A program made the translations under genes and the position numbers. Shown piece after piece: positions 1-64,000 of a stretch of DNA of 64,000 nucleotides. The notes beneath the pieces are model-generated. The model did no database searches, was not told the DNA's origin, and saw only the letters and a program-made list of their open reading frames with translations. Source of the stretch: Mytilus trossulus (Eukaryota); the NCBI RefSeq assembly GCF_036588685.1, contig NC_086373.1, positions 62,062,001-62,126,000 of the forward strand, given 5' to 3'. Position 1 is the stretch's first letter; each line of letters begins with the position of its first letter.

Positions 1-233
1 TGGAGATCACACAAGAAGTCTTGTTAATTATTCATTGTAGGTTAAGATTTATTACTACAATCAATCTGGTAATGTCTGCTGTGTGCTTAATTTGCTGTAT
101 TATCATGATCTTGTCTCTTTTTAATTGCTTTGTAAATCTACTTAGCGTAATTTGAGTTTGATTAATTAAATAAGAATGGGGTATTGGCATGAGCACGATT
201 TTCACAATTATAGTATTTGGGTAACTATGTTGA

Positions 234-18149
<17,916 letters not shown>

Positions 18150-18550
18150 TAAATGTATAACTCTTTATTTATGTGTTTATTTAATTACTTCCAATGGTAA
18201 TAGAATACTGTTGCTCACCACAAAGGGTATGTTTAAGGTTGCATGTGTCTGAAGTACAAATTACAAAAAATATATGAATTCTGTCTTTTATAATACTATT
18301 ATAATATTTATTAAATACAATGTATGATATGCAATATTGTTCTGAAAACCTGATCTACATGACAATTTAGATACATAGTACATCTTATGCTATTTACTTA
18401 ATAAAATCACTCATAAAGATACTATTATAGTAGACTATTAGGGTGGACACTATTACAGTGCACACCATTATAATAGCCTTATAATAAGAAACTATAAAAG
18501 TGGATAGTATGAAGTAGGCAGTATTATAATGGACTATTGCAGTAGACAGT

Positions 18551-18799
18551 AGGTGGCCAAGTGGTCTTAGTATACGTAGTTCCTACTGTAATTACTAGCC
18601 TGTCAAGTGAGAGTCAACCTTGAGGTAGTGGGTGCACTCAAATCCAATCTTAATTGACTAGGATAGTCAGTTTTCCTACCTAATGTCGTTGTTTTCTCCT
18701 TCACTCTGGCATCCTACGCCCAATGAAAACTGGCCCCAATGAAATATCCTAAAAGAGTGATGAAAAGTGGTATTAAAACACAAAAAATCAAATCAAATC
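18551..18799 (+). mobile_element. tRNA-derived SINE-like insertion
   Basis: A-box-like TGGCCAAGTGG head and (AAATC)n tail; it interrupts the 15-bp satellite. Confidence 0.55.
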
Positions 18800-18889
18800 T
18801 GCGGACAGTTTCACATTGGACACTATCAAATACACCATCTGTGTGGACATTTTTTACAGTATATACACTTACAGTAAACACAATTCTAG

Positions 18890-20771
18890 AGGACACTATT
18901 AAAGTGGACACTATATTTAATGCAGTAGACACTATTAAAGTGGACACTATATTTAATGCAGTAGACACTATTAAAGTGGACACTATATTTAAGGCAGAAG
19001 ACAATATTAAAGTGGACACTGTATTTAATGCAGAAGACAATATTAAAGTGGACACTGTATTTAATGCAGTAGACAATATTAAAGTGGACACTATATTTAA
19101 TGCAGTAGACAATATTAAAGTGGACACTGTATTTAATGCAGTAGACACTATTAAAGTGGACACTGTATTTAATGCAGTAGACAATATTAAAGTGGACACT
19201 ATATTTAAGACAGAAGACAATATTAAAGTGGACACTATATTTAATGCAGTAGACAATATTAAAGTGGACACTGTATTTAATGCAGTAGACAATATTAAAG
19301 TGGACACTATATTTAAGGCAGAAGACAATATTAAAGTGAACACTATATTTAATGCAGTAGACAATATTAAAGTGGACACTGTATTTAATGCAGTAGACAA
19401 TATTAAAGTGGACACTATATTTAAGACAGAAGACAATATTAAAGTGGACACTGTATTTAATGCAGTAGACAATATTAAAGTGGACACTATATTTAATGTA
19501 GTAGACACTATTAAAGTGGACACTGTTTTTAATGCAGTAGACAATATTAAAGTGGACACTATATTTAAGGCAGTAGACACTATTAAAGTGGACACTATAT
19601 TTAATGCAGTAGACAATTTTAAAGTGGACACTATATTTAAGGCAGTAGACACTATTAAAGTGGACACTGTATTTTATGCAGTAGACAATTTTAAAGTGGA
19701 CACTATATTTAAGGCAGTAGACACTATTAAAGTGGACACTATATTTAATGCAGTAGACAATTTTAAAGTGGACACTATATTTAAGGCAGTAGACACTATT
19801 AAAGTGGACACTGTATTTAATGCAGTAGACAATTTTAAAGTGGACACTATATTTAAGGCAGTAGACACTATTAAAGTGGACACTATATTTAATGCAGTAG
19901 ACACTATTAAAGTGGACACTATATTTAAGGCAGAAGACAATATTAAAGTGGACACTGTATTTAATGCAGAAGACAATATTAAAGTGGACACTGTATTTAA
20001 TGCAGTAGACAATATTAAAGTGGACACTATATTTAATGCAGTAGACAATATTAAAGTGGACACTGTATTTAATGCAGTAGACACTATTAAAGTGGACACT
20101 GTATTTAATGCAGTAGACAATATTAAAGTGGACACTATATTTAAGGCAGAAGACAATATTAAAGTGGACACTATATTTAATGCAGTAGACAATATTAAAG
20201 TGGACACTGTATTTAATGCAGTAGACAATATTAAAGTGGACACTATATTTAAGACAGAAGACAATATTAAAGTGGACACTGTATTTAATGCAGTAGACAA
20301 TATTAAAGTGGACACTATATTTAATGTAGTAGACACTATTAAAGTGGACACTGTATTTAATGCAGTAGACAATATTAAAGTGGACACTATATTTAAGGCA
20401 GTAGACACTATTAAAGTGGACACTATATTTAATGCAGTAGACAATTTTAAAGTGGACACTATATTTAAGGCAGTAAACACTATTAAAGTGGACACTATAT
20501 GTAATGCAGTAGACAATTTTAAAGTGGACACTATATTTAAGGCAGTAGACACTATTAAAGTGGACACTATATTTAATGCAGTAGACAATTTTAAATTGGA
20601 CACTATATTTAAGGCAGTAGACACTATTAAAGTGGACACTATATTTAATGCAGTAGACAATTTTAAAGTGGACACTATATTTAAGGCAGTAGACACTATT
20701 AAAGTGGACACTGTATTTAATGCAGTAGACAATTTTAAAGTGGACACTATATTTAATGCAGTAGACAATAT
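18890..20771. repeat. Homogeneous 36-bp minisatellite (about 52 units; dimer of 18-bp subunits)
   Basis: Unit ATTAAAGTGGACACTATATTTAATGCAGTAGACAAT with no indels. It accounts for the long ORFs 18739-20805, 18886-20850, 18714-19667 and 19674-20789. Confidence 0.97.
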
Positions 20772-22654
20772 TTTTGTAGACACGTTCATGACTAGACATT
20801 ATTAGGGGAGACATTTTAAAGTGATTACAGAAGACAGTATTACAATGCACACTATTACAGAAGAAACTAGTAAGATTGACACTATTACAATCCGCTGTAT
20901 TATAATGGACACCATTACAGTGAAAAGTATCACAGTGGGCATTATTGCAATGACACCATTACATTATACAATATTACAGTGTACAAAACTATTACAGTAG
21001 ACACTAGTACAGCGGATAGTAGTATAGTGGATACTATTACAGAAGACAGTATAACAGTGGACCCTATTACAACTGACAAAACTATTATAGGAGACATTGT
21101 TAGGGTGGAAAGAATTAAAGCAGACTATTATAGTTGAATCTTTTTCAGTGAACATTATTACAGTAGACCTTTAAAATTCACAGTTTTACAGTGGACACCT
21201 TTACAGTTAACATTATTACAATAGACACTAAGTGGACAGTATTACAGTGGAAATAATTTTTGTGCCCACTAATTCAGGAGACACCTAGATTTTTAGTATA
21301 ACAGTGGACAGTATAACAAAGGACACCATTATAGTGGAAAGTATTACAATGGACAGTATTACAATGAACACCGTTACAGTGGACAGTATTACAATGGACA
21401 CCCTAACAGTGAACAGTATTACAGTGGACACCATTACAGTGGATAGTATTACAGTGGACACTATTACAGCAGATACTATGACTGGATAATATTACAGTGG
21501 ACAGTATTACAGTGGAAATAACTTTTGTGCTCACTAATTCAGGAGACACCTAAATTTTTAGTATGACAGTGGACAGTATAATAATGGACACCATTACAGT
21601 GGACAGTATTACAATGGACGCCGTTACAGTGGACAGTATTACTATGGACACCATTACAGTGGACAGTATTACAGTGAACACCATTACAGTGAACACCATT
21701 ACAATGGACACCCTTACAGTGGACAGTATTACAGTGGACACCATTACAGTGAACAGTATTACAGTGGACACCATTACAGTGGATAGTATTACAGTGGACA
21801 CTATTACAGCAGACACTATGACAGTTGATAAAGTACAGTGGAAATAACTTTTGTGCTCACTAATGCAGGAAACACCTAAATTTTTAGTATGACAGTGGAC
21901 AGTATAACAATGGACACCATTATAGTGAACAGTATTACAATGGACAGCATTACAATGGACACCGTTACAGTGGACAGTATTACAATGGACACCATTACAG
22001 TGAACACCATTACAATGAACAGTATTACAGTGGACACCATTACAGTGGATAGTATTACAGTGGACACTATTACAGCAGACACTATGACAGTGGACACCAT
22101 TACAGTGGATAGTATTACAGTGGAAATAATTTGTGTGCTCACTAATTCAGGAGACACCTAAATGTTTAGTTTAACAGTGGACAGTATTACAGTGGACACT
22201 ATTACGGTAGACAATGGTTCAATATCCACTATTACAATGGACACAATAACATAAGACACCATTCGAGTAGACACTTTTATGGAAAGAACTAATTAGTATG
22301 GCCCAGTCAGTATGAGAATACAAGAAAGTAGAATACATTTCAAATAAAATAGTTCTTGTGCATACATGTAGCTGTATCTTTGTCAATAGGTAAAATGAAA
22401 GCTTGGGGACAGGGGATCACATTAGAAACATTCTTAAAAGTTTCTTTTGAATACTAAAAAAAAAAGATACAGTGTTATCGTATGCATATTTGCCCTGTTG
22501 TTAAGTATCAGAAATACTTGTTTTTTGTAACATCACACTTAAGGCATAGTCCTGACATGAAACGACTGTCACTTTATATGAACTTATACAATGTAGCCAT
22601 TATTGCTAAAAATTGCAGAATTGAACTTACAAACTGACGGGGCAAAGAAATGGT

Positions 22655-22882
22655 TTTACATATTTGTTTTTCGTTCATTTTTTTACATAAATAAGGCAGT
22701 TAGTTTTCTCGTTTGAATTGTTTTACACTGCCTATCGGGGCCTTTTATAGCTGACTATGCGGTATGGGCTTTGCTCATTGTTGAAGGCCGTACGGTGACC
22801 TATAATTGTTAATGTTTGTGCCATTTTGGTCTTTTGTGAATAGTTGTCTCATTGGCAATCATACCACATCTTCTTTTTTATA
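22655..22882 (+). mobile_element. SINE-like repeat, subfamily A
   Basis: Reverse complement of 3441-3670. Confidence 0.7.
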
Positions 22883-23346
22883 TTTACTCTATTATAGTAG
22901 ACACTTTTAGTAGCCACCATAACAGTTGACACTGTTACAGTCCGCTGTATTATAATGGACATTATTACAGTACAAATTATTACAGTGGGCATTATTACAA
23001 TGACACCATTACAGTAGACACTATTACAGTGGCCACCATTACAGTTGACACTATTACAGTCCGCTGTATTAAAGTTGACACTATAACAGAAGACAGTATA
23101 ACAATACTGACACTACAACAGAAGACAGTATTATAATATTCTATTTAAAGCCGACAAAATATTACAGGAGACACTAGTACAGCGGACACAATTACAGTAA
23201 ATACTATAACAATAGACACGAATTCAGTTTCATTTGGTTGAGGTCGATTTATTGTTTGTCACTATTTAACTGTAACCTTGATTCAATTATATTTTTTCAA
23301 ATGGTTTGCCAATACATCAGAGAGCAAGTTTCATTGATCTACTTGT

Positions 23347-24243
23347 AAAAGAGGGACGAGAGATACCAGAGGGACAGTCAAACTCGTAAATCAAAAATAA
23401 ACCGACAACGCCATGGCTAAAAACGAAAAAGACAAACACAAACAATAGTACAAATGACACAACATAAAAAACTAAAGAATAAGCAACACGAATCCCACCA
23501 AAAACTACGGATGATATCAGGTGCTCCGGAAGGGTAAGCAGATCCTGCTTCACATCTGGCGACCGTCGTGTAGCTTGTGTGATAACAAATCCGGTAAATA
23601 ATATAATTTGCATGCTCACATTCATGAAAGGGAAGGGGTCTGTAGTTACGACGTAAGGAACATATCTTTTATTATATGTGAAACGGTTATTCCATAACGG
23701 TCAACCAACTTGTAATGGCGTCCGTAAAACTAACGAAGGGATGATTTCAATATACTTCACCATTTGGAACTCTTGGTTTAATAGCTTCCTTGTTAGTAGC
23801 AACCCTCTATCAAAAAAATCATGATAGGAAAAGCAAGCAATTGGGAGATATATTCCCCGTATCATCGCCATGTACTGCTGGAATGTTGCTACTTAGAAAT
23901 GGAAAGTTCACAATTTGAAAGCTGAAATCATATCTTTTGTCGTAAAGTTTTGTTTTCAACTACCCTCATTGTCAATTTCTAGATTAAAGTCAAGATATGA
24001 GGCCGACTTAACTGAATCTGTAGTATCCTTTATCTCTTATACTAGTTCGATGGAATAGATGCGTTCAACATGGTCACCAAATTTTGAATTATTTAGTGAA
24101 AGCACATCATCTATATGGCGGAAAGTAGAGTTAAAGGATATTGCTAACTTCTTATCTTTCTTCCTAAGAAGTTCCTGTATGAAGTCAGCCTCGTGATAAT
24201 AAAGAAACAAGTCGGCAGGAAGAGGGGCATAATTTGTTCCCAT
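23347..24243 (-). pseudogene. 5'-truncated, decayed Penelope-like retroelement (RT C-terminal half plus 3' tail)
   Basis: MGTNYAPLPADLFL...FRHIDDVLSLN resembles the RT B/C motifs, with YIDD changed to HIDD. After a stop it continues as IKDTTDSVKSASYLD..LKTKLYDKR..F.IVNFPFLSSNIPA, a PLE-type thumb region, with stops and frameshifts. Confidence 0.8.
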
Positions 24244-24984
24244 TACACTTTACAGCTAAAAATTACCTTGAACACCACAGTTGTGAAATATTCTGACTTA
24301 GTGATGAAAATTAGCAATAAAAGCGCTGCTCCTTTGTTTCTCTCTTTTGTTCTTTTGCTGTAAATGTACTGATTTTGTTTCGTGGATAGATATCCATATC
24401 CTTCGTTTTCAATTAAAGTTGCATAAACCATTGGCATACAATATATTGACTTCGATAAAAACAAAGCACTACAAAATAATGGACCGAAATGGGGACAAAG
24501 AAACAAACAGACATTGGAATTTGCTTACAATCAATACAGCTTATGTCATGATATTACAACAATTATCTTTATTACTGAGTTTAGTTACCGTAAAAATAAC
24601 TATAGGAGTGATTACTAGCATGCAACTGCTCTAACGTCAGCCCTTAAATTTGACAAAAAATATCGGATAAATGGATTTAAAATTGTAAATATAAATGGAT
24701 AATTTTGTGGAGGTCGATTTAATTTTTGTCACAATATCACAATAACATTTAATTATAATTTTGCAAATGATATCGTGACCTATACACCAAGATAAGTATG
24801 ATAAGCGATGGCCTGGATTTTTGAACAATTAGTATATATCAGATTATTTTTTTAAAGGTTTTCGTTTTATCAAATTAAGTTTGGCTTGTGTTGTTAACAG
24901 TTGAACACATTACCCTTTCCCATGACCTGAGTTTGCATCTGCCCGCTTATGTTGGCTTTATTGTTCAATTTTTCTGATCAGTTT

Positions 24985-25498
24985 TTTATATGACCGCAAA
25001 AATTATTTTGGTCGTATATTGGTACAACATGTATCTCGTCGTCGTCAGCGTCGTCCGAAGACGGATGATTTCCAGATAATAACTTTAGTATAAGTAAATA
25101 GAAATCAAAAAAATTTTAACACAAGGTTTATAACCACTAAAGGAAATTTGGAATTGATTTTGGGGATTAGATGCAAAAAGGGTCCAAAATTAAACTTTTG
25201 TTTGATTTCATAAAAAATGAATTATTGGGGTTCTTTGATATGCCGAATCTGATTTCAACAAAAAATGAATATATCAGGTTCTTTGATATGCTGAATCTAA
25301 CCATGTCATTAGATTTTGGAAATTGAACCATTAAAGGTAAATGTCAAATTTCAAAATTTTAGGTTCTTAAGACCGCATTCATTCTGTGTCAGAAACATAT
25401 GCTCATTGCTGTGTCAACTATTTAATCACAATCCAAATTCAGAGATGTATCAGGCTTGAATGTTGTCTCCATACTTGCCCCAACTGTATAGGGTTTGA
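24985..25498 (+). mobile_element. Third HINE-like family, 3'-truncated
   Basis: T-run, TATATGACC..GGTCGTATA stem, (GTC)n microsatellite; abuts the inverted HINE at 25508. Confidence 0.55.
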
Positions 25499-25507
25499 AT
25501 AAAAAAA

Positions 25508-27159
25508 CTAGAGGCTCTAAAGAGCCTGTGTCGCTCACCTTGGTCTATGTGAATATTAAATAAAGGAAGCAGATTGAAAATTGACTACAAAGGTCAATAA
25601 CTCCTACAGGGGTCAATTGACCATTTCGTTCATGTTTACTTATTTGTAGATCTTACTTTGCTGAAAATTATTGCTGTTTATAGTTTACCTATATCTATAA
25701 TAATATTCAATATAATAACCAAAAACAGCAAAATGTCCTTAAAATTACCAATTCAGGGGCCGCAACCCAAAAACAGGTTGTCCAATTCATCTGAAAATTT
25801 CAGGGCAGATAGATCTTGACCTGATTAACAATTTTACTTCATGTCAGATTTTCTCTAAATTATTTGGTTTTTGAGTTATAAGCCAAAAACTGCATTTTAC
25901 CCCTATGTTCTATTTTTAGCCGTGGCGGCCATCTTGGTTTGATGGCCAAGTCACCGGACACATTTTTTAAACAAGAAACCCCAAAGATGATTGTGGCCAA
26001 GTTTGGATCAATTTGGCACAGCAGTTTCAGAGAAGAAGATTTTAGTGAAAGATATATAAAATTTACGAAAAATGGTTAAAAATTGACTTTAAAGGGCAAT
26101 AACTCCTAAAGAGGTCAACTGACCATTTTGGTCATGTTGACTTATTTGTAACTCTGACCTTGCTGAACATTATTGCTGTTTACAGTTTACCTATATCTAT
26201 AATAATATTCAATATAATAACCAAAAACAGCAAAATTTCCTTAAAATTAACAATTCAGGGGCCGCAACCCAAAAACAGGTTGTCCAATTCATCTGAAAAT
26301 TTCAGGGCAGATAGATCTTCACCTGATTAACAATTTTATCCAATGTCAGATTTGCTCTAAATGATTTGGTTTTTGAGTTATAAGCCAAAAACTGCATTTT
26401 ACCCCTATGTTCTATTTATAGCCATGGCGGTCATCTTGGTTAGTTGGCGGGGTCACCGGACACAATTTTTAAACTAGATACCCCAATGATGATTGTGGCC
26501 AAGTTTCAAATAATTTGGTCCGGCAGTTTCAGAGGAGAAGATTTTTCTAAAAGATTACTAAGATTTACGAAAAATGGTTAAAAATTGACTATAAAGGGCA
26601 ATAACTCCTAAAGTGGTCAACTGATCATTTTGGTCATGTTGACTTATTTGTAGATCTTACTTTGCTGAACATTATTGCTTTTCACAGTTTATCTCTATCT
26701 AAAATAATATTCAAGATAATAACCAAAAACAACAAAATGTCCTTAAAATTACCAATTCAGGGGCAGCAACCTAACAACGGAATGTCAGATTCATCTGAAA
26801 ATTTCAGAGCAGATAGATCTTAACCTGATTAACAATATTACCCCTTGTCAGATTTGCCCTAAATGCTTTGGTTTTTGAGTTATAAGCCAAAAACTGCATT
26901 TTACCCCTATGTTCTATTTATAGCCATGGCGGCCATCTTGGTTAGTTGGCGAGGTCACCGGACACAATTTTTAAACTAGATACCCCAATGATGATTGTGG
27001 CCAAGTTTGGTTAAATTTGGCCTAGTAGTTTCAGAGGAGAAGATTTTTGTAAAAGTTAACGCCGGACGCAGGACGACGACGACGACGACGGACGACGACG
27101 GACGCCGGACGCCAAGTGATGAGAAAAGCTCACTTGGCCCTTCGGGCCAGGTGAGCTAA
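25508..27159 (-). mobile_element. Full-length HINE with about 3 internal ~500-bp repeats
   Basis: Reverse complement of the 12761-14520 family. Unit marker at about 26024, 26527 and 27029; both termini are intact. Confidence 0.85.
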
Positions 27160-28898
27160 AAAGTAATATAAGGGCCTCAAAAGCAGGAGAAGGCACAATG
27201 TCATGCAAAATTTAAAAAAAACGTCATTCTTTTTTCTTTATCTTGCCGACAGACTTAAATTCAACTGTCATCATATGATATTTCATATTATTTATATTGA
27301 CAGCAGAAATAGCAGGCTAGACGAATGCGTTCCACAGACCCCTTTACGTATTATCCCTTGAGTATCCTTATTATCTAATTGCCATGCATATATGGGTGGT
27401 AAACTAATTAATACAACGAAAATCACACTCAAATCAAATGTTATGGTGTTGCCCTCATATAGAATTCAGTCTGCCTCATTGATCATAGAGTGTTGGTTAC
27501 TTAAGTTCAGTGGTACATATTTCGTGCATATTGAGAGAAAAAATTCTACCATAAATGTTCCAATGAGACAAATCTCTCGTCCAAGTCACAGTTTGTCAAA
27601 GTAAAACATTTATATTTAATTCCCTGGTTAGTCTTACTAGTTGTCGTGGTCTTGTTTCACTCCACTGGGTTTGTCACGGATTTCTTATTTCATCTTTAAT
27701 TTCTCTCAATTATTCACTTTCTTACGCAAATGCATGCTATATCAAACCTTAAAACGAAGCTAAATAATAACACTTCAAAATAATTAAAGTGTTATTAAAA
27801 CTTTAACAGTTTATTGTGAATTAAAATATTGACCACTTTAACAAATATTGATAAATGGTATATAAAATTATTATAAAGTGTGTTCAATAACATGGCTGTA
27901 GGTATTTTAAAAAGAATGAAAAACTTTTACCTTTTTTATGTTTCAAGTATACTGAGCGTATTTGTTTTTATTTAGATTTACGTCTACTTGTCCATTAAGC
28001 CATGCTTGTTTAAAGTCATAAGAAACCTCAAATTTAAAAAAAAATGGATAGTTTTCATTATACAACTTATGTACATGTACCTTTTTTTGATGAAAATTCT
28101 TTAATTTGTCCACATTTAGAAGAAGTTAACTTATTGTTGATTGCTTGCTTCCAGGAAGCAATTTACCGACATATTTTCCGTATGCATAGTGACCTGAGCG
28201 TAACCCTCCTCGTAAAAATCCGGTGATCGCAATACGCATGGATCTGTCATTAAAATAAACAATTATCTGATTGTACATGTTAAACACGTGCTCAATACCC
28301 ATTTTTGCGATTTGTTTACCATAAGGTGACAATCGGTAAACTTTGGCTTCAAAACACGGCATTTAATGAGCAGCCATAATTGTTAAATCATAACAGACAT
28401 ATCTAGAGAAAACAAAATTGACGATTATACGATGTATTTGCATAAAAAATGATAAAATCGTGCACAGAGTACTAAGTTTATCATCTATACATCAATTGCA
28501 CATCGTCCGGTTAAAGCCGTCATTTTTATTCCCAATTCGCTTTCCCATTTATGTATTTATACGACATTACACATGCATGTGGTCAATTAATATTTTCGGT
28601 TTCAATCTATTTCCCTGATTGTCGCTTAAACTCTCTGGACTTAAAATGGACTAATATAACGTTTTAGAGTAAAACAATTAAAACATTTTCATATCTTGAA
28701 TATGCATGAACTATCATCCGCCGGACGGCAATGGCCTAGATATTTAACATTTTTCAACTGTGGAATTTCGAAAACCGGAGAAACAGTTTATCTTATCAAA
28801 TAACTGAGGACCTCTTATATACGACAAGCTATGTAAACCTCTTTGCAAAAACAGTCATAATAATTAGTTATCAAAGGTACCAGGATTATAATTTAGTA

Positions 28899-28940
28899 CG
28901 CCAGACGCGCGTTTCGTCTACATAAGACTCACCAGTGACG
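28899..28940 (-). ncRNA. Minimal type-I hammerhead ribozyme, A6G core variant
   Basis: CGUCA-CUGGUGA-GUC uuaugua GAC-GAA-ACGCGCGU-C-UGGCG. Confidence 0.75.
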
Positions 28941-29243
28941 CTCAAATCAAAATATTTATAAAGCCAAACAAGTATAAAGTTGAAGAGCATTGAGGATCCA
29001 AAATTCCAAAAAGTTGTGCCAAATACTGCAAAGGTAATCTATACCTGGGATAAGAAAATTCTTAGTTTTTCGAAAATTTAAAGTTTTGTAAACGGAAAAT
29101 TTAAAAATGACCACATTATTGATATTCATGTCAACACAGAACTACTGGGCTGGTGATACCCTCGGGTACGAAACGTCCACCAGCAGTGGCATCGTCCCAG
29201 TGGTGTAAATAGTTATCAAAGGTACCAGGATTATAATTTAGTA

Positions 29244-29285
29244 CGCCAGACGCGCGTTTCGTCTACATAAGACTCACCAGTGACG
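29244..29285 (-). ncRNA. Minimal type-I hammerhead ribozyme, A6G core variant
   Basis: Identical to 28899-28940. Confidence 0.75.
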
Positions 29286-29588
29286 CTCAAATCAAAATAT
29301 TTATAAAGCCAAACAAGTATAAAGTTGAAGAGCATTGAGGATCCAAAATTCCAAAAAGTTGTGCCAAATACTGCTAAGGTAATCTATACCTGGGATAAGA
29401 AAATTCTTAGTTTTTCGAAAATTTAAAGTTTTGTAAACGGAAAATTTAAAAATGACCACATTATTGATATTCATGTCAACACAGAACTACTGGGCTGGTG
29501 ATACCCTCGGGTACGAAACTTCCACCAGCAGTGGCATCGTCCCAGTGGTGTAAATAGTTATCAAAGGTACCAGGATTATAATTTAGTA

Positions 29589-29630
29589 CGCCAGACGCGC
29601 GTTTCGTCTACATAAGACTCACCAGTGACG
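29589..29630 (-). ncRNA. Minimal type-I hammerhead ribozyme, A6G core variant
   Basis: Identical to 28899-28940. Confidence 0.75.
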
Positions 29631-29933
29631 CTCAAATCAAAATATTTATAAAGCCAAACAAGTATAAAGTTGAAGAGCATTGAGGATCCAAAATTCCAAA
29701 AAGTTGTGCCAAATACTGCTAAGGTAATCTATACCTGGGATAAGAAAATTCTAAGTTTTTCAAAAATTTAAAGTTTTGTAAACGGAAAATTTAAAAATGA
29801 CCACATTATTGATATTCATGTCAACACAGAACTACTGGGCTGGTGATACCCTCGGGGACGAAACGTCCACCAGCAGTGGCATCGACCCAGTGGTGTAAAT
29901 AGTTATCAAAGGTACCAGGATTATAATTTAGTA

Positions 29934-29974
29934 CGCCAGACGCGCGTTTCGTCACATAAGACTCACCAGTGACG
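29934..29974 (-). ncRNA. Minimal type-I hammerhead ribozyme, A6G variant with a 1-nt loop II deletion
   Basis: As above, with loop II uuaugu. Confidence 0.72.
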
Positions 29975-30277
29975 CTCAAATCAAAATATTTATAAAGCCA
30001 AACAAGTATAAAGTTGAAGAGCATTGAGGATCCAAAATTCCAAAAAGTTGTGCCAAATACTGCTAAGGTAATCTATACCTGGGATAAGAAAATTCTTAGT
30101 TTTTCGAAAATTTAAAGTTTTGTAAACGGAAAATTTAAAAATGACCACATTATTGATATTCATGTCAAAACAGAACTACTGGGCTGGTGATACCCTCAGG
30201 GACGAAACGTCCACCAGCAGTGGCATCGACCCAGTGGTGTAAATAGTTATCAAAGGTACCAGGGTTATAATTTAGTA

Positions 30278-30319
30278 CGCCAGACGCGCGTTTCGTCTTC
30301 ATTAAACTCATCAGTGACG
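30278..30319 (-). ncRNA. Minimal type-I hammerhead ribozyme, canonical core
   Basis: CGUCA-CUGAUGA-GUU uaaugaa GAC-GAA-ACGCGCGU-C-UGGCG. All conserved core bases, GUC cleavage triplet, palindromic helix III. Confidence 0.88.
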
Positions 30320-30630
30320 CTCAAATCAAAATATTTATAAAGCCAAACAAGTATAAAGTTGAAGAGCATTGAGGATCCAAAATTCCAAAAAGTTGTGCCA
30401 AATACTGTTAAGGTAATCTATACCTGGGATAAGAAAATTCTTAGTTTTTCGAAAATTTAAAGTTTTGTAAAGGGAAAATTTAAAAAATGACCACATTATT
30501 GATATTCATGTCAACACAGAAGTGTTGACTACTAGGCTGGTGATACCCTCGGGGACGAAACGTCCACCAGCAGTGGCATCGACCCAGTGGTGTAAATAGT
30601 TATCAAAGGTACCAGGATTATAATTTAGTA

Positions 30631-30672
30631 CGCCAGACGCGCGTTTCGTCTACATAAGACTCACCAGTGACG
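30631..30672 (-). ncRNA. Minimal type-I hammerhead ribozyme, A6G core variant
   Basis: Identical to 28899-28940. Confidence 0.75.
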
Positions 30673-32384
30673 CTCAAATCAAAATATGTATAAAGCCAAA
30701 CAAGTATAAAGTTGAAGAGCATTGAGGATCCAAAATTCCAAAAAGTTGTGCCAAATAACAACGATGAAGCTTAAAGCTAAGACCAGATTTCAAAAATAAA
30801 TAGATCACTAAACTCAGCTGCATAAATATTCTAACAGAAATCATATTGAAAGTCAGTGACCTGATAGAATGGTCAAATTGATTGTATTTCCATTTGAAAA
30901 TGATGACCTGAATCAAAATATCTGCCTTTCGACATACCTATTTGCCTAGAGTTTGGTGCTTATTCATAGCAAGCGTACACTTTTACAGCGTGAAAGCTCT
31001 TGATATTTGTTTTTGACCTTTAGTTAGATGTTTAATAATTAAATTTTATCCATGTATAATAGCAGAAAATGCACAAGCGATGATTTTAAACATCTGATCA
31101 ATGAACAGCTTTAGAAAGATAATTATGCACTGAAACACCAGAAAATTCATCTAAATCCTCTGAATCAACATTCATTCCCATTGATTATCCTTAATGTCAT
31201 CTTATTTGCTTATACATTTAGTATCCATATTTTTATAGATAGGTAATTACTGTTCCAGTGGTCTACATTTTCAGAAAAATCTAAAATATATTATTTTTAA
31301 TTTTGTTTTGTAATATGACAATACATCTATAATAGAGGCAATACACATTTAATTTGTCCCTAGCGTGGTCTATTTAAATACACTGATCGACACTTAACTA
31401 TACTATGATAAATGAACTTTTTATTAAACTGATTAAAAATAAAGATAGCCAGACAATAAAATGTTAAAACCCCGATGACATATTTTTCTGAAAATGACAA
31501 ATAATTTCTCTGTCAATATAAGCTTATTAACTAAAAGATACTCTTTAAAAGTCTACATAGACAATTTTCGGATCGTTTTTTAAACTTATATTTCAATATT
31601 TTTTTATAAATTAAGACGATTATGGCAATTTTCTTTCAACGACAAGGGTACCTTGAAATCGCTTGATCTATTGGTATTTTTCTGACTAAAGTGAAAGGAA
31701 AGCGGGGAAAGATACGACAAGAGATAAAAACGCCACAATAACAGAAATTTTTGTTCGTATATTGTACATGTATCAACAACAAAAGCCTGTTTTGGATATC
31801 TTTTTGTTTAGATGCAATTAGTTCTACTTGAGGTAAATAATTAAGTTACCTTTTCTCATTAACAGTATAACTTTTTAAGCCTATCTTTTTACCAAGTCAC
31901 GTAAATGGGTTTCTTACACGAGAAAGAATCTGCGTTTTTCTTAGATATAAATCAACATCGTCGATAATTCGTGATATTTATTGATATTTGTAGTTAGTTT
32001 AATTGTACAAAAAATAAACATTACGATGGATATCTTCACAGTATTTTGTCTGATAATAAATCGAGGTAAGTCGTAAGTTTCTGAATAAGATTTTGATTTT
32101 TGAATTTTGAATATTAGTTAAGACTTTTTAAATGCGTGCGGGGATACTTGTGTTCAATTCACATATCATGTAAACATTTGAAAAACTTTCAAAATTTGAT
32201 TTGAGTAACAATGTACATGTATCTCTCTGGTATTCTAACAATAAGTTTAATGCAATGCACAACAGAGGAATGTGTATTGCTCATATAAATTCTTCCATAA
32301 AACACACAAATATATCATTCCATTACTTGGATACACGGATAACGTATATAGAAATTGGGTATAATTGAATTCACTTGTCCAAAT

Positions 32385-32635
32385 ATAAAAAAAGAAGATG
32401 TGGTATGATGCCAATGAGATAACTATCCACAAAAGACCAAAATGACACAAACATAAACAATTATAGGTCACCGTACGGCCTTCAACAATGAGCAAAGCCC
32501 ATACCGCATATAGTCAGCTATAAAAGGCCCCGATAAGACAATGTAAAACAATTCAAACGAGAAAACTAACGGCCTTATTTATGTAAAAAAAATGAACGAA
32601 TAACAAATGTGTAACACATAAACAAACGACAACCA
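32385..32635 (-). mobile_element. SINE-like repeat, subfamily A (truncated)
   Basis: Near-identical to 38428-38680. Confidence 0.7.
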
Positions 32636-33704
32636 AGTCCATTTGTCTCAACTCGGCCGATTCCGTAACCTCGTCTAAAAAGATAGAAGGATAGTAGCAG
32701 ATTTTACCGAGGATTGCCGAATGGTTCAAAGTAGTATGCATAGTTGTCGTTGGTTGCTGTCTGTCAAATTTATTTCTTGTTTTTAATGATTTATTTTTTC
32801 GCATTTACATCTTATTATTACTTTTTCTGCTTATACTATGCAGTATGGGTTTTGTTCATTCTTTAAGATGGATTCTGACCTGTAGATTTTTATTCAATCC
32901 TGGTCCTTTGGTCGTTGATAGTTGACTTAATCAGTCAATTAAAATGTCAGTAAAAGTAGCGAAAATTGTTAAACATATTTTGTTCCACCTGGAATATATT
33001 TCTATAAACCCCTTCAGATTATTTTTAAAATGGTAATGGTTTTGTAGCTGAAAACCGTTCCAATAAGAATAAAACAATTTTAATATGAGGTCACCAGATT
33101 CTCCTATGTTCCTTTCAAACATGTGTAACTCTCCCTTATAAATTTTACCAAAAGCAACCTATAAAGTGGATAAAAGGCTTCCAACGGTAATTACCCATTT
33201 CGGGTTTCGTCACATTTTGCATTTTTGTGGATCTTGTATGGTTGAAAATATTTTTATTTTGTTGTTTTTTCCATCTGTCATAGTTTCCGGTTTAATTGTC
33301 AAAACTATAATAATAAAACATTAGTCTAGAATCGTAATTTAAGGGCATTCAATCCTTAAGAAGTCATCCGCAGGTTTCTTCCATGAAATGAGGGCGTTAA
33401 TTTTATTTTTGTAGATCTAGTATAGTCCGCCAACAGTTTCAACAGTCGTTTGCATGATTCCGAGATATATTTTTTTCCCGCAATATGCATAGAAAAAAAA
33501 CCAAAATTCCTCCTATTCAATCGCATTTTTGAATGTTTCGTCATTTAAATAAGGTATACTTTAAATTAATATACATTTTCAGCTGCTCTGGTGGCTATTT
33601 AAATCATAGTTAGGGTCATAAACTTTACTTTTAAATTTCATTACTTCCAGTGATATATTGTTTTACCTAGTATTTCTTTTTTGTCAAAGATAATTTTTCT
33701 CATG

Positions 33705-34220
33705 TATAAAAAAGAAGATTTGGTATGATTGCCAATGAGACAACTCTTCCGAAGAGACTAAACGACACAGAACAACAATAAGCAAAGCCCATACCACATA
33801 ATCCGCTATATAAGGCACCGAAATGACATATGTAAAACAATTCAAACAAGAAAATTAACGGCCTAATAAATTAACGGCCTAATTCATGTACAAAAAAAAT
33901 AACGAAAAATAAAGATGTAACACAGCAAAAAAAAGACAACCACTGAATTTAAGTCTCCTGCTTTGTGATAGGCATTTACATGCAGAGAGTGTCGTGGTTT
34001 TAAACTTGTTAGCGGGATCCCAACCCTCCCCCTAACCTGGGACAGTGGTGTCAATAATCAGTTGAAAACTTTTTAACTCATCAGATACAAATAAAAATAC
34101 AAAATACACAGAGTGGACGTGGATGGGTACTTTTACATCCCAAAAACAAAAAGACACTAATATAAAATTAGTATACATATATGAGATTACTCGCAATTAC
34201 TGACAGCTAGTGCAAAGTTA
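33705..34220 (-). mobile_element. SINE-like repeat, subfamily A (older, longer copy)
   Basis: Colinear with 38428-38850, including CCCAACCCTCCCCCTAACCTGGGACAGTGG. Confidence 0.6.
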
Positions 34221-35755
34221 AAAACAACTAATAAAAATACACTGTTAAGTGCTATGGGAATAGCTTTGTCAAAGAATTACACTAAGTCTACTGTGCCTTA
34301 GGTTAAGCAAGGAACATAATTTTTTTCGTACTAAAACGTCAGTATTTGATAGCACCGCTGATAAGCTACTGCAACAGTAACTAATTTAATAGTAAGAAGT
34401 GATGCCGGCAATTTTAAAGTAAAATTTACGAGGTTTTCAACAAGTTGATTTGATAAAAAAAAAAATGTATGCCAACCTTTTCAATATGTGACTGGAGCAA
34501 TATGGTACTACAAACACGAATACATTTAATTAGGTATCATTTTTTTCATATCTGGTTTCAATTATTTCAAAATATTTTTTTCTCAACAATACTTTTAAAT
34601 TTTTTAACGACATATATAGATTGTTCTTCATGAAAGCTAAAATACTTTTTTTAAATCCTTGGCATTGTGGTCCTTCTTAATTAAAGTGTGAATAGCTTTC
34701 TTAAGTGGATACACGGATAACGAACTATTTAAATGAATTTGTCATTATTTGAGTTAGCTATAGTATTTTTATTTCTTCTTAAGAAATAATTTTAAAATGA
34801 AAATTGCCAAATTGAAGAGAACTTAAATCTCAAATCAAAATAAGCAAGGTCAAACTTTAAATACCATCTTGATTTTCAGTTCATTAACTAATAATTTGAA
34901 ATCATTTTTATACTTGAGAACATTTCAAGGCTTATTTTGAAGTATCTGCATGCCATGATATTCGGTTTTAATATTTTTCTAAATTGGAATTTTATCAAAT
35001 AAGAAATGGACATCTCAACATCAAACGGTAAGGATTTCACTTATATAATATACTAAGTATTAAAAAATATAGATTATTAGGAAGTAAAACCAGTCTCTGT
35101 GTTATGTTTAGGTGACACTTTTCATACATTAGAACACGTTCTTAGCTGTTCATATTTTTTTTTCGGAAGGAAATCATTGTTCTCGAATTTCCACTATCAT
35201 TTTGACTGGTATACTTCATTGTTTTATATTATGGAATATTTTTAAATCATAAACAATTATATAATAGATAAGTGAAAATATAACAATACATGTACACAAT
35301 ATATAAATTATGTACTCATAAATTGTGTACAAAACAATAATAAAGGATATCTTTTATAGGAAATATTTATAGAGTATATATTTACAAATTTTCCTTTTTT
35401 TTCAATATTGGTGTTGTTTTGTACGCTTTAACGTGGTATATATACACAAACAAAAGCATTTAAAAATCATTAGTTGGTTTTATGCTTATTACTAGTAAAG
35501 TATCAGCCTTTCATGCCATTTGTTTTCTCGTTTGAATTGTCTTACATTCTTCATTTCGGAGATTTTTACAATAGCATACAATAAAATATGAGTTTTGCTC
35601 ATTATTGATGGCCATACTGTGACCTATAGTTGTTAACATTTAGGTCATTTAGTCAAATTAGTGAAATGTTATTTCATTGGCAATCTTACCACATACATTC
35701 GCTTCTATATTTTGTTATTCTACATTTTTTTTGTGTGTTTCAGATTACTTAAAAG

Positions 35756-36679
35756 ATGCCAGAACTGGCACCATGTTGTCAATCATTCTCTGAAGGGATT
35801 CAGTATTCCAAACCAGAAACAGCAAACTTAACTAAACAAAAAATGGACCACGAGAGGTGGAGATATGAAAATGCTGTTCATAAAATAGACATAAATTCTA
35901 AAATTGCAGAAGAAATTTGTTCTAAAAATGTACAACAGGCTAAAGACGACCACTTAAAAACTTTAGCATACGCTCGGGTATATCAACTTCATAGTTTTGA
36001 TAAATATGATCCATTCAAAGACGATCCTCTAGAAGGAAAAGCCAAACGTAGGAAGCGGAAAAGGAAACAAAAACCTAGACCAAATACTTTCCAGACAATT
36101 GCAAATCCGGAAAAGGATGACCCGGAAACATTACTTTCTCTTTCACCTCAACGCAGCACTCTAACACTTGCTGCACTGAATAGAACTTTTCCTCAAATTT
36201 CAACAATGGAACCAGTAGAAAAAGAAACGGACAATAAAAGTTTGAGTAACTCACATTACAATGCTCTTTGTCTTTGGAAAAGTGCTACTAAGAAACTGTT
36301 TATGAAAGAGAAAAAAGTCAAAGCTCATAAAGAGCCTCAACTTACAATGAAAGCAAAGGCTAAACTGGAGGTTGAGAGGCCACAACGAAAGAACATATTC
36401 CCCGGGGAGTGCAAAACACAGGCTGCTCTAAGGAGATTCATGGAACATGAGACAGAACTAGTTATGCAAGAAATGACAGCACCGAAGCATAAAAAGGATG
36501 AGAGTTTTAGGAAAATGGTAGAAAGAGCACAACTACCAGACATCATTCGGAGAGATAAATCGTTTTCTGCAATAGTTAAGGACTTTAAAACGTACAAAGA
36601 GGAGAAAGAAGAACGAAGGCACAGGAAAATGATTGAATATGTGACACATCACTTCAATCAAAATTCTATACTACATTAA
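35756..36679 (+). CDS. Uncharacterised basic protein (307 aa) with a putative nuclear localisation signal
   Basis: Long non-repetitive ORF in AT-rich DNA. Splice acceptor TTTCAG at 35743, in-frame TAA before the ATG, probable 5'UTR exon ending 35027 (GTAAGG). KAKRRKRKRKQKPRP cluster. No domain recognised. Confidence 0.75.
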   Translation: MPELAPCCQSFSEGIQYSKPETANLTKQKMDHERWRYENAVHKIDINSKIAEEICSKNVQQAKDDHLKTLAYARVYQLHSFDKYDPFKDDPLEGKAKRRKRKRKQKPRPNTFQTIANPEKDDPETLLSLSPQRSTLTLAALNRTFPQISTMEPVEKETDNKSLSNSHYNALCLWKSATKKLFMKEKKVKAHKEPQLTMKAKAKLEVERPQRKNIFPGECKTQAALRRFMEHETELVMQEMTAPKHKKDESFRKMVERAQLPDIIRRDKSFSAIVKDFKTYKEEKEERRHRKMIEYVTHHFNQNSILH

Positions 36680-38427
36680 AAATCCGAAATATTTCTTAGG
36701 AATTAAAACACTTGTTTTTTTAACTACACTTAGCTTCCTTGTATTGATTACTTACATTTAAATTATGTTTTCATTTATCGTTTCAAATGATGTTTAATTA
36801 TAATTTGAAGACATTAAAACATGTATTTTAACTTATGTGTATAACAAAACTGGAAACTTTTACAGCAATACTAATAAATAATTAATCCACATTTAGTCAT
36901 TTATCTTAAAAATACCTACCTGCAACTGTTGACGTCATTTTAAACATGTTTAAACTTGATAAATTTAAAGTTAATTACGTAAGAATTTCTACGATAGCTT
37001 CAAAAGCATTAAAAAACTTAAGTCCTTCTAAAGTGCCCCCCCCCCTTTTCCCCCTTCCCGGCTGGATTGAATTTTACAACAGACAAAAGGGACAATAAAG
37101 ACTTGAATGTTTTGGTCATGTTTGTCATGCTCGTCTCGACAATGAAATAACAACAATTTAAAAGGTAAACCCTCTCTATTGAGGGTTTCATTTATTTCAA
37201 TTCATAGTGAATTAAGCGAAATCTGTAAACTGATTCCGTAGAACAAAACCCCTGAAAATCTATATAAATATGAAATACAATGTACAAAAGTGTAAATAAA
37301 TGTTCAAAAAATGGTTTACCGCTAAAATGTATGGACTTTTTTTAATTTTTATCTACTATACTAAGTCTTCTTATTTTGAAATTGGTTGCCGCACTTATTC
37401 TTAAAGATGAATTAACTGACTTTTAGCAGTGTGGAACACCAACAGATTTGCTATGCTATCATAAAAAATACAAAAGTTTTTTTTAAAATTTCGACTTGAT
37501 GAACATGTAAAAATCTTAAAAACTCATGCCACCCTATTGCAAATACATTTTCTGCTGTAAGACAACGGTTCGTAAGTGATAAATCAAACGACTATATATG
37601 CTGCACCATTCTTAACTTAAACTTGTATTTATGTTATTGAGAAACATACTATCCACACTGATCTGTGTCCACACTTGTTATGTTATGGAAATATTCGTTG
37701 GTAAGATTTTATAAATAAACAGGAATTCATTGAAACACATTGTAGCAGATTTTGGGTTAAGAACTGAAGGCCAATTATGTTAAATTTAAGAGATACTAAT
37801 TTAATTGAGTCGACGTATTCATTTTCTCAAAACGCAGGAGCTTCAAACTATTACAAAATCGACTCAAATTCAACTATTTTATATACAACCACTTAGTCTA
37901 TGAATTATATAGCATATCTTTATAGAATTTTGAATCAATTGTTTATATTTATCATAAATTTCAAGAACTTTATATGAGTTTCATTATCTGAAGATTTCTT
38001 TTACGATTTTCACATGATGTGAATGCTTCTGACAGCACCATGTGGTATACAGTGAATACGTTTTAGCCAATAGTAAAAAAACGATAAATGTTAAATAAAA
38101 ATGTAGCCTCTCTGTGGACATTCACGTTTAAGGTTAAAAGGTGACGATATTTTATAAATCTAAGAATCTTGTTTATACTTTTTCTGTTTTCTTACCAGAT
38201 GTTTAATTTACGCAGAGGTATTCCAGTCGATCTTCTATAGAAACTGCCAATGCATACCAGGACAACTATAAAATTGGTGTTTTTTTTGTATTTTCAAAAC
38301 TAAAGATATTTGAAAGGATTTTAGCTGACGTTAATGGATATTTCACCTGAGAATCATCTTTTAGTTTCTCGGACTAAAACAATCTGAAATTAAGGTTATG
38401 GCGTATTATAACCATCAACTATAACAC

Positions 38428-38850
38428 TATAAAAAGAAGATGTGGTATGATTGCCAATGAGACAACTATCCACAAAAGACCAAAATGACACAAACATTAA
38501 CAACTATAGGTCACCGTACGGACTTCAACAATGAGCAAAGCCCATACCGCATAGTCAGCTATAAAAGGCCCCGATAAGACAATGTAAAACAATTCAAACG
38601 AGAAAACTAAGGGCCTTATTTATGTAAAAAAAAAATGAACGAAAAAACAAATATGTAACACATAAACAAACGAAAACCACTGAATTACAGGCTCCTGACT
38701 TGGGCATGCACATAATGATAAATAATGTGGCGGGGTTAAACATGTTAGCGGGATCCCAACCCTCCCCTAACCTGGGACAGTGGTGTAACAGTACAACATA
38801 AGAACGAACTATAAAAATCAGTTAAAAAGGCTTAACTCATCAGATAGAAA
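38428..38850 (-). mobile_element. SINE-like repeat, subfamily A
   Basis: Near-identical to 3441-3820. Confidence 0.7.
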
Positions 38851-39489
38851 AAAATAACACTAACATGCAACAAACAAGATCGGTCGTTTACGAGACCTGA
38901 AGCCTTAATGAAATATGTAATATTAGGTTCCCGCCATTAAATAGGGACGATCTTTAAGATTTTTGGGAGATGGAGGAGGTGTTGGATTGAACATTTATTA
39001 TCATCTGTTGTCACTAATTTTTCGCGCGCGATTAAATATTTTTCAGGCTTTAATTTTGTACACAAATTTTTTTTCTGCATTTTGTGTTGCGGAATATTCA
39101 TTTTCATCCGGTCTTATGCAAGACTTTTTTTTTAGCTCTGACCAGGCCAGTGCATTAACTTTTTTAATCCTCACCCCTGAAATCCTTACGATTATCCCTT
39201 AAATGTAAGAAAAATGAAAATGGATAACCAATTGCCTTATTAAAGCTATATGTATCAATTCATTCAAGAAAAAATAAAATGACAAAGAGACGGGTATGTA
39301 TTGACAAATGAACAACAAATCGCTGTCTCGAAAGACGATTGAACGAATGTTGAAAGGTTCTTTATCGTCAATCGTACGCGTGATACGTCCATTTTCTGCT
39401 CTCGAATCAAATGAGCCTTAAAATTTTATCTTCATTCGTTACATCGTATTGTTAGCTACAGCTACCGTCAAACGGAGTAGATATAGTCT

Positions 39490-39700
39490 CGGTTTTTTTA
39501 TATAGATTAGACCGTTGGTTTTCCCGTTTGAATGGTTTTACACTAGCAATTTTGGGGCCCTTTATAGCTTGTTGTTCGGTGTGAGCCAAGGCTCCGTGTT
39601 GAAGGCCGTACATTGACCTATAATGGTTTACTTTTTTAAAATTGTTATTTGGATGGAGAGTTGTCTCATTGGCACTAATACCACATCTTCCTATATCTAA
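39490..39700 (+). mobile_element. SINE-like repeat, subfamily B
   Basis: Reverse complement of 12103-12320. Confidence 0.65.
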
Positions 39701-40480
39701 TAACTGTTTAGTGTCTTTAAATCAGCTGCATTTGTAAGAGGCTAGGAAACAAGGTGTATGCGAGCTTTTAGCGAGCTATTACACCTGTTTCGTGCCGAGT
39801 ACAAATACAGCTGATATTTAAAGACACTAAACAGTTGTTATCTTTATCCTGTAAATATCATTTGTGTTTGAAAGACACAAAACAAATGGTTTGCAATTAT
39901 TTTCGATATGAAATCCCTTGAGGCCCGTGTAGTAATACGATACAGTAAGCACACATTCAGCTGAAGACGAGTTTCGCATAAAAAGAATCTCGAATGGTCA
40001 ACAATAATACATCGCTCAAGGTGAATAACTATCTATTTTAACATAACAACTAATTTCAACAATAGGAACAAATAACAAAACATTGTCCAATTTGAAACAG
40101 AATTGTACGAATTGTCCCTCGCTTCAGACTCGACATTCACTAAACATGCATGCTGAAATTGACATGGTTGATCATGGTTGTTTTTGTTACACAATAATAC
40201 ACATTCAGGTTTTGAAATGGATAGTTGTCATCGTAGAAAAGACTGATGTTCGTGTGTGTATGTAATCAGAAAATTGGTGTGATTCTTATTACTCTAAAGA
40301 AATGTTTGAAAACAAATAAACATAACGTATTTAAGTAATCGTTAATTCGCAATTGATACGTCATTGGAATGCGACTGCAATACACGTTCTGAGGTCACAC
40401 AGGTTTATACAATATACTCATATCATAGCGATATCTGTAGGGCTGTATCTGTATAATAGGACACCCAATTGCAGGATAAA
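39700..40480. mobile_element. Palindrome-headed element with IR-bounded body, unclassified
   Basis: About 140-bp imperfect palindrome (AACTGTTTAGTGTCTTTAAAT...ATTTAAAGACACTAAACAGTT), then TTTATCCTGTAA ... TTGCAGGATAAA inverted repeats. Confidence 0.5.
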
Positions 40481-43029
40481 GAGTTTTAATCACTACAATT
40501 ATGGAAAGATTTAACCGTTTGTCGTCATGTGGGAAATCAAATTCACCCCCCCCCCCTCCCAAAAAAAAAGGGTGTTAGGTGAGGTTAAGATGTGTATCAT
40601 CTGTGATGTCGGTGTGCAAATAAGACTGCCAATGGGAAAAGGCAGTATGTAGGGTTGAGGCAATTAAGCCTTTAAAATGTTTTTGATCTCCAAAATGAAC
40701 TGATACAACACAGTTACACGCAGTATATCCGTGACACGTTCCTTATATATGAAGAAACGTATTCCGATCAGATGTGACTAAGAATTTGTACATCTCGAAC
40801 ACCGGCACTTGTCTCAGATCCCCCCCCCCCCCCCCCCCCCCCCATAAAAAAAAATACCTTATTAATAAGGTACAAATGTATACTTAGTCTAGTAAAGGAA
40901 AATAACAAGTACCTGCAATCCCGAACAGCAAAACAAACACCTACTTCAGCATGGACTTTGCTTCTTGATTGGATAATTCCATGGAGATGACCAAAATAAA
41001 TCTATACCGGGTTTAACCTGGTCAAAGAAAAGAATTCCGATGAGATTGCCGAGTATTTGTACATCCCTAACAGCAAAACAGACACCCCTCTTAGGCATAG
41101 GCTTTTTTCGGATTGAATAATCAGCATAAAATCGTTCAAAATTGTCTAAAAAGTATCCATTTTATGTCCTCCTTATAAAGAAATCTTGGATCCGCAACTT
41201 GATCCTAATGTGATATTTGAAAAATGTTATCAAAATCAGGGTTATCCCCAAACAAAACTAGGGGCATGTGAAAGAAATATGTATTACGTTTTTGGTATGT
41301 ATGTAAAAAAAAGTTATCTCTCTTCTTATAGAATATACGCACACTAAATAAAGTTGTGTTAAAATTTGATACTTGCTTGTCGAAAATGTTTGTTTTGTAA
41401 TTTGGTACATAACAGTGACACACTCTCTGCACACTAAAGAATCCTTGCAACAACTCTTTGGAGATTTGTAGTACTAATTTTGTTAGTAAAATGTTATCGT
41501 TATTTATAATATGTATCAAACTATTTACCATTGGGTGTTATGGTTTGTATTGGGCCATGCTTTATAAAATTTGATATGCATGTAGTCTGATATCAATAAC
41601 TGAAAGAAAAGATGACGGAAACGAACCTTGATAAATACCTTTAAAACAATTATCTTATCTGGCCAAATGTCGATTATTATCTATCAAAGCTTCCATCACA
41701 GAATGAAGCAACTCACATGTTTGTAAGATTTCTAACACACTTTTGATTGTATATATATAATGTGAAAATATATAATGGCAATTGTTTTCCTGATTAAGCT
41801 ATTTAAATTACTGTTGTCAGTTTGATCTTTCGGATCAGTTAGTCTTATTGTTATAATTATATGTAGTTAGATATTCTCTTTCAAAAAGTCATTGCTCCAT
41901 TTAATATCGTTTTGAACACAACATATGATTAACTTTTTAACGACATAGTATACAAATACTAATCCTGCACATGCATAAAGCATTGTACGTAAGTATATAT
42001 GATTTCTTTGTTTATTCTATATTTTCACATTATATGCGTAAAAAGATAAGGAAAATCGTGGTTGTAATTCGTTCTATTGGTGCAATGTGTAAATGTAATG
42101 ACATCTCTAGTTGATTAAAAGGAATCTCAATTTATGGCGTCGGATGCCCTAATAATATAATGTAAAAATGCGTAAACTTTATAGGAAGTTTCCAAACGAA
42201 CTTCCTGTAAAAGGTGCATATGATCGGTCACTGAACAGCAAGACCGTCTCATGAGGTATGATCACAACTAACTTTATAATCACTGCATATCAAGTCAACA
42301 AAGTGTTAAAACGAACATTTTCCCCTTGTACATAATCATTTACTTTGCCCTATAGAATTTATATTATCTTTGACAATATGAAGTCAGGTAATGGGTTCAA
42401 TGATTAAAGTACTAATTTGGCATTGCTGAGGCAGTATCTTTCTGAAGCCTCCTCTGTATCTTTATATATTAATTAGCTGAAATACACTCACTTTGAAACT
42501 GAATAGACTGAAGTCAAATGGTTTGGAAAATTAAAAAAGAAAGTGGTTCTGTTTGAGACAAGTTAATAACCGTTATGATAATTAAATATGAGTCAAAATT
42601 GAAAATACGTTCAAACCTATGATTGCGTTGGATAAAAACCGCAATTTTTATAAGTGTGCATGTCAAACAAATTTCGTTGTAGAAAAGTCTAAAAACACTA
42701 CGCACAAACAACATTTTCCAAAAGACCAAAAAAGTGAAAAAGTATAATTAAACAAAACGCTTATATATATACAGCAACAAACGACAACCAATGAAATAAA
42801 GGCTCCTGATTAGCGACGGGCATCTACATGTATATAATATGGCGGGGTTAAACATGTTTTCTGACGCCAGACCCTGTTGTTCATTTTAATCATAGTTCGG
42901 GAAACTCGAAGTTGACTAATGCTTTGACTTCATTGATTTTTTTCCCCCCCTGTAATCGACCATCATTATGTTATTCATATGTACAGTACATGAATTTCTC
43001 ATGCTAACGTTTTTTTGTAGATAATAACT

Positions 43030-44075
43030 ATGTCTTCAATTCCGTTTTGTGAACCTTGTCAAAGAGAAAAGACTTCATCAGAAGCAGTAAGCTGGTGTTG
43101 TGACTGTATGGAATCATTATGCCAGAACTGTAATAACGCGCATCGAATAAATAAAATTACTCTGTCTCATACACTAAAGAAAATAGAAGTTATGCCGCCA
43201 GAGGTATCCTCAAATTTAACCGCTCAAAAGTATTGTCCTTTGCACTCTGATTTAATTGTAGATCTGTACTGTGCATACCATGATGCCCTGTGTTGTCGAT
43301 CATGCATGACGGAAAAACATCGAGGATGCGATAGAATGCAGTCATTAGATTTTGTAGCTAAGGGAATCAAACAATCGCCTCTGTTACAGACACTGACTAA
43401 AGATATGGAAGAAGATATTCAATTATTGAAAAAAATAACTCAGAACCGAACCGAAAATTTAAAAAGACTAGACAAGCAAAAGGACGATATACAGAAATCT
43501 ATTTCTGCAATTAAGCAAAACATTATTGATCGCCTTGAAGCATTAGAACATGCATTGCTATCAGAATTATCAACTGTGCATCTTTTGAAATCGTCAAACA
43601 TTCAAAAGCAGGAGGAAAATATTTCGGGGTTGATCGAAAAAGTTAATGAGCATAAAAAGGAGCTAGATTATGTAAAAGAATACGGCTCCAATAGCCAAGT
43701 TTTTATTACACTTCATAATTTGAAAACGTCCACCACTGAAGAAAGAAAACAATTCAAAGTACTAATACATTCTTTTAAAGATATAAATATTGTATATATC
43801 CATCCGAAAAATCAAGAATCTTATTTGACAACTTTAGGAACCTTGATCCATGTAACCAACTTTCAAGTGACCAAAAGACCAAAAAGGATAATTATACACT
43901 TCCACTGATAAACAGTCGTCCGACAACCCAGATCAGTAAAAGACCTGAAACACGCACTCCAATAAAGAACTCGACAGAAACAGGTTCATTTTCTGGAAGA
44001 CTTTCGAAAGCATCAAATATATCAACTAAATCCAGTTATTCAAAATCATCTGTAGATGGGTGTAAACCATCATAA
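43030..44075 (+). CDS. RING-less TRIM-like protein (B-box1, B-box2, coiled coil); probable frameshift near 43840
   Basis: CEPC..WCCDCMESLCQNCNNAH (B-box1), CPLH..YCAYHDALCCRSCMTEKHRGC (B-box2), heptad-rich region. Acceptor at 43020. The ORF stops at 43908 but the -1 frame runs on to TAA 44075. Confidence 0.8.
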
Positions 44076-44838
44076 ATATTTTATGTTTAGTAAATCAACT
44101 GCATATGATTTACTAGAAAGTATATATTTTAATGACCCAAGCATATGTGAATACTAGTAAAGACACATAGTACACACAGTTTTATTTACACTTAAAAGAA
44201 TATCCAACATTATTGCTGGTTGTATTTTGATTTGCAATATTGAAATACAATGTACACTTAAAAAATTCGTAGAGTGAACTACTAGTTTCTAACATACTTT
44301 ACATACACTTAGTAAGGAAAACACATGGCATCTAAATTATGAACGGATTTTACGGATTTTTTTTGATAATTATATTGTATTGTTTTGTTAAAATTTCGTC
44401 CATCAATTTAAATATATTTTGCTTTTTAATGCAATATTCTTGCCCTTGGTACCTGTAAAACTAAAGTTTATCACAAAGCAAGATTTTACTTATAATATTT
44501 TAAATAGGCCTCTGATCAAAAATTTTCGTAGCGATAACTGATTAATTATATTAATGCTGCATATACATTATTAATTAAAATAAAATTCAAAAAATAGATA
44601 CATTTATGTAATCATGTATTATTGTTAAACAGAGAGAAATCCTTTATTTCTTGTTAAGATAAAGAGACCCTTCACTAGAATGTTGGACTAGCGAAGTAAA
44701 TTGTTAACAGCAAGCAATATATTGATGAATACCAAAAAACAACCAAAAAACCCATATACGTTATCAAATAATATGTCTGACAATTATTCTAAACGAAGAC
44801 AGCAAATATCGATGTAAAGCGACATTGTCTTCTCATGA

Positions 44839-47800
44839 TCAAGCATCAAGGATTATAGAAGGATTCTTCTTAATTTCTTCATCGTATTTGTCTTCCTCTG
44901 GCAGACATTCAAAATTTTGCGCAACACCATATCGGTTTATTTTGATAGATGTCTTATGCTTCAGCTTGTTTATTGGTTCTATACAAACAGCATTCAATGA
45001 TGATATTGCTGGATCTTCATCAAAATAGTTGTATGGTAATAGATAAAAGCTTACTTCCATCCCCGGGGTAGTGGTAATTGGCAAGTCTTCAGTGTGTGGA
45101 ATATGTTGAACTCCCATAGTGATCCATGCTACTAAATCCTACAAACATATTAGATACAAAGTCACCTTTAAATATAAAAAATCTCAGTCTATAAACATTT
45201 TTTTTTTAAATTTTATATTATACATTAATTTGCTTACTTAAAATGTTTCTTTTGTCTGTTTTTGTTTTAAATGGTTTTATTTTAAGCATCGTTTGCATAA
45301 GTTAATCATTGTCTTCCTGTATTGTTGATGTCATTTCAGTTTGAAATGTACTGTGCAATACAGCCAACGACTTTAGAGTATGACGGATACTGCATATCAG
45401 TAACTTTAAGTTACATACATGAGCCACGGTCTGCTTTCAGACACCGTACATAATCTTATAAAGTGTGTTTTTATTTTTCATTTTATTTGTACAACATGAC
45501 ACATTGTGTAACTTACTTTTTGTTATCTTCTATATTGTTGATTGTGGTTATAAGTGATGTTCCAAACACAATTGGTATTTGTTATATCATGTTCAGACAT
45601 TGATAGAAATAGTTTGACCCGGACGAGTGTTCAAGTGTTTCTTTCATCTCCTTTTTTTTAATGAAAATTTGAACCTTGAGAGATCTTTAATGACTTACTG
45701 TGGATTCATTTATTTTCGTGGGTACCAATTTTCGAGGTTTGAGGAAAATTTACATATTCCTGGATATTTAATTTCGTGGTTTTGGCAAAGTCTCCACTCA
45801 TTCCTTTAGAAAATTTGTTATTCGTTGAACATTTGAATATGTGGTTCTCCTGTACCCACGAAATCCACGAAAATTGGTATCAAACGAATATTAATGAATC
45901 CACAGTATTGGTTATTTATACATTTACCTCATCAACAACTGATTCATTATCATCAATAAAGTTCTGAAAATGTACAACTGGGTCTTCAGCATCTAGTATT
46001 GAGTATATAGAACTACTGGTGGGTTCTGAGTCTTTATATTTGGTCACTGCAACTTGATATCTAGCCCAACTTATACTAGGTTCGTTACCTTTGCCCTCTT
46101 GTAGGATTTGTTTAGACATTCCCGTGTTCAGTATACGATAACTTTTACTCTTTTTGTAAGATTTCCTTGTCTTGTCATCTTCTTTGTAAAGAAGTAAATA
46201 TTTTGGAGTTTCAAAATCAAATTTATACGAAGCTTCCTCTTCCGTTTTCTTAAGAGTTGAAGAAAATTTATGTTGAATTAATCTTGAATCTGGGTTTTTT
46301 GAAAATTTATTCGGTAAATCTTCCGTTTCAATGTCAACAGTCGCAAATCTATTTTCATTTCCTTTTATATCTAAATCGGCTTTAAAACTAAACATATGAT
46401 GGTGTATGTTAGCTGCCAAATTCTCATGAAGTTTAAAACTGTATTTTGTTTCCTTTTTAGTATAAAATGTACCTGATACGTAGCCAGTGGAAACGGCTTT
46501 TACTTGCACTGCACCATTTGGATACAATATGAAATCGATAATATAGTCATAGTTGATAATAACGATAATTGTTCTCAAAACCAGTACTGTCGTTTCCATT
46601 CCTTCATAAAACCTACCATAATTAAATGAGTAGGAGTGGTGTCTCCGTAATGGCATGCCTGTATTATATTCAAACAGACAGAATACGTTTTCATACGAAA
46701 AAGGACCATCGGACTCCACCAGCAACGTCGTCCCTACAAATGTTGCGTCCTTTGGACAATCGACACCAGGTACTAAACCTTGTGCACGGGATCCGGGTAA
46801 CCCTACACTATCTAAATAATTAGCCATAGCTTGCATGGGTTTGTACCCTGAATAAAAGACGGCAATGTCTTGTAAGCCTATTTCATATGCTATCCTTTCT
46901 TTCTTGAATTTTAAATCATATATTTGTGGACCTTTTGTTGTCGACATCCGGAAATCAAATTCCCAGGACATATAATTAACATGACGATCGTTCACATTAT
47001 ATCTTTTTCCATCAGGTGAGACTTGTACTGGATTTCTTAAAGGAGGACTAATTGGTGGTGTGCCGCGTTGTTTCGCTGCAGAAACACTATCAGTGTTCAC
47101 ATTTGGAAACTGAATTTTAGTAATAGAACCCTTATTTGCACTGTAATAATTTAAAACACCCAATAGATTGTCATGAAGTTGTCCATTAAACCATATGTTT
47201 TCTATTGTATTATTCGTTACGTCCATGTCTACCAATACAGCAAAATCCAGAGGATGTAGGATGTAATATTCAGCAAATTGCGACACCCAATACCATGTTT
47301 TACGTCTTCTTTCCCCAGACAGTGCAGACGCTACCGGTGTTATGTACCGAATGATTAAGCATTTACTATCACAATTTAAAAGTCGTCCCCCGTACAACTC
47401 TTCAAGCATTGTTCCAAGAAGGTTGTCGATTTTTACATTTAGCATATCTATTACCGCGATATGTTCCGGTCCGGTCGTGGGCCGATATATAAAAGGAATT
47501 GACTTCCTTTTATGTGGAACAGGTCTATGACCAGTTGGATTGGGTAAAGGACCAACGATTATTTCTTCAATGTCTGGTTTTTGTTTATCTCCTCTGAAGA
47601 TAATGACATGCGCTTCCCTTGGAGGCTTTTTCGCATTATTGTCAAGATGATCAATGGCTGAGCTCTTGCTAGGTAGATGCATTTCGCACGAGTAAACATA
47701 ACTAGAATTTACTTTCATGTCCGCTGCTTTGACTAAATTAAGACTATGTTGCCTATGTAAATAATTCATTAAAGCTTCAATTTCTTTTGAAGTCAAATCG

Positions 47801-48018
47801 CGAAAAACAGAAGGATTGTCGGATTCTTTTAGATCAATGTGGCCATACTGTCCTTTCTCTTTTCTACCACAGGTAGTGAGTTTCTTTCTATTGCTATGAG
47901 TATTAATAACTATCACTATTATTGCAATTACTAGTGATATTATTATCAGTAGCAAGAGTAAAACGAGTAAACGCCGTCCACCGACTGATTGCCTGAAGCT
48001 AGGATCTGCCATGATCAC
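44839..48018 (-). CDS. Copper-containing amine oxidase (AOC1/AOC3-like), paralog A, about 796 aa, type II membrane anchor
   Basis: Exons 48018-45928 and 45138-44839 (GT-AG, phase 0). N-terminal TM helix, catalytic Asp (NYLDS), TPQ motif NYDY, Cu ligands HxH (NIHHH) and QHIPH. Confidence 0.93.
45698..45905 (-). mobile_element. Tc1/mariner MITE (same family as 10751-10950)
   Basis: Same TIRs and TA flanks, inverted orientation, about 22 bp from the AOC-A splice donor. Confidence 0.85.
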
Positions 48019-49316
48019 AGGGTAAAGTTATTAGTGTTCACACTACCAACTTGTGATCATACTTACTATTCCTGAAAAATAGTAGTTTGTTATTTCTAAC
48101 TTTACCGGTAATTGCACAGAATTGGAATGTCATCATATATAAATACATTTAAATGTTAGGTGTATTTGAAGATACAGCAACAGGCAAATATGTAATCACC
48201 AAGGGATTAGCATGCAGTCTACAGCAAAAGACAATTTCGGTACATAAACAATTTGTATACACGCACAATATAAAACGTATTTTGAAGAGTGGCATAAACA
48301 AGGTGAAAAACCTATAACGTAGAGAAGGCGAAAACCGTTATATTTTCATTTTCAAACAACTTCACAACAAAGATTTTAATACATATATAAATGATGTCCC
48401 CGTAAAAAGAAAATGTATGAAATTTTGAAATTTTCATATGAATAAAAAGTCTTCAATTCAAGTTGTAGTTCATTGTCATCATACAACGAAGTCAAAATAA
48501 ATGATATCACAACGCAAAACAATACGTGTCGCATACTTTCTTTGAATGCTGGTGAGATCATATAGTTTTAACTATCTTTAATAAATATATAAATCCGGAG
48601 ATGTGTTATTGATTGAATTCGGACGACTATCTATCAGAGCACATATAAAGGCAACATCAGTATACCGCTGTTAAATAGTAAGAAATCAATAAAGCGAAAA
48701 CAAATCCGGGTTGCAAATCAACCAAACACGATGGAAACGCATAAACTTTAAGTAGAATACAACGGAACAACAGAAACACTGAACTGCAACAAAAACAAAC
48801 GCCAAAATACATAGAGACGGACTTCCATATTCCCGACATGATCACAGCACATTCTAAAAAAAAATGGTGGGTTAAGCCTAGTTTTATGGCTAGCCAAATC
48901 TCCCAAAATCTAAGGAATACTGAGTGAACAAAACTTGTTATTCCGGCACCAAAAGTAGTAATTAAAATTGACAAAGTCCAATGCACAAATTGTGTTTAAT
49001 GAAAATATGAAATGATGCGTTTGCTTTTTAAAAGAGCAGTAATGAACATTTAATGACAGCTGTTATATTTTGCAAAAACATACACACACACACAAATATA
49101 CACTCATATGGCATAGAATCAAGCATAATATTTATATACGTCACGAATTAAAAAATAGTATAAAATGCATATTAGCTGTTAAGTAAATTCATACATAATT
49201 GCAGTATTTGTCAAGTATATGTACACACATATTGTCATAATATATGACAGTAAAGTATTTTTTTTACTGGTCAGACGGTTTGATTTGTGAATCTTGTTTT
49301 TCTATTACATATAAAT

Positions 49317-52300
49317 TTACAAGAATGTGCCTCCTTCAGTGTCAATTATTAATGACGGATTTTCCGTAATTTCCTCGTCATATTTATTTTTTTCAGGTAC
49401 ACACTGCATACTTTGTTTGACGCCATAACGGTTTATGTTAATAGATGTCTTCAGTTTGGTATTATCTTTTGGTTCAATACGGACTGCATTCAAGGAAGAA
49501 ATTGCTGGATCTTCATCGAAATAGTTGTATGGTAATAGGTAAAAGCTTAACTCCATCCCAGGAGTAGGTGTAACCGGCAAGTCTTCAGTGTGTGGAATAT
49601 GGTGAATGCCCATTGTGACCCATGCTACCAAATCCTAAAAAAAAAATATAATCTGCAAATTATATAAGAAAGGAATGCATATTTTCTTTCTGTAATCTGT
49701 GATATTTTTCTCTTAGGAATATATCGTAAGAAAGCTTTTATGGTGTTTTAATAATATGCAGTTTTATCAAAACATCATTGACTTTGGCTCTATTTTCACT
49801 GAGATAAGCATGAGTATAATATTTCTAAATTTATACTTGTTGAAGATATTTAGATGAATTAGAGATTGGTTTCCTTTGCTACAGATATAAACATGATAAA
49901 AGCAACAGATTGGATCAGACTATCCGCATTGTTTTCAGAGTTTATGGAATGTAACTTGCATTTTTTTTAATGATACAATGGTGTGTATGATCATTTTGTT
50001 TTGTGATAACTCGCACTTCATATTCACAGTGTATGATCCTTGATGATATGATGAACTTAAATTTTCTGAGCAAAGGATTAAACCTATCATGTAGTCGTGC
50101 TTTTTTCATTCTGTAATCCGAATGAATATATGTATATGTTACAGTAAATAGGTGAAATTAGGAATTACACGTAATGACTACACATTTCAGTTAATACCTG
50201 TAATTACTAGACAATTTAGTAATTACCTGTATTTACTAGTTGTTTCAGTGATTACTGGTAATTACTGATTTTTTTTGTCATTTTTACAGCTATTTACTAA
50301 CTTGATTTTTTGTTTTAAAATTAAAAACATAACTCAAGATTCAAAATAAGAAAGTAAAGGGGTAGGGATTTTAAGGGAGCTTACTTGAGGATGTAGGAAT
50401 ATAAGGCACATCAAAAGTGCATACTCTTTACTGTTTGTGAATTGAAACTGGAAAATGGTTGTTTTATATGTCTTGAAATTCTGTAAATGTATGCATGCAA
50501 GACAATGATATCAATCCAAAATTGATTTTCATAATTTTGTTAAACTAAAATCTCAATCATGCACTGTGGTTTAAAACTTTAAAATAACTTTCTCCAAATA
50601 TCTTGGATTTCTATCAAACTTGGACAGAAGCTAAATGTTTATGATCATAAGATAATATCCGAAAGTAAAGCTTGTAAAAAAAAATCCTTTTTTTTCCTAT
50701 ATCACTTATAATCAGGATAAATGGACTAGTTTTTTCCCAGTTAACATTGCATACACTCTGAAGTTTAAGTTTTTAAAACATTAGATTTTATAAACCATCC
50801 TTGATTTTTACCCAATTTTGACAGAAGTTTCTTATAGTACTAGTTAAAGATAGTATCTAGAGGAAAATTTTAATATTTTTTCCTCATTTTTGTTGAGCCT
50901 GCGATTAATAGCAAAAGTAGTCGAGACTGTTTGTTCTGCAAAACCCTTACAATTTTAATAGCTTAATACATCGATAACCCATCTTCAGCTAGGGGTTGAA
51001 TTGAAGGTCACATGAATACGTATTCAATGAGGTCCAAATATTCACTCGCAAGTGCACAACTCATCAACCTTGTTTCTCAGCTAATTATAGAACTGGATTT
51101 TTCCATTTCTGATTTCCATGTCTGCTGAAATTGGTCAAAAATTTTCTGTATAATACTCAACTTTAACCATTTTGGATTAAAACTAAAGTTACTCAGATTT
51201 AACCAAATATTTGAAAGTCCATAATTATTCAAGATATTTTGAATACAAATCAACCATTCAATATTCTAAGACTACTTACTGATCATTTAGTTAGTATTAC
51301 CATAACTTTTGATCATCTGACCATAATAAAACATTGTTTTAGCAGTCAGTAAATAGGTGTAAAAACTCATTTTAAAGTTAGTAATTACTGGTAATAACTG
51401 GGCCGTTTCAGGAATTACTTGTATTAACTAAGTGCATCGGGAATTACCTGTAATTCCTAAATTTTAGTAATTACATGTAATTCCTAATTTCACCTATTTA
51501 CTGTAACATATATATATATATAGTGATATGAAAAATTAAATGGAATTTTCTTTGATTTTTGCGTATTTCTAAAGTTTTGACAATAATCATACATAATGAA
51601 TGACATTCTAGAAGTTGCGTGCATCGATTTAGTTGTTGGTGCATCTTTTTTATATCATTAAGAATTTTACAACAAAACAGGACTAAGGCACACAAGTTGC
51701 AAAACTATATATTACGTCCTGGAAGCAAAACAAATCATGAATACTTAGTAAATACCTAAATGTGAGTTATAAAAATCTTGCATTTATCGTGTTTATAGAA
51801 TGTAAAAACTCTGAATATATATGTTAGTATGGTCTATATCACCGACATATACTCAAAGATAAATATGCATATTTGTTCACCTCTTAAATAAACTCATCAT
51901 ATATAGATACAAGGAGGATTGAAATATGTTGTATGTGAGCTTGACGCGCGTTTCGTGTACAAAAGACTCATCAGTGACGCTTGAATCATATTTAGAGGCA
52001 AATAAAGTACGAAGTTGAAGAGTTTGAGGACTACAAATTCGTATCGTAAAAGTGTTTCCAGATACACCTAAGGTACTCTATACATGAGGTAGAAAAGCCT
52101 CTGTTTTCAAACATTCTAAGTTTTGTAATCAGTTAATTTATAATTATGACCATATCATTATATGTCATGTCAACAAAGGAGTGTTGATGGGCTAATTTCT
52201 ACAAGATTATCGTTTAGTTTTTATAATTAAATGTTGAATACGTCATATACAACTTACCTCATCCACTATTGGTTCATTATCATCAATAAAATTCTGAAAA

Positions 52301-54342
52301 TGTACGATTGGGTCTTCCGAATCTAGAATTGAGTACAAAGAACTACTCGTCGGCTCCGAATCCTTGTATTTTGTTATAGCAACTTGATTTCTGGCCCAAC
52401 TTATACTTGGTTCGTTTCCTTTTCCTTCTGGGAGAATTAGTTTAGACATTCCATTATTGAGTATTCGATAACTTTTACTTTTTCGATAATCGTTTCTTGA
52501 TTTATCATCTTCTTTGTATACGAGTAAATATTTTGGAGTTTCAAAATCAAATTTGTATGCAGCATCTTTTTCTGTTCTTTTGAGAGAAGTCGAAAATTTA
52601 TGTTGTATTAACCTTGCATTGGAATCTTTCGAAAACTTGTTCCGTATACTTTCAGTTTCAATGTTAGCTGTTGCAAATCGGTTTGAAGTTCCTTGAATGT
52701 CTAAATCTACTTTGAAATTAAACAAATGCTGGTGTATGTTAGCTGCAAAATTCTCGTGAAGTTTGAAGCTGTATCTACTTTCATTGTCAGTATAGAAAGT
52801 GCCAAGTACGTAACCAGTAGAAACAACCTTGACCTGCATAGCTCCGTTCGGATAAAACATAAAATCTATTACGTAATCATAGTTAATAATAACTGCAATT
52901 GTTCGTAAGATCAACACTGTTGATTCCATCCCTTCGTAAAACCTACCATAAGAAAACGAATAAGAATGATGTCTACGTAAAGGCATACCCATGTTGTATT
53001 CAAAAAGACAAAAAGCATTTTCAAATGAGAATGGACCATCTGACTCCACTTGAAATGTAGAACTAAAATACGTGGCGTCCTGTGGACAATCAACCCCAGG
53101 GACAAGTCCTTTTGCTTGTATTCCTATTAAACCAACACCATCTAAATAATTAGCTAAAGCTTGCATCGGTTTGTATCCCGCATAAAATACAGAAAGTTCT
53201 TGTAAACTCAATTCATACGCAATCCTTTCGTTCTTAAACCTTAAATCAAACAGCTGTGGGCCTCTTATTGGTGACATACCGAAATCAAATTGCCAAGACA
53301 TATATTCAACATGTCGATCCTTAACATTATATCTCTTTCCATCAGGTGAGACTTGTACTGGATTTCTTAAAGGAGGACTAATTGGTGGTGTACCACGTTG
53401 GTTCATTGTCGAGAAGAGATCTTTGTTAACATCTGGAAATTTAACCTTTAAGATCGACCCCTTATTTGCTTCATAGTAATCTAAAACATCTGTCAGCGTT
53501 TTATACAGTTTTCCATTAAACCAAACTTGTTCGATTGTATAGTTTGGTCCATCCAAGTCTACCAAAACAGAAAAATCCAGAGGGTGTAGAATGAAGTACT
53601 CCGCAAACTGTGACAGCCAATACCATGTTTTACGTCTTTTTTCTCCGGACTGCACAGACGACACCGGTGTTATGTACCGAATCATTAAGCATTTGCTATT
53701 ACAATTAAATAGTTTTCCGTCGTAAATCTCTTCGAACATTGTTCCAAGTACTTGGTCAACTTGCACTGTAGCCATTTCTATTGACCCAACGTGTTCTGGT
53801 CCAGTAACAGGACGGTATATAAACGGAATTGATTGTTTTCTGTTAGGATTCGGTCTGTGTTTGGTTGGATTCGGTAACGGACCAACTATAATTTCTTCAA
53901 TATCTGGTGTTTGTTTGTCTCCTCGTAACATAACAACACGTGCTTCTCGTGGTGGCTGAGTTCCCTTTTTGTCTAGATAATCCAGTACAGAACTTTTGCT
54001 TGGCAAAAATAATTCACTTAAAAAGACGTAGCTTGTATTGACTTTCATGTCTGCTGCCTTAACCAAGTTGAGTATTTTTTTAGAATATAAATACTTCATC
54101 AAACCCTCTATTTCTTTTGAAGTTAAATGATGGAACACGGATGGGTTATCTGATTCCTTAAGATCAATATGACCATACTGTCCTTTTTCTTTACTACCAC
54201 AGGTAGTTATTTTCTTTTTCCTAGTGTGAGTTGTCACAAGAATTGCTATAAGACAAATAAATAGTACTAATGATACAATCGCCAAGATGATGGCTGCTAA
54301 ACGCCATCTTCCCAATGATCGCCTGGATTTAGGATCTGTCAT
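49317..54342 (-). CDS. Copper-containing amine oxidase (AOC1/AOC3-like), paralog B, about 800 aa, type II membrane anchor
   Basis: Exons 54342-52258 and 49634-49317. The acceptor TTTCACAG at 54351 puts the true start at MTDPK rather than 54456. Motifs NYLDG, NYDY, NIHQH, HHIPH. Same intron position as paralog A. Confidence 0.93.
50142..51503. mobile_element. Non-autonomous TIR transposon (TA flanks) in the AOC-B intron
   Basis: About 35-40-bp TIRs CAGTAAATAGGTGAAATTAGGAATTACA / TGTAATTCCTAATTTCACCTATTTACTG, with subterminal TAATTAC repeats at both ends. Confidence 0.8.
51885..52190 (-). mobile_element. Degenerate solo retrozyme monomer in the AOC-B intron
   Basis: Colinear with the 345-bp unit. 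HHR at 51938-51979: CGUCA-CUGAUGA-GUCuuuuguaCAC-GAA-ACGCGCGU-C-AAGCU, with helix I broken. Confidence 0.75.
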
Positions 54343-54645
54343 AATACCAGCTGTGAAAGAGAAACAAACATATATAAACATGAAAGTATAAACTCTATTT
54401 AATAGCTTAATAAGCAGTAATTCTGAAAAATGTCTATCTAGTTTAAACCGTTGCAATATATTTTAAAGCCAGTATAACACATTTTATAAAACTGTTTTAC
54501 ATGCACTTGTACAATCTTGCACTCCCTTCAAACAAACGTGATACAAATTTGGCCTCTCGTAGAGAGTTTACTCATTGGCCTTCATACCACGTCTTCTGAT
54601 TTATATATGAAAAGCAATAAAACGGTACTGAACATTCTTATATTT

Positions 54646-54716
54646 TAAACTAATACAACTCAAAATTTATTATTTATTTTTAGAATAAATAATAAATTTT
54701 GAGTTGTATTAGTTTA
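54646..54716. repeat. Perfect AT-rich inverted repeat (33-bp arms, 5-nt spacer)
   Basis: TAAACTAATACAACTCAAAATTTATTATTTATT-tttag-AATAAATAATAAATTTTGAGTTGTATTAGTTTA. Confidence 0.9.
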
Positions 54717-55241
54717 TCATGGCACCTCTATTGCTTGATTTAAAGGCACAGGCATTTTTTTTCTGCGACAAGTGCCTGTGTTTAAAGGCTAAAATAATCA
54801 CTTAAATAACACATTCCAGAGGTGTAGAGTTTGACTAAAGAGAGTTGGAGTCGGGGGTTCATAAAGGAGTTTTTTTTTTTGGCATTATGAAATACAATAA
54901 TTCATAACATAAGGGTCTCTTAGTTCTATTCCAGGTAATCCTTAAAGTTGGTGAATTTTATTTTGAAGTGAGAGCATATACATAAAAGCATGTCAAGAAC
55001 ATGTGAATTGAGGAATTACATATGCATGTATTCAAGAAATTACTCCCTCCCTCTCCATGTTGACTGACTTGCAGGTCCTACTTTATTAGCTGTTTTGTTG
55101 CCTTTGCTCTCGTTTTGGACATGACTGAAATATTGGACATTTAGTGTAAAACAAACACCAACCAATCAATCAATCAATCTTGAGATGTACCTCAATAGAA
55201 TTTTATTAGTCAAAATTATACGCAATAAGGATGACAGTGTT

Positions 55242-55397
55242 CAGAGGCGGATTTAGGGGGGGGGCGCCCCCCCCCCCCCCTTTTTGGAAAAAAATTTGGT
55301 TGCTTATATAGGGAATCACTGAAGCGTGACTGGAGCGGGCCCCCTCTTAGGTCAGTCAATGGGCCCCCACTTATGAAAAATCCTGGATCCGCCACTG
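55242..55397. mobile_element. hAT-type GC-rich MITE
   Basis: TIRs CAGAGGCGGATTTAGG / CCTGGATCCGCCACTG. No 8-bp TSD is evident. Confidence 0.55.
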
Positions 55398-55409
55398 GTG
55401 ATACATACA

Positions 55410-55750
55410 AGTAGACAGTACAACAGATTACAACAACTACAAAATTAAAGACAATACAATAGACCGATCCAACTACTAAAATTTTTTTGGCAGTTTAATC
55501 GATCACACCAACTACCAAAAATAGTAGACAGTACAATAGAGCATACCAACCACCAAAATGTTAAACAATATTATTGATCACGTTAACTTCCAAAAATATT
55601 AAACAATACATTAGATCACAATATCTGCCAAAAATATCAGACAAAATAATAGATCACACCAACTAGTTAATATATTAGATCATACAATAGATCATACAAA
55701 CTACCAACAATACAAGAAGTACGATCGACAGATCAATGCAACTACCAAAA
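55410..55750. repeat. Degenerate ~38-bp minisatellite (about 8 copies)
   Basis: Recurrent ACAATAGATCACACCAACTACCAAAA-like units. Confidence 0.6.
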
Positions 55751-58700
55751 CCCGACTGTTTTAAAATAGACATAAAATAATATATTCGCCGACAATCAGT
55801 TCACATGCATTGTTTCATAATTATTATGTAAAATTCCTATTTTAAGTTCTATATTGTATGAGTTACTCTCTGTAAATTAGCATACAGATGACCATGGAAA
55901 TTTCGTTTGTTTTTAAAGGGTATTTGTTTTGCACACACATAAAAAGTCAAAAATATTATTATTGCATTAAATAGCTGCAACTTTAACGGTTTGGACAACC
56001 ACTTGTCCTTCAAACACAACTGATAATGTAAGTAGACTACATGGCATAAAAAAGCGTGTGCGCATTATATATTAATCAACATAACGATACTGTGTGTCTA
56101 GTCACATGCATCCTTCCATTTTGTTAGTTCCCATGCTAAAGTTTAAAGCTTATTTACTTAACGTCCACCTATTCATATGTTTAATAGGGTTAAACAAGCG
56201 TATATTAGAATTAATAAAGTTTTCTTACGTATTTACAATTTTGTGATGTTATCCAAACTGAGTATTCTTCTCTAGAAATGCACTATAATTATGTGTTCTA
56301 TATTTTAGCCAGCAGTCATCATAACTGTTTAACTAAGTGTGTCATTCACCTTGTCAAATAATGTTTTGTAAAAAGTAATAGATAACACTGCCATATCAGT
56401 TCAAGGTAAAATTTTACACTGATACGCGATACTTTATCAAATATAATATTGACCAGAAGAACAGTTGCACTTGAGTTTAATGCGATCGTTTAAAAATGGC
56501 ACAAGATTGTATACAGTAACAAATTTGATAAAATTAATCTTCCGCGTCTTATTCAAAGTTAAAGTTAAAAAATCATTTTACACCTGCACAGCTGTCTGCA
56601 CATCTTATACATCTATGCACATCGCATGCATCAATGAACATCTGCATCAAAAAATATTGTTCAACTTGTTGGCTGGAGTCATGTAACTAACCGTAAATCA
56701 ATCATTAATACTGCAGAATGTTTTATATTTTCAATATAGACGAATATGCTAGTAAGATAAATAATGATTGGCAAACAAACAAACATAGCAAAATTTTGAC
56801 ATACTACTATATTTATATCGAATATATTTTCAAGGACTGACCTCAATTTTTCGTGTTCTTATTTTTTCCCCAAAAAATCTAACGTTTTATCATCCTGTTT
56901 CGTCCCATCATACTACATGTACTAGGAATAAAAAGATTATTTTTTCTCAATTTTGCATTGATATCAAAATGTTTACGAAAAAAAAAGGAATTCGTCTTTT
57001 AGAAATTGACAAATTGTAAAAAGACTTATATATGGGCGAAGTGTCCTGTATCATCCAGTTTCTATTGCTAAACAATGGCAACTTTTTTCTCGCCATCTCG
57101 TATGTAAATGAATAGTCTATGCTCAATGCTTAAGCTGTTACATGTAGTAATGTTTAAGGTTATAACTTTTCCTGGCTTTGTAAAATAGAAAAAAATATAA
57201 TTATATTTTTCGGACTTCGAACATGACTAACGTAGGAATACCAGCCTAGGGGAAATTTTTATTTTCTGTTTCTTTTGTAAAGAAGCTACAGTACCTGGCC
57301 AAAACCTGTAATTTTTTGCTATATATTTATATAAAAACACATTTAAAAAAAAAAAATTGAGGGCATTTATGGTTGGATTTTTATCCACAAGGCCTTAAAA
57401 GACGTAAAATTGTCTAATTAACAAGTACAAATGTATGTTTGTTTATTTGGTAATAGTTATGTCTTCAGGTGTTTTTGTTTCCACTTGATGTGAATACATA
57501 CAATATCTTTTCGTAATTTAATTTTGTTGAATATATAGCGAATTTCTGAACAAAAAATAATTTTTGTGTTCATTTTGTAAAAAAATGAAAATGAAAATGA
57601 TCCACCAAAAATATAACCAAATACAAAATAAACCTGTGACAATTCTGCTTCTAATGGAACCAAGTTGCTTTAAATAAAACCAAAAATGACCCTAAAATAT
57701 TTTTTTGAAAGAATGTAGTTTTATATATAATATATAGCGAAAAATCTCAAGTGACGAATACTTATGAGCCTATCATGATAATATATTAATTATGAATCAG
57801 TGATCAAGACGCAGAAAGGCAGAAAAAAGTACATTTTAAAGTGTGTCTTCTTATGTCGTAATGTTACGCTACTGTTTCAGGTTAGGGGGAGGTTGGCGCC
57901 TGTTAAACCGTTAAACCCGCTGTATTGGTTTGCCCCTGTCTTCAACCAGAACAGGGACAGATCTCTACAATCATTTGTTATGTTTTTTTTATGTGCTTCA
58001 TATGTGTTTCTTTTTTTCCTGTTGAATGGTTAAAAATTACTCAATTGAGGTCCGTTATAGCTTTCTGTTCGGTGTGAGCCAATGCTCCGTATTGAAGAAC
58101 ATACTTTGACATACATGTATAAGTGTTTACTTTTCACACATTGTGACTTGGATGGAGAGTTCTCTCATTGTCAATCATACTAATCTCCTTATTTCTATTT
58201 GTCGGAAAGTAAACTTGACAGGAGTAAAAAACGATGTATCTAAAGGAATCAGACATAATTTAGAACAACTTTCTTTTAAAGATAAATATTGAAGTTTATG
58301 ACATTTTGTTTTTGGTTGTGTGTTAAGCGTTTGTTTTGTGTCTGTTCTCGATATTTTTATATTTTAGTTCTGTCTTTTCTTTTTGTGATTCATTAAGCCC
58401 AAATTATTGAAGAATATTATTTTTAAATGTACCTATTTTCCTTCTGCATGATGTAGTCATATTACCAACTACTCTTGTCAATGGAGTTCCATTTGGAAAA
58501 TTACGCCGTAACCACGTTCGAACGATAGATTGTAAACTGTGTATATGAAGGAGTTAACGGACCTTGCAGGTGCTGTTTCTAAAGCGATTCAATAAGGCTG
58601 TGGAGAATGAGTTACACACAAATATATGCTCACCACACTGCAAACCCAAACAGTTACGCCCCTGTCGGGATTTTTTTCCCCCGCAGATTTAGCACAAGTT

Positions 58701-60840
58701 TTCAGTTGGAATACTAGGTTTCAATTATCTTCAATCTTCGTACTTGATATGAAACCACAGTGTAGCATCACCACCGGATATAGGTACCACAGAAGCGGTG
58801 AAAACAAACACAATTGTAAAGCTTGGTAAGTTTAAATTCTTAAAATATTACAACCGCATTCTACGTTTTGCTGACAAGTAAAGTTTGGTAATACTGATTC
58901 CTGATAAGTAAACGTAGCTACTATGTAAGGCAATATATGATCCTTAATAGACGTTTCAAATCAACAGAATCTGATCCCAGTGTAGGATCCCAGGGGCAGG
59001 GGGTCTTAGGGTTCGCAGAGAAATTCAGGTAAATAAAGCGAATAAACTGTGCGACAAATATCGTCAAATAGTTCTGAAACATGCATCTGTCATTCTAAAC
59101 TATAAGCCTACTAGTAGTATCTTGACGATTATTTTTATCAGTCGATGAGGATCATTTCATTCAATCATTATGTATTCTTTATAATGATACAAATATAATG
59201 CCAGTAATGGACGAATCTAGATAAATGAAAATGAAGATACCCAGATTGAGTTCAAACAACTTTAAAAGACGTGAACACCATTGTTTATTTATTTACTTTG
59301 TGTATCAATTCCCTATTGACCTAAGATCAAAAGTGAAATTTTACAGGTAAATCTAATACTATGTATGGGGAATTATACAGGTGCATATATATGTTGTGAT
59401 AAATATGCATTTTAAACACGGCTACTAATATGTGTTTATGGGGTGAAATGCCTAAATTATAATTAGCAACTGTATTTGGTTTTACTCATTGTTGAAGGTC
59501 ATGCTGTGACATGTAGCTTCTTACATTAACTCCATTTGGATTTTGGTTGATACATGTATGTTCACATTGATATATCTTTTTATATTATGATGTTGCAATT
59601 GTTTCAAGAACAATTGTAGTCTATAATGTATAGAGTTATCTTTCTTTTAGCATATCAGAGGGATTCATTAAGTATTATCATCTCTCGGATGTATAAATAC
59701 ACAGTCACGTCCAATCTGAATGGGGAACCTATAGATACCGATGCAAATTTCAAAGAGAGTATCACGTCTGCACATGGAAGTGCGACGTTCCTTATACGAC
59801 ATGTTACAATACAAAATGTCTGTCCATATTCAACATGCCCTAGCTCATTTTACAGTTACAGTCGAAATTCCTATCCTATATATATGTCCCTCTGAACCGA
59901 CTTTGCACTATCGGCTTTCTATTGGACTTTTCGTTCTGAATAAGTATGAAATATTTGCCACTGAACATAAAGCAAACATTCACAGTTAGAACTATTGTTA
60001 CAACCAATATTTTCAAATGCTCCTGCAAGTTAAAAATAGGGTTACTTTGACAAGGGGAAGATTAAGAATTAGGAAGAAAGTTGTATGGTAGCCGTCTTCT
60101 GTGGACTTGTTTATCCAATCAATATGAAATAGACATACATTTGTGTCATAATTCCTTAGTTCAATAGTCAGTATTACTGAAGTAATTAACAAGCATTCAA
60201 CTTTCGTTCATAGACGAATTTCTAAACTTTTAGGTTCCATATCGATTTCAATTCAGAAGTTTACTAATGTCCTTTTAACTGGGGTTTTACTTTATTTTAC
60301 TTTCCCTTTTTTTTAACTGTAAGTTGAAAAATAGTATATAACAATATAAAAAATACGCAGAAAAGAAAATGTACAGAAATGTTTTTGTACGTCATACATG
60401 AAATACATATTTCAATAACAAACTTGAAAGGTGACAATCTTGTATCGATAATAATCAAGGGAACAATAGAACATCAATATGTTCAAATACCGTTTAATGT
60501 TTTGTGTTATTTAGTCGTAATTTCTTTGTTAACATAAATACGATTGAAAGAAATCGACACTTTAAATCAAAACACAAAATATAGACAAACGTAGTTTTAA
60601 AACAAAGACTGGAAAGGGTACAAAGTGCGAAGGTAAGTTACATTGTTTGACCAGGTCAAAGACTAATTTACAATAAGGGGATGACCAAAACTGAGGGGAA
60701 AAAAGAAAAAAAGACATTGAATACAGTATCAATTCCACTATGTCAAAGATCTAACAGCACTATGACACAACTAAACAATATTGGACTATCGACGCGAACC
60801 ATACCAAGAGAGAAAGACACAGGGTTGAATGTTTGTGCTA

Positions 60841-61745
60841 ATGATAGTCCGACAATTCTTACTTATCTGTCATGATAGTCCGACAGTTCTTACTTATCTG
60901 TCATGATAGTCCCGGACAGTTCTTACTTATCTGTCATGATAGTCCGACAGTTCTTACTTACCTGTCATGATAGTCCGACAGTTCTTATTTATCTATCATG
61001 ATAGTCAGACAGTTCTTACTTATCTGTCATGATAGTCCGACAGTTCTTACTTATCTGTCATGATAGTTCGACAGTTCTTACTTATATGTCATGATAGTCC
61101 GACTGTTCTTACTTATCTATCATGATAGTCCGATAGTTCTTACTTATCTATCATGATAGTCCGACAGTTCTTACTTATCTGTCATGATAGTCCGACAGTT
61201 CTTACTAATCTATCATGATAGTCCGACAGTTCTCACTTATCAGTCATGATAGTCCGACAGTTCTTACTTATCTATCATGATAGTTCGACAGTTCTTACTT
61301 ATCTGTCATGATAGTCCGACAGTTCTTACTAATCCATCATGATAGTCCGACAGTTCTTACTTATCTGTCATGATAGTCCGACAGTTCTTACTTATCTGTC
61401 ATGATAGTCCGACAGTTCTTACTTATCTATTATGATAGTCCGACAGTTCTTACTTATCTGTCATGATAGTCCGACAGTTCTTACTTATCTATCATGATAG
61501 TCCGACAGTTCTTACTTATCTGTCATGATAGTCCGACAGTTCTTACTTATCTATCATGATAGTCCGACAGTTCTTACTTATCTGTCATGATAGTCCGACA
61601 GGTCGTACTTATCTGTCATGATAGTCCGACAGTTCTTACTTATCTGTCATGATAGTCCGACAGTTCTTACTAATCTATCATGATAGTCCGACAGTTCTTA
61701 CTTATCTGTCATGATAGTCCGACAATTCTTACTTATCTGTCATGA
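60841..61745. repeat. 31-bp minisatellite, about 29 copies
   Basis: Unit ATGATAGTCCGACAGTTCTTACTTATCTRTC, contiguous, with no spacers. Confidence 0.97.
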
Positions 61746-62277
61746 TTCAAATCCGATGATTTTATTTTTTGGTTCTATTCAGGCATCAGACAATTATACT
61801 TTACTGTATCGAAACCCCTAGGCATGATACAAATTCATTTACACGACTTTTGTAAACATTTTGAATCAAGTACAGTCTATAATTTGATATTTTTTGTGTG
61901 TGTTCATTTTTTGTTTCGACAAGAAATTCTGAAGGGGGACTTTCCGAACAATTATTTATAAATTTTGTTAACAAACTCATTTTTAGAAATTTTTGTAATC
62001 TTAAAATCCTGTTAGATAACTAGCATCAATGATTCAGTAAGATTTTAATGATTTTAATGCATTGTTTTGAATATTGAGCGATAGACAAGAAACAACATTA
62101 AAAAACAAAGAAAGAACCCATTTCATTGAAGCTATTTATACCAGTTTACATTATTGGTCATTTTGTTTATTTTATTTTCAGATATGCAAGTACGCAAAGT
62201 GTAGGACCGCATCGTTATTCCTACTTTTTTTACTCTTAGCTTAGAATATTTAGTGCTTATTCAAATTCATATTTACA

Positions 62278-63831
62278 ATGGATTTGCGTGGGAAACCTGA
62301 CATTAAGATTTCAGAGCATTGTGAAAAGCATGAATCTAAAGAGATTGTCTCGTGGTGTCCTGTGCATGACGTTGGCGTGTGTGCCGAATGTCAAGGAAAT
62401 GACCATTCTGATTGTGATGGGGTGGAATCAGTCAGTGAAATTGCCAGCATAGCTCAGCTGAACAGTGATTTCAAAACGTTGAAAATTAAGTTTGGAAACA
62501 TAAGAAAAATATATAAAAAGTTGCAAAGAGAAAGAGAAGGTAATATAGAGAGTGTAAAAACTCAAAAAGTACAAATTCGCGATGAAATTAGGAAATTAAG
62601 AGAAAATCTTAATTATCATTTGATAGAACTTGAGAACAAACTTATAAGTCAACTGGATAAAACTTGTGAAAAATACGCTACCAACCTTTCGGGAGAAATA
62701 ACTGATTATAAATATCGAAGTGCTGTTCTTGATTCACATGACGACGAATCCGCGAAAGCTAAGGAATATGGGTCTAATTTACAAATTATTTTAGCTGCTA
62801 AGCAAGGCATGACGATTGCAAAACACGAGGTAGAACATCTTACGAAACTAAATGAAACCATCCGAAACTATTCGGTCGAATTCAAACTCGCTGAAGCGAT
62901 AAAAGATGTTTTGAACATAAAATCTTTAGGTTCAGTTGAAACAATAGAAGCTAACGCCTACGTGAACTTAGAAATGCTTAATATCAATCCGTTCTTACCC
63001 AGTATTAAAACTGTGAAACCAAAAACATCAATTGAAAACAAAGAAGACAACCGATGGCATAGAACACGTTTAAAACGCAGTAAGGAGTTTAATATGAATA
63101 CTTCTCTTGACAAGTTTCTCCCTGAAGTGTCAGGGGCTGCATTTATGCCAGATGAGAGTATAATTTTAGCTGACACGGCTCACAAGAGGCTTTTACATGT
63201 AAAAGACAAGGGTCAAATTTTCCAAGAAGTTTCCTTGCCATTCGAACCGTTTGATGTAGCTGTACTGGGAAATTCGAAACTCTTTATATCAATGTTGAAT
63301 GATCGGCGAGTAGATGTTCGGGATATCAGTACTATGGAACAAATTGATGAACTTATTCTCCCTAGTAACGCTTCCGGTCTAAACGCATTTGAAGACAGTC
63401 TTTTAGTAGTAGTTTGCGAGAAAACTGGTTTATATTTAGTTGGGAGCGATAATAGTATTAACATAATATCGATGAAACACAATGACGAAGGTCCAGTTGA
63501 CATAAATGCAGAAACTATAAGTTATGCTGAAACAAAGAAATGTTTGGTGCATTCGTACACACATAGTGGCAAACGAAAATTTACTTTGAAAATTGATGGT
63601 TTTGGCTATATACATGGAATAGCGTTGCTAAAAGATAGCAGTATTCTTGTTGCGAAACTTAGTCCCGGGAGGCATAGTATCACACATATTTCACAAGACG
63701 GGAAGGATAAAATGCTGAGATTAGAACTGAACGAAATAGCTTCACCTAGATCACTGGCGGTGCACCGAAAGAAAAGAAAACTGCTATTGGTGCATGGAGT
63801 TAGAAAGATCTCAATTTTTCAAGAATTATAA
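62278..63831 (+). CDS. RING-less TRIM-like protein: B-box, coiled coil, NHL-like beta-propeller
   Basis: CEKH..WCPVHDVGVCAEC..DHSDC B-box, coiled coil, and C-terminal repeats such as 'VSGAAFMPDESIILAD', 'PFDVAVL', 'IHGIALLKDSSILVA', 'PRSLAVH'. Acceptor TTTCAG at 62181; single coding exon. Confidence 0.85.
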   Translation: MDLRGKPDIKISEHCEKHESKEIVSWCPVHDVGVCAECQGNDHSDCDGVESVSEIASIAQLNSDFKTLKIKFGNIRKIYKKLQREREGNIESVKTQKVQIRDEIRKLRENLNYHLIELENKLISQLDKTCEKYATNLSGEITDYKYRSAVLDSHDDESAKAKEYGSNLQIILAAKQGMTIAKHEVEHLTKLNETIRNYSVEFKLAEAIKDVLNIKSLGSVETIEANAYVNLEMLNINPFLPSIKTVKPKTSIENKEDNRWHRTRLKRSKEFNMNTSLDKFLPEVSGAAFMPDESIILADTAHKRLLHVKDKGQIFQEVSLPFEPFDVAVLGNSKLFISMLNDRRVDVRDISTMEQIDELILPSNASGLNAFEDSLLVVVCEKTGLYLVGSDNSINIISMKHNDEGPVDINAETISYAETKKCLVHSYTHSGKRKFTLKIDGFGYIHGIALLKDSSILVAKLSPGRHSITHISQDGKDKMLRLELNEIASPRSLAVHRKKRKLLLVHGVRKISIFQEL

Positions 63832-64000
63832 ATAGCATAGGTTGCATCATGTAAAACTAAAAGATTTAGTTGGTCACTAATGTAACTTAGATGTTGATTA
63901 GCGATTTAATGGTCTTTACCGGGAAATCAGCCGTAAGGTTAAAACAAAGGAGTAGGTTCAGTAAGATCCCTTTTTGGCCCAAAAATATAGCAGTTTTACA

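What the first reader, a model, noticed from the sequence alone, without database searches (positions are those of the whole stretch)
28866..30757. Tandem array of ~345-nt monomers each carrying a hammerhead ribozyme (retrozyme / circular-RNA locus)
Seen: 5.5 near-identical, non-coding, head-to-tail units. On the minus strand each reads CGUCA-CUG(A/G)UGA-helix II-GAA-ACGCGCGU-C-UGGCG, a type-I minimal hammerhead with a GUC cleavage site and a self-complementary helix III (ACGCGCGU). Known: minimal HHRs with palindromic helix III cleave as dimers; they typify Penelope-like elements and non-LTR retrozymes, whose tandem transcripts are cut to monomers and circularised (reported for several metazoans, including mussels as I recall). 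Inference: the array is the footprint of rolling reverse transcription of a ~345-nt circular RNA, and may still produce one. It looks like plain satellite DNA and is invisible in the ORF track.
Basis: partly seen in the sequence, partly recalled or inferred. Interest (0 to 1): 0.9.

Follow-up and report, generated by a model that had tools for sequence, protein, structure and literature searches.

The report
Decayed mussel hammerhead retrozyme array
This 1.9-kb repeat is a genomic copy of the hammerhead-ribozyme "retrozyme" family already described in Mytilus mussels; the family is transcribed, but five of this copy's six ribozymes carry a core mutation, so this locus is probably a dead copy.

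Summary
There are 5.5 head-to-tail units of 345 bp (97% alike). Each carries a type-I hammerhead motif on the minus strand. Rfam Hammerhead_1 matches all six at 25-30.5 bits, below its gathering score of 34.

It is the known Mytilus non-LTR retrozyme family (Cervera & de la Pena 2020). Their primers match it, and the genome (Mytilus trossulus) holds thousands of dispersed copies. Raw RNA-seq shows the family is transcribed, mostly in the ribozyme sense.

This array is probably not a source of circles:
- Five of six ribozymes read CUGGUGA (A6G).
- 90-98% of RNA reads carry the canonical A.
- Four units look like later DNA-level duplicates.

Added here:
- 30 of 33 arrays end at one monomer position, about 42 nt past the cleavage site. 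Their 5' starts scatter, as in target-primed reverse transcription.
- The hairpin domain next to that end is homologous (nhmmer E 2e-5) to the junction of a young, hammerhead-less, N-terminal GIY-YIG Penelope-like element. That element is a candidate mobiliser.

A 2026 preprint shows a retrozyme-PLE link in Xenopus. This scan had already noted retrozymes elsewhere in this genome.

The parts
28861..30757 (-). Retrozyme array. In the element's own register it is one 5'-truncated unit (163 nt) plus five full units (353, 344, 345, 345, 342 nt).
   Evidence: TRF period 345 x 5.5; unit alignment; units cut in register
30630..30673 (-). Hammerhead motif, core CUGGUGA (A6G)
   Evidence: RF00163 25.7 bits; regex
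30277..30320 (-). Hammerhead motif with the canonical CUGAUGA core, the only one in the array. Its helix II keeps pairing through a U-G wobble.
   Evidence: RF00163 30.5 bits, E 6e-5
29933..29975 (-). Hammerhead motif, A6G, with a 1-nt deletion in helix II/loop 2
   Evidence: RF00163 25 bits
29588..29631 (-). Hammerhead motif, A6G
   Evidence: RF00163 25.7 bits
29243..29286 (-). Hammerhead motif, A6G. The A6G base is 29277. The predicted cut lies between 29249 and 29248.
   Evidence: RF00163 25.7 bits; in RNA reads 29277 is T (= A in the RNA) in 90-98%
28898..28941 (-). Hammerhead motif, A6G, in the last unit
   Evidence: RF00163 25.7 bits
30527..30594 (-). Conserved hairpin ('junction') domain, copy 1. 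It starts right after the monomer position where integrated arrays end.
   Evidence: Register; fold; homology to the PLE junction
30174..30241 (-). Junction domain, copy 2
   Evidence: MFE -26.8 kcal/mol, z -2.4
29830..29897 (-). Junction domain, copy 3
29485..29552 (-). Junction domain, copy 4, with private changes in stem A and hairpin C
29140..29207 (-). Junction domain, copy 5, with a private change in hairpin C
   Evidence: RNA reads carry the family state at 29195 and 29167 in about 98-99%
28861..28866 (-). 3' terminus of the insertion (...GATAACTA; monomer position about 161-166). This is the family's usual end point.
   Evidence: 30 of 33 arrays end at monomer position 161-169
7758..8020 (+). 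Second, short copy of the same family (0.76 unit). It is 5'-truncated and ends at the same terminus (position 168).
   Evidence: blastn; sequence
51943..52178 (-). Third copy, diverged (77-81%), closer to the published Mg353 subfamily. Its helix I 3' strand is mutated.

Best explanation
The array is a genomic insertion of the Mytilus non-LTR retrozyme, a non-coding, non-autonomous retroelement. Each ~345-nt unit encodes a type-I hammerhead ribozyme on the minus strand.

How the family works:
- Published for M. galloprovincialis: tandem units are transcribed, the hammerhead cuts after GUC to give unit-length RNA, and a host RNA ligase closes it into an abundant circle.
- Shown here: transcription, mostly in the ribozyme sense.
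- Inferred here: new DNA copies are made by target-primed reverse transcription. Synthesis starts at a fixed template position about 42 nt downstream of the cleavage site and immediately upstream of a conserved hairpin domain. It runs round the template for a variable number of turns, which gives arrays with one fixed 3' end and scattered 5' truncations. The reverse transcriptase is probably that of a young Penelope-like element (PLE) with an N-terminal GIY-YIG nuclease, because that element has a homologous domain at its own 3'-end/5'-start junction.

This particular array is an old, decaying copy. Five of six ribozymes carry A6G in the catalytic core. Part of the array (units W2-W5) arose by later DNA-level duplication. 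It contributes at most a few percent of the family's RNA.
For: Identity with the known family:
- Monomer size, low GC (37%) and absence of ORFs.
- The same hammerhead and second domain as clone Mg353, and matches to the authors' primers.
- 5406 first-look candidates spread over many chromosomes at 91-95% identity, against about 5000 reported.
- The genome is Mytilus trossulus (P0094; its contig length equals that of C7).

Expression:
- 3173-9124 raw RNA reads per run were laid on one monomer.
- In three runs there is a 3-7-fold excess of first mates on the + strand.
- Unit-to-unit back-joints are present, and there is no pile of ends at the cut site.

Decay of this locus:
- The core is CUGGUGA in 5 of 6 units, against 109 of 131 canonical cores in other arrays.
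- RNA reads show the canonical base at 29277 in 90-98%.
- The pattern of shared derived variants points to later duplication.

Insertion mode:
- The 3' ends lie at monomer position 161-169 in 30 of 33 arrays, while the 5' starts range from about 1 to 278.
- A 27-nt copy of the retrozyme 3' end sits in one repeat unit of the PLE and is absent from the paralogous unit, so it ends exactly at that terminus.

PLE link:
- Local alignment score is 44, against shuffles of 19.3 +/- 3.6 (maximum 35 of 500).
- An nhmmer profile built only from retrozyme lineages hits the PLE junction at E 1.8e-5 to 2.7e-5 in 98 kb.
- Stem A keeps pairing through three double changes.
- The same fold is the minimum-energy structure in five lineages.
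- The PLE has an N-terminal GIY-YIG, open frames up to 1056 aa, 99% identical copies and 5'-truncated copies.
Against: - Circularity cannot be read from these data. Back-joints fit tandem transcripts as well as circles.
- The strand call assumes a dUTP-type library.
- The monomer as a circle folds no better than shuffles (z about 0), unlike the 'highly self-paired' description in the literature.
- Target-site duplications are not clearly above the control.
- The PLE link rests on one PLE family, one covarying lineage pair and about 85 nt. The PLE could simply have captured a retrozyme fragment.
- The effect of A6G is taken from established hammerhead mutagenesis and was not measured for this motif.
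- One canonical unit remains, and 2-3% of reads are at least 99% like this array.
Confidence: 0.85

Rival explanations
1. This array is itself an active source of a ~345-nt minus-strand circular RNA.
For: One unit keeps the canonical core (30277-30320). 2-10% of family reads carry the array's G at 29277, and about 2.7% of laid reads are at least 99% like the array. The palindromic helix III could allow double-hammerhead pairing between neighbouring units (sequence).
Against: Releasing a monomer needs two working cut sites, and only one canonical core is present. The G share in RNA (2-10%) is about the same as the share of A6G among genomic copies elsewhere (8 of 131), so it needs no contribution from this locus. 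Variants private to units 4 and 5 are seen in only about 1-2% of reads.
Confidence: 0.1
2. It is plain satellite DNA that arose and spread only by DNA-level slippage or unequal crossing-over. The hammerhead motif is a passenger, and no RNA intermediate is involved.
For: Within the array, neighbouring units are more alike, and four units share derived changes. This is what unequal crossing-over produces.
Against: Thousands of short arrays are dispersed on all large contigs. They share one 3' end and have scattered 5' truncations. There is a 27-nt filled/empty site. Transcription is strand-biased. Circles are published for the sister species.
Confidence: 0.04
3. The repeats are pseudo-LTR fragments of a hammerhead-bearing Penelope-like element, not a separate non-autonomous element.
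For: PLEs form partial tandems and carry hammerheads in pLTRs in many animals. Retrozyme fragments lie in 4 of 30 PLE loci sampled.
Against: There is no PLE coding sequence within or next to the array. No hammerhead was found at E <= 1 in the non-coding parts of L056, one copy of the PLE family that shares the junction domain, nor (apart from two retrozyme-type fragments) in the ~3.3-kb samples around the nuclease domain of 15 other PLE loci. Helix III here is 2 bp plus a tetraloop, not the minimal PLE form.
Confidence: 0.03

Closest known systems
Mytilus galloprovincialis non-LTR retrozyme (clone Mg353; Cervera & de la Pena, NAR 2020, PMC7229834)
   Same: Same genus, tandem units of about 350 bp, and the same type-I hammerhead (identical GAAACGCGCGUC|UGGCGU half and helix I). 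It shares the second domain CCACUGGGUCGAUGCCACUGCUGGUGGA...GAGGGUAUCACCAGCCCAGUAG, the low GC content and the thousands of copies. The authors' primers match the array.
   Different: Different species (M. trossulus) and subfamily: the stretch after UGGCGUA and the loop of hairpin C differ. Five of six ribozymes here are A6G. The paper does not describe the fixed 3' end or a PLE-like domain. A full-length alignment to Mg353 was not run, because that would have meant typing a long sequence.
Xenopus non-LTR retrozymes related to PLE pseudo-LTRs (Li, Clavereau & Pollet, bioRxiv 2026, 10.64898/2026.07.22.740005)
   Same: Retrozymes share terminal sequence with Penelope-like elements and are proposed to be their non-autonomous derivatives.
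   Different: That work covers vertebrates and hammerhead-bearing Neptune/Poseidon PLEs, and it states that other organisms were not examined. Here the partner candidate has an N-terminal nuclease and no detectable hammerhead. The shared part is a hairpin domain spanning the 3'-end/5'-start junction, not the ribozyme.
Newt/axolotl satellite 2 hammerhead repeats
   Same: Tandem units of about 330-350 bp with a type-I hammerhead and a weak palindromic helix III; expressed as linear and circular monomers.
   Different: The amphibian motifs need dimers for good cleavage. The mussel motif has a 2-bp helix III and cleaves as a single copy, though slowly. There is no sequence similarity.
Minimal hammerheads of Penelope-like elements and Terminons
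   Same: Type-I topology, association with retroelements, and tandem arrangement.
   Different: Those lack helix III and the loop contacts, and they sit in the pLTRs of coding elements. This motif has helix III and sits in a non-coding 345-nt unit.
SINE/LINE partnerships and non-autonomous Chlamys PLE derivatives
   Same: A non-coding element shares a short terminal module with an autonomous element. Insertions are 5'-truncated and 3'-anchored. Non-autonomous Chlamys elements also form multicopy head-to-tail insertions.
   Different: Here the template is thought to be circular. The shared module lies just downstream of the copy start site, rather than forming the 3' tail.

Membership tests
Metazoan non-LTR retrozyme (Cervera & de la Pena 2020), Mytilus family | Short head-to-tail repeats of about 350-390 bp in mussels, from dimers to multimers | tested here: met
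   Period 345, 5.5 copies. Other arrays hold 1.5 to more than 15 units.
Metazoan non-LTR retrozyme (Cervera & de la Pena 2020), Mytilus family | One type-I hammerhead per unit with the conserved core CUGANGA / GAAAY / RUH | tested here: inconclusive
   GAAAC and GUC are present in all six units. CUGANGA is present in only one of six, and the other five read CUGGUGA. In the family at large, 109 of 131 motifs are canonical.
Metazoan non-LTR retrozyme (Cervera & de la Pena 2020), Mytilus family | Sequence homology to the cloned mussel retrozyme | tested here: met
   Primer 109R matches with 1 mismatch in four units, and primer 110R with 1 mismatch in one unit; shuffles give 0 matches. Motif-by-motif comparison with Mg353.
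Metazoan non-LTR retrozyme (Cervera & de la Pena 2020), Mytilus family | Low GC (<45-50%), non-coding, no LTR/PBS/PPT | tested here: met
   GC 0.37 and 0.34-0.40. No ORF of 90 aa or more. No tRNA-like gene. The flanks are unrelated to each other.
Metazoan non-LTR retrozyme (Cervera & de la Pena 2020), Mytilus family | Thousands of dispersed genomic copies | tested here: met
   5406 first-look candidates; matches on at least 17 contigs.
Metazoan non-LTR retrozyme (Cervera & de la Pena 2020), Mytilus family | Expressed as unit-length circular RNA | not testable with these tools
   Family transcription in the ribozyme sense and unit-to-unit joints are seen. Short reads on a tandem repeat cannot tell circles from multimers. 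Circles were shown by northern blot in M. galloprovincialis.
Rfam RF00163 Hammerhead_1 | Covariance-model score at or above the gathering score (34 bits) | tested here: not met
   25-30.5 bits here; 33 bits for canonical relatives; no hit at gathering. The matches cover the full model with E 6e-5 to 4e-3, so the motif is real but short of the curated cut-off.
Minimal PLE-type hammerhead | Helix III absent or reduced to the conserved pair; located in the pLTR of a coding PLE | tested here: not met
   Helix III is A-U and C-G plus a GCGC loop. No PLE coding sequence lies at the locus.
N-terminal-endonuclease PLE (Naiad-type), for the candidate partner element | GIY-YIG domain N-terminal to the RT in one ORF; pLTR/partial tandems; frequent 5' truncation; no canonical hammerhead | tested here: inconclusive
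   GIY-YIG lies at aa 143-235 of an ORF of up to 1056 aa. Homologues carry PF01541 and PF00078. Tandem copies lie 4.28-4.33 kb apart. The 5' truncation points are scattered. No hammerhead at E <= 1. The RT part and the CxC motif of this copy were not examined, and no tree was built.

The most novel reading that the evidence does not exclude
In mussels the hammerhead retrozyme is copied by a hammerhead-less, N-terminal-GIY-YIG (Naiad-type) Penelope-like element. What the two elements share is not the ribozyme. It is an ~70-90-nt hairpin domain that spans the junction between the 3' end and the 5' start. On this reading, the reverse transcriptase recognises the domain and begins cDNA synthesis at the nucleotide just upstream of it, on a circular or tandem template. 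That would explain both the single fixed 3' end of retrozyme arrays and the partial-tandem architecture of PLE insertions.
Probability: 0.4. Interest if true: 0.6.

Novelty: already known. Interest (0 to 1): 0.3.

Why it matters
The locus itself adds nothing new. It is one more, mostly dead, copy of a published mussel retrozyme.

The side results do bear on an open point. The 2020 review states that metazoan retrozyme repeats show no conserved motif that could reveal which autonomous element copies them. The 2026 preprint linking retrozymes to PLEs did not examine invertebrates. A fixed copy-start position next to a domain shared with a young PLE gives a concrete, testable handle on how circular RNAs are reverse-transcribed and inserted in an animal genome.

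Tried and rejected
- Rfam at gathering thresholds over the window: no hit. Hits appear only with E-value thresholds.
- Whole-monomer circular folding: MFE -64 to -70 kcal/mol, no better than mononucleotide shuffles (z -0.5 to +0.6). So there is no thermodynamic sign of a viroid-like rod. A first script with a dinucleotide shuffle timed out.
- Target-site duplications: the longest shared words at the two junctions (mean 5.3 nt) are barely above mismatched-locus controls (mean 4.8 nt), and 18% against 6% reach 7 nt or more. This is inconclusive.
- tRNA-derived SINE or Pol III idea (GGGTCGATGCC resembles a B box): ARAGORN finds no tRNA, the unit is full of T4-5 runs, and the same motif sits in a 4.3-kb PLE. 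Dropped.
- The junction domain as an HDV-like or other self-cleaving ribozyme that would create the fixed end: no Rfam ribozyme family other than the hammerhead at E <= 10 on the array or E <= 1 on the PLE. No pile of RNA ends at that position. The only HDV-like register would cut 11-13 nt away from the terminus. Not supported.
- My first pseudoknot reading (stems E and B together) is sterically doubtful, because no linker separates the two 3' strands. The nested fold A+E+C is the minimum-energy structure in all five lineages.
- Enrichment of PLE 3' fragments near retrozyme arrays: not testable, because the fragment's words are too common to be searched in this genome.
- A6G as a hotspot or editing footprint: 8 of 131 copies in six other arrays, about the share seen in RNA. 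There is no evidence for it.
- A full alignment to clone Mg353 was left out, because it would have meant typing a long sequence.


Full report
**What is there**

Tandem Repeats Finder reports one array at 28861-30757 with period 345, 5.5 copies, 97% matches and no indels. Aligning the units confirms near-identity, and no ORF of 90 aa or more overlaps the array.

Each unit carries the motif GCGUCA-CUG(G/A)UGA-GUCUUAUGUAGAC-GAAAC-GCGCGUC-UGGCGU on the minus strand. Its parts are:
- Helix I has six pairs, two of them G-U.
- Helix II has four pairs with a 5-nt loop.
- Helix III has two pairs (A-U, C-G) closing a GCGC loop. The eight letters ACGCGCGU are self-complementary, so two motifs could also pair with each other.
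- The cleavage triplet is GUC.

Rfam's Hammerhead_1 model aligns over its full length to all six copies. The scores are 25-30.5 bits, against a gathering score of 34. At gathering thresholds the window therefore gives no hit at all. Relatives with an intact core reach 33 bits. The motif is real: there are six copies, E-values run from 6e-5 to 4e-3, and the published primer matches four of them against none in shuffles. It simply falls short of the curated cut-off.

**What it is**

The monomer has 5406 first-look candidates in the 1.3-Gb genome. The scored matches lie on many contigs at 91-95% identity, always as short arrays.

The genome is Mytilus trossulus. A protein hit of 99% identity is named from that species, and its contig length (85,406,108) equals that of contig C7 of this assembly.

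Cervera and de la Pena (PMC7229834) described this kind of element in M. galloprovincialis:
- about 5000 type-I hammerheads in repeats of 350-390 bp;
- slow self-cleavage of a cloned unit (kobs about 0.1 per min);
- abundant circular RNA on northern blots.

Their clone Mg353 and their primers share the hammerhead with this array almost letter for letter. They also share a second block, CCACUGGGUCGAUGCCACUGCUGGUGGA...GAGGGUAUCACCAGCCCAGUAG. Primer 109R matches four units with one mismatch, and primer 110R matches one unit with one mismatch. The finding is therefore a member of a known family.

The minimal PLE motifs lack helix III. This motif is the retrozyme type.

**Expression**

I laid raw reads of four RNA-seq runs of the same species label on one circular permutation of the monomer (29074-29418), accepting reads at least 88% alike.
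- Between 3173 and 9124 reads were laid per run, which is 0.025-0.12% of the records read.
- In three runs, first mates lie on the + strand 3-7 times more often than on the minus strand. In the usual stranded libraries this means minus-strand RNA, the ribozyme sense. The fourth run is unstranded.
- Many reads join the end of the unit back to its start. Both tandem transcripts and circles give this, so it does not distinguish them.
- No position shows a pile of molecule ends, including the predicted cut between 29249 and 29248. This fits RNA that is mostly uncut or re-ligated, but it does not prove circles.

**State of this locus**

Five of the six ribozymes read CUGGUGA. Only the unit at 30277-30320 keeps CUGAUGA. 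Position A6 belongs to the invariant core. The describers of the family accept a motif only if it reads CUGANGA. That A6 substitutions cripple cleavage is established hammerhead biochemistry and was not measured here.

In 33 other arrays, 109 of 131 motifs are canonical and 8 carry the same A6G. In the RNA reads the base at 29277 is the canonical one in 90-98%. Two variants private to units 4 and 5 (29195, 29167) appear in only 1-2% of reads.

I cut the units in the element's own register and compared each variable site with 59 other genomic copies.
- Unit W1 keeps an ancestral 8-nt stretch and the ancestral A6.
- Units W2-W5 share the derived deletion and A6G.
- W2-W5 are 97.4-98.6% alike but only 93-94% like W1.

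So at least part of the array was built by later DNA-level duplication or conversion, not in one round of reverse transcription. A transcript with a single working ribozyme cannot release a monomer. This locus is most likely a dead copy.

**How copies are made**

Across 33 arrays with a visible end, 30 stop at monomer position 161-169 (...GGUACCUUUGAUAACUAUU). That is about 42 nt downstream of the cleavage site. The 5' starts scatter from about position 1 to 278.

The array studied here follows the rule. In that register it is one 5'-truncated unit followed by five full units. The second copy in the window (7758-8020) follows it as well.

In the RNA reads, depth drops at exactly this position (29206-29208), and reads run on into many unrelated sequences. 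These reads are equally frequent in both orientations. This is what array ends embedded in varied flanks would give.

A fixed 3' end with variable 5' truncation is the signature of target-primed reverse transcription. Multi-unit products fit a circular or tandem template, as the retrozyme model proposes. Target-site duplications were not clearly above control.

**A candidate partner**

A search for GIY-YIG domains found many Penelope-like elements. One family (L056, L057, L061 and others) has these features:
- The nuclease lies at aa 143-235 of an ORF of up to 1056 aa.
- Homologues also carry a reverse transcriptase domain.
- Copies are 99% identical.
- Head-to-tail copies lie 4.28-4.33 kb apart.
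- The 5' truncation points are scattered.
- No hammerhead was found at E <= 1 in its non-coding parts.

Its 3' terminus (...UUUUACUUUUUAC) was located from fragments with variable starts and one common end.

The first ~85 nt after that terminus are homologous to the retrozyme's second conserved block. In the retrozyme, that block likewise begins right after the array terminus.
- The local alignment score is 44, against 19.3 +/- 3.6 for shuffles (maximum 35 of 500).
- An nhmmer profile built from five retrozyme-lineage sequences only hits L056:989-1082 and its relatives at E 1.8e-5 to 2.7e-5 in 98 kb.
- The last eight letters before the junction are also alike (CUAUUUAC against CUUUUUAC).
- The minimum-energy fold is the same in five lineages: a 7-bp outer stem, a 6-bp stem GAUGCC/GGUAUC and a small hairpin.
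- The outer stem changes from ACUGGGU/GCCCAGU to ACCAAGU/ACUUGGU, with three pairs changed on both sides.

This covariation rests on one lineage contrast, so it is suggestive only.

One repeat unit in the PLE's 3' region also contains a 27-nt insert. The insert equals the last 27 nt of the retrozyme unit and ends exactly at the retrozyme terminus. The paralogous repeat unit lacks it.

A July 2026 preprint reports that Xenopus retrozymes are related to PLE pseudo-LTRs and proposes that retrozymes are non-autonomous PLE derivatives. It did not look at invertebrates. Earlier notes of this scan reached a similar conclusion for another retrozyme family in this genome. The idea is therefore not new. 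What is new here is the mussel case, with a hammerhead-less partner and a shared junction domain. This part is inference, and I put it at about 40%.

**Limits**
- As a result, the PLE's full unit, a wider census of termini and relatives from other bivalves could not be examined.
- The full alignment to clone Mg353 was left out, so as not to type a long sequence.

**Verdict**

The locus is an ordinary and probably inactive member of a known family. The finding as given is of low interest. The fixed copy-start and the PLE-like junction domain make a moderately interesting lead.

Noticed in passing
window 7758-8020 (+): Short 5'-truncated copy of the same retrozyme (monomer positions 256-344 plus 1-168). 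It ends at the family's usual 3' terminus. Its hammerhead has the canonical CUGAUGA, but helix III and the cleavage triplet are mutated (GAAACGAGCAUC).
   Followed up: partly
window 51943-52178 (-): Diverged retrozyme fragment (77-81%), closer to the published Mg353 subfamily (helix II GUCUUUUGUACAC). Its helix I 3' strand is replaced, so it is decayed.
   Followed up: partly
L056:552-578 (G000:C4, PLE 3' region): A 27-nt insert equal to the last 27 nt of the retrozyme unit (27/29 identity over 29 nt). It sits in one ~270-nt repeat unit of the PLE and is absent from the paralogous unit at about 288. The insert-bearing version of this PLE region is abundant: the 40 best of 1360 first-look candidates match it in full at 99-100% identity.
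   Followed up: partly
L024:3072/3073 (G000:C8): A seven-unit retrozyme array ends at its canonical terminus and abuts, with no spacer, a 165-nt PLE 3'-end fragment that ends at the PLE terminus. This is either a chimeric cDNA made by template switching or two insertions at one site.
   Followed up: no
L045:4712-5177 (G000:C11): A 465-nt fragment of the PLE 3' end, in reverse orientation, interrupts a retrozyme array between monomer positions 230 and 231, with no loss or gain of retrozyme letters.
   Followed up: no
L051, L063, L065, L073 (PLE loci): Four of 30 PLE loci of ~3.3 kb, sampled around GIY-YIG domains, hold retrozyme fragments. That is far more than the genome-wide density of arrays would predict. 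It may reflect shared targets, repeat-rich regions or co-insertion.
   Followed up: no
L043:1433-1860 (+) and L043:4902-5005 (+): Two further element families carry a diverged version of the junction domain. One has a weak hammerhead (23 bits) about 300 nt upstream, so the domain is shared by several retrozyme-like families.
   Followed up: partly
G000, many contigs: The N-terminal GIY-YIG PLE family has many copies with open frames of 1056 aa, 99% mutual identity and head-to-tail pairs 4276-4332 nt apart. It looks recently active.
   Followed up: partly
window 18892-20772; 21295-22124; 60841-61746: Three minisatellites: 36 bp x 52 copies, 30/45 bp x 18-26 copies, and 31 bp x 29 copies. The first produces spurious ORFs of 654-688 aa on both strands.
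   Followed up: no
protein P0067: A 545-aa protein, 64% identical to the mussel PLE, is filed in NCBI under a gammaproteobacterial symbiont MAG of the clam Lucinoma. It is most likely host bivalve DNA binned into the MAG.
   Followed up: no
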